A DNA stretch of 64,000 bases from Actinomycetota bacterium (GTDB taxonomy: Bacteria; Actinomycetota; Nitriliruptoria; Nitriliruptorales; JAHWKO01): contig JAHWKW010000015.1 of NCBI GenBank assembly GCA_019347675.1, forward strand, positions 17,655 to 81,654, given 5' to 3'. Below, piece after piece: positions 1 through 64,000 of the stretch. The notes under the pieces are model-generated. The model was not told the origin of the DNA and did not search any database. It worked only from the letters and a program-made list of their open reading frames with translations. A program made the position numbers and the translations under genes. How positions within the stretch are numbered: the stretch's first letter is position 1; every line of letters starts with the position of its first letter.

Positions 1-465
1 CGTCCAGATGACACCGCGGGGGGAGATCGCCGGGTCCTCGATCCGCCGCAGGAAATCGACCAGCTGGTAGTACCCGCCTGACGCCTGCATCGCGAAGGTG
101 ATCGCAGCCAGACCCGGTTCGGCGTCCTCCACCTGTTCCGGTCGCGTGGGGTTGACCGCGACGAGGGTGGTGCCAGACTCGTCTGCCGCCAGCACCAGTT
201 GCCGCAGCGCCGCCGGTACGGCCAGATCGCGGGGGACGACGGACTCCGCAGCGACGATGGCGGCCTCCACCTCCGGGGCGTTGCGGCGGATCTCCTCCAG
301 ACCGGCGATGCGCGCACGCAGTTGCTGAGCCTCGGCCTCGACCTGCTCCTGCTGCTCACGGGCGGCCTGGATCTCGTCGCTCTTCGGCCTCCACAGCAGG
401 AAGTAGAAGGCCACCAGGACGACGAGCGCGATCAGAGCGCCCACCAGCGCCGTGCCGCGGGTCAT
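1..465 (-). CDS. pilO: Type IV pilus assembly protein PilO-like. The start is at 465; the C-terminus runs off the window.
   Basis: Hand translation gives MTRGTALVGALIALVVLVAFYFLLWRPKSDEIQAAREQQEQVEAEAQQLRARI..., an N-terminal TM helix followed by a coiled coil. ATGA overlap with the pilN stop at 462-465. Lies directly after pilM-pilN. Confidence 0.6.
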   Translation of the reverse strand, partial: MTRGTALVGALIALVVLVAFYFLLWRPKSDEIQAAREQQEQVEAEAQQLRARIAGLEEIRRNAPEVEAAIVAAESVVPRDLAVPAALRQLVLAADESGTTLVAVNPTRPEQVEDAEPGLAAITFAMQASGGYYQLVDFLRRIEDPAISPRGVIWT

Positions 466-1097
466 CGCAGCTCCTCCGGTAGCCCCTCCACGTACCGCCC
501 GGTGAAGATCTCCGGCCCGAGATCGGATTCCACCGTGAAGACCGTGATGCCCTCCTCGTCGATCTCAGAGCCTGTGACGAACACGTTGAAGAACGCCGCG
601 ATCTTGTCGAACTCCAGCAGCAGCCGTTCCACGCCGGGCGCGTGACCGCGGAGGGTCTCGCCGGCTGCGGCCAGCGTGCCGAAGGATGGCCCGCCGAAGT
701 CGAACGGTCCCTGCTCCAACGCTTCCTGCGGGATCGTCACGGTCAGCGACGTCAACGCGGAGTCGGTGGGCATGACGGCGGCCACGTCCTGGAGGATCCC
801 GCCCAGCGAGGTCTCCGGCGCCATCACGGCGGTGAGGAGCTCGATCGTCTGGGTGCGTCGCTGGTCGAGCTCCGCGTAGGCGCTCAACTCTGTCACCTCG
901 GCCTGGAGCTCGTCGCGCTCCGCTTCGGCCGCTTCGAGCTCTCCTCTGGCGGCGTTGAGACGAGCGACCTGCAGTGCGTACAACAGCCCCAGGACGACCA
1001 GGAACGCGATCCCCGCGAGGACCAGCAGGAACCGCGCACGCCGAGCGCGTTCGCGGTCTTCGGCCTCGCGTGGGAGGAGGTTGACGCGCGAGCTCAC
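462..1097 (-). CDS. pilN: Type IV pilus assembly protein PilN (fimbrial assembly family)
   Basis: 211 aa. MSSRVNLLPRE... N-terminus, a single TM helix, then a coiled coil, which is typical of PilN. 4-nt overlap with the pilM stop. Confidence 0.75.
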   Translation of the reverse strand: MSSRVNLLPREAEDRERARRARFLLVLAGIAFLVVLGLLYALQVARLNAARGELEAAEAERDELQAEVTELSAYAELDQRRTQTIELLTAVMAPETSLGGILQDVAAVMPTDSALTSLTVTIPQEALEQGPFDFGGPSFGTLAAAGETLRGHAPGVERLLLEFDKIAAFFNVFVTGSEIDEEGITVFTVESDLGPEIFTGRYVEGLPEELR

Positions 1098-2137
1098 TCC
1101 AGACCCCCCAGCCCGAGCCCGATCGCTGTGGCCAGGAGCGGCTCGACCTCGCGCAACTGGTCGGGCCCGTAGGCGCTGCCACGGGCGGGAGCGGCCTCGA
1201 ACGGTCTGCCGCGATCCACCGGCACGCGCAGCGCGGTGGACAGCCGGTCGGCCAGTCCGGGGAGCTTCGAGCCCCCACCGGAGATCATCACCCGGGTCAC
1301 CTGGGCCGCTCCCGTCTGGGCCAGGAAGTAGTCGAGCGAGCCACGGACCTCGTCGACGAACTGGTTGACGCGGTCCTCGATCACCTGCACCGCTGTGGCG
1401 TCACCGCCGGTCAGGCCGGCCTGCATCTTGGTGGCCTCAGCGTCCTCGGTCGAGACCCCCAGGGAGGTGCCGAGCGCGTCGGTGATGTCGCCCCCGCCGA
1501 GCACCAGGATCCGCACGAAACGGGGGATGCCGCGCTCGTGGACGATGATGTTCGTGACACCGGCACCGATATCGACCACCATCTCCGCGCCGGTGGCGGT
1601 CTCGGGATCCGGGACCACGGCACGGAGCACCGCGAAGGCGTTGAGGTCCACACCGACCGGGCGGAGTCCGGCGCCCTCGACGACCGCGACGTGGTCGCCG
1701 ATCGACTCACGCTGAGCCGCGACGAGCAGGATGCGCATCATCCGCGCTCCGCCCTCGCCGGTGAACTCCTCGAGGCGCTGGAAATCCAGCTCGGCTTCCT
1801 CGACGGGGATCGGGATGTACTCCTGCACCTGGAAGCGCAGCGCCGATCGCAGCTCGCGCTCCTCCATGTAGGGCAGGTCGATCTGGCGGACCACGACCCG
1901 CTGGTTCGAGACGCCGAGGTGGACCCGTTTCTCGCGGAGCCCGGCGTCCGACCACAGCTGCCGGACGGCCGCGGTGACCGTGTCGCGCTCCACGATCTCT
2001 GCCTCGCGGACGGCCCCCCTGGGCAGCGTCACACCCCCGAAGTTGGTCGTCACCGGCTGGCCACGTTCACGCGACACCTGCGCCACGTGGACGGCGTGGG
2101 TGCCGATATCCAGGCCGATCGCTCCTCTCCTGGCCAC
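1094..2137 (-). CDS. pilM: Type IV pilus assembly protein PilM (actin-like ATPase fold)
   Basis: 347 aa. IGLDIGTHAVHVAQV phosphate-1 motif, ...VDIGAGVTNIIV..., ISGGGSKLPGL. Confidence 0.9.
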   Translation of the reverse strand: MARRGAIGLDIGTHAVHVAQVSRERGQPVTTNFGGVTLPRGAVREAEIVERDTVTAAVRQLWSDAGLREKRVHLGVSNQRVVVRQIDLPYMEERELRSALRFQVQEYIPIPVEEAELDFQRLEEFTGEGGARMMRILLVAAQRESIGDHVAVVEGAGLRPVGVDLNAFAVLRAVVPDPETATGAEMVVDIGAGVTNIIVHERGIPRFVRILVLGGGDITDALGTSLGVSTEDAEATKMQAGLTGGDATAVQVIEDRVNQFVDEVRGSLDYFLAQTGAAQVTRVMISGGGSKLPGLADRLSTALRVPVDRGRPFEAAPARGSAYGPDQLREVEPLLATAIGLGLGGLE

Positions 2138-2141
2138 CGTC

Positions 2142-2378
2142 CTACCCCTGCTCAGCCTGCACGGAGCCAGCCTTGAGGTAGGCCGCGAGGTCCTGTTGGC
2201 GGACCCGGTAGTTCTTGCCCACCCGCAGGGCCGACAGCTGGCCGCGGCGGATCAACCGGTACACGGTCATGTTCGACACCCTCAGCTCGGCCGCGACCTC
2301 GCTCACGGTGAGTAGACGCTCACGCTCGTCACCCCGGCTCCGCTGCCCCATCGGTTCCCTCGTCCCCCTACCGGCCAC
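2142..2378 (-). CDS. Small excisionase/MerR-like helix-turn-helix DNA-binding protein
   Basis: 78 aa. LLTVSEVAAELRVSNMTVYRLIRRGQLSALRVGKNYRV is the classic excisionase-family HTH. The start could instead be the internal Met10. Confidence 0.7.
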   Translation of the reverse strand: MAGRGTREPMGQRSRGDERERLLTVSEVAAELRVSNMTVYRLIRRGQLSALRVGKNYRVRQQDLAAYLKAGSVQAEQG

Positions 2379-2469
2379 GCCCGGACGGTCGACGGCGTCC
2401 CGTGCGCGGCCGACCTGGATAGCCGTCCGCAGCGTCGCCGCCTACGTGCTCTCCGCCGTTCGCGTGCCT

Positions 2470-2578
2470 CATCTCTAACGGCACTTGACACCTGTAACAC
2501 CATCAACAACAACAGTCAAGGGGAACTTTCGACACATGAGTGCTCAACTCTTGAATTACACCACGGTCATTTAGGGTG
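2470..2578 (-). promoter_or_regulatory. AT-rich putative promoter/operator region upstream of the HTH gene
   Basis: The locally lowest-GC stretch in the pil cluster. Minus strand reads TTGACT-17 nt-TACAGG. Inverted repeat CTTGAC(N25)GTCAAG at 2484-2520. Confidence 0.25.
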
Positions 2579-3430
2579 TCAGGCGAGGCCGAGCCAGGTC
2601 CGCAACACCGCGGCCAGAGGGTCGCCGGCGAGCATCGCGACGAGGGTGCCGATGGCGAGGTAGGGGCCGAACGGGATGCGGCTGGCCAGCCGCGCCCGGC
2701 CGGCGGCCATCAGGATCGCGGCCACGACGACGGCGGCGATGACGGTGGCGTACAGGCCGATCGCGACCTGCCACCCGCCGAGCCAGCCGAGGACCAAGCC
2801 CAGCGAGAAGGCCAGCTTGACGTCGCCCATCCCCATGCCCGCCTGGCCTCGCAACGTCCGGAAGATCTCGCTGAGGAGGAACATCCCCCCAGGGAGCGCG
2901 AGCCCGACGAGGACCGCACGGCGCAGATCGCTCCACTGTCCGCTGAGCGCCGCAGCTGCAACCAGAAGCGCCAGGATCACCGGTGTCAGACGGTACGTGA
3001 GCTTGTTGGGGATGATGCGGTGCTCGAGGTCGATGACCGTGGCAACGACCAGTGCCCACCCGATCACCAGGAACGCCGGTAGCGCCCACGTCAGGCCGTG
3101 GACGGCGGCGAGAAGCGCCCAGATGACGCCGACCAGGAGCTCGACCACCGGGTAGCGCCACGAGATCGGCTCACCACAGTTGCGACAGCGGCCGCGCAGG
3201 GCCAGCCACGAGACGACCGGGATGTTGTCGTAGGGCTTGATGTCCGTGCCGCATGCAGGGCACCGCGAGGTGGCCGGACGGAGGACGGATCCTTTCCGGG
3301 GCCATCGGTGGATCGCGACGTTCGCGAAGGACCCGAGGAGGAGACCGAACAGGCCGGATAGCGCGACAACCGGCCAGCCAGCGACGTTCATGAGGACGAG
3401 TGTAAGTGTGCCATCCGTCGGGAACGCCAA
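2579..3430 (-). CDS. pilD: Prepilin peptidase / N-methyltransferase (A24 family)
   Basis: 283 aa, polytopic. CPACG...CRNCG zinc motif and the conserved GMGMGDVKL aspartate box. Confidence 0.9.
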   Translation of the reverse strand: MAFPTDGTLTLVLMNVAGWPVVALSGLFGLLLGSFANVAIHRWPRKGSVLRPATSRCPACGTDIKPYDNIPVVSWLALRGRCRNCGEPISWRYPVVELLVGVIWALLAAVHGLTWALPAFLVIGWALVVATVIDLEHRIIPNKLTYRLTPVILALLVAAAALSGQWSDLRRAVLVGLALPGGMFLLSEIFRTLRGQAGMGMGDVKLAFSLGLVLGWLGGWQVAIGLYATVIAAVVVAAILMAAGRARLASRIPFGPYLAIGTLVAMLAGDPLAAVLRTWLGLA

Positions 3431-3459
3431 GCGGGGCGGCCCTTCAAGGGCCGCCCCGC
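3431..3459 (-). terminator. Strong GC hairpin downstream of pilA (terminator/attenuator candidate)
   Basis: GCGGGGCGGCCC-TTCAA-GGGCCGCCCCGC, a perfect 12-bp stem. It lies about 40 nt after the pilA stop and just before pilD. No clear U-tract. Confidence 0.5.
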
Positions 3460-3500
3460 GAGGAGTTGCTTGCGTAGAGCGAGGAGTTGCTTGGTAGAGC
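3460..3500. repeat. Tandem duplication of a 21-bp unit immediately 3' of pilA
   Basis: GAGGAGTTGCTTGCGTAGAGC followed by GAGGAGTTGCTTG-GTAGAGC (one base deleted). Confidence 0.7.
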
Positions 3501-3892
3501 TACGCGCAAGCGTTTGCGGCCGGCTTGCCGACCGTGCTGTTGAGGTGGAAGTCGACGCTACCTGCGGCGCCGAGCTTGGCGTGGTCGGCGTTGAGGCAGT
3601 AGACCGTCGTGCTCGCGGCCGGGGTCGCGGCAATGGTCACGGTGACGCCGTCGGAGGTCTTGAACGTACCGGCGTAGTTGGCGTACGAGCCGGTGTCGTT
3701 GAAGTGTTCCTCCATGACCACCGCAGAGTTGCGGAGGTCGGACTTCGCGGCGCTCTGCCACGCCTTCTCACGCTGGTTGAGGAACGTGGGGATCGCGATG
3801 GCCGCCAGGATGCCGATGATGATGACGACGACCAGCAGCTCGATCAGGGTGAAGCCCTCTTCCTCGCGGGCCTCGTGGATCTTGCGGATCAT
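3500..3892 (-). CDS. pilA: Type IVa major pilin
   Basis: 130 aa from Met at 3892. MIRKIHEAREEEG|FTLIELLVVVIIIGILAAIAIP is the class III signal and cleavage motif. C-terminal Cys pair (YCLN...ANACA). GAAAGG RBS. Confidence 0.9.
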   Translation of the reverse strand: MIRKIHEAREEEGFTLIELLVVVIIIGILAAIAIPTFLNQREKAWQSAAKSDLRNSAVVMEEHFNDTGSYANYAGTFKTSDGVTVTIAATPAASTTVYCLNADHAKLGAAGSVDFHLNSTVGKPAANACA

Positions 3893-4243
3893 GCGACTAC
3901 CTTTCGGTTGTTGTTGTTCGCTCCTGTGACGAACCGCCGGAACGAACTTCCCGTGCCCCCACAAGATCCGCTCCCGCGGTCCTGTGCGAGGCAGCCCGGC
4001 TGACCTTCCCGGCTTCCGCCGTGTGGGCCCCGTGGCTTTGCGTCCCCACCTCCCGGCGGGTTTGCCTTGAGACTCGCACTGCGGCTCGTCACGTACATGT
4101 TCGGCCGTGACGGCGGGCAGCTTTAGCGGTGGATCACCACAAGTTCGCGATCTGGGCTGTCGTTCCAGACCAGCGACCGGCCGTGCCACGGGCAGGGAGC
4201 CGGACGTCTGGCCACACCAGCGGCACGAGGGCCGGACGCAGGA

Positions 4244-4270
4244 GTGGCGGCCCCTGACAGGGGCCGCCAC
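4244..4270 (-). terminator. GC hairpin just downstream of pilC
   Basis: GTGGCGGCCCCTG-A-CAGGGGCCGCCAC, a near-perfect palindrome about 28 nt after the pilC stop. Confidence 0.45.
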
Positions 4271-4297
4271 CCACAGTGCGCGACGAGAGCGGTGCCG

Positions 4298-5533
4298 CTA
4301 CTCGACGAGGTCGATCACCTTGAAGATCGGCATGTACAGCGCGATCACCATGCTCCCAACGATCCCGCCGAGCACCGCGATCATGATCGGCTCCATCAGC
4401 GCCGTCAGCGACTCGGTCGTCGACTCGATCTCCTGGTCGTAGAAGTCCGAGACCTTCTCGAGCATCGTGTCGACCGCGCCGGTCTCCTCGCCCACCGCGA
4501 TCATCTGCACGACCATCGGCGGGAACGTGTCGTGGTTGGCGAGCGGAGCGGCGATGGACTCACCCTCCCGGACCGACTCCTGCACGTCCTTGACGGCGTT
4601 GCCGATGACACCGTTGTTCACGGTCTCGGCGGTGATCTCCAGCGCCTGGAGGATCGGGACGCCCGCACGCAGCAGCACCGAGAGGTTGCGGGCGAACCGC
4701 GACAGCGCGATCTTGTGGAACAGCGGGCCGAACACGGGCACCTTGAGCTTGAGGCGGTCCAGCTGGTACCGACCCTGTTCGGTCGCGCGGATCCGCTTGA
4801 ACGCGAACCAGAAACCGGCCGGAGCCACGATGAAGGTCACCAGCCCCGCCAAGCTGGACACGAAGTTCGACGCCATCATCAGGATCTTCGTCGGTGTCGG
4901 GAGCTCACCGCCGAGGTCCTCGAACATGCCGGCGAACACGGGCACGATGAACGCGAGCATCACACCGGTGAGCAGGATGGCCATGATCAAGACGATCACC
5001 GGGTAGGTCATCGCCGACTTGACCTTGCTGCGCAGCGCGACCTCCTTCTCCAGAGCCTCGGCGATGCGCAGCAGGACCTGGTCGAGCATCCCGGCGGTCT
5101 CGCCCGCCCGGACCATCGCGATGTACAGGCGCGGGAAGACCTTGTCGTGCTCGGCGAGCGCGCCCGACAGCGACTTGCCGGCCTCGACCTCCTGCCGGAT
5201 CTCACGGACGATCTCCGCGAGCCTCTTGCTCTCGGTCTGCTCGGCCAGGATCGACAGCGCACGGATCAGCGACAGACCGGAGTTGATCATGGTGGCGAAC
5301 TGGCGGCTGAAGATCGCGAGGTCCTTCAGCTTGACCTTGTTCCCGATCCCGGGGATCTTGATCTCGGTCTGCATGCCCGAGGTCTTGACCTGCTCGACGT
5401 TGACGGGCGTGTAGCCCATCTGACGCAGGCGCGCGACGACCGCCCCGGAGCTGTCGGCCTCGAGTTGGCCGCTGATCAGCTTCCCGGCCCGGTCGCGGAC
5501 CTGGTAGGTGTACTGTGCGGTGGCGGTCGCCAT
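4298..5533 (-). CDS. pilC: Type IV pilus platform protein PilC (GspF family)
   Basis: Start chosen at MATATAQYTYQV, preceded by AAGGAG. Duplicated T2SS-F domains: ...FSRQFATMINSGLSL... and ...FARNLSVLLRAGVPI... Confidence 0.9.
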   Translation of the reverse strand: MATATAQYTYQVRDRAGKLISGQLEADSSGAVVARLRQMGYTPVNVEQVKTSGMQTEIKIPGIGNKVKLKDLAIFSRQFATMINSGLSLIRALSILAEQTESKRLAEIVREIRQEVEAGKSLSGALAEHDKVFPRLYIAMVRAGETAGMLDQVLLRIAEALEKEVALRSKVKSAMTYPVIVLIMAILLTGVMLAFIVPVFAGMFEDLGGELPTPTKILMMASNFVSSLAGLVTFIVAPAGFWFAFKRIRATEQGRYQLDRLKLKVPVFGPLFHKIALSRFARNLSVLLRAGVPILQALEITAETVNNGVIGNAVKDVQESVREGESIAAPLANHDTFPPMVVQMIAVGEETGAVDTMLEKVSDFYDQEIESTTESLTALMEPIMIAVLGGIVGSMVIALYMPIFKVIDLVE

Positions 5534-5553
5534 GGTGGTTGACTCCTTGCCTG

Positions 5554-7155
5554 TCAGCCGCGGCCGGCCAGGCGGTTGAACTCCTGCACTTGGCTGCACT
5601 TGGAGAGCGCTTCTTCGTAGGTGACCTTGCCATTCTTCACGAGCGTGGCCAGCGACTGGTCCATCGCGACCATGCCGTGCTGGATGCCGGCCTGGATCGA
5701 GGAGTAGATCTGGTGGGTCTTGCCCTCGCGGATCAGGTTGCGCACCGCCGGGGTCGCCATCATGACCTCGCAGGCGACCGCGCGGCCTTGCCCGTCCGAG
5801 GTCTTGAGCAGCTGCTGTGAGACCACCCCCTGCAACGCCCCGGCCAGCTGCACCCGGATCTGTTCCTGCTGGTGCGGCGGGAACACGTCGATCACGCGGT
5901 CCACGGTCTGGGGTGCGTCCTGGGTGTGCAGGGTCGCGAACACCAGGTGGCCGGTCTCCGCTGCGGTGAGCGCGATCTGGATCGTCTCCAGGTCGCGCAT
6001 CTCCCCGACCAGGATCACGTCGGGGTCCTGGCGCAGCACGTGCTTGAGGGCGTGGTTGAACCCGTGGGTGTCGGTCCCGACCTCACGCTGGTTGATCACC
6101 GACTTCTTGTGCCTGTGGAGGAACTCGATCGGGTCCTCCACGGTCATGATGTGCACCGCTCGGTTGATGTTGATCAGATCGATCATCGACGCGAGCGTGG
6201 TGGACTTGCCCGACCCGGTCGGGCCGGTGACCAGCACGAAGCCGCGGGGCAGGTAGGCGAAGTTCGCGACCTGCGTCGGCACCCCGAGGTTCTCGAGCGG
6301 CTTGATCTCGAAGGGGATCACCCGCATCACCGAGCCGAGGGCGTCGCGCTGCTGGAAGATGTTCACGCGGAAGCGCGCCTTGCCCGGGACCGAGTACGAC
6401 AGGTCGAGCTCGAGGTTGTTCTCGAACGTCTCACGCTGCTTGTGCGTGAGGATCGCGTAGAGCAGCTTGCGCAGCTCGGTGGGCTCGAGCCTCGGGTAGC
6501 CCTCCAGCGGGGAAAGCTCGCCGTGCAACCGGATGGTCGGCGGGATGCCGGCGGTCAGGTGCAGGTCCGAGCCACCCGAGTCGACGAGCACCGTGAGGAG
6601 CTCGTCGAGGTCCAAGGCCGTCGTCTCCTCGGACTCGACCAGGCGCACCACCGGTGGCGCCCCGACGTTGGAGACGGTGCCTCCTCGGTCGTCGCCGACC
6701 GCGACCGCCGCGTCCTGCGCGCCGGCCTGGCCGACCGGCAGGTGCGCGATCGCGGCGAGGATCGCCCGGCGGGTCGACAGCGCCAGCTGCACGCGCATGC
6801 CGGTCTCCGCCTGGATGCGTTCGCGGGCGGCGCCGTTGTTTGGGTCGGCGACGGCGACGACCAACTCGTCACCGTCGCCGAAAGACACGGGAACAGCGAG
6901 GACCTCCTCCGCGACGGCGCGCGAGACCATCTCGGCTGCCAGCGGGTCGAGGCCGTCGCGGTCGAGGTCCACGAACCCCAAGCCAAGCTGCTGGGCGAGG
7001 GCGCGGACCAGGTGAATCTCGGAGACGAAACCGAGCTGCACCAGCGACTTGCCGAGGCTGGTGCCACGGTCACGGCGGTGCTGCTCCGCGCGATCGAGCT
7101 GAGCGGCGTCGATGACGCCCTGATCCAGCAGGATCTCTCCGAGCGCCTTGGCCAT
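5554..7155 (-). CDS. pilT: PilT-type retraction ATPase carrying a PilB-like T2SSE_N/MshEN-type N-terminal domain
   Basis: 533 aa from MAKALGEILL (AGGAG RBS). The core has [25 protein letters not shown] and the PilT signature AVRNLIREGKTHQIYS. No tetracysteine motif. About 190 aa of N-terminal extension. Confidence 0.85.
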   Translation of the reverse strand: MAKALGEILLDQGVIDAAQLDRAEQHRRDRGTSLGKSLVQLGFVSEIHLVRALAQQLGLGFVDLDRDGLDPLAAEMVSRAVAEEVLAVPVSFGDGDELVVAVADPNNGAARERIQAETGMRVQLALSTRRAILAAIAHLPVGQAGAQDAAVAVGDDRGGTVSNVGAPPVVRLVESEETTALDLDELLTVLVDSGGSDLHLTAGIPPTIRLHGELSPLEGYPRLEPTELRKLLYAILTHKQRETFENNLELDLSYSVPGKARFRVNIFQQRDALGSVMRVIPFEIKPLENLGVPTQVANFAYLPRGFVLVTGPTGSGKSTTLASMIDLININRAVHIMTVEDPIEFLHRHKKSVINQREVGTDTHGFNHALKHVLRQDPDVILVGEMRDLETIQIALTAAETGHLVFATLHTQDAPQTVDRVIDVFPPHQQEQIRVQLAGALQGVVSQQLLKTSDGQGRAVACEVMMATPAVRNLIREGKTHQIYSSIQAGIQHGMVAMDQSLATLVKNGKVTYEEALSKCSQVQEFNRLAGRG

Positions 7156-7250
7156 CACGACTCCTGTCCATCGCCCCGCGAGCGCGGGCCTCGTAGTGGA
7201 CCGTTCCAGGGGGGTTCTCGGACGTTGCGGAGGGCTTCTGAAGGGCGCCG

Positions 7251-8924
7251 TCAGACGACGACCCGACCGATCTCCTCGATGGTGGTGTCGCCCTGCATGA
7301 TCTTCGCCAGGCCATCCTGGCGGAGCCTGGCCATGCCCTGGCTCACCGCGACCCGCATGATCTCGTCCGACGAGGCGCGCTCGACGCAGAGCCGCTCGAT
7401 CTCCTCGGTCACCGCCATGACCTCGTGCACGGCCAGACGACCGCGGTACCCGGTCTTGCCGCAGCGGCTGCACCCCGCGGCGCGGAAGACCTCGGGCCTG
7501 GCTTCGACCACGTCCTCGGGGAAGCCGGCCTCCTTCAGCGTCGCCGGCGTGGGGGTGTAGGGCTCCTTGCAGCCGTTGCACAGGCGCCGCGCCAGCCGCT
7601 GCGCGAGCACGCAGTCGACCGCGGAGCCCACCAGGAACGGCTCGATCCCCATCTCGGTGAGCCGCACGATCGCCGACGGGGCGTCGTTGGTGTGCAGCGT
7701 GGTGAGGACGAGGTGGCCGGTCAGGGACGCCTCGACGGCGATCTGGGCGGTCTCGCGGTCACGGGTCTCGCCGACCAGGACGATGTCGGGGTCCTGACGC
7801 AGGATCGACCGCAGCGCCGACGCGAACGTCAGTCCGGCTTTGACGTTGACCTGGACCTGGTTGATCCCGCCGAGCCGGTACTCGACCGGGTCCTCGGTGG
7901 TGATGATGTTCACCTCGGGCCGGTTGAGGATGTTCAGCGTCGCGTAGAGGGTGGTGGATTTCCCGGACCCGGTCGGGCCGGTCACCAGCATCATCCCGTA
8001 GGGCTTGCGGAACGACGTCTCGTAGCGCTCGTAGTTCTCCGGGAGGAAGCCGAGGTCCTTCAGCTCCAGCAGGACAGAGGACTTGTCCAGGATCCGCATC
8101 ACGACCTTCTCGCCGTACACGGTCGGCAGGGTCGAGACACGCAGGTCGATGGCCTTGCCGCCGATCACCAGACCGATGCGCCCGTCCTGGGGGATGCGCC
8201 GTTCGGCGATGTCCATCTCGGCCATGATCTTCAGACGGGAGATCACCCCCGACTGGATGCTGCGCGGGCTGCGCATGACCTCGTGGAGGACGCCGTCGAT
8301 GCGGTAGCGGACCCGGATCTCCTTCTCGCCCGGCTCGATGTGGATGTCGGACGCCCGGTCCTGCACCGCCTGGGTGATCAGCAGGTTGACGAACTTGACG
8401 ATCGGGGCGTCTTCGACGACGGCAGTGACCTGGGAGAGGTCCTGCTGCTCTTCCTCGGGGGCAGCATTCAGGTCGGCGGCGAGGACGTCGCCGATGTCGT
8501 CGCTCATCCGGTGGTAGCGGCTGATGGCCTGGGCGATGTCCTGGCGGGTCGCCACGATCGGGCGGATGTCGTAGCCGGTGGCCGTGCGGATGTCGTCGAT
8601 GGCGAAGACGTTGGAGGGATCGCTCATCGCCACGACGAGCTTGCCGTCCTCGAAGCCGATGGGCAGGGCGTTGTACCGCTTGGCCACCGCGTCGCTGATC
8701 AGCGACACCGCGCTTGGATCGACGTCGATCGCGGCGAGGTCGACGAACTCCATCCCGATCTGCTTGGACAGCGCGCTGACCAGGTCCTGTTCGGTGACCA
8801 GCTTGCGGTCGATCAGGATCCGGCCCAGCGACTTCCCGAGTCGCCGCTGGTCTTCCTCGGCGTCGCGCAGCTGCTCGGGAGAGATCAGCCCCTCGCCCAG
8901 CAGGACCTGTCCGAGCTGCCTCAT
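7251..8924 (-). CDS. pilB: Type IV pilus extension ATPase PilB (GspE family)
   Basis: 557 aa. N-terminal T2SSE_N domain, Walker [11 protein letters not shown], and the tetracysteine motif CNGCK...[12 protein letters not shown]. Confidence 0.92.
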
Positions 8925-9526
8925 CGCTGTCCCGCCTCACCGACGAGCGTCGGTCCCGAGGACCGCACGACCTCGCGGACGGTCTCGAGCAGGGCCACCA
9001 CGACCTCCTTCACGCTGTCGCGCTCGCGGACGTCGGACGCCACCACCCGCACGTCCGACGGCAGCCGCAGCCGTTCGCGCACACGGGCGGCGTACGCGTC
9101 GGCGTCGTCACCCGCGGGCACCTTGTTGACCGCGACCACGTAGGGAACATCGGCCACGTCGAGGAAGAACTTCAGGATGCGGGCGCCTTCGTCCAGGGAT
9201 GCGTCCCGCTGGGCGTCGACCACGAGGACGAAACCGAGCATCCCCTCGGCGAGGATCTCCCACATGAAGTCGAAGCGCTCCTGTCCGGGCGTGCCGAACA
9301 GGTACAGCGCCAGGTCGCCGCCCACGGTGATCCGCCCGAAGTCCATGGCGACGGTCGTCTCGGACTTCAGCGCCCGGGTGTGGTCGCTGATTTCGCGCTC
9401 GGTGGACAGCACCGTGATCTCGGAGATCGTCCGGATCAGGGTGGTCTTCCCCGCGGCGAACGGGCCGGCGACGACGATCTTCAGCGTCCGGCCCTTGCCT
9501 CCTCGTGCGCGGTCGCGGCGGATCAT
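8921..9526 (-). CDS. Small Ras-like GTPase (MglA/CvnD-like ATP/GTP-binding protein)
   Basis: 201 aa. P-loop [11 protein letters not shown], switch [16 protein letters not shown] in place of NKxD. Its stop overlaps the pilB ATG (ATGA). Confidence 0.75.
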
Positions 9527-10666
9527 CTACAGCGCCTTCACGCCCGCGATGAGGCGGTCCAACGTTTCCTCGTCCAGGTCCGGATCGGTCGTGATCCGTC
9601 GTTCGGTTGCTGGGGCGAACCGCTTCGGGCTGGTCGGGCCGGTCGAGCCGCCGACATCAGCCGACTCGGACGCCGATGGGACCGCCGTGGGGCGCGCCTG
9701 GAGCGGTCCGGGGGCGCGCGGCGGCGCCTCGGCCGGGGGCGTGAACGTGCCAGCTGGTCGCGGTGAGGTGCCGGCGGCACGCGGAGAGGCCTCGGCCGGG
9801 CGGAGAGGGGTCGCGGGGCGCGACGGCTCGTCGGGCGCGCGCGGGGCTGAGGCGAGGCGGCGCTGGGGCGCCGGCTCGAAGGCTGCTGCGCCCTCCTCGA
9901 GCTGGCGGATCAGTTCGACCTCGTCCAGGATCGCCGCGACCGACGAGGGGCCCTGGACGTCGACGTCGCGGACCTCCAGCACACCGGCGCCGACCATCCC
10001 GTACAGCAGCTTGCAGACGGCGAACTCACCCTTGCCGCTGAGCTCGACGAGGTCCCCGATCGTGCGCCGGCCGTCGACCATCGTCAGCAGCCGCCACTCC
10101 TCGGGCTTGAGGTTGACCTCGACACCGGCATCGTCGGGCGCCGGGGCCATCGCCACGACCGCCTCCAGGCCGGGGATCTTCTTGCGGACGGCGTCCCACT
10201 CCTGCAGGCGCCGAGAGCCCTCCATGATCAGGTTCTCGACCGTGACGGTGAGCCCGATCGGCTCGGCGAGGTCCAGGGCCGACTCGAACGCGAACTGGCC
10301 GTCGCTCCAGCGCATCAGGTCGAAGACCGCGTCCTGGATCTGCTCGCGGACGAACGTCTCGAGCGTGGCATCGTCGATCACGCGCTGCTCGACGAGGATG
10401 GTCCCCAACCGCGGACCACCGAGCTCGCGCTGCTGCTCCAAGGCCTGCTGGACCTGCTCGGCGGTGACCCGCCCGGCGGCGGCGAGCCGCTTGCCCAACG
10501 CCAGCCGGCCACCGCTGGCCAGCGCGTAGTAGACCTGACCGTCTCTGAACCAGACCTTGCCCTGACCACGGTCGCTGTGCAGGTCGAGCCGACCGGACTT
10601 CTTGGTCAGCGCCAGCAGCTGGAAGATGTCCGGCAGGCTGAAGCTGTCGAGGGTGCCCTCGAGCAT
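9527..10666 (-). CDS. DUF4388 (PATAN)-domain protein with a Pro/Ala-rich linker
   Basis: 379 aa. N-terminus LEGTLDSFSLPDIFQLLALTKKSGRLDL...GKVWFRDGQVYYA is the DUF4388 hallmark. Its stop abuts the GTPase start. Confidence 0.7.
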   Translation of the reverse strand: MLEGTLDSFSLPDIFQLLALTKKSGRLDLHSDRGQGKVWFRDGQVYYALASGGRLALGKRLAAAGRVTAEQVQQALEQQRELGGPRLGTILVEQRVIDDATLETFVREQIQDAVFDLMRWSDGQFAFESALDLAEPIGLTVTVENLIMEGSRRLQEWDAVRKKIPGLEAVVAMAPAPDDAGVEVNLKPEEWRLLTMVDGRRTIGDLVELSGKGEFAVCKLLYGMVGAGVLEVRDVDVQGPSSVAAILDEVELIRQLEEGAAAFEPAPQRRLASAPRAPDEPSRPATPLRPAEASPRAAGTSPRPAGTFTPPAEAPPRAPGPLQARPTAVPSASESADVGGSTGPTSPKRFAPATERRITTDPDLDEETLDRLIAGVKAL

Positions 10667-10708
10667 CGACCGAGATCCTCTCTTAACCCGACGTCGGTCG
10701 GGTCCTCG

Positions 10709-11176
10709 TCATCGCCACGCCGCTTCTTGAGCGGGGGGCTCGCTCTGCGGGGCGCCGGGGCCGGCGATGACCGCCGCGTAAGGGTCCTCGTCCTCGCGAC
10801 CCTCCAGGAGCACGTCACCGACCCGGGCGGCTGCGCGCCGCATCTCGAAGAGCATGAAACCGATCTTGGCCGTGCGACGCGCCACCGCGGTCAGCACGGC
10901 CTGGTCCTTGGCGGACATCAGGAACACGAAGCCCTGCTCGCCCTCGACGAAGATCTGGTTGAGCTGGCCGCGACCGAGACCCAGTGCTGCCTGCTCGCCC
11001 AACGACAGCAACGCGGCGCTCATCGCGCCGAGGCGGTCCTCCTCCATCTCCGCGGGCAGCGCGCTGGCCATGGGGAGGCCGTCGAACGACACGACGGCGG
11101 CAGCCTCCACGTCCGGGGAGCTCTGGATGAAGTCGTCGAGCGCCGCGGCGAGGCGCTGTGCCTTGGAATCAGCCAT
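10709..11176 (-). CDS. Roadblock/LC7 domain protein (MglB/CvnB-like)
   Basis: 155 aa. ...VEAAAVVSFDGLPMASA...RLGAMSAALLSLGEQAA...GQLNQIFVEGEQGFVFL... matches the Roadblock pattern. Confidence 0.7.
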   Translation of the reverse strand: MADSKAQRLAAALDDFIQSSPDVEAAAVVSFDGLPMASALPAEMEEDRLGAMSAALLSLGEQAALGLGRGQLNQIFVEGEQGFVFLMSAKDQAVLTAVARRTAKIGFMLFEMRRAAARVGDVLLEGREDEDPYAAVIAGPGAPQSEPPAQEAAWR

Positions 11177-11384
11177 CGTGACCCTCCTCGGTCAGCCCCC
11201 GCGGTCGCGGGTGGCGCGTGGCCGTAGCGCTGCACCCCCACGCACCAGAAGTCGGCAGGATCGCAGACCGACTTGAGGTCGCCCGGACGTGGCGAGCGCC
11301 CGTCCCTCCAGGCAGAGGGTAATAGCCGGCATGCCGGCGCGGGGCGGCTGGTGAGACGCTATCAACGGACGCCGAGCGCTCCTC

Positions 11385-12257
11385 TCAGCGTCCGCTCGGG
11401 ACGGTCAGCTTCGCGACCGCGGCCGCGGACATGATCCCGATCGGCGCGTCCTGCCCGGTCCAGCGGCGGTAGCTCGCCGCCGCCTGCGCGACCAGCATCC
11501 CCAGGCCGTGGTGGGCGTCGGCTCCGGACGCACGCGCCGCCTCGAGGAACGGCGTCTCGGCCGGTCGGTAGACCAGGTCGAGCGCCATCTGGTCCGCGCG
11601 GAGCTGGTGGAACGGGTCGGGCAGCGGCTCACCGGCCATCCCCAGTGGGGTGGCGTTGATCGCGAGCGCCGACTCGGCGACCGCCTCCTCCACCCACGCG
11701 TCCTCGTCCAGGCCGATCGCGCGCGCCTGCGGCGCCCCGCATCGCTCCGCCAGTCCCACCAGGTCCTCCGCGGCGTCGCGTCGACGCCCGATGACGGTGA
11801 CCGGCGCCCCGACGCGGCCCAACGCCACCACGCAGGCCCGGGCCGCCCCGCCGGTCCCGAGCACCACCGTCGGAGCGCCGGGCGGCAGGTTGAGATCCTC
11901 CTGCAGGACCCTTCCCACGCCCACCGCGTCGGTGTTGTCCCCGACCAGCCCGTCCGGGCCCCACACCAGCGTATTGACGGCGCCGACGAGACGCGCTTCC
12001 TCTGTGAGCCGATCGCACAGGCGGGTGACGTTCTCCTTGTGCGGGACGGTGACGTTGGCGCCGATCGCCTCGACAGCCCCAAGCGCCTCGACGACCGTGG
12101 CGAGCGCGTCCGGGGATGTGGGCAGCACGACGTAGACGAGGTCCAGCCCCTGCTCACGGAACGCGCTGTTGTGCATCACCGGCGACAGCGAGTGACGTAC
12201 CGGCCAACCGAGCAAGGCCACGAGCCGGGTGGAGGCCGCTGGCCAGCGGGCGTTCAC
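11385..12257 (-). CDS. aroE: Shikimate dehydrogenase
   Basis: 290 aa. GWPVRHSLSPVMHNSAF and GTGGAARA NADP motifs. Confidence 0.85.
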   Translation of the reverse strand: MNARWPAASTRLVALLGWPVRHSLSPVMHNSAFREQGLDLVYVVLPTSPDALATVVEALGAVEAIGANVTVPHKENVTRLCDRLTEEARLVGAVNTLVWGPDGLVGDNTDAVGVGRVLQEDLNLPPGAPTVVLGTGGAARACVVALGRVGAPVTVIGRRRDAAEDLVGLAERCGAPQARAIGLDEDAWVEEAVAESALAINATPLGMAGEPLPDPFHQLRADQMALDLVYRPAETPFLEAARASGADAHHGLGMLVAQAAASYRRWTGQDAPIGIMSAAAVAKLTVPSGR

Positions 12258-13360
12258 GACCCGTCCGGGCTCGGTGTCGCCGCCGTCGGTCCCGGTCGTG
12301 GGCGTTCGCGCAGCCTCTCGTACTCGGCCTTGTTGCGCTGGTGCTCCTGAAACGTCTCGGCGAAGGCGTGGCGGCCCTCCTCGTCCTTGATCACGTAGTA
12401 CAGGTAGTCGGTGTCGGCGGGAGAGAAGGCGGCTTCGATCGCGGCGCTGCCCGGCGACGCGATCGGGGTGGGTGGCAGGCCGGCCCGCTGGTAGAGGTTG
12501 TACGGCGAATCGACCGTCAGGTACTCGCCGGCGACCCGGTCGGTGTGCTCCCCCACCGCGTAGATGTTCGCAGCGTCGACCTGCAGCGGCTGTCCCGCCT
12601 CAAGACGGTTGTGGATGACCCCCGAGACCAGCGCGCGTTCCTCCGCGACCCTGACCTCCTCTTCGATCAGGCTCGCGATGACCAGCACCTCGTAGCGGTC
12701 GTAGCCGCGCGACGCAGCCGCCTCGATCGAGGTGTCGGGGACGGAATCGACCACCGAGGTGAGCTCGTCCACCATGCGCTGCAGGACCGCCTGTGGGGTC
12801 GCTCGCTTCGTGGAGAACTCGTATGTCTCGGGGAACAACAGGCCCTCGTAGGGGCTGCGCACGCCCGCCGGGAAATCCTGCAGCGGCGGGACCCAGTCCG
12901 GCACGGACAGCTGGCGATCGTCGAGGACCGCCCGGTACTCGTCGACGCTGAACGGCGACTCCTCGGCCAGCCTGGCCAGGATCTGGTCCACGGTCCAGCC
13001 CTCGGGGATGGTGAACCGGAACGACGCCGGGCTGCGCGGTCCGGCGAGGAAGCGGTCGATCGCCTGGTCGACGCTCATGCCGGTTTCGAAGTCGTAGGTG
13101 CCGGCCTGCAGTTCACGGTCGAGACCACGGCTGCGGGCCTTCAACCGGAAAGCCATCGCCGAACGCACCACATCCTTGTCTTCGAGTTCCTGTGCGACCG
13201 TGGCGGCGTTGGACCCTTCCGCGATCTCGACCGAGACGGGTGCTCCTTCGCCGGGCTCACCGCCGAGGCTCCACGCGACGTACGCCAGACCGCCGCCGAC
13301 GGCCACGACGCCCGCGACGAGGATGACCAGCACCCACATCGCACCGCGGCTCAGCGCCAT
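12254..13360 (-). CDS. mltG: Endolytic murein transglycosylase MltG (YceG family)
   Basis: 368 aa. N-terminal TM helix and the ...ASLIEEEVRVAEERALVSGVIHNRL... catalytic region. Confidence 0.85.
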   Translation of the reverse strand: MALSRGAMWVLVILVAGVVAVGGGLAYVAWSLGGEPGEGAPVSVEIAEGSNAATVAQELEDKDVVRSAMAFRLKARSRGLDRELQAGTYDFETGMSVDQAIDRFLAGPRSPASFRFTIPEGWTVDQILARLAEESPFSVDEYRAVLDDRQLSVPDWVPPLQDFPAGVRSPYEGLLFPETYEFSTKRATPQAVLQRMVDELTSVVDSVPDTSIEAAASRGYDRYEVLVIASLIEEEVRVAEERALVSGVIHNRLEAGQPLQVDAANIYAVGEHTDRVAGEYLTVDSPYNLYQRAGLPPTPIASPGSAAIEAAFSPADTDYLYYVIKDEEGRHAFAETFQEHQRNKAEYERLRERPRPGPTAATPSPDGS

Positions 13361-13372
13361 CGGTCACCCCTC

Positions 13373-13807
13373 TCATACGCCGCGTCTGGCGTGGTCCAGG
13401 TAGGCCTGGAGCAGGAGCGTAGCCGCGACCCGATCCAGGGCCTGGCGTCGCTCGCGGCGGCTGGCGTCCTGGGCGAGCATCGCGCGTTCGGCCTCCACGG
13501 TGGTGAACCGTTCGTCCCACAGCGCCACCACGAGACCGTGCTCGCGGACCCGATCGGCGACGGCGCGGGCGCGCTGGGCGGCGTGTCCCTCCCGTCCTGA
13601 CAGGGCACGGGGCAGCCCGACCACCACCGTGTCCGCCTGCCGGTCGCGGGCGACCTCGGTGATCGAGGCCGCGATCGCGTCGAGGTCATCGGCGTCGTCG
13701 ACCGTGAGCGTGGTCAGGGGCGTGGCGACCGTCGCCGACGGGTCGCTGAGCGCCAGGCCGATGCGGACGTCGCCGAGGTCGACGGCCAGGACACGTCCGC
13801 CGATCAG
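13373..13807 (-). CDS. ruvX: Holliday-junction-resolvase-like YqgF/RuvX. The start is uncertain and non-canonical.
   Basis: The track gives only the C-terminal 84 aa. Hand translation upstream in frame gives (L)IGGRVLAVDLGDVRIGLALSDP..., the YqgF N-terminus. No ATG, GTG or TTG is available before the upstream in-frame stop. Confidence 0.7.
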   Translation of the reverse strand: MIGGRVLAVDLGDVRIGLALSDPSATVATPLTTLTVDDADDLDAIAASITEVARDRQADTVVVGLPRALSGREGHAAQRARAVADRVREHGLVVALWDERFTTVEAERAMLAQDASRRERRQALDRVAATLLLQAYLDHARRGV

Positions 13808-16434
13808 CCCACCGCCCGGCGCGCCTCGTCGGCAGCGACGCGGAGAGCCTCGCCGAGCCGGGCGCCTTCACGACCGCCGGCCTGGGCGAGGTCAGCCTTC
13901 CCACCGGCACCGCCGCCGACGACCTGCGCCGCGGCGTGCAGGATCGGCCGCGCCTCCACACCGGCGTCGACGAGGTCAGTTGTGACCACGCCAACCAGCT
14001 GCGCCTTGCCTTCGGCGGTGGTCGTCCCGACCACCACCACGCCCCGCTGACCGAGGTGGTTGCGGATCTCCAGAGCGAGCTGGCGCAGCTCGTCGGTGTT
14101 GACGTCGACGGCCTCGTGGGTGACCACCGCCAGCCCGTCGGCACGCTGGGCGCTGGCGGCGATGGCGCGCGCGTCCTGGGCGAGGGTCGCGGCGCGGGCC
14201 CGTGCCAGCTGGCGCTCGGCATCGCGCAGGCGCTCCAGGAGCTGCTCGACGCGCGCCACCGCGTCGTCGGGGGCGACGTCGAGGAGGCGCGCGACCTCCT
14301 CGGCGACCAGCCGCTCGCGCGCCGCGTGTCGGTAGGCGTCGAAGCCGGTGAACGCCTCGATGCGGCGCTGGTTGGCGCCGATCGACTCCTCGCGAACCAG
14401 CACCAGCCCCCCCACACGGGCGGCCGACCGGACGTGGGTGCCGCCGCACAGCTCCTTGGAGAAGTCGCCGATCGCCACGACCCGGACCACCTCCCCGTAC
14501 TGCTCACCGAAGAGCGCGATGGCCCCGGCTGCCCGAGCCTCGTTCAACGGCATGATCTGGGTGCGGACCCCGTGGTCGGCCAGCAAGCGCTGGTTGACGC
14601 GGGCCTCGATCATCTCGAGCTGGTCACGCCCGACCTGCTCGAAGTGCGGGAAGTCGAACCGCAGCCGCCCCGCCTCGACCAGGGACCCGGCCTGCTGCGC
14701 GTGCTGGCCGAGCACCTCCCGGACGGTGGCGTGCAGGATGTGCGTGGCCGAGTGGCTGCGTTCGGTGGCGTGGCGGCGGTCGGCGTCCACCCGGGCGCGC
14801 ACGGGCTGGCCCTCGGCCACCTCGCCGGCGACCACCCGCACCCGATGGACGATCAGGCCCTCGATCGGTGACTGGGTATCGACAACCTCGAGACGCCCCG
14901 TGTCGGTCTCGAGCAGCCCGGTGTCGCCGACCTGACCGCCGCCTTCGGCGTAGAAAGGCGTGACCGGCAGGACGACCTCGACGTCGTCGCCCTCAGCAGC
15001 CGCAGCCACCACGCCCCCGGGCGTGACCACAGCCCCCAGCGCCGACTCCGACTCCACCCGGTCGTACCCGACGAACTCCACGCCGCCGACCCGTCCGGCG
15101 GCGTCGCGGTAGACGTGAGCGGGGACACCGTCGTCGCCGCGCTTCAACGCGCCCCGGGCCCGTTCCCTCTGCGCCTCCATCAGCCGCTCGAACTCGGCGC
15201 GGTCGAGGTCCAGGCCCGACTCCTGGACGATCTCCACGGTCAGGTCCACCGGGAAGCCGTAGGTGTCGTGCAGCTTGAAGGCCGTGTCGCCGGGGAGCGT
15301 GCGACGCCCCACCTGCTCGGCCTCGGCCACAGCATCCTCGAGGATGGTCAACCCCTGGCGCAGCGTCCGGGCGAACTCGGCCTCCTCCGCCCCGACCACG
15401 CGGGTGACCAGCTCGCGTTGCGCCTGCAGATCGGGGTAGCCCGGCGCCATGGTGGCGATCACCGCGTCGGCCATCGCGGGGAGGACCGGCGCCTCGGTGC
15501 CCAGCCCGCGGGCGTGGCGGACCGCACGGCGCAGCAACCGCCGCAGGATGTACCCGCGTCCCTCCTTGGACGGCAGCACACCGTCGGCGATCAGGAACGC
15601 CGCAGCGCGGGAGTGCTCGGCGACCACCCGCAGCGACACGTCGGACTCGCGTCCCCGTCCGTAGGTCACGCCGGTCAGTTCCTCGGCCCGGGCGATGATC
15701 GGCCGGTGGGTGTCGATGTCGTAGGCGGTCGGAACCTCCTGCTTGAGCATCGCGATCCGCTCGAGCCCGAGCCCCGTGTCCACGTTCTGCGCCGGCAGGT
15801 CCCCGATGATGTTCCCGGGGTCGTCACGCAGGTACTGCATGAACACGAGGTTGTAGTACTCGAAGTACCGCTCGGGGTCGGCGGCGGGACCCCCCTCGGG
15901 TCCGTACTGTGGGCCGCGGTCGTAGTACAGCTCCGAACACGGTCCGCACGGGCCGGCGACCCCCATCGACCAGAAGTTGTCGGCCTCGCCCATGGCCTGG
16001 ATGCGCGCGCGGGGCACGTCGGTCTCCGACTCCCACAGGTCGGCGGCTTCGTCGTCGTCCTTGAAGACGGTGACCCAGATCCGGTCGGGTTCCAGGCCCA
16101 GTGGGCCGATCGACAGCTCCCACGCCCACCGGATCGCGTCGCGCTTGAAGTAGTCGCCGAACGAGAAGTTGCCGAGCATCTCGAACAGCGTGAAGTGACG
16201 GCTGGTGCGGCCCACGTTCTCGATGTCGACCGTGCGGGCGCACTTCTGGAAGCTGGTGGCGCGGGGCGTCTCCGGCTGTGCGTCGCCGAGGAAGTACGGC
16301 TTGAACGGCACCATACCGGCATTGGTGAGCAACAGCGTCGGGTCGTTGGGGATCAGCGACGCCGACTCGTAGCGTCGGTGACCGCGTTCCTCGAAGAACT
16401 CCAGGAACGCCTCGCGGATCTCGAAGGCGTCCAC
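13804..16434 (-). CDS. alaS: Alanine--tRNA ligase
   Basis: 876 aa. FLEFFEERGH, PSASLIPNDPTLLLTNAGM-like motifs and the C-terminal DHHA1 region. Confidence 0.97.
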   Translation of the reverse strand: MDAFEIREAFLEFFEERGHRRYESASLIPNDPTLLLTNAGMVPFKPYFLGDAQPETPRATSFQKCARTVDIENVGRTSRHFTLFEMLGNFSFGDYFKRDAIRWAWELSIGPLGLEPDRIWVTVFKDDDEAADLWESETDVPRARIQAMGEADNFWSMGVAGPCGPCSELYYDRGPQYGPEGGPAADPERYFEYYNLVFMQYLRDDPGNIIGDLPAQNVDTGLGLERIAMLKQEVPTAYDIDTHRPIIARAEELTGVTYGRGRESDVSLRVVAEHSRAAAFLIADGVLPSKEGRGYILRRLLRRAVRHARGLGTEAPVLPAMADAVIATMAPGYPDLQAQRELVTRVVGAEEAEFARTLRQGLTILEDAVAEAEQVGRRTLPGDTAFKLHDTYGFPVDLTVEIVQESGLDLDRAEFERLMEAQRERARGALKRGDDGVPAHVYRDAAGRVGGVEFVGYDRVESESALGAVVTPGGVVAAAAEGDDVEVVLPVTPFYAEGGGQVGDTGLLETDTGRLEVVDTQSPIEGLIVHRVRVVAGEVAEGQPVRARVDADRRHATERSHSATHILHATVREVLGQHAQQAGSLVEAGRLRFDFPHFEQVGRDQLEMIEARVNQRLLADHGVRTQIMPLNEARAAGAIALFGEQYGEVVRVVAIGDFSKELCGGTHVRSAARVGGLVLVREESIGANQRRIEAFTGFDAYRHAARERLVAEEVARLLDVAPDDAVARVEQLLERLRDAERQLARARAATLAQDARAIAASAQRADGLAVVTHEAVDVNTDELRQLALEIRNHLGQRGVVVVGTTTAEGKAQLVGVVTTDLVDAGVEARPILHAAAQVVGGGAGGKADLAQAGGREGARLGEALRVAADEARRAVG

Positions 16435-16435
16435 C

Positions 16436-16723
16436 TCAGTGCTCGCCGGAGCGGTGGAGCGTGCGCGCCTCGTCCACGGTCAGGACGCCGTACCGGTGGC
16501 GCAGCTCAGCTTCCTTCTCCGTCGCCGCCGCAGCACCGGCAGCGATCGCGGTGCGCAGCCGGCGGCGCCACGCGCTGGTCGCGTCGCCGGCTCGCTGGGA
16601 CATCGCCCGTGGTGAGACGCGGGCGGCTGCACGATCGACGCGGCGCATGACGATCGCGCCCACCACGATCCCGATGCCGAGCCCGAAGAGGGTGAGGAAG
16701 ATGACGAGCAGCAGCTTGCGCAT
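16436..16723 (-). CDS. Small single-pass membrane protein, function unknown
   Basis: 95 aa. MRKLLLVIFLTLFGLGIGIVVGAIV TM helix. Tightly packed upstream of alaS. Confidence 0.45.
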   Translation of the reverse strand: MRKLLLVIFLTLFGLGIGIVVGAIVMRRVDRAAARVSPRAMSQRAGDATSAWRRRLRTAIAAGAAAATEKEAELRHRYGVLTVDEARTLHRSGEH

Positions 16724-16788
16724 GTCGCTCCTGGTCAGCTGTGTTCAGTCTCTACTCGCGCGCCGTGGCCTCGATCGTGGTCCCCAGG

Positions 16789-17154
16789 TCACGATCGTCG
16801 CTGCGCGGACACGGCGGCGCGCCAGGCTGCGGCCACCCCGCTGCCGTACGCAGCCACCTTGATCAGCGGGCCGACGATCGTCGCCTGGATCACCGCCATG
16901 GTCGCGTCGGCGCGGTCGGTGATGCGCTGTACGCCGGCGACGACCGCGTCGACGCGGGCCAGCTCGACGTTGACCCCGCTGACCGTCTCACCGACGCCCC
17001 CGATCAGCGGCACGGTCTCCTCGGTGATGCCCCGCACCAGGTTCCCGAGCTCGCTGATCAGCCGGAACACGTTGAGGAGGACCACGCAGAGCACCAGGAC
17101 CGCCAGCGCGAAGAAGGCGGCCGCGACGAGCGCGGCCCACTCGGTCCCGCTCAC
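16789..17154 (-). CDS. DUF948-like membrane protein
   Basis: GTG start at 17154 overlaps the rarA stop (GTGA). One TM helix followed by a repeated helical region (LISELGNLVRGITEETVPLIGGVGETVSGVN). Confidence 0.55.
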   Translation of the reverse strand: MSGTEWAALVAAAFFALAVLVLCVVLLNVFRLISELGNLVRGITEETVPLIGGVGETVSGVNVELARVDAVVAGVQRITDRADATMAVIQATIVGPLIKVAAYGSGVAAAWRAAVSAQRRS

Positions 17155-18671
17155 GATGCGCCGCTCCTTCCGTCGTCCGTCGCGGTCGTCTCCGACCGTC
17201 CCGCGTCGACGGTCGTGTCCGCGCCCGCGTCGACGGTCGTGTTCGCGCCCGACCGTGTCACCTGAGACCGCCACCGCGCGACCCGGCGGGCGATCTGCGC
17301 CTCGTCGCCGTTCTCGGTCGGGCGGTACAGCACCTGACCCACCAACTCGTCGGGCAGGTACTGCTGCCCGACGTGGGCGCCAGCGTAATCGTGTGGGGAC
17401 CGGTACCCGACACCGTGACCGAGCCGGCGCGCGCCACGGTAGTGCGCGTCACGCAGGTGTGGGGGCACTGCGGCGTTCCCGGCCTCCGACACGGCAGCGT
17501 CCGCCGCCCCGAGCGCCTGCTTCACCGAGTCGGACTTGGGTGCGGTGGCCAGCGCGATCGCGGCGTGGACGAGGTTGAAGCGGGCCTCGGGAAGGCCGAC
17601 CCGGTCCAGCGCCTCGAACGCGGCGACTGCGAGGCCCAAGGCGTCACGGTCGGCCAATCCGACGTCCTCGCTGGCGAAGATGACCATGCGACGGGCGAGG
17701 AAGCGCGGATCCTCCCCGGCGTCGAGCATCCGCACCAGCCAGTACACGGCCGCGTCGGGGTCGCTGCCGCGCAGCGACTTGATGAACGCCGAGGTCTGGT
17801 CGTAGTGCTGGTCGCCGTCCTTGTCGTAGCGCAGCCGCTTGGAGGCGAGCGCAGCGACCACGTCGTCGAGCGTGACCGAGACCACCCCGTCAGAGGCGTC
17901 TCCGCTGGCGGCCTCAACGGCCGCCTCCAAGGTGACCAGCGCGACGCGGGCGTCACCGTCCGCCGCGGCCACCAGGTGGTGTCGTGCGTCCTCGCCGAGC
18001 GTCACCCGCCCGCCGTAGCCGCGATCGGGGTCGCTCACCGCCCGCCGCACGATGGTGCAGATCGCCTCGGCGTCGAGTGGCTCGAGGCGCACCAGCTGAC
18101 AGCGTGACAGCAGCGGGGCGGTCAGCTCGAAGAACGGGTTCTCGGTGGTGGCACCGACCAGCGTGAACCATCCGTGCTCCACCGCCGGGAGCAAGGCGTC
18201 CTGCTGGGCCTTGTTGAAGCGGTGGATCTCGTCGAGGAACAGCACGGTCCGCCGCCCCCGACCGTTGCGGGTCGCGGCTTGCAGCCGCGTGCGGGCCCGG
18301 TCGATCACCGCCCGGACGTCCTTCACGCCGGCGCTGACCGCCGACAGCTCCTCCCACGCCGCGTCGGTGGTCGCGGCGATCACCGCGGCCAGCGATGTCT
18401 TCCCGCTGCCGGGCGGACCCCACAGCACGACCGAACCCAGCTCGTCGCGTTCGAGGAGGGCCCGCAGCGTGGAGCCGGCACCCACCACGTGGTGCTGGCC
18501 GACGTACTCGTCGAGGGTCCGCGGACGCATGCGGGCGGCCAGTGGCGCCGACGCAGGCGGGAGCACGGTCGCCCGGCGCCGCTCCGGCGGGGCGTCGCGG
18601 TGCGGGGCGTCGTCGAACAGGCGGTCCATCGCACGCGACGGTACCGCCGAGCCCGCCGTCGGTGTCCCCAC
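17151..18671 (-). CDS. rarA: Replication-associated recombination protein A (AAA+ ATPase)
   Basis: WGPPGSGKTSLA, LFLDEIHRFNKAQQD and the MgsA C-terminal domain. The start could also be Met at 18629. Confidence 0.9.
   Translation of the reverse strand: MGTPTAGSAVPSRAMDRLFDDAPHRDAPPERRRATVLPPASAPLAARMRPRTLDEYVGQHHVVGAGSTLRALLERDELGSVVLWGPPGSGKTSLAAVIAATTDAAWEELSAVSAGVKDVRAVIDRARTRLQAATRNGRGRRTVLFLDEIHRFNKAQQDALLPAVEHGWFTLVGATTENPFFELTAPLLSRCQLVRLEPLDAEAICTIVRRAVSDPDRGYGGRVTLGEDARHHLVAAADGDARVALVTLEAAVEAASGDASDGVVSVTLDDVVAALASKRLRYDKDGDQHYDQTSAFIKSLRGSDPDAAVYWLVRMLDAGEDPRFLARRMVIFASEDVGLADRDALGLAVAAFEALDRVGLPEARFNLVHAAIALATAPKSDSVKQALGAADAAVSEAGNAAVPPHLRDAHYRGARRLGHGVGYRSPHDYAGAHVGQQYLPDELVGQVLYRPTENGDEAQIARRVARWRSQVTRSGANTTVDAGADTTVDAGRSETTATDDGRSGAS
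17202..17249. repeat. 24-bp in-frame tandem duplication in the rarA 3' tail
   Basis: CGCGTCGACGGTCGTGT(C/T)CGCGCC twice, encoding ...TTVDAGA / TTVDAGR... Confidence 0.75.
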
Positions 18672-18705
18672 CTATTCCCGCCGACGGGAACAAACCACAC
18701 GACGG
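18655..18705. repeat. Solo, diverged copy of the 61-bp repeat unit
   Basis: GTCGGTGTCCCCACCTATTCCCGCCGACGGGAACAAACCACACGAC aligns with the array unit at 19756-20046 in the same orientation. Confidence 0.65.
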
Positions 18706-18800
18706 CGCGTCGTCCCCGTCCGGCGCGTCCAGATGGATATCCCCAGCGGCCTCGCCGAGGCGCGTGACGGGCGGGGCGGGGAGCGTGAGGCTCGCGGCGA

Positions 18801-19751
18801 ATGGAGACGACTGCTTGGGCGGAGCTCTGCCGCATCAGCCGGCGGCAGTCGGGGCTGTTCCTGTACGCCCAGGCCGCTGCAGTCGGGGTTGACCAGAACG
18901 ATCTCTGCCGCAAGGTCGCCACCGGCCTGCTGGAGCGCTGGCACCGTTCGGTCTACGCGCTGGCCGGGACGCCGGATTCGTGGGAGCGACGGGCGTTGGC
19001 TGCCCAGCTCGTCAGCCGCCGCCGTGCCGTGCTGTCGCACCGTTCCGCCGGTTACCTGCATCGGCTGTGCGACCTGCAGCGCCCCGACTCGATCGAGCTG
19101 GTGGTCCCCAGAGGGACGAGGGTCACCGCGCGGGGAGCGCGGATCCACACCTCCACGTGGTTGCCCCGAACGGATCGGAGCTGGGCCGAACCCTTCCTGG
19201 TCACGTCGCTGGAGCGAACCATCTGCGATCTCGCCGGCGTGGTCGCTGCCTCCGCGCTGCGTCGGATCGTGTACGACGCGTGGCGACGCGGGCGGACGAC
19301 CCCGCAGGCCATCGACAGCTGTCTGGCGGCGCTCGGCCGGGTCCGGGGTGCCGCCCCGCTGAGGCAGGTCCTGCGCGAGGCTGAACCGGGCTTGGTACGG
19401 ACGCGCTCCGTTGCCGAGATCGACCTCTACTGCCTGCTGCATGACGCCGGCTTCCCGCCACCCAAGGTCAACTTCGAGCTCTTCGACGCGGTGGGGGTGC
19501 TGCGGTACATCCTCGACCTGGCCTACCCCGAGGTCCGGCTCGCGATCGAGGCGGACAGCCGGACCTTCCACGGCATCAGGCCCGACCGGCTCGCTGACGC
19601 GACGCGCCAACGAGAGCTGGAGGCCGAGGGATGGTCGTTCCTCCGCGTCACCACCGATCAGCTCCGGCGTGATCCCGCGGGGGTCGTGGCGCGGGTGCGC
19701 GCCGAGTTGATCCGGCTCGGCCATCCAGGTGCGCAGGGACGGTGTCGCTGA
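18801..19751 (+). CDS. DUF559 endonuclease-like protein with an AbiEi_4-type N-terminal wHTH
   Basis: 316 aa. The C-terminus ...YILDLAYPEVRLAIEADSRTFHG...RQRELEAEGWSFLRVT is the DUF559/Vsr-like fold signature. One of the few plus-strand genes. Confidence 0.75.
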   Translation: METTAWAELCRISRRQSGLFLYAQAAAVGVDQNDLCRKVATGLLERWHRSVYALAGTPDSWERRALAAQLVSRRRAVLSHRSAGYLHRLCDLQRPDSIELVVPRGTRVTARGARIHTSTWLPRTDRSWAEPFLVTSLERTICDLAGVVAASALRRIVYDAWRRGRTTPQAIDSCLAALGRVRGAAPLRQVLREAEPGLVRTRSVAEIDLYCLLHDAGFPPPKVNFELFDAVGVLRYILDLAYPEVRLAIEADSRTFHGIRPDRLADATRQRELEAEGWSFLRVTTDQLRRDPAGVVARVRAELIRLGHPGAQGRCR

Positions 19752-19755
19752 GGTG

Positions 19756-20046
19756 TAGCCGCCTGGTCCCGCCGGCGGGAACAACTACCCATATCGACCA
19801 GGCAGCCACGTCGGTGTCCCACCCCGGTCCCGCGGACGGGAACAACTACCCACATCCACCAGGCACCCACGTCGGTGTCCCACCCCGGTCCCGCCGGCGG
19901 GAACAACTACCCACATCCACCAGGCACCCACGTCGGTGTCCCACCCCGGTCCCGCCGGCGGGAACAACTACCCACATCCACCAGGCACCCACGTCGCTGT
20001 CCCACCCCGGTCCCGCCGGCGGGAACAACTACCCACATCCACCAGT
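19756..20046. repeat. Tandem array of about 4.7 copies of a 61-bp unit containing a 14-bp palindrome
   Basis: Palindrome TCCCGCCGGCGGGA (one copy TCCCGCGGACGGGA) begins at 19767, 19828, 19889, 19950 and 20011, an exact 61-bp phase. Unit: GGTCCCGCCGGCGGGAACAACTACCCACATCCACCAGGCACCCACGTCGGTGTCCCACCCC. Confidence 0.9.
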
Positions 20047-20056
20047 GTCGAGCGGG

Positions 20057-22093
20057 TCAGCTGGGCGGACTGACCTGGCGCTTGGGGCGTGGGGCGACCT
20101 GCAGGCCGAGCTCGGTCAGCGACACCTGCTCGTAGGGCGCCGGGGCGTCCGTGAGCGGATCCCAGCCGGACTGCGTCTTGGGGAACGCGATCACGTCACG
20201 GATGTGGTCGCGACCGGTGAGCAGCATCACCACACGGTCCAGACCGAACGCGATGCCCCCGTGCGGGGGCACGCCGTACGACAGACCACGGAGCAGGAAC
20301 CCGAACTTCGTCTCGGCCTCCTCGTCAGCGATGCCGAGGAACCGGAACACCCGGCGCTGCAGCTCGGCGTCGTGGATCCGCATCGACCCGCCGCCGAGCT
20401 CGTAGCCGTTGAGCACCAGGTCGTACGCCTGGGCGGTGGCGCGCCCCGGATCGTCCTCGAACGCCTCGACCCACTCGGGGGTCGGGGCGGTGAACGGGTG
20501 GTGCGTCGGGGTCCACCTGCCGTCCTCGCCCCGTTCGAACAGGGGCGGTCGGACGATCCACAGGAACTCCCACCCGCCTTCGGCCACGACGTGGCGGTCG
20601 CGGGCGAGCGCGACCCGCAACGCCCCCATCAGTTCCCGTACCCACGGATCGGGGCCGGCGCCGATGAACACGGCATCACCCGGCTGCGCCCCGGTCTCGC
20701 GCTCGAGCCCGGAGATCTCCTCGTCGGACATGAACTTCGCCAGCGGAGAACGCAGCGCCCCGTCGGCCTCGACCACCGCCCAAGCCAGCCCTCCGGCGCC
20801 CCGCCGCTTGGCCCATTCGATCCACTCGTCGAACTCCCTCCGCGACAGCTGTCCACCCTCGGAGACGGTCACGGCGACCAGCGCCCCCCCAGCCTCCAGC
20901 ACGCCGCGGAACACACCGACCTGGGTGGCGGCGAACACGTCGCTCAGGTCGGCCAGCTCCATCTCGAAGCGCAGATCCGGCTTGTCGGTGCCGTACCGGC
21001 GCATCGCCTCGGCGTGGTGGATCCGCGGGAACGGAGTGGCGATGTCCTCCCCGGCGACCTCTCGCCAGACCTCGGCGAACAGCTCCTCGCTGAGGGCGAT
21101 CACGTCCTCCTCGTCACCGAAGGACAGTTCGACATCCAGCTGGGTGAACTCCGGTTGACGGTCGGCGCGCAGATCCTCGTCACGGAAGCAGCGCACGATC
21201 TGGTAGTAGCGTTCGATGCCGGCCACCTGCAGCAACTGCTTGAACAGCTGCGGTGACTGCGGCAAGGCGTAGGTATGGCCCGGTTGCAGCCGCGACGGGA
21301 CCAGGAAGTCGCGAGCACCCTCGGGGGTTGCGCGGGTCAGCATCGGCGTCTCGACCTCGACGAAGCCGTGCCGTTCCATCACCTGCCGGATCGTCGAGTT
21401 CGTCTCCGCCCGTCGCCGGAGGATCAGCTGCATCTGGGGCCTGCGCAGATCGACGTAGCGGTGCTTGAGCCGCAGTGTCTCGTCGACCTCGATGTCGTCC
21501 TCGACGGGGAACGGCGGGGTCTCCGACGGGGCGAGGACGCCGAGCTCGTCGGCGTGGACCTCGATCTGGCCGGTCACCAGGTCGGGGTTCTCCATGCCAG
21601 AGGGGCGACGCCGAACCTGCCCGGTGACCAACAGGACATCCTGTGACCGCACGCGGTGGGCCGCCTGCAGCGACGACCGACCCGCCGTGGCCTCACCGTC
21701 CCCGGCCGCCGCCGCAGTATCCCCCGCGGGGGCCTCACCCGCCGCCGACCCATCCACGGGCGCCTCACCGTCCCCGGCCGCCGCCGTGGTATCCCCCGCG
21801 GGGGCCTCACCCGCCGCCGATCCATCCACGGGCGCCGCACCGTCCCCGGCCGGTGACGTGGTCCCCCCTGCGGGGACCTCACGCGCCGCCGATCGCTCCT
21901 GGTGGGCCGCGCCGCTCTGCGGGTCGACCACCACCTGCACCGTCCCGCTGCGATCGCGTAGATCGATGAACACCACGCCTCCGTGGTCGCGACGGGTGTC
22001 GACCCATCCCGCGACCGTGACCTTCTCGCCGTCGTGATCGGCGCGGAGCGTCCCGGCGCCGTGTGTGCGCATCGCGCCGTACGGCGTGATCAC
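20057..22093 (-). CDS. aspS: Aspartate--tRNA ligase with an about 80-aa low-complexity insertion
   Basis: 678 aa. OB-fold N-terminus (VTVAGWVDTRRDHGGVVFIDLRD) and class II motifs (FRDEDLRADRQPEFTQLD, GGGSMRIH, ...GIAFGLDR). Confidence 0.95.
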   Translation of the reverse strand: MITPYGAMRTHGAGTLRADHDGEKVTVAGWVDTRRDHGGVVFIDLRDRSGTVQVVVDPQSGAAHQERSAAREVPAGGTTSPAGDGAAPVDGSAAGEAPAGDTTAAAGDGEAPVDGSAAGEAPAGDTAAAAGDGEATAGRSSLQAAHRVRSQDVLLVTGQVRRRPSGMENPDLVTGQIEVHADELGVLAPSETPPFPVEDDIEVDETLRLKHRYVDLRRPQMQLILRRRAETNSTIRQVMERHGFVEVETPMLTRATPEGARDFLVPSRLQPGHTYALPQSPQLFKQLLQVAGIERYYQIVRCFRDEDLRADRQPEFTQLDVELSFGDEEDVIALSEELFAEVWREVAGEDIATPFPRIHHAEAMRRYGTDKPDLRFEMELADLSDVFAATQVGVFRGVLEAGGALVAVTVSEGGQLSRREFDEWIEWAKRRGAGGLAWAVVEADGALRSPLAKFMSDEEISGLERETGAQPGDAVFIGAGPDPWVRELMGALRVALARDRHVVAEGGWEFLWIVRPPLFERGEDGRWTPTHHPFTAPTPEWVEAFEDDPGRATAQAYDLVLNGYELGGGSMRIHDAELQRRVFRFLGIADEEAETKFGFLLRGLSYGVPPHGGIAFGLDRVVMLLTGRDHIRDVIAFPKTQSGWDPLTDAPAPYEQVSLTELGLQVAPRPKRQVSPPS
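21691..21890. repeat. 72-bp in-frame tandem repeat (about 2.7 copies) inside aspS
   Basis: CCTCACCGTCCCCGGCCGCC... recurs at 21691 and 21763. It encodes APVDGSAAGEAPAGDTTAAAGDGE units. Confidence 0.8.
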
Positions 22094-23424
22094 CGAGCCA
22101 CCTCCTGCGCGCGCTGGTCCGCGCCGAGCCGTTCGCTCAGATGGTCGACCAGACCGTCCACCCCGACCGTGACCTGCTCACCGGTGACCAGGTCCTTGAC
22201 GGAAGCGGTCCCGGCGGCCTGCTCGTCGCTGCCACGCAGCACGCAGTAGCGGATGCCGCGCCGGTCGGCGTAGCGCAGCTGCTTCCCGATCCGACCGGAC
22301 CCCACGTACAGGTCGGTCGCGAGACCGCCGGCCCGAAGCCGCCCCGCCGTGGCGACCGCGTCCGCGCGGTCGCCAGCACCGAAGACCGTCACCAGCACGT
22401 CGGGCGCGTGGCCCGTGGCGTCGCGGCCGTCCAACAGCAGCAGGACCCGTTCCAGGCCGATCGAGCACCCGCAGGCCGGGATCTCGCGGTTGGTGAACAT
22501 CCCGACCAGCTGGTCGTAGCGACCGCCGGCCGCGATGCTCCCCGGCACGCCGTCAGCCACGAACTCGAAGATCGGGCCGGTGTAGTACGACAGCCCGCGC
22601 GCCAGGAGCGGCTGGTGGCGGACCCGTCCCGCGGTCAGGTTGGGCTCGACCAGGGCCAAGACCTCGCCGATCTCGGCGCGCCCCGCCTGGCCACGGTCGG
22701 TCGTCGCCGCCTGGGCGGCGAGCCGCTGCGCGGCGTCGGGTTCGCGCAGGTCGGCGGCGAGCCGCTTGACCGCATCGTCGGGGATGCCACGGTCGCGCAG
22801 CTCGCGCTCCACCCCATCCGCGCCGACCTTGTCGAGTTTGTCGAGGGCGACCAGGGCGGTGTCCTCCAGTTCGACCGGGATGCCGTACGCCTCGATCAAC
22901 CCGCGCAGGGCGTGGCGGGAGTTCACCTGCACCTCGAAGCGGTCGAGGCCCAGCGCGGCGAGCGCCTCGGCGACGGTCAGGATCACCTCCGCGTCGGCGA
23001 GCCGCGAGTCGCTGCCGACGACGTCGATGTCGCACTGGACGAACTCGCGGTAGCGGCCGCGGCCGGGCCGGTCGGCGCGCCACACCGGCGCGATGTGGTA
23101 GCGCTTGTACGGCTCGACGATCTGGTCGGAGTGCTGGGCGACCACCCTGGCCAGCGGAACGGTCAGGTCGTAGCGCAGCGCCAGATCGGCCTCGCCGGTG
23201 TCCTCGTGCTCGCCGCGGCGGAGGATCTTGAAGATCAGCTGGTCGCCCTCCTCGCCGTATTTGCCCAGCAGCACGTCGAGCCGCTCGAACGCGGGCGTGT
23301 CGAGCGGTTCGAAGCCGTGCCGGGCGAACACGCGACGGACGGTGGCGAAGGCACGTTCGCGCCGGGTGAGCTCCGCGGCGAGGAAATCGCGTGTCCCGGA
23401 CGGCGGGTTGGTGTCGGTCGACAT
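22090..23424 (-). CDS. hisS: Histidine--tRNA ligase
   Basis: 444 aa. PSGTRDFL, ...YHIAPVWRADRPGRGRYREFVQCD... and GGRYD motifs. Confidence 0.95.
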   Translation of the reverse strand: MSTDTNPPSGTRDFLAAELTRRERAFATVRRVFARHGFEPLDTPAFERLDVLLGKYGEEGDQLIFKILRRGEHEDTGEADLALRYDLTVPLARVVAQHSDQIVEPYKRYHIAPVWRADRPGRGRYREFVQCDIDVVGSDSRLADAEVILTVAEALAALGLDRFEVQVNSRHALRGLIEAYGIPVELEDTALVALDKLDKVGADGVERELRDRGIPDDAVKRLAADLREPDAAQRLAAQAATTDRGQAGRAEIGEVLALVEPNLTAGRVRHQPLLARGLSYYTGPIFEFVADGVPGSIAAGGRYDQLVGMFTNREIPACGCSIGLERVLLLLDGRDATGHAPDVLVTVFGAGDRADAVATAGRLRAGGLATDLYVGSGRIGKQLRYADRRGIRYCVLRGSDEQAAGTASVKDLVTGEQVTVGVDGLVDHLSERLGADQRAQEVAR

Positions 23425-23514
23425 CGCATGCGACCGTACCGGCTCGGTGTGCCGGCTCCGCCCGTGCAGCGTGTCGTCCGCGAGTCCGGCGACCTTCCGG
23501 GACCCGCCGTCCCA

Positions 23515-24255
23515 TCAACGGCCGCTGACGACCTCGGCCAGGAACGGGTTGCTGTCGCGCTCCCGCTCGACGGTCGTGGCGGGCCCGTGACCGGGCAGGA
23601 CCACGCCGTCGTCCAGCGGGACCACAACGCGCGCCAGCGACTCCATCTGCTCCTCCCACGAGCCGCGCGGGAAATCCGTCCGCCCCACCGACCCGCGGAA
23701 CAGCAGGTCGCCTGAGACGAGGATCCCCGACCGGGCGACGTCGACCGGCTCGTCGAGGTGGACCTGCGCCCCGCTCAGCCCGGCGGCGAGGAAGGTGACG
23801 TGTCCGGGGGTGTGGCCGGGGGTGTGGTTGGCGCGGATCTCGATGCCGGCGAACGTCAGCCGCTGGTCGTCGGACAGGTCCTGTACGCGCTCGGTGGGGG
23901 GCTGCCACGGGGCGCCGAGGAACTGCGCGGCGTCGTCGGGTGAGATGTCCATCCCGAACCCGGAGAATGGGTCGTCCCACAGCCAGCGGTCGCCGGGGTG
24001 GAGGAACACCGGCACGTCGAGCTCCTCGGCCAGGGCCGGGACGGCCCACAGGTGGTCGAGGTGACCGTGGGTGAGCAGGATCGCCTCGCAGGTCGCGCCG
24101 TGCTCGTCGAGCACGCGCGGCACTTCCGTGGCGCCGTTCTCGCCGGGGTCCACGACGAACGCCGCGGCCCGTCCGCGGTCGCCGATCACGTAGCAGTTGG
24201 TCTGCCAGCGCCCGAGGCTGACGCCGGTCACGAAGCGGTCGCGCTCGTCGGTCAC
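23515..24255 (-). CDS. MBL-fold metallo-hydrolase (glyoxalase II-like)
   Basis: 246 aa. THGHLDHLWAV metal motif, HTPGHTPGH. Confidence 0.8.
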   Translation of the reverse strand: MTDERDRFVTGVSLGRWQTNCYVIGDRGRAAAFVVDPGENGATEVPRVLDEHGATCEAILLTHGHLDHLWAVPALAEELDVPVFLHPGDRWLWDDPFSGFGMDISPDDAAQFLGAPWQPPTERVQDLSDDQRLTFAGIEIRANHTPGHTPGHVTFLAAGLSGAQVHLDEPVDVARSGILVSGDLLFRGSVGRTDFPRGSWEEQMESLARVVVPLDDGVVLPGHGPATTVERERDSNPFLAEVVSGR

Positions 24256-24256
24256 G

Positions 24257-26635
24257 TCAGCGCCCCGCCGGGGCGGCCTCGTCGCGGCGCTGCGGGATCA
24301 GGCGGTACGCGTCGTACACGCCCTCGACGCGCTTGACGGACCGCAGGATGTACTCCAGGTGGGCGGGGTCGGCGAGCTCGAACGAGAACCGCAGCACCGC
24401 GACGCGGTCGCGGCGCGTCGTCACCTGCGCCGACAGGATGTTGATGTGCAGGTCGCCGAGGACCGCGGTGATGTCGCGGAGCAAGTGCTTGCGGTCGATC
24501 GCCTCGACCTGGATGGAGACCAGGAAGGTCGAGGCGGCGTGGGCGTTCCACGACACCGACACCAGCCGATCCTGCTGATGTTCGGCCAGATCGGTCAGGT
24601 TGGGACAGTCCTGGCGGTGAACCGACACGCCCCGCCCGCGGGTGACGAACCCGGTGATCGCATCGCCCGGGACGGGGGTGCAGCACCGGGCGAGCTTGCT
24701 CAGCAGGCCCTCCGCGCCGTGGACTCGGACGCCGTCGCTGGTGGCGACGTCCTGGTGGGCACGGCGCCGCGGCAGCAACACCGGTGGTTCGGCCTTGGGC
24801 AGCTCACCGGCGACCCGGCCGGTCAGCTGCTGGGTGACGGTCCCGACCGCCAGGTGGTTCCCGCCGATGGCACGCAGCAGCGCGTCGACGTCCTTGTACG
24901 ACAGGTCGCTCGCCACCGCGGCGAGGTGCCCGGCGCTGGCGACGCGGTCGTACGACAGGCCCCTCTTGCGCAGCGCCCGGATCAGGGCTTCGCGCCCGCG
25001 CTCGATCGCGTCCTCGCGGCGTTCACGGTTGAAGTACGCCCGGATCTTGCTCTTGGCGCGCGGCGAAACCGCGTTCTTGAGCCAGTCGCGTGACGGTCCC
25101 GCGTCCTCGGCCTTGGAGGTCAGGACCTCGACGACGTCGCCGTTGGTCAGTTCGTAGTCCAGCGGGACCAACCGCCCGTTGATGCGCGCTCCGATGCAGC
25201 GGTGACCGACCTCGGTGTGGACGGCGTAGGCGAAGTCGATCGGGGTGGCACCGGCGGGCAGTTCCTTGACGTCCCCGGCCGGGGTGAACACGAAGACCGC
25301 GTCGGCGTACAGGTCGATCCTGAGCGAGTCGAGGTAGTCGGCCGGCTCGCGGACCTCCTGCTGCCACTCGAGCATCTGCTGCAGCCACTGCAGATCGCTG
25401 TGCTTGGTGCGGTTGGACTCCTTGTACTTCCAGTGGGCCGCCACTCCGTACTCGGCGGTGCGGTGCATCGCCTTGGTCCGGATCTGGATCTCCAGCGGCC
25501 GGCCCTTGTGCCCCACGACGGTCGTGTGCAGCGACTGGTACAGGTTGAACTTGGGCATCGCGACGTAGTCCTTGAAGCGCCCCGGGATCGGCCGCCACGT
25601 CGCGTGGATCTGGCCCAGCACCGCGTAGCAGTCGCGGACGTTGTTCACGATCACCCGGATCCCGACCAGGTCGTGGATCTCGTCGAACTCGACGCCGCGG
25701 ACGACCATCTTCTCGTAGATCGAGTAGAAGTGCTTGGGGCGGCCGGTGACCTCCCCCTTGAGCTTCAGCTCGCGGAGCTTGTCCTTGACCTCACCGATGA
25801 CCTCCTCGAGGTGGACCTCGCGTTCCGGCTGGCGGTCGGAGACCATCGCGACGATCTCGCCGTAGCGCTTGGGGTGCAGGGTCTGGAAGGCCAGGTCCTC
25901 CAGGGTGAGCTTGAACTGCTGGATCCCCAGCCGGTGGGCCAGCGGGGCGTAGATGTCCAGGGTCTCCTGCGCGATGCGCTTCTGCTTGTCGCGCGGGAGG
26001 GCGTCGATCGTCTCCATGTTGTGCAGGCGGTCGGCGAGCTTGACCAGCAGCACCCGGATGTCGCTGGCCATCGCCAGGATCATCTTGCGCAGGGTCTCGG
26101 CCTGCTGCTGTTCCTTCGAGTCGACGTTGAGCCGGTCGAGCTTGGTGACGCCGTCGACCAGCCGGGCGACCTCGTCACCGAACAGGTCGGTGATCTGGCC
26201 CAGTGACGCCGGGGTGTCCTCGACGACGTCGTGCAGGAGCGCCGCGACGATCGTGTCGGTGTCCAGACCGAGGCGGGCGAGCTTCTCCGCGACCGCGACG
26301 GGATGGGTGATGTAGGCCTCGCCCGACCAGCGTCGCTGGCCGTCGTGCGCCGCCTCGGCGTACTCGAACGCCCGCGCGACCTCGCGGACGTCGACCTTGG
26401 GGCTGGACTCGCGGATCGCGGCCAACAGCGCGGTGATGGCGCTGGGCACCAGCTCGCGGGTCGGGCGCGGGAGGCGAGCCAGGACGCCCTTCACGCCCGA
26501 CGGGCGTGGCCGCTGGTGCGGCGGGGCGTGGGGCGCGGGAGCATCCGAGGGCGCGGGAGCATCCGAGGGCGCGCCAACGGCGACGTCGCCGGTGTCAGGC
26601 GTCGTCTGCTCGGCCTCGGTCTCGCTGGCTGGCAC
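24257..26635 (-). CDS. relA: Bifunctional (p)ppGpp synthetase/hydrolase
   Basis: 792 aa. HD domain (HDVVEDT), the synthetase region (YRSLH-like QSLHTTV), TGS and ACT regions. Confidence 0.95.
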   Translation of the reverse strand: MPASETEAEQTTPDTGDVAVGAPSDAPAPSDAPAPHAPPHQRPRPSGVKGVLARLPRPTRELVPSAITALLAAIRESSPKVDVREVARAFEYAEAAHDGQRRWSGEAYITHPVAVAEKLARLGLDTDTIVAALLHDVVEDTPASLGQITDLFGDEVARLVDGVTKLDRLNVDSKEQQQAETLRKMILAMASDIRVLLVKLADRLHNMETIDALPRDKQKRIAQETLDIYAPLAHRLGIQQFKLTLEDLAFQTLHPKRYGEIVAMVSDRQPEREVHLEEVIGEVKDKLRELKLKGEVTGRPKHFYSIYEKMVVRGVEFDEIHDLVGIRVIVNNVRDCYAVLGQIHATWRPIPGRFKDYVAMPKFNLYQSLHTTVVGHKGRPLEIQIRTKAMHRTAEYGVAAHWKYKESNRTKHSDLQWLQQMLEWQQEVREPADYLDSLRIDLYADAVFVFTPAGDVKELPAGATPIDFAYAVHTEVGHRCIGARINGRLVPLDYELTNGDVVEVLTSKAEDAGPSRDWLKNAVSPRAKSKIRAYFNRERREDAIERGREALIRALRKRGLSYDRVASAGHLAAVASDLSYKDVDALLRAIGGNHLAVGTVTQQLTGRVAGELPKAEPPVLLPRRRAHQDVATSDGVRVHGAEGLLSKLARCCTPVPGDAITGFVTRGRGVSVHRQDCPNLTDLAEHQQDRLVSVSWNAHAASTFLVSIQVEAIDRKHLLRDITAVLGDLHINILSAQVTTRRDRVAVLRFSFELADPAHLEYILRSVKRVEGVYDAYRLIPQRRDEAAPAGR
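26533..26568. repeat. Perfect 18-bp tandem duplication in the relA 5' region
   Basis: GCGCGGGAGCATCCGAGG twice, encoding APSDAP-APSDAP in the Pro/Ala-rich N-terminal tail. Confidence 0.8.
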
Positions 26636-26686
26636 CGCGTTCCTCCTGCTGACAGGGTAACGCCGGTGGCTTGCCGTGCCGACGTG

Positions 26687-27223
26687 TCAGTACCGCAGGA
26701 GGCTGACGTATTCGTACCCGACCAACCGCTCGGCGCCGCCGAGGAACCCCAGCTCGATCATGAACGCCAGGCCCGACACCTTCCCGCCCAGCCCCTCCAC
26801 CAGCTCGACCGCGGCTCGGGATGTGCCGCCGGTCGCCAGGACGTCGTCGACGATCAGGACGCGGTCGCCGTCGCGGATCGCGTCGGCGTGGACCTCGAGG
26901 GTCTCGGTGCCGTACTCGAGCTCGTAGGTGACCGCGTGGGTGGCGGCGGGGAGCTTCCCGGCCTTGCGCAGCGGGACGAAGCCCGCGCCGAAGTGGTAGG
27001 CGACCGGCGCGGCGATGATGAACCCCCGCGCCTCGATCCCGACGACCTTGTCGATGTTGCCGCGCCCGAAGCTGACCACGATCGCGTCCACGACCGTGGA
27101 GAACGCGACGTGATCGAGGAGGAGCGGGGTGACGTCCTTGAAGGTCACTCCCCGCTGCGGGAAGTCCGGGATGTCGCGGATCAGCGCCCGGAGCGGCTCG
27201 GCGTCGATCGTGATCCGGGTCAC
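26687..27223 (-). CDS. apt: Adenine phosphoribosyltransferase
   Basis: 178 aa. VLIVDDVLATGGT PRPP motif. Confidence 0.93.
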   Translation of the reverse strand: MTRITIDAEPLRALIRDIPDFPQRGVTFKDVTPLLLDHVAFSTVVDAIVVSFGRGNIDKVVGIEARGFIIAAPVAYHFGAGFVPLRKAGKLPAATHAVTYELEYGTETLEVHADAIRDGDRVLIVDDVLATGGTSRAAVELVEGLGGKVSGLAFMIELGFLGGAERLVGYEYVSLLRY

Positions 27224-27226
27224 GGG

Positions 27227-28291
27227 CTACCGCTGCGAGCGCGGTTTCCGGCCGGGTCCGCGGACGTACCCGCGGGGTTCCAGCGGCTCGTGGCGGTCGG
27301 CCGCGGCCGGCTCGGTTTCACCGTCGCCAGACGTGTCGCCGGCGCGCTCCTCGCGGCGTTCGGCGCGTAGGGCCAGCCGCTGCATCTCCGGCTCGTGCTC
27401 CTTCCACCGCGCCAGGAACGGCCCGGCGATGAACAGCGACGAGTACGCCCCGGTCGCCAGCCCCACGAACAAGGCGATCGCCAGGTCCTGCAAGGTGGTG
27501 GCACCCAGCGCCTGCGCCCCGATGAACAGAAGCGCCCCGACCGGGAGGATCGACGTGATCGTGGTGTTGATCGACCGCTGCAGCACCTCGTTCATGGACG
27601 TGTTGACCGACCCCGAGTAGGTGAGGAGTCCCGGGCGGCCCAGCCGGGCGGTGTTCTCCTTGATGCGGTCGAACACGATGGCGGTGTCGTACAGCGAGTA
27701 CCCGAGGATGGTCAGGAGCGCGATGACGGTCGCGGGACTGACGTTGAACTGGAACAGCGAGTACACGCCGGCGGTGAGGACGATGTCGTGGAACAGGGCC
27801 ACGAGGGCCGCCACGGACATCTTGAACTCCAGCCGCACCGAGATGTACGCGACGACCACGATCAGGAAGACGACCAACGCCTCCAGCATCTTCCGCGAGA
27901 TGCGCTCGCCCCAGGTCGGCCCGACGAACGAGACCTCGACGTTGTCGGCCTGGCCGACCTCGCGCAACGCGTCGGCGACGGCGCTTTCGACGTCGCTCCC
28001 CGGTTCGATCGCCGCCGTGCGCACGATGGCCCCGCTGACCTGCGCCCCGTCCCGGACGAGCTGAGCGGTGGGGATCGCCGCCCCGGCGCTGACCGCGGCG
28101 TCCTCGAGCTGATCCGACGTGACGTCCGCGTCGATGCCGCTGACCGTGAACGACGAACCACCGACGAACTCGATCGAGAGGTTCAGGCCACGGACCGCCA
28201 GAGCCAGCACCGACAGGAGCATGATCGCGCCGGAGACGGTGAACCACAGCCGGCTGCGACCGACGAAGTCGAACGACGGCCGTCTCCTCAT
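27227..28291 (-). CDS. secF: Protein translocase subunit SecF
   Basis: 354 aa. FDFVGRSRLWF..., ...GLNLSIEFVGG..., six-TM pattern. Confidence 0.93.
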   Translation of the reverse strand: MRRRPSFDFVGRSRLWFTVSGAIMLLSVLALAVRGLNLSIEFVGGSSFTVSGIDADVTSDQLEDAAVSAGAAIPTAQLVRDGAQVSGAIVRTAAIEPGSDVESAVADALREVGQADNVEVSFVGPTWGERISRKMLEALVVFLIVVVAYISVRLEFKMSVAALVALFHDIVLTAGVYSLFQFNVSPATVIALLTILGYSLYDTAIVFDRIKENTARLGRPGLLTYSGSVNTSMNEVLQRSINTTITSILPVGALLFIGAQALGATTLQDLAIALFVGLATGAYSSLFIAGPFLARWKEHEPEMQRLALRAERREERAGDTSGDGETEPAAADRHEPLEPRGYVRGPGRKPRSQR

Positions 28292-29775
28292 CGTGAACCT
28301 CCCACCAGCTGGGGTTCGGTTGCGGCGCGGACGGTGCTCCGCGAGATCAGCCGTGTCCGACCCAGCAGCTGCACGGCCGGCCGGGTGAACCCCAGCAGGA
28401 TCACCAGGTCCAGGGCGGTGGCCACACCCAGGGTGAACGCGAAGCCACGCACGGGCCCGACCGCCAGGAAGTACAGGATGATCGCCGCAGCGATCGTCAC
28501 GGTGTTCCCGGTCAGGTTGGTGCGGAAGGCCGGGCGGAAGGCGCGCACCACCGAGGTGCGCACGGTCTTGCCGGTGTCGAGCTCGTCGCGGAGCCGCTCG
28601 AAGTACAGGATCGACGAGTCCGCCGCGATCCCGATCGACACGATCACGCCGGCGATCCCCGCCAAGGTGAGCGTGAACCCGATCTCACCGAGCAGGGTGA
28701 TCAGCCCCACGAGGATCACCCCGAAGACCATCAGCCCGGTCAACGCCACCGCGCCGAGCCAGCGGTAGAACGACGTGATGAACACGGCGACCAGCGCCAG
28801 CCCGATCAGCCCGGCGATGATCCCCGCGCGGAGCGACTGTGCACCGAGCGTGGGTGACACGTTCGACGCGGTCGATGGCTCCAGCGTGATCGGCAGGGCG
28901 CCGGTGCGCAGCACCAGGGCCAGGTCGCGGGCGTCCTGCTCACCTCCGCCGACGGTGATGATCGCTGCCCCGCCGGTGATGCCCACCCCACACTGGACGC
29001 CGGGGTTCATCCCGGGGTCGCTGCGCACCACGTCGTCGAGGACGATCGCCAGCCGGCCGGCATCGGGACCCACCTGGTCACGCTGGCAGGCGAGCTCGCC
29101 GGTGATGTCGGCGAACTTCCGTGCCCCGTCGCTGGTGAGGTCGAGCTGGACGATCCAGGTGTTGGTGAACGCCCCCTGCCCGGTCTGCTCGACCGTGGCG
29201 AGCGCGTCGGCGACCCCCTCACCGGTCAGCGCGGCCGGGCCGAGCCGGTACTTCAGCGGCGGCTGGGTGGCCTCGTTGGCGGCCGTCTCCGGGTCGTCGG
29301 GGGGAGACTCACCGCAGACCACCACCTCCGCGTCGTCGGGGACCGGCCCGTCGGGGCGGGGGTCGATCGCGGTGCAGTCGGGGCCCTCCGCCTCGTACTG
29401 CGGCGTCCCGGGCGCGAACAGCTCCTGGACCGGGCGGAAGGTGAGCTTGGCGGTCTTGCCGATGATCTCCAGAGCCCGTTCGCGGTCCTCGATGCCCGGC
29501 AGCTGCACCAGGATGTCCGAGCCCTGGCGCGCGATCTCCGGCTCCGCCACCCCCAGGCTGTCCACCCGGCTGCGGATGATCTCGATCGTCTGGTCCAGGA
29601 CGTCGTCGGGAACCTCGGCCCCTTCCACCGCGATCGGCGTCAGGATGACGCTGATCCCGCCACGCAGATCCAGCCCCAGCCGGGGACGGGCCCCGAAGGC
29701 GAGGAGCCAGACCAGGATGGCGGTCACCACCACGGCGGTGGCGATCAACGACCCGATCAATCCTCTGGTGTTCAC
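28288..29775 (-). CDS. secD: Protein translocase subunit SecD
   Basis: GTG start at VNTRGLIGSL, preceded by GGAGAG. ...LGLDLRGGISVIL... and the SecD TM bundle. 4-nt overlap with secF. Confidence 0.9.
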   Translation of the reverse strand: MNTRGLIGSLIATAVVVTAILVWLLAFGARPRLGLDLRGGISVILTPIAVEGAEVPDDVLDQTIEIIRSRVDSLGVAEPEIARQGSDILVQLPGIEDRERALEIIGKTAKLTFRPVQELFAPGTPQYEAEGPDCTAIDPRPDGPVPDDAEVVVCGESPPDDPETAANEATQPPLKYRLGPAALTGEGVADALATVEQTGQGAFTNTWIVQLDLTSDGARKFADITGELACQRDQVGPDAGRLAIVLDDVVRSDPGMNPGVQCGVGITGGAAIITVGGGEQDARDLALVLRTGALPITLEPSTASNVSPTLGAQSLRAGIIAGLIGLALVAVFITSFYRWLGAVALTGLMVFGVILVGLITLLGEIGFTLTLAGIAGVIVSIGIAADSSILYFERLRDELDTGKTVRTSVVRAFRPAFRTNLTGNTVTIAAAIILYFLAVGPVRGFAFTLGVATALDLVILLGFTRPAVQLLGRTRLISRSTVRAATEPQLVGGSR

Positions 29776-29789
29776 GGTCGGGCTCTCCG

Positions 29790-30659
29790 TCAGGCGAGGG
29801 GGGTGCCGTTGGCCGCGATCCGGAACTCGCAGCCGAGCGTCCGTGCGGCACGGCGGCACATGATCATGCGGTCGAGGAAGATCTCGAAGTACTCCAGCAA
29901 GCCGCTGATGGACTCGTCCAGATCCAGCTCCAGCGTGATGGTGGCAGCCTCAGCGTCGACGCGGACGAAGGAGCGGGTCACCGCGTAGTTGACCCGGTCG
30001 TGGATGTCCGCGGCGGTGTCCGCCTTCGCACGGACGCGGCTGCGGTGCACGTCGGACTTGTCGGCGAGGATCACGGCGGCCGCGACCGGTCCCACACTCA
30101 TCCCGTACTGCTCTTCGTGGTTGCCGACCGCGGACATCACGATCCCGATGCGGTAGGGGTCCACACCGATGCGGTGCAGCGCGTCGTGGGCGATCCACGC
30201 CGACGTCAGGCCGTGGTTGAGCCGACTGGCGACGTTGCCCACATCGTGGAGGTACCCGGCGAGCGCGGCCAGCTCGCACAGCGCCTCGTCACCCCCCAGG
30301 TACTTCAGCACGTTGTAGGCGATGCGGCCGACGAGGCTGGCGTGGCGGAAACCGTGCTCGGTGAACCCCTGCACCGCCATGAACTGATCGGCCAGCTTCA
30401 TGAACGCGGTGACGGTGGGATCCTGCTCGATCTTCTCCAGCAGCGGCACGCTCACGCCGGTGCGCCGCTCCGCTTCCTCGCCGATCTCCTCGGCCTCGCG
30501 GACGGTGTCGTGGGCGTCGACGCCGCGGAGAAGGGCCAGCTCGGGGGACTGGCGGAGCATCGTCGCGGGGTCGGGAGGGGTGGCGGGAGCCGGCACCTCA
30601 CGCGGGTGCGGGTGCTCGGGGGTCGCTTCGGAGGTTCGGACCTCGGCCGCTTCGCTCAC
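29790..30659 (-). CDS. HD-domain phosphohydrolase-like protein
   Basis: HGFRHASLV...AGYLHDVGN...GNHEE pattern. GTG at 30659 overlaps the yajC stop (GTGA). An alternative Met start lies at 30560. Confidence 0.6.
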   Translation of the reverse strand: MSEAAEVRTSEATPEHPHPREVPAPATPPDPATMLRQSPELALLRGVDAHDTVREAEEIGEEAERRTGVSVPLLEKIEQDPTVTAFMKLADQFMAVQGFTEHGFRHASLVGRIAYNVLKYLGGDEALCELAALAGYLHDVGNVASRLNHGLTSAWIAHDALHRIGVDPYRIGIVMSAVGNHEEQYGMSVGPVAAAVILADKSDVHRSRVRAKADTAADIHDRVNYAVTRSFVRVDAEAATITLELDLDESISGLLEYFEIFLDRMIMCRRAARTLGCEFRIAANGTPLA

Positions 30660-30946
30660 GCCTTCGAGCTCTCCTCGACCTGCTCGCCGTACGTGACCTT
30701 GCGGGCGACCGCCTGACGCTGGAAGCGCAGCACCGTGTCGTCGGTCACCTCCAGGTCGACGTAGTCGTCGGCCACGCTCTGCACGCGGCCGTGCATGCCG
30801 CCGATCGTGACGACGTCGTCGCCCTTCTGCAGGGACGCGATCAGGTCGCGGTGCTGGCGCTGTCGTTTCTGTTGGGGACGGATCAACAGGAAGTACAGCA
30901 CCGCCAGGAACAGCAGCGGGATCAGAAGTCCGCTGAAGGCATCCAT
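30656..30946 (-). CDS. yajC: Preprotein translocase subunit YajC
   Basis: 96 aa. LLFLAVLYFLLIRPQQKRQRQH...GDDVVTIGGMHGRV. Confidence 0.85.
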   Translation of the reverse strand: MDAFSGLLIPLLFLAVLYFLLIRPQQKRQRQHRDLIASLQKGDDVVTIGGMHGRVQSVADDYVDLEVTDDTVLRFQRQAVARKVTYGEQVEESSKA

Positions 30947-31089
30947 CGGAGGGAACCTCGCCGGTCGTCACGACGACGCCCGCCGACTCGGCGGGCGTGG
31001 ACCGCCACTGTACCAGCGGTCATCAACGCCCCCACGTGCGGGCGGGGCCGCACGATGCGGTGACTGCGGTGGTCGTCGGTGTGGTCGGT

Positions 31090-32124
31090 CTACGCGAACA
31101 GGGTCGGGTCGACACCGTCGGGGCGGGGCGCGGGGACGCCGAGGTGACCGTGGGCGGCCGGCGTGGCGACGCGACCGCGGGGCGTGCGCTGGATGAGGCC
31201 CTGCTGGATCAGGAACGGCTCCACCACGTCCTCGATCGTGTCGGGCTCCTCCCCGACCGCGGTCGCCAGGGTGGTCAGGCCCACGGGGCCACCGCCGAAG
31301 CGGCGCACGACCGCTTCGAGGATGCGCAGATCCAGGCGGTCCAGGCCGACCTCGTCGACCTCGAACACGGCCAGTGCGGCTCGGGCGACGTCGGCGTCGA
31401 TACGGCCGTCGGCCTCCACCTGGGCGTAGTCACGCACCCGGCGCAGGAGCCGGTTGGCGATGCGGGGCGTGCCGCGCGACCGGCGGGCGATCTCGCCGGC
31501 GCCACCGTCGTCGAGCGCCACCGACAGCAACCGTGCGGACCGGGTCACGATCCGCTGCAGTTCCGCCGCTGCGTAGAACTCGAGGTGGGCGGCGAACCCG
31601 AACCGGTCGCGCAGCGGTGAGGTCATGAGCCCGGTCCGCGTGGTGGCCCCCACCAACGTGAAGCGGGGCAGGTCCAGGCGGATCGACCGTGCTGCGGGAC
31701 CCTTCCCGACCACGATGTCGATCTGGAAGTCCTCCATCGCCGGGTACAGGACCTCCTCGACCTGCCGGGGCATGCGGTGGATCTCGTCGACGAAGAGCAC
31801 GTCACCGGGTTCGAGGTTGGTCAGGATGGCGGCGACGTCACCGGGGCGTTCCAGTGCCGGGCCGGAGGTCGCGCGCAGTTGCGCGTCGAGCTCCGCGGCG
31901 ATGATGCCCGCCAGCGACGTCTTCCCGAGACCCGGAGGCCCGCTCAGCAGGACGTGGTCGGCGGGTTGGCCCCGGCCCCGCGCCCCACGGATGACCAGCT
32001 CCAGCTGGCGCTTGATGCGGTCCTGGCCGACGAACTCGTCCAGCCGCCGTGGCCGCAGCGACGCCTCGTCGCGGTCCTCCTCCGGTAGGCCCGCCAGGTC
32101 CAGCACCTCACTGCGCTCGGTCAC
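31090..32124 (-). CDS. ruvB: Holliday junction helicase RuvB
   Basis: 344 aa. [29 protein letters not shown]. Confidence 0.97.
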
Positions 32125-32732
32125 TGGCCCGCCCCGGCAAGAGACCGCAGAGCCGCCCGCAGAAGCTCGCCGACGTCGCCGTCGTCGAGCAGCGGCTCGA
32201 CCGCTCGCTGCGCTTCCGCCGCGCTGTAGCCGAGCTCCAGGAGGGCCAGGCGGACCTCGCCCAGGGCAGTCGCCCCAGCCGCGGCGACGGTCACGACGTC
32301 CGCCTGTCCGCCGGGGCCGAGCTTGTCGCGCAGCTCGAGCACCAGCCGCTGGGCGCTCTTGCGACCGATGCCGGGCACGACCATGAGCGCATCGACGTCG
32401 CCGCCGCCCACGGCCCGTCGCAGTGCGTCGGGCGCGAGCGTGGACAGCGCCGCCAACGCCAGCTTGGGCCCGACCCCCGACGCCGTCAGCAGCGCCTCGA
32501 ACAGGTCTCTCGCCTCCGCGGTGGGGAACCCGTACAGGGTCATGGAGTCCTCACGGACCTGGAGCGACGTGTGCAGCTCGACGTCACCGCCGGGTCCCGG
32601 GAGCCGGCCGGCGAGCCCGGCGGGGACCACCACCAGGTAGCCGACCCCGCCCACGTCCACCACGACCTGGGCCGCGTCACCCGATGGGGAGCTGCCGCGA
32701 GCGGAGACGCTGCCCCTCAGCTGTGCGATCAT
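32121..32732 (-). CDS. ruvA: Holliday junction DNA-binding protein RuvA
   Basis: 203 aa. MIAQLRG..., the LYGF motif and the HhH region [11 protein letters not shown]. Confidence 0.93.
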
Positions 32733-33349
32733 CGCTCACCTCGCGTCCCGCCCACCGCACGGACGTGCGGCCGGTCGAGGACGGCCTCCCAGTCCTTGGG
32801 ACCGTCAGCCTCGGCCGCCGCTTCGGCGCTGCGCAGCCGGCCAGAGGCGTTCGCCTCGTCGGCATCACCGACCTGCCGGGCACGTGCCAGGTGGCACAGG
32901 GCGACCGCCAGAGCGTCGGACACATCCGCGGGCGTGGGACGCTGCGGGAGCCTCAGCTGGGCCGCCACCATCCGGGCCACCGCCTGCTTGTCGGCGGTGC
33001 CGTGACCAGCCACCGTCAACTTGACGTCGGTTGGGGTGTAGCTGGCCACCGGCAAGCCCGCCTGAGCCGCCGCCAGCAGCGCCACTCCGGCCGCCTGTCC
33101 GACGCCCATGGCGGTGCGGGCGTTGGCGGAGAACAGCACCCGCTCGCACGCCACGACGTCGGGTCCGTGACGGTCGATCGCGTCGGCGACCGCGACGTGC
33201 AGTGCAGCCAGGCGTCGCTCGATCGGCAGGTCCGCGGCGGTCCGGACGACGTCCATCGCGATCGCCGAGGGCGCCGCCGGTGGTCCGTCGACGACGCCCA
33301 GGCCACACCGGGTCAGCCCCGGGTCGACCCCCAGGACGCGCAGCCGCAT
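32729..33349 (-). CDS. ruvC: Crossover junction endodeoxyribonuclease RuvC
   Basis: 206 aa from MRLRVLGVDPGLTRCG (GGAGAGG RBS). ...DVSDALAVALCH. Confidence 0.9.
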   Translation of the reverse strand: MRLRVLGVDPGLTRCGLGVVDGPPAAPSAIAMDVVRTAADLPIERRLAALHVAVADAIDRHGPDVVACERVLFSANARTAMGVGQAAGVALLAAAQAGLPVASYTPTDVKLTVAGHGTADKQAVARMVAAQLRLPQRPTPADVSDALAVALCHLARARQVGDADEANASGRLRSAEAAAEADGPKDWEAVLDRPHVRAVGGTRGER

Positions 33350-33361
33350 CACCTCTCCCCC

Positions 33362-33373
33362 GAACACGTGTTC
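33362..33373. promoter_or_regulatory. LexA (SOS/Cheo-type) box upstream of ruvCAB
   Basis: GAACACGTGTTC is a perfect GAAC-N4-GTTC palindrome 13-24 nt upstream of the ruvC ATG. A TATCGT -10-like hexamer lies just upstream on the minus strand. Confidence 0.7.
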
Positions 33374-33464
33374 ACGGCACGATAGCAGCGCGGCGCGAGA
33401 CGGCTGGGCAACCCCGACGCCGGTCACGGGCCTGGGGCGGCCACGGCGACCGTTGTTCGGTGTC

Positions 33465-35606
33465 TCACGTGTCGTCCTCCTGTGGAGGCGGTGGGGCGTC
33501 GTCGGGGGGCCCGATGGTGATCGGTGCGTCGAAGCCGAAGTAGGTGTGATCCATGAAGTGTCCCTGGGCGCGCATCTCGGCACGGCGGACGAGCCCGCCG
33601 TCATCGATCCACAGCCGGTACCAGATCGGGCTCTGGTCGCCCACGAGGACGAAGAACGACAGGATCTGTGTCCCAGTGCCATCGATGTCCTCCGCGTCGA
33701 CGACGTGCACGCCGCGCTTGTCCTCGTAGTCCCAGATGTAGGACGGGACGCGCAGGGACGGCCCGCGGCTGACCATCCACGGCTGGTCCTCCTTGCGGCG
33801 CCAGATGACGTCGCCGACGCGGATCGTGACGCGGTCGTAGGTGTGGACCTCGAACCGCAGCCGGTCGGGGGCGACCATCGCTGCGGAGGACCGGATCGGA
33901 GGATCGGTGGGCCCGAAGACCTCCTCGTAGCGCAGCGACCGCAGATCGCCCATGACCCGCGCCATCCGCTCGAGCAGATCGGTGCCGTCGGGGGCGGGAA
34001 GTGGGGGCAGCGGGAACCTCGCGGGCGAACCGTTCACGCCGTCCATGGTGACCTCGATCGTCTCGCCGCCGTCGAGCACCAGTGCGGTCTCGCGGCACGC
34101 CAGGCCGCACGACTCGAGGGTGTGCTGCTTTCCAGCGACGGTCAGCATGGCGCGCCGGCCCTCGGCGTTCTCCGGACCGCCGCCCGGCAGCAGGTGGACG
34201 AGCACGTCGTTGCGGCCGGGACGGCCCGGGCGCAACGTCAGCCCGACGACCACGTCCCCGGTGGTCGCCGCCAGCGTCAGGTCGTCCTCACGGGGATAGG
34301 CCGGCGACGCGGTGCCGTGGGCCTGGGCTGCATCCTCGGCGGCGCGGCGGGGCGGCACCGGGTAGGCGGCGAGCAGGGCAGCGGCCGCGACCACGATCAC
34401 CGACAGCACCGCCTCGCGACGGGGACGTGCCACGCGACGCTGCCAGGCTCGCCACGACAGCGGCACCATGAGCGCGACCGCGGTGAGCTTCAAGGCCAGC
34501 ACCTGCCCGTAGGAGGTGGTCCACAGATCCCGGACGGCGAGGAGCTCCTGGGTTCCACGCAGGCTCCCGGACGCCACCGTCGCGATGAACGCCGGGATCG
34601 CGACCGGGGAGAACCGACGCAGCAGCTCACGCGCGTCCCCAGCCTGCCAGCCCCCCGGCGGGCGGAGCATCGCGAGGGCCAGGATCCCACCCGCCCACAG
34701 ACCCGCCGACACCAGGTGGGCCGCGTCGACCGTGACCGCCCACCACGTGGGCTGGGCCGCCGCGGCGTGACCCGACGCCGCCAGCGCCCCGACCGCGGCG
34801 ACCGCCCCGACCGCAGCCGCCCATCCGAGCCCGCCCGCCGCCGCCAGCACGGCCACCCCCTCCGCCGCCAGACGCACGAGCCGAGGGACGCCCGGTTCGG
34901 CGGTCAGGTAGCGGCCGACCGACGCCGGCGACAGCGTCGGTGCGGCGAGCAGCGCCTCGCCGACCACCACGGCCGCGCCGGCCGCCAGGGCCACACCCAG
35001 GGTCCAGGCGAGCCGGACCCGGACCCAGGACAGCGGCGGGTCGCGTCGCCCCAGCCGTGAGAGGAGCAGCATGCCGACGGCGGTGAGCAGCGCCGCGTAC
35101 TCCACCGCACGCCCGACTGCCAGTACCACGTCGGCAGTCCCTGGCTCGACCGTGGTCGCCGGGGCGGTCTCGGTCGGGGTGACTCCCACACCGAACCGGA
35201 ACGACCCGCGCAGCGTGTGACCGTCCAGCGGCGAGACCGTCTTCCACTCGACGAGGTAGACGCCTTGCGCGGTCGTGTCGAGGCTCGCGGCCATCGTCCG
35301 CTCGCCGGCGGAGGTCCGCTCCCAGACCTGCCCGTCGGGGTCGGTCACCCGCAGCGACGACAGGTCGAGGATCAGCGGCTCGCTGAAGCGCACCGTGACG
35401 ATCCCCGGTGCGGTCGCCAGTTGTGTGCCGGCTTCCGGCTCCGACGAGACGAGCGCGGCGTGACCCCACGCCGGGGAGATGTCCACGGCGAGGAGCCACG
35501 CCGCGGCCAGCAGGGCAGCGAACACGGTGCGTACGCGGACGCCACGACGCACGGTTTCGAGCACGCGACCTCTGGATACGGCGACGACGGTCGGCTGGCC
35601 CGTCAT
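33465..35606 (-). CDS. CopC-CopD fusion copper-resistance-like membrane protein with an extra C-terminal extracytoplasmic region
   Basis: 713 aa. Signal peptide followed by the HAALVSSEPEAG... CopC fold start, a multi-TM CopD-like middle section, and an about 250-aa soluble tail. Confidence 0.75.
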   Translation of the reverse strand: MTGQPTVVAVSRGRVLETVRRGVRVRTVFAALLAAAWLLAVDISPAWGHAALVSSEPEAGTQLATAPGIVTVRFSEPLILDLSSLRVTDPDGQVWERTSAGERTMAASLDTTAQGVYLVEWKTVSPLDGHTLRGSFRFGVGVTPTETAPATTVEPGTADVVLAVGRAVEYAALLTAVGMLLLSRLGRRDPPLSWVRVRLAWTLGVALAAGAAVVVGEALLAAPTLSPASVGRYLTAEPGVPRLVRLAAEGVAVLAAAGGLGWAAAVGAVAAVGALAASGHAAAAQPTWWAVTVDAAHLVSAGLWAGGILALAMLRPPGGWQAGDARELLRRFSPVAIPAFIATVASGSLRGTQELLAVRDLWTTSYGQVLALKLTAVALMVPLSWRAWQRRVARPRREAVLSVIVVAAAALLAAYPVPPRRAAEDAAQAHGTASPAYPREDDLTLAATTGDVVVGLTLRPGRPGRNDVLVHLLPGGGPENAEGRRAMLTVAGKQHTLESCGLACRETALVLDGGETIEVTMDGVNGSPARFPLPPLPAPDGTDLLERMARVMGDLRSLRYEEVFGPTDPPIRSSAAMVAPDRLRFEVHTYDRVTIRVGDVIWRRKEDQPWMVSRGPSLRVPSYIWDYEDKRGVHVVDAEDIDGTGTQILSFFVLVGDQSPIWYRLWIDDGGLVRRAEMRAQGHFMDHTYFGFDAPITIGPPDDAPPPPQEDDT

Positions 35607-35801
35607 CCTACCGTCGCGTAGTACGAGGACCGCCGCCGTCTCGGCTGGCCCGCCGGTGCGCCTGAACGTCGCGTACGGTCATGCCGCGGGCGACCTGTGA
35701 TGGTCGCGGCGTCGCCACCGCTCGACCGCTCCCGTGCTACGACCCGTCGGGAGCATCCACCGACGTCGACGCAGGAGTGGTTGTGCCGAAGGACGTGACG
35801 G

Positions 35802-36557
35802 TCATTCCTCCGCCAGCTGCTCCATCAGCTCGTCGGCGACGTCGTAGTTGGCGTAGAACTCCTGGACATCGTCGTTGTCGTCGATCGCGTCCAGCAGGCG
35901 CATCAGCTTCTTGGCCTGCTGCACGTCGGTGATCGGCACGGTGCTCGCGGGGACCATCGTCGAGACCGCCTCCTTCACCGGCAGGCCCTTGTCCTGCAAC
36001 GCGCCCCGCAGGCCACGCACGTCGCTGGGATCGCACCACGCGATGAACTGGTCCCCTTGGTCCTCGATGTCCTCCAAGCCGGCGTCGAGGCCGGCGACCA
36101 GCACGTCGTCTTCGGTGACGCCGTCGGAGCCGACCACGACCATCCCGCGGCGGTCGAACAGGTACGCCACCGAGCCGGGTTCGGCGAGGCTGCCGCCGTG
36201 CTTGGTGAAGATCGCGCGGACGTCCGCCGCTGTGCGGTTGCGGTTGTCGGTGAGGCAGTCGACCAGCACGGCGACGCCACCCCCCGCGTAACCCTCGTAC
36301 TGGACCGGCTCGTAGGACACCCCTTCGAGCTCGCCGGACCCGCGTTTGACCGCGCGCTCGATCGTGTCCTTGGGGACGGAGTTGTCCTTGGCGCCCTGGA
36401 TGGCGTCGGCGAGCGTCGGGTTGTAGTCGGGGTCGCCGCCACCCTCGCGTGCCGCGACTTCGATGGCACGCACGAGCCGTGCGAAGATCCTGCCGCGCTT
36501 GGCGTCCGCGGCGCCCTTCTTCCGCTTGATCGTTGACCACTTGCTGTGGCCGGACAT
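35802..36557 (-). CDS. yebC: YebC/PmpR family transcriptional regulator
   Basis: 251 aa. MSGHSKWSTIKRKKGAADAKRG. Confidence 0.93.
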   Translation of the reverse strand: MSGHSKWSTIKRKKGAADAKRGRIFARLVRAIEVAAREGGGDPDYNPTLADAIQGAKDNSVPKDTIERAVKRGSGELEGVSYEPVQYEGYAGGGVAVLVDCLTDNRNRTAADVRAIFTKHGGSLAEPGSVAYLFDRRGMVVVGSDGVTEDDVLVAGLDAGLEDIEDQGDQFIAWCDPSDVRGLRGALQDKGLPVKEAVSTMVPASTVPITDVQQAKKLMRLLDAIDDNDDVQEFYANYDVADELMEQLAEE

Positions 36558-36578
36558 CGAAACGCCCTTACGGTGGCT

Positions 36579-37295
36579 TCATCGGTCAGGGTACTGGGGA
36601 CCCGGGTCGGCCTCGCCGCGCTCCTCGGCTCCGCCTGGCAGCGACCGACGTGCCTCCCGGACCTGCGCGACGAACAGCCGGTGGACCCGCCGATCAACGG
36701 TCAGTTCGGGATGGAACGCGGCGGCGAGCAGGTTGCCTTGCCGCACCATCACGGGGTGACCGGCCACCTCGGCGAGGACCTCCACGTCCGAGCCGACCCG
36801 TTCGATCCACGGGGCACGGATGAACACAGCGTGCACCGGCCCGCCGTCGACGCCGCGCACCTCCAGATCGGTCTCGAACGAGTCGACCTGCCGGCCGAAG
36901 GCGTTCCGCCGGGTCGTGACGTCGAGGCCTCCCAGCAGGGTCTGTGGCCGATCCTGTGCGAGCTCGTCGGACAGCAGGATCATGCCGGCGCACGTCCCGA
37001 ACGTCGGCAGGCCCGCGGCGATGTGCTGCCGCAACGGCTCCTCCAGCGCCAGGTGCGAGATCAGCCGCCCGATCGTGGTGGACTCTCCGCCGGGGATGAT
37101 CAGCCCGTCCAGGCCGTCGAGGTCCGCGGGGCGCCGCACGCGGACCGCGTGAGCCCCGGCCTCGCGCACAGCTCGCAGGTGCTCGAGCACGTTGCCCTGC
37201 AGGGCCAACACGCCGATCAGCGGGGCGTCGTCGGGGAGCTCCGGCTCCGGTGGGCGGGTCCGGGTGAGGCGCTCCCCCGGGACCCAATCCGACAT
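36579..37295 (-). CDS. pdxT: Pyridoxal 5'-phosphate synthase glutaminase subunit
   Basis: Start at [33 protein letters not shown]. Confidence 0.9.
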
Positions 37296-37296
37296 G

Positions 37297-38196
37297 TCAC
37301 CAGCCTCGGCTGGCCAGTCGGTCGGAAGCGGCGAGCGTCGCGACGTCCATGCCACGCATCGCCTCACCCAACCCATGAGACACCTTGGCGATCACCTCGG
37401 GATCGTCGAAGTGGGTGGTCGCCTCCACGATCGCGCGGGCGCGCCGCTGGGGATCGGCGGACTTGAAGATCCCCGACCCGACGAAGACCCCGTCGGACCC
37501 CAGCTGCATCACCAGCGCGGCATCGGCGGGCGTCGCGACCCCGCCGGCGGTGAACAGCACGACGGGAAGGCGCCCCGCCTCGGCGACCTCACGCACCAGC
37601 GCCTCGGGCGCCTGCAGGTCCTTGGCGGCGGCGAACAGCTCCTCGCCGCGCAGGCCGGCCAGCCGCCGGATCTCGCTGGTGATGGCGCGGATGTGGCGGA
37701 CGGCCTCGACGATGTTGCCGGTCCCCGCCTCACCCTTGGAACGGATCATGGCGGCGCCCTCCGCCATCCGTCGCAGGGCCTCTCCGAGGCTGGTCGCCCC
37801 GCACACGAACGGCACGTCGAACGACCACTTGTCGATGTGGTGCTGCTCGTCGGCGGGGGTCAGGACCTCCGACTCGTCGACGTAGTCGACACCGAGGGCC
37901 TGCAACACCTGCGCCTCGGCGAAGTGGCCGATCCGGGCCTTGGCCATCACCGGGATGGTGACCGCATCCTGGATCTCGGTGATCTTCTCGGGGTCCGACA
38001 TGCGTGCCACGCCGCCCTGCGCGCGGATATCGGAGGGAACACGCTCGAGCGCCATGACCGCGACCGCGCCCGCGGCCTCGGCGATGCGTGCCTGGTCGGC
38101 GTCGACGACGTCCATGATGACGCCGCCCTTGAGCATGTCGGCGAGGCCGCGCTTGACCGGTGTGGTCCCGGTGATGGGGCTGCTGTGGTCAGACAT
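37297..38196 (-). CDS. pdxS: Pyridoxal 5'-phosphate synthase lyase subunit
   Basis: 299 aa. [15 protein letters not shown], ...[11 protein letters not shown]..., FVCGA. Confidence 0.97.
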
Positions 38197-38239
38197 CGAG
38201 CTTCCCGGCGCCAGGGGCGGATCGTGTCGCAGCGTACCG

Positions 38240-39289
38240 TCACGGCACCCCCGCGGTGGGGGCGAGGACGAGCCACGTCGGGCCCGGCTTGAGCGGGAAC
38301 GGCTGGTCGTCCGGGCCGGTGAACCGGTAGTGCCGGTCGGGACCCGGCTTCATCCAGCTCGCGGGGTAGCGCTGCCCGTCACGCAGGATCACGGCTCGGC
38401 CGGTCCCGACCGTCCGGGTCCGCGTCAGCGGGTTCCCCGACGCGTCGCAGCACCCGCCGTCGCCGATCTCGACGGCGAGGACGACGACGTTGGCGGCGCC
38501 GATCCGGTCGTCGCCGGTGATCACGTGCGGGGAGCCGTCCTGCAGGCGCCGGTGCAGGCCCGCGTCCGCGTCGTACGCGAACCCGGTCATCGACGCGTGT
38601 GACATCTCGACGGTGATCGACAGGCCCGGGTCCTGGGTGCAGCCCTCACCGCACGGGACCGCACCGTCCGGGGGCTCAGACGCGTAGCTCCAACCGGTCG
38701 GGGAGGCGGGCGGGACGGCATCGGCCGCAGCGGCGAACAGCGCCTCGCCGCGGGCGAACAGGTTGTGTGGTCGCATCCGGTTGCGGTCGCGCCACAGCAC
38801 CTCGCCGTCCTCGGTGACGAACGGGACGCCGGCAGATCGCAGGGACGTCAGCACATCCGGCCGCGCGCCCGAGATGAACAGCATCGCGTCGTAGGCTGGC
38901 ACCAGCTCGGCGTCCTCGGGTCGAGCGGAGCGGATCGGCCCCACCAGCTGTGGGATGCGGCTCTGGAACAGCGCAACGAAGCGGGTCACCCCTCCCTCCG
39001 TCAGCTCCTCGAAGACGACGTCGGCGGCATCGAGCCCCGACTGTGGTCGTCCTGCGGGACTGTTCTCGACCTTGACCGCCACGACCGGGCGGTTCGCGAC
39101 TTCCGCATCGTCGACCGACTCTCCCGTCAGTGGCGCCGTCATCTGCTCCGCACCGGCGGTTCCGACCGGAAGATCGTCGGCGGTCGGAGCTGGGCCAGCA
39201 TCGCGTGGGGCTGCTCCCTCCGTTGCGCACGCCATCAGCAGCGCAGCGACAGCCAGGAGCACAGCAGCGAAGGGGTTGAGGCGGGACAC
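38240..39289 (-). CDS. DUF3048-like secreted lipoprotein
   Basis: GTG start at [21 protein letters not shown] (lipobox LMAC). ...[39 protein letters not shown].... Confidence 0.7.
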
Positions 39290-39406
39290 GGCGCGTCCTC
39301 TTGGCGGGAGGTTCGGGGCGCCGGTGCAGCCTACGGACTCGCCACCGACCCGACGTCGTCGCCACGGGGGGTGGCATGCTCCGCCACGTCGGGACGGGAG
39401 GCAGGG

Positions 39407-40185
39407 ATGTTTCGCGATCGGGTCGGTCCTGGTGGTGGTCGCCATCTCCGTTGTGGTCACGCGCGTGGCGACCGCCGCGTTGACGGTGACCGGCGTGTCA
39501 CATGACCTGGCGTCCTTCCAGGCCAGGTCGGCCTTCACCGGCGTGGGGTTCACCACATCCGAGACGGTCGCGAACCACCCGGTCCGGCGCCGGATCATCC
39601 TCATCCTGATGCTGCTCAGCAACGCCGGCATCGCGACGGTCATCGCCTCCCTGGTGGTCGGGTTCGTCGACACCGACAGCGCCCGCGTCGCAGCGGCGCG
39701 GCTCGCGGGGCTGGCGGTCGGGCTCGCGATCCTGTGGCTGTTGACGGCGAGCGACCCTTTGGAGCGAGCGATGCGACGCTCGATCGAGCGGGGGCTGCGT
39801 CGCTGGGCGAGTGGCGTCTCCGTCCGTGACGACACGCGCCCGCTCAACGTCTCGGGCCCGTACGCGGTGCAGGAGGACGTCGTCGAGCCCCGACGACTGG
39901 CTGGCTGACACATCACTCCGGGACCTCAATCTGGCGCAGGAAGGGGTGCTGGTGCTGGGTGTGCGGCGCTCTTCGGGGGAGTTCCTCGGCGTCCCAGGCG
40001 CCGACACGCGGCTGCGACCAGGCGACACGGTGATCATGTACGGCAGGGACGATCCCCTGGCCGAGCTGAGTCGCAGACAGGCCGGGATCGGCGGCGAGCA
40101 CGCGCACCGGGAAGCGGTCGAGTCACAGCAACAGGTCAAGGCGCACGAGGAAGCCACCGACCCGGAGCGAGCCGAGTCGGCGTGA
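39407..40185 (+). pseudogene. TrkA-C (RCK C-terminal) domain membrane/channel-like gene, apparently disrupted by two 1-nt frame changes
   Basis: GGGAGG-N5-ATG at 39407 is out of frame by one with the TM domain ORF (...FAIGSVLVVVAISVVVTRVATAALTVTG...). That ORF stops at 39908, while the TrkA-C part (...LADTSLRDLNLAQEGVLVLGVRR...LRPGDTVIMYG) continues in another frame (track ORF 39811..40185). Confidence 0.5.
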
Positions 40186-40602
40186 GCGCTGGACCGGGTC
40201 GTGCTTCGACCGAGGTTGTCGAGGCACCTGAGCCCGCCCAACAGACTGACCGATAAGAAGTATTGCTCCAACCAGCGCATGTTGTGCATTGCTGAGCAGG
40301 CTTCCCATGGCTACACCTGGTTAGCGCTTCACGCGGCTCCCGGTACGGAGAGTTGTTCGACGCCACGCTCGTCCACCCAAGCGGCGCCCCTCAGCCACGG
40401 TTACGCGAAGGGGGGCTACGCCGCGAACACGGGCGTCTCCGTGGGGTCTCACGTCCGTGTCTCCACGGCGGCGGGACAGCCCGCCCATCAGGTGGCCCGC
40501 CTTGCCGGCCTCGGCGAGCTCGCCCAGTTTGCGGCGGGCAAGCCTTTCATCGACGTCGTCGCCGCGGCTTCCTTCTGCGGAGGTCGGGGTACCGCAAGTA
40601 CC

Positions 40603-40878
40603 TCACCCCATCAACGACGACAGCCTTCGGTCCGGTCTGCCTGACGCGCCGATCGTTCCGTCGGGCAGGACGTACTGGTGCACGCGAGCCACCACCGTCG
40701 CCCCCTCGTCGTACAACCACTCTTCGCTTCTCGTCCCTGCCGGCTGATTCGCTGCCTTGGACGGCCGGTTCTCGTCGACCTTCATTGCCGAAAGCTCCCC
40801 ACCGAGCATCCGCTCGTAGAACTCGCCCTCGTTGAACAGGCGCCGGAGCTGCCACTCGTCGATGTACCTCTGCTCCAT
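40603..40878 (-). CDS. Hypothetical protein (islet ORF 1)
   Basis: 91-aa ORF in the lower-GC region. No motif I can name. The frame stays open past its TGA. Confidence 0.35.
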   Translation of the reverse strand: MEQRYIDEWQLRRLFNEGEFYERMLGGELSAMKVDENRPSKAANQPAGTRSEEWLYDEGATVVARVHQYVLPDGTIGASGRPDRRLSSLMG

Positions 40879-40939
40879 AGAGGGCTACCCCCAGGCGGAG
40901 TACGCTTGAATCGGTCACCCGCCGACAGACCGGACCGAG

Positions 40940-41290
40940 ATGACCACGAAGCATCTGCTGAGGTCCTACCTCGACGAGCAGATCTCGGTTGAGGAACTGC
41001 TCGCTGAGCTCACCGAGCAGACGTGGGACGACCCTACGCGGGACCGGCTCGCGATAAGAGCAGTCCACCTCATCGACGAGGCCTCGACGGCTGACCTGTC
41101 CGAAGAACACCTCCGCGAGGAGCTGTCGGACCTCCTCGAAGAGCAGGAGCGTGCGGCCGAGTTGCTGACGCACGTCAGAAGTGAGTCCGCTCATGGGAAT
41201 GTCGTTCTCCGCGGAGTCACAATCAAGTCGGGCGCCCGATCCTCCGGCGTCCGGATCGCTCCCGGATCTCGGCGGGTCGAGGTCTCTTAG
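40940..41290 (+). CDS. Hypothetical acidic helical protein (islet ORF 2)
   Basis: 116-aa ORF. The first about 80 aa are acidic and helical (LLAELTEQTWDD...EELSDLLEEQERAAELL). Divergent from ORF 1. Confidence 0.3.
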   Translation: MTTKHLLRSYLDEQISVEELLAELTEQTWDDPTRDRLAIRAVHLIDEASTADLSEEHLREELSDLLEEQERAAELLTHVRSESAHGNVVLRGVTIKSGARSSGVRIAPGSRRVEVS

Positions 41291-41302
41291 CCACCCTCTG
41301 GG

Positions 41303-41644
41303 TCATCCCCCGAACCCCTCCCGGAACCGCTCTTCCTCGTCTTCTGGCACTGCCAGTCCGACGTTCTGGAAGCGGCACGCTGAGAATGTGCAGTCCTTGA
41401 CCCCGATGGCACCTATGACGGTGTCCCGGTTGCGCGGGATGATCCAGGACAGCGCTTCCCAGTTCGGGGCGTCCCAAGTGCCCCCAACGATCGACACCCC
41501 TTCGAGGGGAACGAGTACCGCCGGGCCCACGATGGTGCAGTTCGCGAAAGTGATGCCCTCTAGCACTGATTCGTTGACCGCCAGCCGAGAAATCTCAACG
41601 ACTTGGTCGCGGTACTCCGAGGCGTAGGGTCGCTGTCGCTCCAC
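41303..41644 (-). CDS. Hypothetical protein (islet ORF 3)
   Basis: 113 aa. Non-GC-biased composition. Its start lies 1 nt from the stop of the PH/SHOCT ORF. Confidence 0.45.
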   Translation of the reverse strand: MERQRPYASEYRDQVVEISRLAVNESVLEGITFANCTIVGPAVLVPLEGVSIVGGTWDAPNWEALSWIIPRNRDTVIGAIGVKDCTFSACRFQNVGLAVPEDEEERFREGFGG

Positions 41645-41645
41645 C

Positions 41646-42059
41646 TCAGATCCCGAGGATCTGCTTCTTCTTCGCCTGGAACTCGTCCTCCGAGAGAATC
41701 CCCTGATTGCCCAGCTCGGCGAGCTTGCGGATCTGCTCCGCGTCGTCCTGCACTGGAGCCGCTTGGGGCTGTGCCATGTCCGCGTCGAGGATCAGCCGCT
41801 GGATGACGTTCTTGAGCTTCTGGGCCTGGTTGTGCGAACAGCGGAACACGATGTCGTTCCCAGCCGCATAGACCGCGACATCGGTACGGAACCCCGACTT
41901 CTTCACCTGCACTGAGGACACCTGACGGATGGGGATCACCTCGGTCTCCTGGTTGGCCCGCGACAGCGACGCCATGGACCGGGCCTTCACCCGTTCGATG
42001 CGATCGGGGTAGACCGACACGATCGAATTTTTCCCCGACTCATGTGACTCGACCGACAC
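41646..42059 (-). CDS. PH-like (YokE-type) domain protein with a C-terminal SHOCT motif
   Basis: 137 aa. The C-terminus IRKLAELGNQGILSEDEFQAKKKQILGI is a typical SHOCT motif. Confidence 0.6.
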   Translation of the reverse strand: MSVESHESGKNSIVSVYPDRIERVKARSMASLSRANQETEVIPIRQVSSVQVKKSGFRTDVAVYAAGNDIVFRCSHNQAQKLKNVIQRLILDADMAQPQAAPVQDDAEQIRKLAELGNQGILSEDEFQAKKKQILGI

Positions 42060-42192
42060 GAGCGCGTCCCCTGTCCTGGACCTCAGCGTCGTCGACGCCA
42101 GTGCGCCTCTGCTCGATCGCTTCCTGGGCGGCGTCCTTGGCCTTGTCCATGCCGTGCTGGACGAATCCCCTCGCCTTGTCCTTCCAGCCCAT
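42040..42192 (-). CDS. Small hypothetical protein (islet ORF 5)
   Basis: Start taken at MGWKDKARGFVQHGMDKAKDAAQEAIEQ, within the track ORF 42040..42234. It overlaps the SHOCT gene start by 20 nt. Confidence 0.3.
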   Translation of the reverse strand: MGWKDKARGFVQHGMDKAKDAAQEAIEQRRTGVDDAEVQDRGRARVGRVT

Positions 42193-42480
42193 GATGAAGC
42201 CCCTTCGTGCGCCCAGGTTCGCGCGTCCCGTCACCCTAGGTCACGCCGAGGCGAGATACCTGCGGTTGCGCTGCTCCAACGCGATCAGCGCCGTCTCCTC
42301 GACCCGGTGATCCCGTCGGACCTCCTGCCACCGTTCGACCGTCACACGCAGCCTCTGCCCAGACAGCGACGCCGGCCGGTCAGACACCTCCAGCTGATCC
42401 GGCGGCTGCCCATCGCGGCCCGCCCGCCGTGCATGAAACCGTCTGCCGGTTGTGCTCCTGGTCCAGCGAAGGCGAACCGG

Positions 42481-43596
42481 TCATGCGCCGGCGCGCTCGA
42501 TCACGTCGGCGTAGACGTCGCGGACCTGCCTGGCCACGACCGGCCAGTCGTAGCGCTGAGCCGTTTCGCGCCCCGCCCGGCTCATGGCCTCGCGCAACGA
42601 CGGGTTGCCCAGGAGGGTGTCCAGCGCCTCAGCGAGTGCCGCGACGTCGCCGGGCGGGACCAGCCGCCCCTCCACCCCGTCACGCAACAGCGTCCGGTAG
42701 CCGGGGATGGCGCTGGCCACCACCGGCGTTCCGGCGGCCATCGCCTCCAACAGCACGATCCCGAACGACTCGCCCCCGAGCGCCGGCGCCGCGAAGACGT
42801 CAGCGGCGGCGTACAGGCTGGGCAGGTCGTCGGGCCTGCTGCGTCCCATGAAGGTGACCTGCGACCGCAGCCGCTCGGGGATGATCGCCTCGCAACGGCG
42901 ACGCTCAGGCCCCTCGCCGACCACGACCAGGCGGGCCGACGGCCGCTGGGTCTTGACGCGGATGAACGCGCGGACGAGCTGTTCGAGACCCTTGCGGCGC
43001 TCGAGGCGTCCGACGAACAGCACGGTGGGGGCGTCGGCGGCGCGGTCGGCGTCGGCGGCCGCTGCCGAGAAGCGATCGAACTCGACGCCGTTGGGGATCT
43101 CCAGGAACGAGCCCGCCGGCAGGCCCAACGCCGCCGCGTGGTAGTCGCGGGCGGGCCGGCTGACGGCGATGCAGGCGTCGAGGCGCCCGATCGCCGCCCG
43201 CAGCAGCGGCCGCGCCGCCCGGTACAGGCGGTCGCGGTCCGACCAGGCGTGGAAGGTCCCGACGAGCGGGTGTCGGGCCCCCAGGCACATCGCCAGCGAC
43301 AGCAGCGGCGCAGCAGGCTCGTGGACGTGCACCACGGCCGGCGCGAAGCCACGCAGCGCCGCCAGCGCACGGCGGATCGCCAGCGGTGAGTACGCGATCG
43401 GCGCCACCGACCGGTTGAACGCGATCCCCACCGAGCCTCCCACGGCGTGGACGTCGTCGGGCGGGTCGTGGCGCGCCGGCGCGACCACCAGCACATCGTC
43501 GCCGCCGATCTTCAGCCGCTCAGCGAGGCGTGTCACGTGCGCCTGGACGCCGCCGGGCACGGTGATGTCGTAGGGGCAGACCAGCGCGACCCTCAT
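42481..43596 (-). CDS. pimA: GT4 glycosyltransferase, phosphatidylinositol mannosyltransferase-like
   Basis: Start at MRVALVCPYDITVPGGVQAHV. E-x7-E region ...ESFGIVLLEAMAAGTPVV. Synteny with the acyltransferase and pgsA. Confidence 0.85.
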   Translation of the reverse strand: MRVALVCPYDITVPGGVQAHVTRLAERLKIGGDDVLVVAPARHDPPDDVHAVGGSVGIAFNRSVAPIAYSPLAIRRALAALRGFAPAVVHVHEPAAPLLSLAMCLGARHPLVGTFHAWSDRDRLYRAARPLLRAAIGRLDACIAVSRPARDYHAAALGLPAGSFLEIPNGVEFDRFSAAAADADRAADAPTVLFVGRLERRKGLEQLVRAFIRVKTQRPSARLVVVGEGPERRRCEAIIPERLRSQVTFMGRSRPDDLPSLYAAADVFAAPALGGESFGIVLLEAMAAGTPVVASAIPGYRTLLRDGVEGRLVPPGDVAALAEALDTLLGNPSLREAMSRAGRETAQRYDWPVVARQVRDVYADVIERAGA

Positions 43597-43606
43597 CGTG
43601 GCACCG

Positions 43607-44611
43607 TCACCGCGGCTCACCGCTGATCGGCGGCTCGCGGTCGTCGCCGCCACGCAGCAGCGAGTGGTCGGGCTCGCGATCCACCAGCCAGTTGGGCACG
43701 AACACGTGCCACTGCTCGGGAGCGAGCCCGATCAGGCGCTCCAGCGCCTGCGCGATCTGTTGGGTGCCGTCCAGGACCGGGAGGTGGGCGATGTCGAGCG
43801 GTTCGTGCACCACCGCCCGCCATCCCCGCGGGGTCGTGAAGCACGCGCCGGGCACGACCGGCCGGCCGGTGCGGCGGGCCAGCGCCGCCGGGCCCGGCGG
43901 CATCCGGCAGGGCTCCCCGAAGAACGTCACGATCGGGCCGGTGCCGGTGAGGTCACGGTCGGCCAGGAGCGTGGCCGTCCCTCCGTCGCGGACCACCTGC
44001 TCGAGGCGGCCCACCGCGTCGCCGCCACGGACCAGCGGGATCACCTCCAGGCCCAGGGCGCGGCGAAGCTCCACGAACCGGTCGAACAGCCGGCGTGGCT
44101 CGAGCAGCTCCGCCACGACGGTCAACCGCCAGTCACGCTGCGTGGAGAAGAACGCCCCGATCTCCCAGGAGCCGAGGTGCCCGGTCGCGAGGATGGCGCC
44201 GCGCCCATCCGAGCGGACCTCGTCGAGGATGCGGGTGTTGACATCCTCAGTGCGTGCCAGCACGTCGTCGGGGTCCAGGGTGTGCACCCGGAAGGAATCC
44301 AGCCAGTACCGGGCGTAGGAGCGGTACGCGTCGCGCACCAGACGATCCAGCTCCCGCCGGGGCGAGCGCCCTGCGGCGCGAGCCTGGTTGCTGCGGACCT
44401 GGTTGCGCTGGCGGCGGGGCGCCAGCCGGTACCACACGTCACCGATGGGGTCGGGGGCCCGCCACGCGAGCGCGTCCGGGAGCCGGGCTGCCGCCGCCCA
44501 CACCGCCCGGTACTGCAGGTAGGTCGCCCACTTCCGGGGGGACATCGGCGGGGCCGGGGGGAGACCCTCCAGACCAGCGACCCGCCGCTGCCGAGGTTCG
44601 TCGTCGTTCAT
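43607..44611 (-). CDS. patA: Lauroyl/HtrB-family acyltransferase (PIM acyltransferase-like)
   Basis: Start at MNDDEP overlaps the pgsA stop (ATGA). ...ILATGHLGSWE... acyltransferase motif. Confidence 0.8.
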   Translation of the reverse strand: MNDDEPRQRRVAGLEGLPPAPPMSPRKWATYLQYRAVWAAAARLPDALAWRAPDPIGDVWYRLAPRRQRNQVRSNQARAAGRSPRRELDRLVRDAYRSYARYWLDSFRVHTLDPDDVLARTEDVNTRILDEVRSDGRGAILATGHLGSWEIGAFFSTQRDWRLTVVAELLEPRRLFDRFVELRRALGLEVIPLVRGGDAVGRLEQVVRDGGTATLLADRDLTGTGPIVTFFGEPCRMPPGPAALARRTGRPVVPGACFTTPRGWRAVVHEPLDIAHLPVLDGTQQIAQALERLIGLAPEQWHVFVPNWLVDREPDHSLLRGGDDREPPISGEPR

Positions 44612-45210
44612 CGCTGCGCCCCGGCGGGTTGGCGGTCGAGCTTGCGCACGACGTGGACGATGCGCTGCACCACAGTGGCCGTCCCTCCGACCGCTAGCAG
44701 CCACAGGACCGGGACCATCAGCCAGCGGTGGAAGATGAGCGCCACGATGATCGCGATGGCGCGTTCGGCACGTTCGACGATCCCGACCGTGCAGCTCGCG
44801 CCCAGCGACTCCGCCTTGGCGCGGACGTAGCTGGTGACCTGCGCGGCGACCAGCGCCAGCGCCGCAGCGGCGAACGTGGCCGGCTGATCACGGACGGCCC
44901 AGGCGATCGCCGCGAGCATCACCCCGTCGGAGATGCGGTCGGCGACCGAGTCGAAGAACCCACCGGCGGGGCTCTCTGCTCCCCTTGCGCGAGCCACCGC
45001 TCCGTCGACGGCGTCCGCCAGGCCACCGGCGACCAGCAAACCTCCGCCCGCCGCGAACCGGCCGGTCACGACCAGGCCGGCGGCCACGGCGGTGAGAACC
45101 AGCCCTGCCGCGGTCACCCAGTTGGCGGTGATCCCCAGCCGTGCCAGGCCCACGCCGACCGGGTCGATGATGCGGCGCAACAGGTCGCGACCGTGGGCGT
45201 CGAGAGCCAC
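44608..45210 (-). CDS. pgsA: CDP-alcohol phosphatidyltransferase (phosphatidylinositol phosphate synthase-like)
   Basis: 200 aa. DAVDGAVARA...GGFFDSVADRISD is the CDP-alcohol motif. Confidence 0.85.
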   Translation of the reverse strand: MALDAHGRDLLRRIIDPVGVGLARLGITANWVTAAGLVLTAVAAGLVVTGRFAAGGGLLVAGGLADAVDGAVARARGAESPAGGFFDSVADRISDGVMLAAIAWAVRDQPATFAAAALALVAAQVTSYVRAKAESLGASCTVGIVERAERAIAIIVALIFHRWLMVPVLWLLAVGGTATVVQRIVHVVRKLDRQPAGAQR

Positions 45211-45359
45211 TTCATCCCCTGCCGTGGAGCGGGTCAGCGGCGGCGACGGTACGGACGGCCGGCAGCGGGGGCAAGGTCGCAGACCGGCCCCCGCCGGCGC
45301 CGCAACGACTCTACGATGGCCCCCCCGCCGACAGGGCGGGGCGGGCGGAAGGCATCAAC

Positions 45360-47411
45360 ATGTCGAAGGATCTGAGCGTCCCCACCGAGAAGCTGCGCAA
45401 CGTGCTGCTCCTCGGGCACACGGGGACGGGCAAGACCACCTTGACGGAGGCCCTTCTGGAGGCCGCCGGCCTGATCGGACGCCGGGGAAGTACGGCCGAC
45501 GGCGCGGCAACGCTCGACTTCGAACCTGAGGAGCAGGACCGCCACCACACGCTGGGCTTGGCGATGGCTGCGATCCCCTGGCGTGGCTACAAGCTGAACC
45601 TGCTCGACGCGCCAGGCGGTGCCGAAGCCATCGGCGACGCCTACTCCGCGCTCGCCGCGGCCGACGTGGCGGTCTTCGTGGTCGACGCCACCGCCGGCGT
45701 CCAGCCGCAGCACGAGGAGCTGTGGGCGGCCTGCGACGAGGTGTCGCTGCCGCGGGTGGTGTTCCTCAACAAGCTCGACAAGGACACCGCCGGTTTCCAA
45801 CGCAGCGTCGATGAGCTCCGCCAGCGGTACGGCCGGGCGTTGGCTCCAGTGCACATGCCGATCGGGATCGGGCCCGACTTCACCGGTGTGATCGACCTGC
45901 TGCACTTCACCGCGGTGCAGCTGAAGGACGGCGAGCGGGTCGAGCAGGAGGTCCCGGCCGAGCGCCGCGCACAGGCCGAGACCAACCGCGAGTTCCTGGT
46001 CGAGGCGATCGTCGAGAACGATGACGACCTGCTCGAACGCTACCTGGAAGGCGACGTCCCCGACGCCAAGGAACTCGGCGCGGTCTTCGCCCGCGGGATG
46101 GCCCGCTCGGGGTTCTACCCGTTGCTGTGCGGCTCGGCGGAGCTGGCCCTCGGCGTGTACCTCCTCGCGGACTTCGTGGTCGATCAGTGCCCGTCGCCGA
46201 CCGACCGTGCCGCCGTCGCCACCACCACCGACGGCGCCACCACCGCAACGGTCGTCAAGACGTTCTCCGATCCCTACGTCGGTCGCATCAACCTGTTGCG
46301 GGTGCTGTCGGGGATGCTCACCGCGGACGACCACCTGATCGACGCGCGTACCGGGAGCGAGCTGCGCATGCACCAGCTGTTCACGCTGCGCGGCAAGGAA
46401 CAGATCCCGGTGTCGCAGGTGCCCGCCGGCGACCTGGTGGCGGTCGCCAAGCTCGACGACGTGCTCACCGGTGACGTCCTGCACGCCAAAGGCGCCACGC
46501 CTCCGCAGGTCGCGGCGGTCGAAGCGCCCGAGCCGTACTTCCGCGTGGCGGTCACGCCTCACAGTGCCGGCGACGAGGACAAGCTGTCCACCGGCCTGGC
46601 GCGGATCGTCGAGGAGGACGCCAGCCTCCGGGTCGAACGTGACCCCGTCACCCACCAGATGGTGCTCCGCGCGTACGGACCGACGCACGTGGACGTGACG
46701 CGCCGACGCCTGCAGCGCAAGTTCGGCGTGGAGGTGGAACAGTCCCCGCCGAAGATCGCCTACCGCGAAACGCTGAAGGGCCGCGCGCAGGGGCTGGGGC
46801 GCCACGTCAAGCAGACCGGTGGGCACGGCCAGTACGGCATCGCACACGTCGAGGTGGAGCCGCTGCCGCGCGGTGCGGGGTTCGTGTTCGAGGACGCCAT
46901 CGTGGGCGGAGTGATCCCCAACCAGTTCATCGCCTCGGTCGAGAAGGGGGTGCTCGAGGCGATGCAGCGGGGGGTGCTCGCCGGCTGCCCGGTCGTGGAC
47001 GTCAAGGTCCGCCTGTTCGACGGCAAGCACCACTCGGTTGACTCGTCGGACATGGCGTTCCAGATGGCCGGGATCGTCGCGTTCAAGGACGCCGCCGGCA
47101 AGGCGGGCGTGAAGCTCCTCGAGCCGGTGCTGGAGGTGGACGTCTCGATCCCCGACGACCTGACGGGGGACGTGATGGGCGACCTGTCGGCGCGACGGGG
47201 ACGTATCCAGGGCACGGACCCGGCCGGGCCGGCACGGCAGATGGTGCACGCGCTGGTGCCCGAGGCCGAGATGCTCACCTACGTCGCGGAACTGCGGGCG
47301 CTCACGTCCGGGCGCGGCACGGTGGCGATGCGGTACCACCACCACCAGGAGGTCCCCGACCACATCGCCCAGAGGATCGCCGCGCAGGCCGACAGCGACC
47401 GCCAGGACTGA
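45360..47411 (+). CDS. Elongation factor G paralogue (EF-G2-like GTPase)
   Basis: 683 aa. RNVLLLGHTGTGKTTLTEALL, DAPGG, NKLD, and EF-G domains IV/V (...HSVDSSDMAFQMAG...). Confidence 0.9.
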   Translation: MSKDLSVPTEKLRNVLLLGHTGTGKTTLTEALLEAAGLIGRRGSTADGAATLDFEPEEQDRHHTLGLAMAAIPWRGYKLNLLDAPGGAEAIGDAYSALAAADVAVFVVDATAGVQPQHEELWAACDEVSLPRVVFLNKLDKDTAGFQRSVDELRQRYGRALAPVHMPIGIGPDFTGVIDLLHFTAVQLKDGERVEQEVPAERRAQAETNREFLVEAIVENDDDLLERYLEGDVPDAKELGAVFARGMARSGFYPLLCGSAELALGVYLLADFVVDQCPSPTDRAAVATTTDGATTATVVKTFSDPYVGRINLLRVLSGMLTADDHLIDARTGSELRMHQLFTLRGKEQIPVSQVPAGDLVAVAKLDDVLTGDVLHAKGATPPQVAAVEAPEPYFRVAVTPHSAGDEDKLSTGLARIVEEDASLRVERDPVTHQMVLRAYGPTHVDVTRRRLQRKFGVEVEQSPPKIAYRETLKGRAQGLGRHVKQTGGHGQYGIAHVEVEPLPRGAGFVFEDAIVGGVIPNQFIASVEKGVLEAMQRGVLAGCPVVDVKVRLFDGKHHSVDSSDMAFQMAGIVAFKDAAGKAGVKLLEPVLEVDVSIPDDLTGDVMGDLSARRGRIQGTDPAGPARQMVHALVPEAEMLTYVAELRALTSGRGTVAMRYHHHQEVPDHIAQRIAAQADSDRQD

Positions 47412-47429
47412 CGCCGAGCGGGGCCGGGA

Positions 47430-48044
47430 TCAGCCGAAGGCGGGCGCCAGCTCGTCGTACAGCTCGGTGAGCGCCCGCGGCAGGATCCGGGTCGCCCCGA
47501 TCACCGACACGAAGTTGGTGTCGCCGAGCCAGCGCGGCACCGCGTGCAGGTGGAGGTGATCGCTGATGCCCGCCCCGGCAGCGGCTCCCAGGTTCATGCC
47601 GAGGTTGACGCCCTCGGCGTCGAGCCGATCCTTGACCACGGCGACACAGCGCCGCCCGAGCTCCCACAGCTCCGCGGCGGTGGGCTCATCGAGGTCCTCG
47701 AGGTTGGCGGTGTGGGCGAACGGAACCACCATCAGGTGACCGGGGTTGTAGGGGTAGGCGTTGAAGATCACGTAGCAGCGCTCCCCGCGGTACACGATCA
47801 GGTTCTCGCGGTCGCGGTCGGGTCCACGGCCGGGCAGCACGCAGAACGGGCAACCGTCGACCGGGTCACCACCGGCGATGTACCCGAACCGCCACGGCGC
47901 CCACAGCCGCTGGATCCCGTCCACAGGCGGGGGCTGACCGGCCTCGGGCGTGCGCACCACCCGACCCCACATCGGGGTGTCCTCGACCTCGGGCACGGCC
48001 TGGAGGTCGTCGCCGACCGAGCCGGGGGGGTTGACGTCGGCCAC
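47430..48044 (-). CDS. HIT-family nucleotidyl transferase/hydrolase (Rv2613c-like)
   Basis: NAYPYNPGHLMVVP and HLHLHAVPRW histidine triad. The start is either GTG at 48044 (GGGAGG RBS, 2 nt after the thrS stop) or Met at 47972. Confidence 0.8.
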   Translation of the reverse strand: MADVNPPGSVGDDLQAVPEVEDTPMWGRVVRTPEAGQPPPVDGIQRLWAPWRFGYIAGGDPVDGCPFCVLPGRGPDRDRENLIVYRGERCYVIFNAYPYNPGHLMVVPFAHTANLEDLDEPTAAELWELGRRCVAVVKDRLDAEGVNLGMNLGAAAGAGISDHLHLHAVPRWLGDTNFVSVIGATRILPRALTELYDELAPAFG

Positions 48045-48046
48045 CG

Positions 48047-50047
48047 TCAGCCTCCCGACGGGGCGCCGGCGCGACGCTCGCGCACCTCGGCGGTCAGCTC
48101 GGTGACCCACTCGGCGAGCCCGATCCCGGAGCGCTGATCGCCCTGGTAGGGGCGGACCGACACCGTGCGGGCTTCCTCCTCGCGGCCCCCGACCACCGCC
48201 AGGTACGGGATCTTGTCGATCTGCCCCTTGCGGATCTTGTTGCCCAGGGTGTCGTCGGAGTCGTCGACCTCGACCCGCAGGCCAGCGTCGCGGACGGCGT
48301 CGGCGACCGCGTTGGCGTACCCGGCGAAGTCGGCCGCCACCGGGACGACCGCCACCTGGACCGGAGCCAGCCACAGCGGGAACGCCCCGTTGAACGACTC
48401 GAGCATCACGGCGAAGAACCGCTCGATCGAACCGAACAGCGCCCGGTGGATCATGAACGGCCGGTGGTGTTGTCCGTCCTCACCGACGTAGGTCACGTCG
48501 AACCGCTCGGGGAGGTTGAAGTCCACCTGGATGGTGGTGAGCTGCCACTCGCGACCGATCGCGTCGCGGGCATGCATGTCGATCTTCGGCCCGTAGAAGG
48601 CGCCCTCTCCGGCGTCGAGCTGATAGTCGAGGCCGGCACGCTGCACCGCATCGACCAGCGCCTTCTCGGCCACGTCCCAGTCCTCGTCGCGGCCGATCGC
48701 CTTCTCAGGTCTGGTCGACACCGCCACCCGTGAGGGGCGGCCGAAGCCGAAATCGCGGTAGAGGTCGAGGGTGAAGCGGATCACCGCGACGACCTCGTCG
48801 ACCACCTGGTCGCGGGTGCAGAAGATGTGCGAGTCGTCCTGGGTGAACCCGCGGGCACGGAGCATCGCGTTCACGACACCGGACTTCTCGAAACGGTAGA
48901 CCGTCCCGAGCTCCGCGAGTCGCAGCGGGAGCTCCCGGTAGGAGCGAACCCTCGACTGGTACGCCAGGATGTGGAACGGGCAGTTCATCGGCTTGGCGTA
49001 GTACTCGAGGTTCTCGAGCTCCATCGCCGGGAACATGTTCTCGCGGTAGTAATCCAGGTGGCCGGAGGTCTCCCACAGCATCCCCTTGGCGACGTGGGGC
49101 GTGTACACCGGCTGGTAGCCGCGTCGCAGGTGCTCCTCGCGGGCCCAGTCCTCCATCTGTTTGCGGACGATCGCCCCCTTGGGGAGCCAGATGGTCATGC
49201 CAGGGCCGAGCTCCTCGGCGAAGTGCACCAGCTCCAGCTGCGGCCCGAGCTTGCGATGGTCGCGCTTGCGGGCCTCGTCCAGGCGGCGCAGGTGCTCGTC
49301 GAGGGCTCTCCGCGACTCCCATGCGGTGCCGTAGATACGCTGCAGCATCGGTTGTGACTCGTCGCCACGCCAGTACGCCCCGGCGGTGCGTAGCAGCTTG
49401 AACGCCGGCACCCAGCCGCTGTCGGGCAGGTGTGGTCCGCGACACAGGTCGGCCCAGCGCTCCCGGACCTGACCGTCTTGTTCGATGACGTTGCGGTAGA
49501 CGGTGACGGTTCCGCCGGTCTGGCCGTGGCCGGCGGGCCCGACGCGACGCCCGTCCTCGGTGACGACCTCGACCTCCGATGGGTCGAGTCGCTCGATGAT
49601 CTCGCGCTTGTACGGCTGGTCGGCGAAAAGCCGCAGCGCCTCGTCGCGGGACAGCTCGTCGCGTTCGAAGCGTTGCTTCTCGCGGACGAGGTCACGCATC
49701 CGGTCCTCGATGCGCTCGAGATCGTCCGGTGTGAACGGCTGGTCGACGTCGAAGTCGTAGTAGAAGCCGTCCTCGATCGGCGGGCCGATCGCGAACTTGG
49801 CGTGGGGGTACAGCTGCGTGACCGCTTGGGCCATCAGGTGCGCGACGGAGTGGCGCAGGATCGCCCGGCCGCGGTCGGTGCCGACCTGGATGGGCTCCAC
49901 GTGCGCGTCGTCGGGGACAGGCCGGTCGAGGTCCCAGTCCTCGGGCGGGCCGGAGCCGGTGGTGACCAGGGCGGCAACGACCCGGCCCTGGAGCTGACCG
50001 CGCTCGGCCAGGAGCTCTCGGGCGGTGGGTCGGCTGTCAGCGCTCAC
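48047..50047 (-). CDS. thrS: Threonine--tRNA ligase
   Basis: GTG start at VSADSRP, preceded by AGGAGG-N6. HSVAHLMAQAV, ...RGFTQDDSHIF..., class II motifs and the anticodon-binding domain. Confidence 0.95.
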   Translation of the reverse strand: MSADSRPTARELLAERGQLQGRVVAALVTTGSGPPEDWDLDRPVPDDAHVEPIQVGTDRGRAILRHSVAHLMAQAVTQLYPHAKFAIGPPIEDGFYYDFDVDQPFTPDDLERIEDRMRDLVREKQRFERDELSRDEALRLFADQPYKREIIERLDPSEVEVVTEDGRRVGPAGHGQTGGTVTVYRNVIEQDGQVRERWADLCRGPHLPDSGWVPAFKLLRTAGAYWRGDESQPMLQRIYGTAWESRRALDEHLRRLDEARKRDHRKLGPQLELVHFAEELGPGMTIWLPKGAIVRKQMEDWAREEHLRRGYQPVYTPHVAKGMLWETSGHLDYYRENMFPAMELENLEYYAKPMNCPFHILAYQSRVRSYRELPLRLAELGTVYRFEKSGVVNAMLRARGFTQDDSHIFCTRDQVVDEVVAVIRFTLDLYRDFGFGRPSRVAVSTRPEKAIGRDEDWDVAEKALVDAVQRAGLDYQLDAGEGAFYGPKIDMHARDAIGREWQLTTIQVDFNLPERFDVTYVGEDGQHHRPFMIHRALFGSIERFFAVMLESFNGAFPLWLAPVQVAVVPVAADFAGYANAVADAVRDAGLRVEVDDSDDTLGNKIRKGQIDKIPYLAVVGGREEEARTVSVRPYQGDQRSGIGLAEWVTELTAEVRERRAGAPSGG

Positions 50048-50386
50048 GTGGCACCTCCTCTCGGGCATCGAGGGTAACCGCGGCGGCTGTGCAGGTCGGC
50101 CGGCGGCCTGCGGCTCACTCGCTGTGCAGAGCAAGCGCCCATCCCGCCTGCAACTCGGCGCAGCCGGACGCCGAAGACCTCCCGCGCGTCAGAGGGGACC
50201 AACCAGCGGGTGCGACGTCCCCCGTCGGCGACCAGCGTCAGGAACACGTCCTCGGCGGCGGGCCCGTCGTCCTTGGTGAGGAAAGGCCGCCGCGACCGCG
50301 TCGAGGGTCGTTTGGATGCCAGCGCGTCACCCGCGTGCGTCGCGGTCGGCGGGAACGGTGCTGGCCCCGCGTCGGCGGGGGCCGGG

Positions 50387-50459
50387 TGGGCGCGGCTGGG
50401 ATCGAACCAGCGGCCTCTCGCGTGTGAGGCGAGCGCTCATCCCACTGAGCTACGCGCCC
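50387..50459 (-). tRNA. tRNA-Val (anticodon CAC)
   Basis: GGGCGCGTAGCTCAGTGGGATGAGCGCTCGCCTCACACGCGAGAGGCCGCTGGTTCGATCCCAGCCGCGCCCA. All four stems pair perfectly. T-loop TTCGATC, anticodon loop CT-CAC-AC. Coordinates are within 1 nt. Confidence 0.9.
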
Positions 50460-50508
50460 GGAACCGTTGAGGCTACCCCATGGCGGCGCCGGCGACGACG
50501 CGCGACAG

Positions 50509-51228
50509 TCAATCGCCGGGCGGGAGACGGACCTCGGCGAGCTGGCGGTTGCCGGGCGCGGTGGGACGCTGGCTGGCCGACTCGACGGTGACCACGACCG
50601 CGTCGGCGTCCGCGACCTGCATCGCGAACGGGACGGCGCCGTCCTGCGGGGCGCGGCCCACGTCCACCACGCTGGCACGGCCGTCGTCGACCCGCCAGAG
50701 CACCACCACCTCGTCTTCACCGAGCTCAGGGAAGGCCTCGAGGCTCACGGCCAGGTGACCGTCGGACACCGCCGCCGCACCGGTCACACCAGCCGACGTG
50801 CGCACGTCGAGCGGGTCGCCGGACGCGAGGATGGACAGGACCTCGGCCTGACGCTCCACCACCGCCTCGTAATTACCGGTGACGCGACGCAGGTGGTAGT
50901 TCCAGAACAGGACCGTCAGCACGACCATCGTGGCCAGGACGGCACCGACGCGGAGCGCCGGCCGCGACCAGCGTTCCCACCGCGAGCGGTCGTCTGCGTC
51001 GTGGTGATCGACGCGCCGAACCGTCTCGGTCGCGACGGCGGCGCGGCGACGCTCCTGGCGCTCGGTGGCTGCCAGCTCGGCCGCCAGGTCACGTAGCTCC
51101 GCGACACGTAACCGGCAGTCGCGGCAGCTGAGCAGGTGCGCGCGGAACTCCGCGGAGTCCTGCGAATCCAGGCCGCCCAGGACGTGAGCAAGGGCGAGGT
51201 CCTCGTACCGCTGGTGGGACTCGGCCAT
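50509..51228 (-). CDS. Zinc-finger anti-sigma factor (RskA-like)
   Basis: Start at MAESHQRYEDLALAHVLGGL. H-x3-C-x2-C (HLLSCRDCR), one TM helix and an extracytoplasmic C-terminal domain. Confidence 0.65.
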   Translation of the reverse strand: MAESHQRYEDLALAHVLGGLDSQDSAEFRAHLLSCRDCRLRVAELRDLAAELAATERQERRRAAVATETVRRVDHHDADDRSRWERWSRPALRVGAVLATMVVLTVLFWNYHLRRVTGNYEAVVERQAEVLSILASGDPLDVRTSAGVTGAAAVSDGHLAVSLEAFPELGEDEVVVLWRVDDGRASVVDVGRAPQDGAVPFAMQVADADAVVVTVESASQRPTAPGNRQLAEVRLPPGD

Positions 51229-51323
51229 GACTTCCAGGATAACCGCGGGCCTGACGCGCCGGTTCTCCGAACGGCCTAGACCTCCCGCGGTACGGTCGGC
51301 GCGATGCGGTCGAGGAACGCCGT

Positions 51324-52430
51324 GTGGCGCCGCGGAACCCGGGAGGTGGCCTGCCCTGCCCGGACCGGTGGCGAGGGGTCGGAAGGCCGGTGACGCGGCC
51401 GGACGCTGCCCTCGGTGCCCGCACGCTGCGGTCCCTGCCCAAGGTCGAGCTGCACGTGCACCTGGAGGGCAGCGTCGCCGTCGACACCGCCATCGAGCTG
51501 GCACGGCGACACGGGGAGGACCCCGACCGGGTCCTGCCGCTGGTGGGCAGGCGCTACCCCAGCCGGTTCCACGGCTTCGATCGGTTCGTGCACCTGTACC
51601 TCGCCGTCAGCCGTCTGCTGCGCAGTGCCGATGACCTGGCGACGGTCGCAGCGGCGTTCGCGCGGCACCAGGCCGACCAGGGTGTGCGGTACGCCGAGGT
51701 GACGTTCACCGCGGTCACCCACGTGCGCAACGGCATGCCGCCCCGCGCGATGTGGGCGGCGGTGCGCGACGGGCTCGCCGACGGCGGGCGCGACGTCGAT
51801 CTGCGTCTGGTCGTCGATGCCAGACGTGACGAGGGCGTGGCCCACGCCAACGAGACCGTGGGGCTGGTCGAGTCGGCGGACGCCCCGGTGGTCGGACTCG
51901 GTCTGACCGGCGTCGAGGGTTCCTACCCGGAGCGCGACTTCGCCGTCCTGCGCCGGGCGGCGGACCGGCTGGAGCTGGGGCTGACCGTCCACGCCGGCGA
52001 GACCGGCAGCCCCGGCAACGTGCGCGACGCCCTCGACGACCTCGGCGCCGACCGCATCGGACACGGCATCGCCTCCGTGCACGACCCCGCGCTCCTGGCC
52101 AGGCTTGTCCGCGACCAGGTGCCGCTGGAGGTGTGCCCGTCGTCGAACGTGGCACTGGGCGTGGTGGGATCACTCGACGAGCACCCGTTCCCGCAGCTGT
52201 GGCACGCCGGAGCCGACGTCACCATCAACAGCGACGACCCGCCGTTGTTCTCCACAACGCTGACCGACGAGCTGCGCCACGCCACCCGGCTGGCGGGCCT
52301 GCGGCCCTCCGACCTGGCGGAGCTGCAGCGCCGTGCCGCCCGGGCGGCGTTCGCTCCCCGCGACGTGCGTGCGCGGTTGGTGGCGGAGATCGACGAGTGG
52401 GAGTCCACCGCCGACCACGGACGGGCGTGA
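51324..52430 (+). CDS. add: Adenosine deaminase
   Basis: LPKVELHVHLEGS, ...HAGE..., ...INSDDP.... The start is uncertain (a GTG at 51393 is possible). Confidence 0.88.
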   Translation: MAPRNPGGGLPCPDRWRGVGRPVTRPDAALGARTLRSLPKVELHVHLEGSVAVDTAIELARRHGEDPDRVLPLVGRRYPSRFHGFDRFVHLYLAVSRLLRSADDLATVAAAFARHQADQGVRYAEVTFTAVTHVRNGMPPRAMWAAVRDGLADGGRDVDLRLVVDARRDEGVAHANETVGLVESADAPVVGLGLTGVEGSYPERDFAVLRRAADRLELGLTVHAGETGSPGNVRDALDDLGADRIGHGIASVHDPALLARLVRDQVPLEVCPSSNVALGVVGSLDEHPFPQLWHAGADVTINSDDPPLFSTTLTDELRHATRLAGLRPSDLAELQRRAARAAFAPRDVRARLVAEIDEWESTADHGRA

Positions 52431-52472
52431 CCGTCCTACGCTCGTCGGAGGTCGACGCTTCTAGGAGCCGAC

Positions 52473-53030
52473 GTGCGGATCATCAAGTGGATGCTGCTCG
52501 GGGTGGTGGTCCTCGCCGTGCTGGTCGAGCTGGCCGTCCCACGCTTCGCCGCAGCCAGGATCGAGGCCGGCGTTCGCGAGCGGGTGCGCGACGCGGCGGG
52601 CATCGACGCCCGTCTGGGCGACTTCCCGGTCGTGACCCGTTACCTGGTCACCGGGAAGGTCGACGAGGTGCGGGTGGTCCTGCGCGACGTCGTCCGCCAG
52701 GAGGTGCCCTTCACCCGGGTCCGCTTCGACCTGGACGGCGTGTCGCTGGACCGCGCTGCGCTCGTCCGCGGCGAGGTCGAGGTGACCGACATGGACACCG
52801 GGCGCGTGACCGCACAGATCGACACCTCGGACCTCGGCCCCGCCGGTGAGCAGATCCCCGACCGGGTGGACGTGGCGGGGCGCCAGCTCCGGCTGGGCGA
52901 GGCGGTCCGGGTCGCGATCCCCGACGAGCTGGTGCCATGCCCACCCCGGGCGGAAGTCGAGCCCGGACAGGTGGTCCTCACCTGCACCCTCGACCAGGTC
53001 CCGTCGATCCTGGTCCGCGCGGTCGGCTGA
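52473..53030 (+). CDS. DUF2993/LmeA-like membrane-anchored protein
   Basis: 185 aa. N-terminal TM helix, ...LGDFPVVTRYLVTGKVDEVRVVL.... Confidence 0.6.
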   Translation: MRIIKWMLLGVVVLAVLVELAVPRFAAARIEAGVRERVRDAAGIDARLGDFPVVTRYLVTGKVDEVRVVLRDVVRQEVPFTRVRFDLDGVSLDRAALVRGEVEVTDMDTGRVTAQIDTSDLGPAGEQIPDRVDVAGRQLRLGEAVRVAIPDELVPCPPRAEVEPGQVVLTCTLDQVPSILVRAVG

Positions 53031-53087
53031 CGGCACCGGCGGTCGCCGCCGTTCGCGCAGCGCGCCCGGTGTGATCCGGCGGGGGTG

Positions 53088-54056
53088 TCACGTGTCGCCG
53101 GCGTGATCGTCGCGGCGTGGCGGGGCGTGCGGGAAGTCGGGGGGGTCCCACACCCAAGGTCGCCGCTGCCACGGCCGGCGCCAGCGCAGGAACACGGTCA
53201 GGGCGGCGATCGCGGCCAGCGCAGCGTACTGCGAACCGGTCAGCCCCAGCAGGCGCCGGTCCTGACGCAGGAAGTCCGAGACGAAGCGGGCGGCGGCGTA
53301 CCAGTACACGAAGACCGTGATGAGGAAGCCGTTCCAGCGGGGCTTGCGCTCCAACCACAGCAGGAGAGCCAGGAGCAGCCCGGCCTGAACGAGGTCGTAG
53401 AGAGCCGTCTGATGCACCGCCACGTCGAAGCAGCCCTGGGTCTGCCCGGCGTACGGCGGCCCGGCCTGTGGGGGCACAGGGTCGCCGAAGGCCCGCAGCG
53501 TGTTGGTGGCTCGATCCCAGTAGTTCCCGGTACACCGCCACGCCAGTGGCCACCCGCCTGCCGGGTCACCCAGGTGGTCGCCGATCGCCAGGTCCCCCAA
53601 CCGCCCGATCGCGATCCCGGCCGCGAGCCCCGGGGCGGCCGAGTCCATCAGCAGGTCGAAGCGGTAGCCGGCGCGGCGCACCTGCGGGAGGGCGGCCAGG
53701 ATGGCACCGGCGAGTCCGCCCAGGAGCGTGAGGCCCCCTTCCCACACGCGCAGGATCGCGATCGGATCGCGGGCGTACTGGTCGAAGTGGGTCAGGACGT
53801 AGAACGCGCGCGCACCGATCACCGCACCGATCAGCGCCCGGACCAGCAGGTCGTTGACCGCGGCGGGGATGTCGTGCACGTAGACGTCGGCGATCCCGCG
53901 TCGCTCCGTGCGGCGCAGCAGCAGGACGGCCCCGACCAGGAACCCCGCGGCGGTCCCGATGCCGTGAGGGGAGACGGCGAGGTCTCCCGCGATCGGGATG
54001 CGCTCGAGGATCGGCCAGGTCAGGTCGGCCACGAGGAGCACGGCCAGCGTCAGCAC
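53088..54056 (-). CDS. lgt: Prolipoprotein diacylglyceryl transferase
   Basis: GTG start at VLTLAVLL overlaps the M23 gene stop by 7 nt. ...ILRVWEGGLTLLGGLAG... and ...GRLGDLAIGDHLG... Lgt motifs. Confidence 0.85.
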   Translation of the reverse strand: MLTLAVLLVADLTWPILERIPIAGDLAVSPHGIGTAAGFLVGAVLLLRRTERRGIADVYVHDIPAAVNDLLVRALIGAVIGARAFYVLTHFDQYARDPIAILRVWEGGLTLLGGLAGAILAALPQVRRAGYRFDLLMDSAAPGLAAGIAIGRLGDLAIGDHLGDPAGGWPLAWRCTGNYWDRATNTLRAFGDPVPPQAGPPYAGQTQGCFDVAVHQTALYDLVQAGLLLALLLWLERKPRWNGFLITVFVYWYAAARFVSDFLRQDRRLLGLTGSQYAALAAIAALTVFLRWRRPWQRRPWVWDPPDFPHAPPRRDDHAGDT

Positions 54057-55306
54057 CTGCCCGGCAGGTACCGACGCGGATCGACGGGTGTGCCGCTCAC
54101 ACGCGTCTCGAAGTGCAGGTGCGAACCGGTCGAGTACCCGGTGCTCCCGACGCTGCCGATGCGCTGGCCCTGGGCGACCCGCTGGCCGTCCGCGACGGCG
54201 AACGCGCTTTGGTGCGCGTAGGCGGTGACGACCCCGTCGCCGTGCGCGATCAGCGTCAGGCGCCCGTACCCGCCCTGCCAACCGACGAAGAGGACCTGCC
54301 CGGCCTTGGCAGCGAAGATCGGGTCGCCGGTGTTGCCGTCGATGTCGATCCCGGTGTGCATCCGTCCCCAGCGGCGGCCGAACCCGGATGTGACCCGGTC
54401 GCAGCGTGGCCACGCGTACCCGCCGACGCCGACGGCGGCGGGGACGGCCCCCCGCGCGGAGCGGGTGGAGGAGGCCGAGGCGGCGGACCGCGCGGCGCGG
54501 GCGGCCGCCTCCTTTCGGCGGATCAGCTGCTCGACGCGCCGCGACTCCGCCTCCAGGTCCTCGCGCTGCTCCTCGAGCCCAGCGACGTTGGCGCGGGCCG
54601 CAGCGGCCTGGAGGGCGCGGTCTCGGCGCAGTTCGGCGACCTGTGCCAGCAGCCGCTCCTGCTCGACCTTCATCGCGGCCAGGTGGTCGCGTTCGGCAGC
54701 CAGGCGGACGCGCTCGGCATCGGTGGCGGTCCGGGTGGCGACGAGGCCTTCGAGGGCGGCCCGGTCCGACGACGACAGCGCCTGGACGTACGCCCCGCGA
54801 TCGAGCGCCTCGCCGAGCGAGCCGGCGCTCAGTACCGCCTCGAAGGGCAGGCCGGCACCCCGCTTGTACAGCGTCGCTGCGCGGCTGGCGAACGCGTCAC
54901 GCTGGGCGGCCATCTGGTCCTGTAGCTGAGCGACCCGCCCCGCCGCCTCGTCCACCGCGAGCTGCTGACGGTCCAGGGCAGCGGCCGCCTCGTTGACGGC
55001 CTCCTCGAGGAGCGACAAGCGGGCGTCGGCGTCGCGGAGCGCCTGGTCCGCGTCGCGCTGCTCCGCGCGGGCGCTTCTCAGCTGCGCTTCGACCGCGGAC
55101 ACCTTCCGGCGGGCGTCGTCCAGAGCCCGCTGGTCGTGGCCGGTGCCGTGGGCGGAGGCAACCGACGGGGCGAGGGCGACGACGAGGCTGGCGACCGCTG
55201 CGGCGGCGAACGCCTGGACGCGACGGGCAGCCGTCAACCGCTTGCTCCTCGCGGTGGGTGCAGGCGCCGCCACCCCGCGGCGCTGGTCGGCCAGCGACCC
55301 TAGCAA
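54050..55306 (-). CDS. M23 family metallopeptidase with an N-terminal coiled coil
   Basis: HTGIDIDG...GDPI and ...GSTGYSTGSHLHFE LytM motifs. About 250 aa of coiled coil. Confidence 0.8.
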   Translation of the reverse strand: MLGSLADQRRGVAAPAPTARSKRLTAARRVQAFAAAAVASLVVALAPSVASAHGTGHDQRALDDARRKVSAVEAQLRSARAEQRDADQALRDADARLSLLEEAVNEAAAALDRQQLAVDEAAGRVAQLQDQMAAQRDAFASRAATLYKRGAGLPFEAVLSAGSLGEALDRGAYVQALSSSDRAALEGLVATRTATDAERVRLAAERDHLAAMKVEQERLLAQVAELRRDRALQAAAARANVAGLEEQREDLEAESRRVEQLIRRKEAAARAARSAASASSTRSARGAVPAAVGVGGYAWPRCDRVTSGFGRRWGRMHTGIDIDGNTGDPIFAAKAGQVLFVGWQGGYGRLTLIAHGDGVVTAYAHQSAFAVADGQRVAQGQRIGSVGSTGYSTGSHLHFETRVSGTPVDPRRYLPGRC

Positions 55307-55566
55307 GCCCGGTCGCCCGCGGGAGCACAGCGGTGCGGGCCGCGATCAGCGAGGGAGAGCTCTGCGACGTGCTCGGGCAGTTGCCGCCGGACATCCCCGG
55401 CGTGTCAGCTGACGGCTCGCAGCTGGCTGGAGAGCGAACATCACGAACCGCGCTGGCTCTCTGTTATCCTCCGCGGATCCGGCGGGAACATCTGCGGGTC
55501 GGCGCAGGTTGTGTGCGCTCGGACGTCGCGCGATGTGGTGCGGCTTCCCCCGCCGACACGGGGATC

Positions 55567-57531
55567 TCGATGAGCACCATGCACCGCCCTCCTTCACCGG
55601 AGACGGCCGTCACGACGTCGGACCAGGACGCGATCCCGCCACCGTCGCCGCCGTTCGCCCGCCGCCGCGTCATCGTCGCCGCGGCGGTGCTGGCGGTCGT
55701 CGTGATCGCGTTCGTCGGGGCGCTCCGCCTGGTCCACCGCGGAGAGGTCCTCCCCGGCGTCGTGGTCGACGGCGTCGAGGTCGGCGGCCTGGGCCGCCAG
55801 GATGCCCACGCGGCGCTGATGCAGCTCGTCGCGGCCCGTCAGAGCGACCCGGTCACCTTCACCCTCGAGGGGCGTGAGTTCGCCTACGTCCCGGGTACCG
55901 AGGGGTACGGGGCCGACCTGGCCGCAGCGGTCGACCGGGCGATGGCGCCCGGGCGTGACCGCAACGTGCTCGCCGACAGCTGGACGCACGTGGCGTCGCT
56001 GTCGGGCCGCCGGATCGAGGTCAGCCTCGTCGACCGTTCCAACGAGGAACGTGCCCGTGCGTTCGTCACCGACGTGGCCGAGCAGGTCGACCGGGAACCG
56101 TTCGTCGGTCGGGTCACCGCCGATCCCGACACCCTCGTCGTGACCGCCGAGCCGCCCGCCGACGGCGTCCGCGTCAAGCAGGAACAGGCGCTGGATCAGC
56201 TCCTGGCGGCGATCCGTGTGGCCGGGCCTCAGTCCATGCCGCTGCCGGCCGAGGTCCTGCCGGTGGATATCGCCCCGGAGCAGGTCGACCGTGTCGCCGC
56301 GCAGGCGCGGCATGCGCTCGCCGAGCCGCTGAGGCTGACCGCCCACGGCAGCACGGTGGCGGTGCTGGATCCCGGCGACGTCGCTCCGCTGATCGCGGCA
56401 ACCGTCAACGAGTCCGGCGCGTTCGTCCTTCACGTGCCGGTCGACGCGGTGCGTTCCGCGTTCGCGCCCTACCTCGACCGGCTCAACGTCGCGCCCCGCT
56501 CGGCGACGTTCGAGGTCATCGGCGGCCTGGTGGCCTTCGACGACAAGGACGACGCGACCTGGGAGCCCAAGCCGGCGGACCTCCGCCTCGTCCCCAGCGC
56601 GGACGGCGCCGAGTTCGACCCCGAGCGCACCGCCCGCCAGCTCACGGAGCTGCTGACGAGCGGAACCCGCCGAGCCGCCCTCGACCTGGTCGTCGTCGAG
56701 CCGGACCTGACGACGGAACAGGCCCGGGGGCTTGGCGTCACCAAGCTGATCGGGACGTTCACCACCTACCACGAGTGCTGCAAGAACCGCGTCCGTAACA
56801 TCCAGCGGATGGCGGATCTGATCCGCGGGAAGGTGCTGCGGCCGGGCGAGACCTTCTCGATCAACGCCCACGTCGGGGAACGCACCCGCGCGAAGGGGTT
56901 CGCGGCCGACGGCACGATCGTGGGCGGCGAGTACGTCAACGAGGTCGGGGGTGGGGTGTCGCAGTTCGCCACGACCGCGTACAACGCGGCGTTCTTCGCC
57001 GGGATCGACATCGTCGAGCACAAGGCCCACAGCTACTTCATCTCGCGGTACCCGATGGGCCGCGAGGCGACCCTGTACTACCCGGGGGTCGACCTGAAGC
57101 TGCGCAACGACAGCGACAACGGGATCCTGATCCATACCTCGTACACCGACAGGTCGATCACGGTGTCGCTGTTCGGTGACAACGGTGGCCGCCGGGTGAC
57201 GGCCGTCCACGGACAGCCGACGAACTGGCGCGACCACCGCACCGTCTACCGCGACAACCCGAGCCTGCGACCGGGCAGCTCCCGGCGGGTGCAGGCGGGC
57301 GGCCGTGGTTTCGATGTGACCGTCACCAGGACCATCGACCGTGACGGTCGCAGCACCGAGCAGCGGATCTTCACCCGCTACGAGGCGCCGCTGGAGATCG
57401 TCGAGCGCAACGACCGCGCCGCCCCGCCGCCTGCTCCCGCCCCGGAGCAGCCGGCCGGCGACGACCCGCCGCCGGCCGCTGACGCGTCGGCTCCGCCCCC
57501 CGAACAACCGCAGGCACCACCCCCACAGTGA
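55567..57531 (+). CDS. VanW family protein
   Basis: Start at MSTMHRPP. One TM helix. The core ...GGGVSQFATTAYNAAFFAGIDIVEHKAHSYFISRYPMGREATL... is VanW. Pro-rich tail. Confidence 0.8.
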   Translation, partial: SMSTMHRPPSPETAVTTSDQDAIPPPSPPFARRRVIVAAAVLAVVVIAFVGALRLVHRGEVLPGVVVDGVEVGGLGRQDAHAALMQLVAARQSDPVTFTLEGREFAYVPGTEGYGADLAAAVDRAMAPGRDRNVLADSWTHVASLSGRRIEVSLVDRSNEERARAFVTDVAEQVDREPFVGRVTADPDTLVVTAEPPADGVRVKQEQALDQLLAAIRVAGPQSMPLPAEVLPVDIAPEQVDRVAAQARHALAEPLRLTAHGSTVAVLDPGDVAPLIAATVNESGAFVLHVPVDAVRSAFAPYLDRLNVAPRSATFEVIGGLVAFDDKDDATWEPKPADLRLVPSADGAEFDPERTARQLTELLTSGTRRAALDLVVVEPDLTTEQARGLGVTKLIGTFTTYHECCKNRVRNIQRMADLIRGKVLRPGETFSINAHVGERTRAKGFAADGTIVGGEYVNEVGGGVSQFATTAYNAAFFAGIDIVEHKAHSYFISRYPMGREATLYYPGVDLKLRNDSDNGILIHTSYTDRSITVSLFGDNGGRRVTAVHGQPTNWRDHRTVYRDNPSLRPGSSRRVQAGGRGFDVTVTRTIDRDGRSTEQRIFTRYEAPLEIVERNDRAAPPPAPAPEQPAGDDPPPAADASAPPPEQPQAPPPQ

Positions 57532-57555
57532 CGCAGGCGTCGGCCCGCACGGGGG

Positions 57556-58158
57556 TCAGCGTCTGCCGTCGGTGTACAGGCCGAGCGCTGTGAGCTCCAG
57601 CGCTGCCAGCGCGCGGTAGTCGCCGGCGGCGAGTGCTGCGCCGGGGTCGTCGACCGCGCGACGGAGCACGGCGAGGCTGCGGTTGGCCGCGGCCCGGTAG
57701 GCGAACAGCCGCAGATCGGCGCCCTCGTCGCGGAGCAGCACGGCGGCCGTGGCCTCGCGGACCCACCGCACCCGCCCCGGGACGTACCAGGCCAGCACGC
57801 CGACGATCAAGACCGTGGCGCTGGCCACCGCCAGCACCATCGCCAGCGTCGCCACCGCTTCCTGGTGGCTCCGCCCCGCCGCTTCGAGACCGCGTCCCGC
57901 GTCGGCGACCACGGCGAACGGCGTGCGCAGCGGCGCCCCGGCCAGCGGCAGCTCCCTGATCTGGTCGGCGATCCTGTCGAAGCCGTCCGCGAACCGCGCA
58001 CCGGTGCGCTCGATCCTCGCGCCGGGCTCCGCGAGGCGGCGCACCACGCGGTGGAAGCCACGCGCGATCCACACCACGCCCACGACCCACAGCGCGACCG
58101 CGGCGTCGCCAGCGACCTGTCGCACGCGAACCGTCACGTGCTCGGCGTAGAACGTCAT
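57556..58158 (-). CDS. Hypothetical two-TM membrane protein
   Basis: 200 aa from MTFYAEH. Two hydrophobic helices. No motif recognised. Confidence 0.4.
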   Translation of the reverse strand: MTFYAEHVTVRVRQVAGDAAVALWVVGVVWIARGFHRVVRRLAEPGARIERTGARFADGFDRIADQIRELPLAGAPLRTPFAVVADAGRGLEAAGRSHQEAVATLAMVLAVASATVLIVGVLAWYVPGRVRWVREATAAVLLRDEGADLRLFAYRAAANRSLAVLRRAVDDPGAALAAGDYRALAALELTALGLYTDGRR

Positions 58159-58383
58159 CGATCCCTCCTCGTTCGCATCCGACACGCGGCTGGCGACCCC
58201 CGCCACGGGGACGCTTCGCCGCATCCTCCAATCCCGGACACATCCACGCACCACCCGGGACGTCCAGACGACACGTGCGGCGGAGGGAGTCGCGACGGGC
58301 GGTCGCGTCGGCCAGGTCTGGCGGTAGCAGACCTGCGATCTCATGACGACCATGGGAACATGGCGCAAAAGGAGAGGGAGGCA

Positions 58384-58836
58384 ATGAAGCTCCGCGTGGT
58401 GTTGGACAGCGTGCGCATCATGAACGACCGCGATCCTGCGATGGAGCCGTTGCGGCTCCGCGAGGCCGACCGCGGGACCCGCCCGGCGGACACGCGCCTC
58501 CACCTCGACGTCCGGGTGCACACCCGCAACCACGACGGCGTCGAGCAGCACATCCGCCTGCCGCGCCAGCGGTACTACAAACCGCGGTCGCTGTACTCGA
58601 TCCGCATCGAGGAGCCCGTCTTCGAGGGTGACATCGAGGACCACCTCGCCGTCCGCATCGCTGCGCTGCCGCACGATGCCGACGGCCCCGCAGAGGCGGT
58701 CGACACCTACACGCGCGAGTTCGAGGGCGACCCGCAGTCGTGGCTGGGACGGTACGGGCCGCAGGACGCGAGCGGACCCGAACACCTCGGGTTCTGGCAG
58801 GTCTACTACCACATCGAAGCCCCCGACGAGTCGTGA
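58384..58836 (+). CDS. Hypothetical protein
   Basis: 150 aa from MKLRVVLDSV, after AAGGAGAGGGAGG. Balanced composition. No motif recognised. Confidence 0.45.
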   Translation: MKLRVVLDSVRIMNDRDPAMEPLRLREADRGTRPADTRLHLDVRVHTRNHDGVEQHIRLPRQRYYKPRSLYSIRIEEPVFEGDIEDHLAVRIAALPHDADGPAEAVDTYTREFEGDPQSWLGRYGPQDASGPEHLGFWQVYYHIEAPDES

Positions 58837-58893
58837 ACCAGTGACCTCGACCGCGCGTGCCTTCCCGCCACCGGCGCCCAAGGAGCCGATCCG

Positions 58894-59271
58894 ATGAGCG
58901 ACCGCGAGCAGATGCGTGACCGGCTGACACCGACCGGTTTGCAAGACGCCGTCGACGACGAGCCGCTTCGGCGCCCCACCGGGGCCGCCGCCTTCGGGGG
59001 GGCGCCAGCGTCAGGCGACGACACTGCCGCCTCGACCGCTCCAACGCAGCAGCCCGCGGGCGGCGGCCCCCCTGCGCCATCACGGCGACGCCGGCTCGTC
59101 CGCAGCCGCGACGACCGCATGATCGCCGGGGTCTGTGGAGGCATCGCCCGCTATCTGGGCGTCGACTCCACGATCGTGCGGGTGGTGTTCGTCGTCGGGG
59201 CATTCGCGTTCGGCCCTGGCCTGGTGGCCTACCTGGTCCTGTGGATCGCCATGCCGAACGAGCCCCGTTGA
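58894..59271 (+). CDS. PspC-domain protein
   Basis: 125 aa. RMIAGVCGGIARYLGVDSTIVRVVFVV...LVAYLVLWIAMP is the PspC domain. Confidence 0.75.
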   Translation: MSDREQMRDRLTPTGLQDAVDDEPLRRPTGAAAFGGAPASGDDTAASTAPTQQPAGGGPPAPSRRRRLVRSRDDRMIAGVCGGIARYLGVDSTIVRVVFVVGAFAFGPGLVAYLVLWIAMPNEPR

Positions 59272-59275
59272 GCGA

Positions 59276-59923
59276 TCACAGCTGTTGTCGGGTGTAGGCG
59301 GTCGACAACGAGTCGGCGTACTCGTTCCAGCGGTTCCCGGCGTGGGCGGGGATCCATTCGATCCGCAGCTCGGGACGCTCCTGGAACCGGCGGTACGCCT
59401 CCTTGACGAGATCCAGGTTGGAGACCTCGCCGGTCTTGCGGGTCCAGCCTCGTCTCTCCCAGCCGGCGGCCCACTTGGTGATCGTGTCGTGCACCAGCCG
59501 ACTGTCGGTGTACACCGTCGCCGACGTCGCTGAGGGCACGAGATCGCAGCCGCGGATCACGGCCGTCAACTCCATCCGGTTGTTGGTGGTGTGCGGCTCG
59601 TGGCCGTGGCTCTGCACGACGATCTCACCGTCCACCACGTACACCGCCCCCCAACCACCCGGCCCCGGGTTGGGGTTGGCACTGCCGTCGGTGAAGACAC
59701 CGCTGTCGGGCCCGCCGCTGTACCGCGACAGCACCTCGGCCAGCGTGAGGTTCTCCTGCAGACCATGTCCCGGCCTGTCGCCTCTGGCCTGCCCCCCGGG
59801 AGCGCCGGACACATCCTGGTGGCACGACCGGCAGTGGCGCGGCGTCCAGCCCGGGTACCGGCTGCGCACGTCGTCGGGGACCGAGAAGTTCGTGCCACAG
59901 CGTTCGCAGGTCAACTCGGACAT
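59276..59923 (-). CDS. rnhA: Ribonuclease HI with an N-terminal CxxC...CxxC zinc ribbon
   Basis: Start at MSELTCERCG...CRSCH. RNase H core VFTDGSANPNPGPGGWG, TNNRMEL, YTDS, ...NEYAD. Confidence 0.85.
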   Translation of the reverse strand: MSELTCERCGTNFSVPDDVRSRYPGWTPRHCRSCHQDVSGAPGGQARGDRPGHGLQENLTLAEVLSRYSGGPDSGVFTDGSANPNPGPGGWGAVYVVDGEIVVQSHGHEPHTTNNRMELTAVIRGCDLVPSATSATVYTDSRLVHDTITKWAAGWERRGWTRKTGEVSNLDLVKEAYRRFQERPELRIEWIPAHAGNRWNEYADSLSTAYTRQQL

Positions 59924-59957
59924 GCGGCCAGGGTAAGCAGTCGGCGGCTGCCCGGCT

Positions 59958-61106
59958 CTACTCCCCCGGTGTCGCCCCCGCCTCCTGCGGTGAGCTCTCG
60001 ATCGGCGACTCGGACGGGCTCGCCTGCTGCAGCCGACGCTCGATCTCCGCGTCGGGGAGCGGGTTGCGCACCGACATGACGGTCGCAACCGTCAGCACGA
60101 CGGCGACCAGAACCAGCGGCGCCCACGGGGGGATGTGCACGATCGTCCACTCCGGCAGGTGGACACGTCCCGCGTCCTGGAGGTGCACCAGCTCCTCGTA
60201 GATCAGCTTCACCCCGACGATCCCCAGGATCAGCGCCAGGCCGGTATCGAGGTAGCGGAACCGCGCGACCAGGTCCGCCAGGAGGAAGTACAGGGCACGC
60301 AGTCCCAGCAGCGCCATGGCGTTGGACGAGAACACCAGGAAGGCGTTGCGGGTGATCCCGAAGATCGCCGGGATGGAGTCGACGGCGAAGATGATGTCGG
60401 TCGTCTCGATCACGACCAGCACCGCGAACAGCGGCGTGGCCCACACAGCTCGGCGGCTGGAGGGGCGCCCGGCCTCCTCCTCGGTGAGCTCGGACCCGCG
60501 CACGAACAGCTTCTGACCGTGGAAGCTGTGGGTCATGGGGACCACACGTCGGACGAGGTTCAGCACCGGATTGTCGGCCGGGTCGACCTCGACCCCTTCG
60601 TGTCTGCCGAGCCTGTACGCGGTGTAGATCAGGAAGCCCCCGAACAGGAACGCCACCCACGAGAACCTGGCCAGCAGGGCGGCGCCGACCGCGATGAACA
60701 GGCCCCGGAAGACGAACGCGCCGAGGATCCCATAGAACAGCACGCGGTGCTGGTACTTGTTGGGGACGCGGAAGTAGCTGAAGATCAGGACGAACACGAA
60801 GAGGTTGTCGACCGACAGGCTCTTCTCGATCAGGTACCCGGTGAGGTACTCTTGGGTGGCCTGGCCACCCAGCCACATCCAGACCACGACCGCGAACAGC
60901 AGTCCGAGCCCGATCCACGCCGCGGACGCCACCGCGGCCTCGCGGGTGGTGACCCGATGTGCCTCGCGGTGGAACACCAACAGGTCGAGCAGCAGGAACG
61001 CCACCGTCGCGGCGATGAACGCGACCCACGCCCACAGCGGGACATCCCCGGTCCCGGACTGCTGTGCGAGGATCGCCCCGATCTCCGGGGCGGCCGCGTG
61101 TCGCAC
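59958..61106 (-). CDS. terC: TerC family integral membrane protein
   Basis: 382 aa. YLIEKSLSVDNLFVF and ...FAVDSIPAIFGIT... TerC repeats. Confidence 0.9.
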   Translation of the reverse strand: MRHAAAPEIGAILAQQSGTGDVPLWAWVAFIAATVAFLLLDLLVFHREAHRVTTREAAVASAAWIGLGLLFAVVVWMWLGGQATQEYLTGYLIEKSLSVDNLFVFVLIFSYFRVPNKYQHRVLFYGILGAFVFRGLFIAVGAALLARFSWVAFLFGGFLIYTAYRLGRHEGVEVDPADNPVLNLVRRVVPMTHSFHGQKLFVRGSELTEEEAGRPSSRRAVWATPLFAVLVVIETTDIIFAVDSIPAIFGITRNAFLVFSSNAMALLGLRALYFLLADLVARFRYLDTGLALILGIVGVKLIYEELVHLQDAGRVHLPEWTIVHIPPWAPLVLVAVVLTVATVMSVRNPLPDAEIERRLQQASPSESPIESSPQEAGATPGE

Positions 61107-61109
61107 GCG

Positions 61110-61385
61110 TTACGAACGGTCGGCGGCGACCTCGCGGTCGAGCCGCAGCTCCTGCGGGGCGAGGCGCTGGCCGAACCACTGCTTGGAGTAACGGCTGGGG
61201 AGCCCACGGCGCAGGAGGAACTCCACCGGCTGCGCTTCGAGGTCGAACCCGACGGCCAGCTCACACTGGTCGCAGCGGTACTTGCCGAGTCCCTGCTGGG
61301 TCGCGACGAGGTACTGCGTCCCGTCGCAACGCGTGCAGGGCCGCTGGTCGGGGACGGTCCGCTCGAGCGTGCCAGTGTCGTTCAT
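61110..61385 (-). CDS. Small zinc-ribbon protein, function unknown
   Basis: 91 aa from MNDTGTLE. CTRCDG...YRCDQCE. Its stop lies 3 nt before the terC start. Confidence 0.4.
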   Translation of the reverse strand: MNDTGTLERTVPDQRPCTRCDGTQYLVATQQGLGKYRCDQCELAVGFDLEAQPVEFLLRRGLPSRYSKQWFGQRLAPQELRLDREVAADRS

Positions 61386-61503
61386 GTGCTCACCGTACCT
61401 GCGACCTCCGTGTCGGGTCCCGGTCGTTCGAACGAAGGTTCCCTGTCCCGGGCGTGGCGGTCGGGGAGCGTCACCGAGTCTAGGCAACCCCCGGCGTCAC
61501 GGA

Positions 61504-62703
61504 TCATGCCCGTCGACAGACGTACGCCCGCGCCCCCGTATCGAGGCGGACCAGGTGCAGCGTGCGTCCCCGTGGGCCGCGTCGGGGGCGTCCCACGTCG
61601 CGCCAGAAACGTTCCACGTCCACGTCGACACCGTGGGTGCGGATCTCGACCGGGACATCCCCGTGCGCAGCCAGCCACGCGCGGACGGCGCGGGCGCGCA
61701 GCGGGAGCTCGGCTTCGACCGCCCACGTCCGCCACCACGGTGACCGGTCGGGCCGCTGGCCGACCGACAGCAGCGCCCGATGGCGGGCGATGCGCCAGCC
61801 GCCGAAACCTGCGCCGAGCGCGTCGTGGAGGCGGGCGCGGACCGCGGCGGGCGCGCACTCGACCAGCCAATCCCCGGCTGGCCGGACCGGTAGATGCTCG
61901 GCGTCGCGGTCGCGGGAGCAGGTCAACGGCGGGGCGTCGGCACGCAACAGCGTCGCGGTGGCGACCTGCCCGTTGCGGCGCAGCAGACGACCCCACACCA
62001 CCGCTTCGACCAGTTCCGCACCGACCTGGATGAACTCCAGCTCCCCCGGTGGAAGATCGGGGTCGTCCAGCGACACGGCCGGCGAGAGCACCACGGCGTA
62101 CCCGCGTGCCGCCGCCAGCACCGGCTGCAACGCATCCAACGGCGGGTCGTACGCAGCCAGTCGTCGGGCCCGCCCACGAGGGCCACGCCGCGAGGGATCC
62201 ACGTGCACCACGACGCCAGGTCGCGTCGGAGGACGTCGCGCGTCACCCACCACCGGCCGGACGGCAACGGCCCGGACCGTGGCGTTGTGCCGGGCGAGGA
62301 CCAGGCGGGCCTCGTCGCGATCGACCGCAGCGACCACGCTGCCCTGGCGGGCGATCGCCAGGGCGTCACCGCCGACGCCGCTGCACAGGTCCGCGACGAA
62401 CGGGACGTCGCGGAACCGCGTCGCACGCCACGCCGACACGGCCGGGTGGCTGGCCTGTTCCAACGCATCCGGTGTGAACAGCAGGGCGTCGGCGTCGCGG
62501 TGGACGCCTCTGGCTCGGCGGCGCGCATCCGCGCATGCCATCACAGCGGCGCCGCGGGTCGGGCTCAGCCCATCTGCGCGCAGGTCGGACCCGACCTGGA
62601 GAGGATCCTCGCCCCGGTCGAGTCGTGCCGTGGCGTCCGCGACCGCGGCCAACCCCTGCGGACCGGCGACCCAACGGGCGACGTCGGGCGGGAGCGAACC
62701 GCT
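61504..62703 (-). CDS. Class I SAM-dependent methyltransferase with a THUMP-like C-terminal region
   Basis: DLCSGVGGDALAIA SAM motif I. The start is uncertain: GTG at 62703 was chosen, and Met at 62778 is possible. Confidence 0.65.
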   Translation of the reverse strand, partial: SGSLPPDVARWVAGPQGLAAVADATARLDRGEDPLQVGSDLRADGLSPTRGAAVMACADARRRARGVHRDADALLFTPDALEQASHPAVSAWRATRFRDVPFVADLCSGVGGDALAIARQGSVVAAVDRDEARLVLARHNATVRAVAVRPVVGDARRPPTRPGVVVHVDPSRRGPRGRARRLAAYDPPLDALQPVLAAARGYAVVLSPAVSLDDPDLPPGELEFIQVGAELVEAVVWGRLLRRNGQVATATLLRADAPPLTCSRDRDAEHLPVRPAGDWLVECAPAAVRARLHDALGAGFGGWRIARHRALLSVGQRPDRSPWWRTWAVEAELPLRARAVRAWLAAHGDVPVEIRTHGVDVDVERFWRDVGRPRRGPRGRTLHLVRLDTGARAYVCRRA

Positions 62704-62828
62704 CACCGGACCGCCACAACCGGCCTTGTACGCAGCTGTTCCCTCGACTTGCGCGGGTTGTCGCCTAGTCTGCCCCATGCGTGCCGCCGCGGGCGGCGAC
62801 GAACCGGCGAGATGGAGGCGACGCACCG

Positions 62829-63197
62829 ATGGCAGCACCGAGGAAGTCCGCGGGCAAGAAGACGGCCGCCCAGAAAGCCACAGCCCAGAAAGCCACAGCC
62901 AAGAAGGCCACAGCCAAGAAGGCTGCGACGAAGAGAGCGCCGGCCAAGAAGGCCGCCAAGAAGAGCGCGGCGAAGCAGCCGTCGGTGCGTTCAGCGGCGG
63001 CCAAGGCCCGGGGCGCGGCCGAGGACATCTCGGTCGTCGTCACCAGTAGGGTCAAGCAGACGCTGAACAACCTCGACATGCGCATGGACAGCGAGCTCGC
63101 GCACGAGGTCAACCGGCGGGTCCAGAACATGCTGAGTCAGGCCGCGGAACGTGCGAGGTCCAACAAGCGCAGCACCGTCCGACCGCACGACCTGTGA
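62829..63197 (+). CDS. Lys/Ala-repeat protein (H1/HupB-tail-like) with a histone-fold-like (DUF1931-type) C-terminal domain
   Basis: Start taken at MAAPRKSAGKK. AQKATAQKATAKKATAKKAATKRAPAKKAAKKSAAK repeats are followed by VVVTSRVKQTLNNLDMRMDSELAHEVNRRVQNMLSQAAERARSNKRSTVRPHDL. Confidence 0.55.
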   Translation: MAAPRKSAGKKTAAQKATAQKATAKKATAKKAATKRAPAKKAAKKSAAKQPSVRSAAAKARGAAEDISVVVTSRVKQTLNNLDMRMDSELAHEVNRRVQNMLSQAAERARSNKRSTVRPHDL

Positions 63198-63345
63198 GGC
63201 GAGACCGGACGAAGTGACATCAGGCACTGCGCCGCCCTGATGTTCACGCACGTCGGCCCGCGGCCACGTCGATCGACGGTCGGCCGGTGGGATCACTCCG
63301 GTCACGGCAGCGGTCGCGACCCACCGTTCCTACCATGGGATCCGC

Positions 63346-64000
63346 ATGGAACTGCTCCGCTTCGATGGGCCACTCGACGAGACGCTGGTCGAGCCGGTCA
63401 TGGTCGTGGCGTTGGACGGGTGGACCGACGCGGGCAGGTGCGGGTCGGTGGCGGCGGAGCGCCTGCAGGCGCAGTGGCACGCCCAGGTCGTGGCGTCCTT
63501 CGACGGCGACGCCCTGTACGACTACCGCGACCGGCGTCCGATCCTGTCCATCGATCGCGGGCTGCTCGGCGAGCCGACGTGGCCGTCGCTCGATGTCTTC
63601 CACCTGCACGCCGGGGGGGACAAGGACGTGCTGCTGGTGCAAGGCGGCGAGCCCGATTTCGCGTGGCGGCAGCTGTGCGCCGACATCGTCGAGCTCGCCG
63701 CCCACACCGGTGCCCAGCGATACGTGGGGTTGGGAGCGGTCCCGGCACCGGTCCCCCACACCCGCCCGACCCGGCTCACCACGACCGGGAGTGACGAAGA
63801 GCTGCTCGACCGGTTCGGGCGCCCCCACGAGCGGTTGACGGTCCCGGCGTCCTGCCAGGTGATCATCGAAGCGGCCCTGCGCGACGCAGGCCTGCGCACG
63901 TTGGGCCTGTGGGCCCGCATCCCCCACTACGTCGCCGGGGAGTACCCCGCCGGGGCGTTGGTGCTACTCGACGAGCTCGCCGCGATCGTCGAGGCGGACG
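63346..64000 (+). CDS. PAC2 (proteasome assembly chaperone 2-like) family protein, 3' end outside the window
   Basis: Hand translation gives MELLRFDGPLDETLVEPVMVVALDGWTDAGRCGS...LLVQGGEPDFAWRQL...WARIPHYV, the typical actinobacterial PAC2 pattern. It is not in the ORF track because there is no stop in the window. Confidence 0.7.
   Translation, partial: MELLRFDGPLDETLVEPVMVVALDGWTDAGRCGSVAAERLQAQWHAQVVASFDGDALYDYRDRRPILSIDRGLLGEPTWPSLDVFHLHAGGDKDVLLVQGGEPDFAWRQLCADIVELAAHTGAQRYVGLGAVPAPVPHTRPTRLTTTGSDEELLDRFGRPHERLTVPASCQVIIEAALRDAGLRTLGLWARIPHYVAGEYPAGALVLLDELAAIVEAD

Follow-up and report, generated by a model that had tools for sequence, protein, structure and literature searches.

The closest described relatives of the locus analysed here are MglB>PATAN>MglA triads from Aquificae, Chloroflexi and Acidothermus that Wuichet & Søgaard-Andersen listed under MglA Group 5 in 2014 (PMC4316618, Table S2), with Acidothermus cellulolyticus Acel_1323, Aquifex aeolicus aq_1844 and Roseiflexus RoseRS_3912 as examples. 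Group 5 GTPases are ~175-200 aa long, contain GTPGQ in G3 and carry Thr at the position of the MglA arginine finger; their neighbourhoods are called "widely variable", and no link to pil genes is reported for them (PMC4316618). In Myxococcus xanthus, the Ras-like GTPase MglA and its Roadblock partner MglB, together with SgmX, RomR/RomX and RomY, activate type IVa pili at the leading cell pole and are functionally tied to PilB; there, the mgl genes lie outside the pil cluster, and a TPR protein, SgmX, serves as effector instead of a PATAN protein. MglA is described as a regulator of pili, and GAP activity of this Roadblock type is known for MglB and for the CvnB homologue MfpD only (PMC13343842). 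PATAN domains have been linked to the pilus motor in Synechocystis, where the PATAN domain on its own binds both PilB1-NTD and PilC-NTD and determines pilus polarity (bioRxiv 10.1101/2021.06.11.447907). Two further systems share parts with the locus: the actinobacterial conservons or AGPS (CvnA-D; MfpB/C/D), with a Roadblock protein, a middle protein and a GTPase in that order, and the MshEN receptor of Vibrio cholerae MshE and Thermus PilF, a four-helix bundle of two tandem 24-residue motifs at the ATPase N-terminus (Wang et al. 2016, PMC5013675).

In the window, by which we mean the whole 64,000-nucleotide stretch of Actinomycetota DNA that was analysed, the same three protein families occur in the same order, as judged by gene order and motifs. 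Three ORFs on the minus strand, verified at their coordinates, encode a Roadblock/LC7 protein (10709-11176), a PATAN (DUF4388) protein (9527-10666) and a small GTPase (8921-9526), and lead directly into pilB, just as the original prediction had read them, quoted motifs and family calls included. Whereas the tabulated Group 5 triads have no assigned function, here the triad heads a type IVa pilus operon, as it does in many Actinomycetota. The Roadblock and PATAN genes are separated by 42 nt, the PATAN stop abuts the GTPase start (TAG followed by ATG at 9527/9526), and the sequence ATGA at 8921-8924 overlaps the GTPase stop with the pilB ATG; both junctions, predicted earlier, were read in the sequence. 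Upstream of the module there is just one gap of any size, the 208-nt intergenic region (11177..11384, minus strand) between the Roadblock gene and its upstream neighbour aroE (11385-12257). This is the presumed promoter region of the module; it contains no match to the sigma-70 consensus. A terminator search from 11384 to pilB found none anywhere in that span. On balance, we find it probable from sequence and by analogy that the trio is an MglB-PATAN-MglA-type ("MglA Group 5") GTPase switch that controls the extension motor.

The pilus cluster that follows lies entirely on the minus strand and groups the genes for PilB, PilT, PilC, a pilin, a prepilin peptidase and PilM. The type IVa extension ATPase PilB (7251..8924) matches TIGR02538 (type IV-A PilB) at 685 bits (cut-off 675.65) and PF00437 (E=7.7e-144), and begins with an MshEN domain (PF05157, E=3e-25; NF053729, E=2e-16). 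Next comes a 533-aa PilT-family retraction ATPase (5554..7155; TIGR01420, 489 bits; start codon read in the sequence), which has an unusual N-terminal MshEN domain of its own (PF05157, E=1.4e-14; NF053729, E=1e-13); we found no paper describing a PilT that carries an MshEN domain in this way. The platform protein PilC (4298..5599; PF00482, E=4.5e-71; NF052607, E=8.9e-140) probably has its true start at the ATG near 5533. The remaining genes encode the major pilin (3500..3892, start read), whose prepilin motif GFTLIELLVV is matched by PF07963 and TIGR02532 on residues 138-160 of a long ORF, the prepilin peptidase PilD (2579..3430; PF06750, E=9.7e-34; PF01478, E=3.8e-14) and PilM (1094..2137; PF11104, E=3.3e-55; TIGR01175, 217.6 bits).

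The 201-aa MglA-family GTPase matches ATP_bind_1 (PF03029, E=3.9e-17), Ras (PF00071, 26.8 bits; cut-off 21.6) and small_GTP (TIGR00231, 43.9 bits; cut-off 42.5), and is 100% identical to a public MAG protein annotated as "ATP/GTP-binding protein". Its motifs are G1 GPFAAGKTT, G2 TTVAMDFG, G3 FGTPGQERF, G4 NKVP and G5 SDVR; the P-loop and the GTPGQ switch II are complete, and G1-G3 are invariant in 74 homologues. The closest solved structure is MglA, a distant match (E=5.4e-6). Where MglA reads DRTLFFDF, the window protein aligns ETTVAMDFG, so that Thr replaces the arginine finger, with TT invariant across the 74 homologues, and its switch motif is GTPGQ in contrast to TVPGQ in MglA. As a single-domain protein with a full G1, GTPGQ in G3 and, by its G2 Thr, no intrinsic Arg finger, it shows the features that define MglA Groups 2-5 in Wuichet & Søgaard-Andersen 2014 (PMC4316618). 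A Roadblock gene within four genes of the GTPase belongs to the same definition; here it lies two genes upstream, and the same is true of all surveyed loci.

The 155-aa Roadblock/LC7 protein (MglB/CvnB-like) matches Robl_LC7 (PF03259) with E=7.6e-18 and 64.5 bits (cut-off 23), and combines a conserved core, VS.DG..MASALP, with a C-terminal tail that is not conserved. Its best PDB matches are 7f8m (E=1.7e-22), Rv3364c (E=1.3e-11) and CvnB5 (3leq, E=6e-9). The D32-G33 pair, invariant in 14 homologues, is the Asp-Gly pair noted in the 2014 survey for MglB partners of MglA Groups 2-5 (PMC4316618). Among surveyed loci in which both ORFs were called, the distance from the Roadblock gene to the PATAN gene downstream of it is 23-82 nt, with L084 (504 nt) as the single exception.

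The original prediction regarded the trio as a kinase-less, DUF742-less conservon variant, and a degenerate CvnABCD array that has lost its kinase, with PATAN replacing CvnC as exchange factor, is a reading we considered. The gene order mirrors cvnB-cvnC-cvnD, CvnB5 and Rv3364c are among the structural matches of the Roadblock protein, G5 has a DAR-like form known from MglA Groups 2/3, and CvnC/MfpC is a reported GEF (PMC13343842). The Lys in G4 of the GTPase speaks against this reading. Group 2 (conservon/CvnD) proteins have NxFD in G4, without Lys, and Group 5 is consistent with [NT]KxD (PMC4316618); the window protein (NKVP) keeps the Lys and has lost the guanine-specifying Asp, in a motif that varies across the family (N in 58/74 homologues, K in 47/74, D in 39/74). 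Neither of the other conservon components is present: the gene upstream of the Roadblock gene is aroE, not a CvnA kinase, with no histidine kinase near the triad in any inspected locus with genes listed, and the middle protein is PATAN instead of CvnC, with no DUF742 match to its middle domain at E<=10 or to 25 homologues at E<=1. Triads of this order also occur outside Actinomycetota, in conservon-free Aquificae and Chloroflexi, and are classed there as Group 5, not Group 2 (PMC4316618). The triad type is thus an old, multi-phylum one, catalogued already in 2014, and a conservon origin is highly doubtful; this part of the original prediction was not supported.

The PATAN protein (379 aa) matches DUF4388 (PF14332) with E=1.1e-35 and 122.7 bits and contains the hallmark motif LEGTLDSFSLPDIFQLL...GKVWFRDGQVYYA. 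Model positions 1-121 of 122 are spread across residues 3-157, with helices at 57-118 inserted between strands, so that the whole PATAN domain is present together with its alpha-helical insertion, or alpha-clip. In the AF2 model (mean pLDDT 78.5; residues 1-260 mostly >90), this core leads into a middle domain that resembles a winged helix; a disordered linker rich in Pro and Ala and a conserved helix at the C-terminus complete the protein. The alpha-clip is shared with the cyanobacterial PatA-type PATAN-REC regulators (PixG, PixE, LsiR, TaxP). Unlike these, the window protein has no receiver domain, so that its input would be the GTPase/Roadblock pair and not phosphorylation, and it adds the winged-helix domain, the linker and the C-terminal helix.

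The middle domain (about residues 185-235, EEWRLLTMVDGRRTIGDLV...; 9962..10114, minus strand) was delimited as a conserved block and predicted by AF2 to comprise three helices and one strand; W191, G199, R201 and G211 are invariant in an alignment of 25 homologues. A conserved winged-helix-like fold would also fit another role for the protein, that of a transcriptional regulator of the pil operon that binds DNA and is modulated by the GTPase/Roadblock pair, in the manner of conservon outputs; MarR_2 is matched weakly by 9/25 homologues (best E=0.0012), and the Cvn8 system alters gene expression (PMC13343842). We consider this role very unlikely, however. The window protein itself has no hit to any HTH family at a threshold as loose as E<=10, Han et al. 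deem DNA binding by PatA-type proteins unlikely and place them at the membrane and the motor (bioRxiv 10.1101/2021.06.11.447907), and translational coupling to pilB points to a stoichiometric partnership at the protein level. At the other end of the protein, beyond an unalignable linker, D361, L368, R371, L372, I373, G375, V376 and L379 are near-invariant in the same 25 homologues; the motif (...RITTDPDLDEETLDRLIAGVKAL; 9530..9604, minus strand) includes a helix predicted by AF2 at residues 366-378, a candidate docking peptide.

The insertion in the PATAN domain (residues 56-109; 10340..10501, minus strand) consists of two 24-residue MshEN-type motifs in tandem, ALGKRLAAAGRVTAEQVQQALEQQ and RLGTILVEQRVIDDATLETFVREQ, with 6 residues between them. 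It scores 42.4 bits against the NCBIfam c-di-GMP_motif model NF053729 (cut-off 38; E=4.3e-11), and in profile comparisons it hits PilF, PilB and MshE at their N-termini (E=1.6e-7 to 2.4e-6). When the modelled insertion is laid over MshE in its c-di-GMP-bound form (5htl_B), the fit is 0.9 Å across 56 columns, 34% of them identical; for c-di-GMP-bound structures overall the figures are 0.9-1.4 Å and 33-34% identity. Measured against two tandem RLGxx(L/V/I)(L/V/I)xxG(L/V/I)(L/V/I)xxxxLxxxLxxQ motifs of 24 residues each in a four-helix bundle, motif 1 retains 9/11 and motif 2 10/11 constrained positions. All hydrophobic positions described as most important for MshEN are kept. Of 22 constrained positions, 2 deviate: motif 1 begins with Ala for Arg, and motif 2 has Arg for the turn Gly. 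The published relaxed regular expression is passed by neither window motif, and the spacer has 6 residues where MshEN has 5; 67/79 homologues contain one or more exact relaxed motifs. Judged by its motifs and its modelled fold, the insertion is an MshEN_N-type four-helix bundle, which lies inside a PATAN domain whereas that of MshE and PilF lies at the ATPase N-terminus (PMC5013675), and it is a candidate for binding c-di-GMP or for mimicking the N-terminus of PilB. No paper describing such an insertion in a PATAN protein was found.

The synteny survey inspected the best 80 of 358 genomic relatives, and loci were counted when they were related, actinobacterial and had at least 3.5 kb of downstream flank. 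PilB lies downstream of the GTPase in 55/58 such loci among these 80, and because the order recurs so often, the layout is more than chance. The order aroE-Roadblock-PATAN-GTPase-PilB-PilT-PilC is kept in Nitriliruptorales, non-gut Coriobacteriia, Geothermincola and other Actinomycetota. Loci reached independently by protein searches (L001, L002, L084, L086, L088, L089) have the same layout, including cultured Nitriliruptor alkaliphilus (L088), where the triad is followed by PilB. Within the Nitriliruptorales clade, the gap between the GTPase gene and pilB is -4 to +2 nt; beyond it, the distance is 430-1700 nt, with a variable low-complexity ORF in between. This strongly conserved synteny argues that the GTPase module is wired to the extension ATPase, as the original prediction proposed.

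In three more distant relatives, L003, L085 and L087, genes for polysaccharide synthesis take the place of pil genes after the triad. In L003 and L085, both Mycobacteriales-type MAGs, it stands beside glycosyltransferase, Wzy and DegT genes; in L087 it occupies the same aroE site and precedes flippase, methyltransferase and epimerase genes, and the nearest 7.4 kb contain no pil genes. A tie to pili is thus not obligatory for the module, whose exclusive dedication to them is unproven. These loci, and the variable neighbourhoods that the 2014 survey gives for Group 5 (PMC4316618), are what one would expect of a portable envelope or polarity switch, polysaccharide export included, that sits beside pil mainly through a shared, conserved alaS-ruvX-mltG-aroE neighbourhood, with pili one output or an indirect one. 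We regard this as unlikely, given the pil linkage across several classes among the 80 best relatives, the start/stop overlap with pilB conserved in the Nitriliruptorales clade, and the binding of PATAN to PilB and PilC in Synechocystis, the one system in which it has been tested. The MshEN-like motifs, moreover, are at their most degenerate in the polysaccharide-linked copies, suggesting that these are derived.

The triad before pilB is thus likely a pilus switch. In the mechanism we propose, the Roadblock dimer would act as the GAP for the GTPase, as MglB does for MglA and MfpD (CvnB) for MfpB, and the GTP-bound GTPase would work through the PATAN protein, whose conserved C-terminal helix on its disordered linker may dock the GTPase/Roadblock pair. 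The PATAN protein would dock on the PilB N-terminal domain and/or PilC, like cyanobacterial PATAN domains, and so control the timing or the site of PilB engagement with the platform. The insertion of MshEN type would bind c-di-GMP or mimic the PilB N-terminus, and the switch may be c-di-GMP-gated.

In agreement with the original prediction, the literature searched yielded no account of a GTPase switch that acts on type IV pili in actinobacteria. Nor was a paper found in which the triad is systematically embedded in type IVa pilus operons of actinobacteria. The original claim of novelty was somewhat overstated in that the PATAN-MglA/MglB neighbourhood and PATAN-PilB binding have both been published. 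The triad type itself was known as Group 5 (PMC4316618), as was the binding of PATAN to PilB (bioRxiv 10.1101/2021.06.11.447907). Apparently new here, by the same literature, are the embedding of the triad in actinobacterial pil operons, the MshEN-type insertion in its PATAN protein and the MshEN domain of PilT.

The Roadblock/LC7, DUF4388/PATAN and MglA-family small GTPase genes of the window, which has a GC content of ~70%, lie in that order on the minus strand at the head of a pilus operon. Downstream of aroE (11385–12257) follow the genes for the 155-aa Roadblock protein (10709–11176), the 379-aa PATAN protein (9527–10666) and the 201-aa GTPase (8921–9526), then pilB (7251–8924), a pilT-family gene encoding a 533-aa retraction ATPase (5554–7155), pilC (4298–5599), a pilin gene (3500–3892), pilD (2579–3430), an HTH gene (2142–2378) and pilM (1094–2137), all on the same strand. 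The domain assignments of the original prediction were borne out by strong profile-HMM matches to Robl_LC7 (E=7.6e-18), DUF4388 (E=1.1e-35) and, for the GTPase, ATP_bind_1 (E=3.9e-17), with Ras and TIGR00231 also exceeding their cut-offs, and every motif it quoted for the three proteins was found in the translated ORFs. PilB exceeds the equivalog cut-off of the type IV-A PilB model (TIGR02538, 685 bits), and the retraction ATPase matches TIGR01420 with 489 bits.

The junctions were read directly from the sequence and are as first described: the PATAN stop codon TAG abuts the GTPase ATG at 9527/9526, and the pilB ATG shares the tetranucleotide ATGA with the TGA stop of the GTPase gene. The gap between the Roadblock and PATAN genes is 42 nt. 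A promoter and terminator scan of positions 2000–12500 revealed no terminator-like site between aroE and pilB, the only such site in the scan being on the plus strand within pilT; it also found no sigma-70-like site, but at 70% GC the scan is uninformative except for the lack of a terminator between the triad and pilB. Two smaller genes of the cluster deserve comment. The longest pilin ORF (3500–4270, minus strand) would encode 256 aa with a prepilin cleavage motif beginning only at residue 138, and the true pilin gene is almost certainly that of a 130-aa product starting at 3892 (MIRKIHEAREEEGFTLIELLVV...). The 78-aa excisionase-type HTH protein (2142–2378, minus strand) occupies a conserved position between pilD and pilM, its counterpart in two surveyed relatives (L001 and L002) matches HTH_17, and it is possibly a transcriptional regulator within the pilus cluster.

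Conservation of the arrangement was assessed by searching one-genome-per-species contigs with a profile of 25 PATAN homologues, which returned 358 matches; the best 80 of these, together with ten further loci added through exact-protein look-ups, were surveyed by tblastn with the window proteins. A public "Actinobacteria bacterium" MAG encodes a protein identical to the GTPase (100%), and a partial protein from a MAG matches the PATAN protein at 97% identity; the next-nearest PATAN relatives (50–69% identity) belong to Nitriliruptorales and unclassified Actinomycetota MAGs. Of the surveyed loci, 58 extend at least 3.5 kb downstream, and in 55 of these PilB follows the GTPase, with PilT and PilC usually next; this synteny backs the proposal that the GTPase module is wired to pili. 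Where ORF calls were possible, the Roadblock gene is 23–82 nt 5' of the PATAN gene (504 nt in the single exception, L084), while the PATAN and GTPase genes overlap or are separated by at most about 25 nt in most loci; the few gaps of 150–720 nt probably reflect ORF calling or frameshifts. The distance from the GTPase gene to pilB is −4 to +2 nt in the Nitriliruptorales-type loci (L004–L010) and in a cultured species, Nitriliruptor alkaliphilus (L088), as in the window, and the triad is probably translationally coupled to pilB in this clade. The N. alkaliphilus locus lies at about 3,592,400–3,596,500 of KQ033901.1 in assembly GCA_000969705.1.

In Coriobacteriia-type and other loci the same distance is 430–1700 nt and includes a variable ORF of low complexity (L017, 12516–13340; L038, about 12300–12800; L084, 10122–11072), which is missing from the window; in L017 it encodes a protein with a transmembrane helix at the N-terminus and a short conserved stretch at the C-terminus, besides a Pro/Ala-rich region. 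In 44 loci among the Coriobacteriia-type set (L011–L083), a second full-length PilB-like ATPase gene lies between aroE and the Roadblock gene (for example, L017, 7504–9153), so that two PilB paralogues flank the triad, and several of these clusters have no PilT match. Two further loci, L066 (10001–14410) and L070, encode a giant PATAN protein of ~1470 aa and two tandem Roadblock proteins, with aroE 3' of the GTPase gene rather than 5' of the triad.

Three more distant relatives carry the triad away from pil genes (L003, 9760–17179; L085, 10037–17236; L087, 9717–17122). In L003 and L085 it lies 3' of whiA and is followed by glycosyltransferase, Wzy and DegT genes; in L087 it occupies the same aroE site and is followed by flippase, methyltransferase and epimerase genes. 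These polysaccharide-linked variants speak for a reading of the triad as a general surface or polarity switch, which we consider unlikely; the triad is a portable unit, and in most sampled Actinomycetota it is joined to a type IVa pilus cluster.

Comparison of 74 GTPase homologues showed invariant G1 (GPFxAGKTT), G2 (TTVAMDFG) and G3 (FGTPGQxRF) motifs. MglA is the best match among solved structures (E=5.4e-6), and alignment to it places ETT where MglA has its arginine finger, DRT; GTPGQ with Thr at the arginine-finger position characterizes MglA Groups 2–5 (Wuichet & Søgaard-Andersen 2014, PMC4316618). The Roadblock core is strongly conserved, including the Asp-Gly pair noted by the same authors for the Roadblock partners of these groups, and its solved relatives include CvnB5 and Rv3364c; a literature search on 7F8M, the best Roadblock structure match, returned no relevant paper. 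The G4 motif is only loosely conserved, roughly half of the family having NK[VLI]D and the window NKVP, and G5 is DAR-like; the family thus keeps the G4 Lys absent from the GTPases of conservons (CvnABCD systems, Group 2) and shares their G5. The original prediction had treated the triad as a conservon variant, a derivation that the evidence does not support, and a degenerate conservon is very unlikely: the G5 motif is conservon-like, but the kinase and DUF742 protein, the two defining features, are both missing, and triads in phyla without conservons are hard to square with such an origin.

By gene content and order, the triad is instead classed as a further case of the computationally catalogued MglA Group 5 kind, in a conserved and informative context. 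Table S2 of the 2014 survey lists MglB>PATAN>MglA triads of Group 5 in seven Aquificae, Roseiflexus and Acidothermus cellulolyticus (Acel_1323, 193 aa), as entries without an assigned function, and the main text goes no further than to place genes of Groups 1 and 5 "occasionally" close to PATAN genes (PMC4316618). Han et al. (bioRxiv 10.1101/2021.06.11.447907) remark that genes for MglA/MglB homologues are regularly found close to PATAN genes; in their work the PixE PATAN domain was enough to bind the N-terminal domains of PilB1 and PilC and to reverse phototaxis. For conservons, GAP and GEF roles are reported for MfpD (CvnB) and MfpC (CvnC), respectively (PMC13343842). Taken together, these reports mean that neither the make-up of the triad nor its gene order is new and that each functional link has a precedent, so novelty had been somewhat overstated. 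Our literature searches found no paper on systematic embedding of the triad in actinobacterial pilus operons, on its start/stop coupling to pilB, on experiments with a Group 5 triad, on DUF4388, Roadblock and GTPase jointly, or on type IVa pilus regulation in Actinomycetota, and a search for actinobacterial type IV pili with Roadblock and pilB returned only the 2014 survey.

The AF2 model of the PATAN protein (mean pLDDT 78.5, mostly >90 for residues 1–260) predicts a beta-alpha-beta3 core with a helical insertion at residues 57–118, then one more strand and a long helix, a winged-helix-like middle domain of three helices and a strand (188–233), a disordered linker and a terminal helix (366–378). 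Across the 25 homologues, conservation holds for the middle domain and the final ~25 residues despite unalignable linkers of 100–1000 aa. The C-terminal consensus, I.RDP.VN..LL.RLIAGVRGL (window 9530–9604, minus strand; alignment columns about 660–687), is predicted to be helical and looks like a tethered docking peptide. The middle domain gives only weak MarR_2/wHTH matches in these homologues, and the reading of the protein as a winged-helix transcription factor, to which they lend themselves, is very unlikely. DUF742 matches none of the 25, and the isolated middle domain has no Pfam match at E≤10; its identification as a CvnC/DUF742 homologue was rejected. None of the whole-chain Foldseek matches reached E≤0.001, and the local MshEN match alone is meaningful; the top matches were to yeast SEA and human GATOR1 subunits, regulators of Rag GTPases, and are too weak (probability 0.85–0.99 over 83–180 columns). 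Such matches (E about 0.08) had suggested a Roadblock/longin-like core, an idea rejected when the PATAN and Roadblock profiles were compared (probability 0.1).

The helical insertion, or alpha-clip, resembles MshEN, the c-di-GMP receptor domain of Vibrio MshE and Thermus PilF. Residues 57–109 match the NCBIfam "c-di-GMP_motif, MshE-related" domain above its cut-off, and the PATAN profile matches the N-termini of Thermus PilF, Geobacter and Myxococcus PilB, and Vibrio MshE (E=1.6e-7 to 4.4e-5). Superposition of the model on structures with c-di-GMP bound gave 0.9 Å for MshE (5htl_B; 56 columns, 34% identity) and 1.3–1.4 Å for PilF domains. Judged by profile and predicted fold, the insertion is an MshEN_N module; Han et al. 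cite Makarova et al. (2006) for the observation that T2SS and T4P ATPases, too, begin with alpha-clip repeats. Against the published 24-residue motif of Wang et al. (PMC5013675), the first insertion motif matches 9 of 11 constrained positions (Ala replaces the first Arg, and Arg occupies hydrophobic position 11) and the second 10 of 11 (Arg at the turn Gly), with a spacer of 6 residues rather than 5. The hydrophobic positions reported there as most important are all retained, and a change of Arg9 shifted affinity less than five-fold. At least one exact relaxed motif is present in 67 of 79 PATAN homologues; the relaxed regular expression, which neither motif of the window protein passes, was not taken as a necessary criterion because the N-termini of the window PilB and PilT fail it too, yet match the curated c-di-GMP motif model strongly. 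Binding of c-di-GMP by the insertion is plausible on these grounds, and Han et al. offer mimicry of the PilB N-terminus as an alternative role; the literature search found no paper tying the PATAN insertion to c-di-GMP. The alpha-clip motifs are most degenerate in the polysaccharide-linked L003 and L085; the score of L087 resembles that of the window.

The N-terminus of PilT also carries an MshEN domain (PF05157, E=1.4e-14; c-di-GMP motif model, E=1e-13), which is shared by L001, L002 and L088 and absent in L084, L086 and L089. To our knowledge, PilT normally lacks an MshEN-type domain, and to find one on a retraction ATPase is unusual; its occurrence together with those of PATAN and PilB is potentially a new feature. 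A search of the window for GG[DE]EF and HD-GYP motifs detected no c-di-GMP turnover gene, only non-specific E[AV]LxR strings. That PilB, PilT and the PATAN adaptor might constitute three c-di-GMP receptors in one operon, with c-di-GMP and the GTP/GDP state jointly choosing between extension and retraction, is a rather doubtful proposition.

We favour, with moderate confidence, a model where the triad is a switch acting on PilB and/or PilC, and we infer every step of it apart from the underlying anatomy. The GTPase would alternate between GTP and GDP states, with the Roadblock dimer as its GAP, and the pair would dock on the tethered C-terminal helix of the PATAN protein. The latter, as effector or adaptor, would touch the N-terminal region of PilB and/or PilC and thereby license or position pilus extension, its MshEN-like bundle either adding a c-di-GMP input or competing with the PilB N-terminus.

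The locus supplies a concrete candidate in the form of a conserved G-protein module of three proteins whose genes are physically joined to pilB, and this hypothesis is directly testable because the module occurs in at least one cultured organism, N. alkaliphilus, and, according to the 2014 table (PMC4316618), also in A. cellulolyticus. Should the pilus mechanism fail, the polysaccharide-linked variants would indicate a more general switch for surface structures. Should the three-receptor reading be true, a Gram-positive pilus motor would be under the control of a G-protein switch gated by c-di-GMP, and the long-known, unexplained PATAN alpha-clip would gain a ligand. The proposed mechanism, if true, would unite MglA/MglB polarity switches, PATAN–PilB binding and MshEN c-di-GMP sensing, and would extend GTPase control of pili well beyond the Myxococcota.
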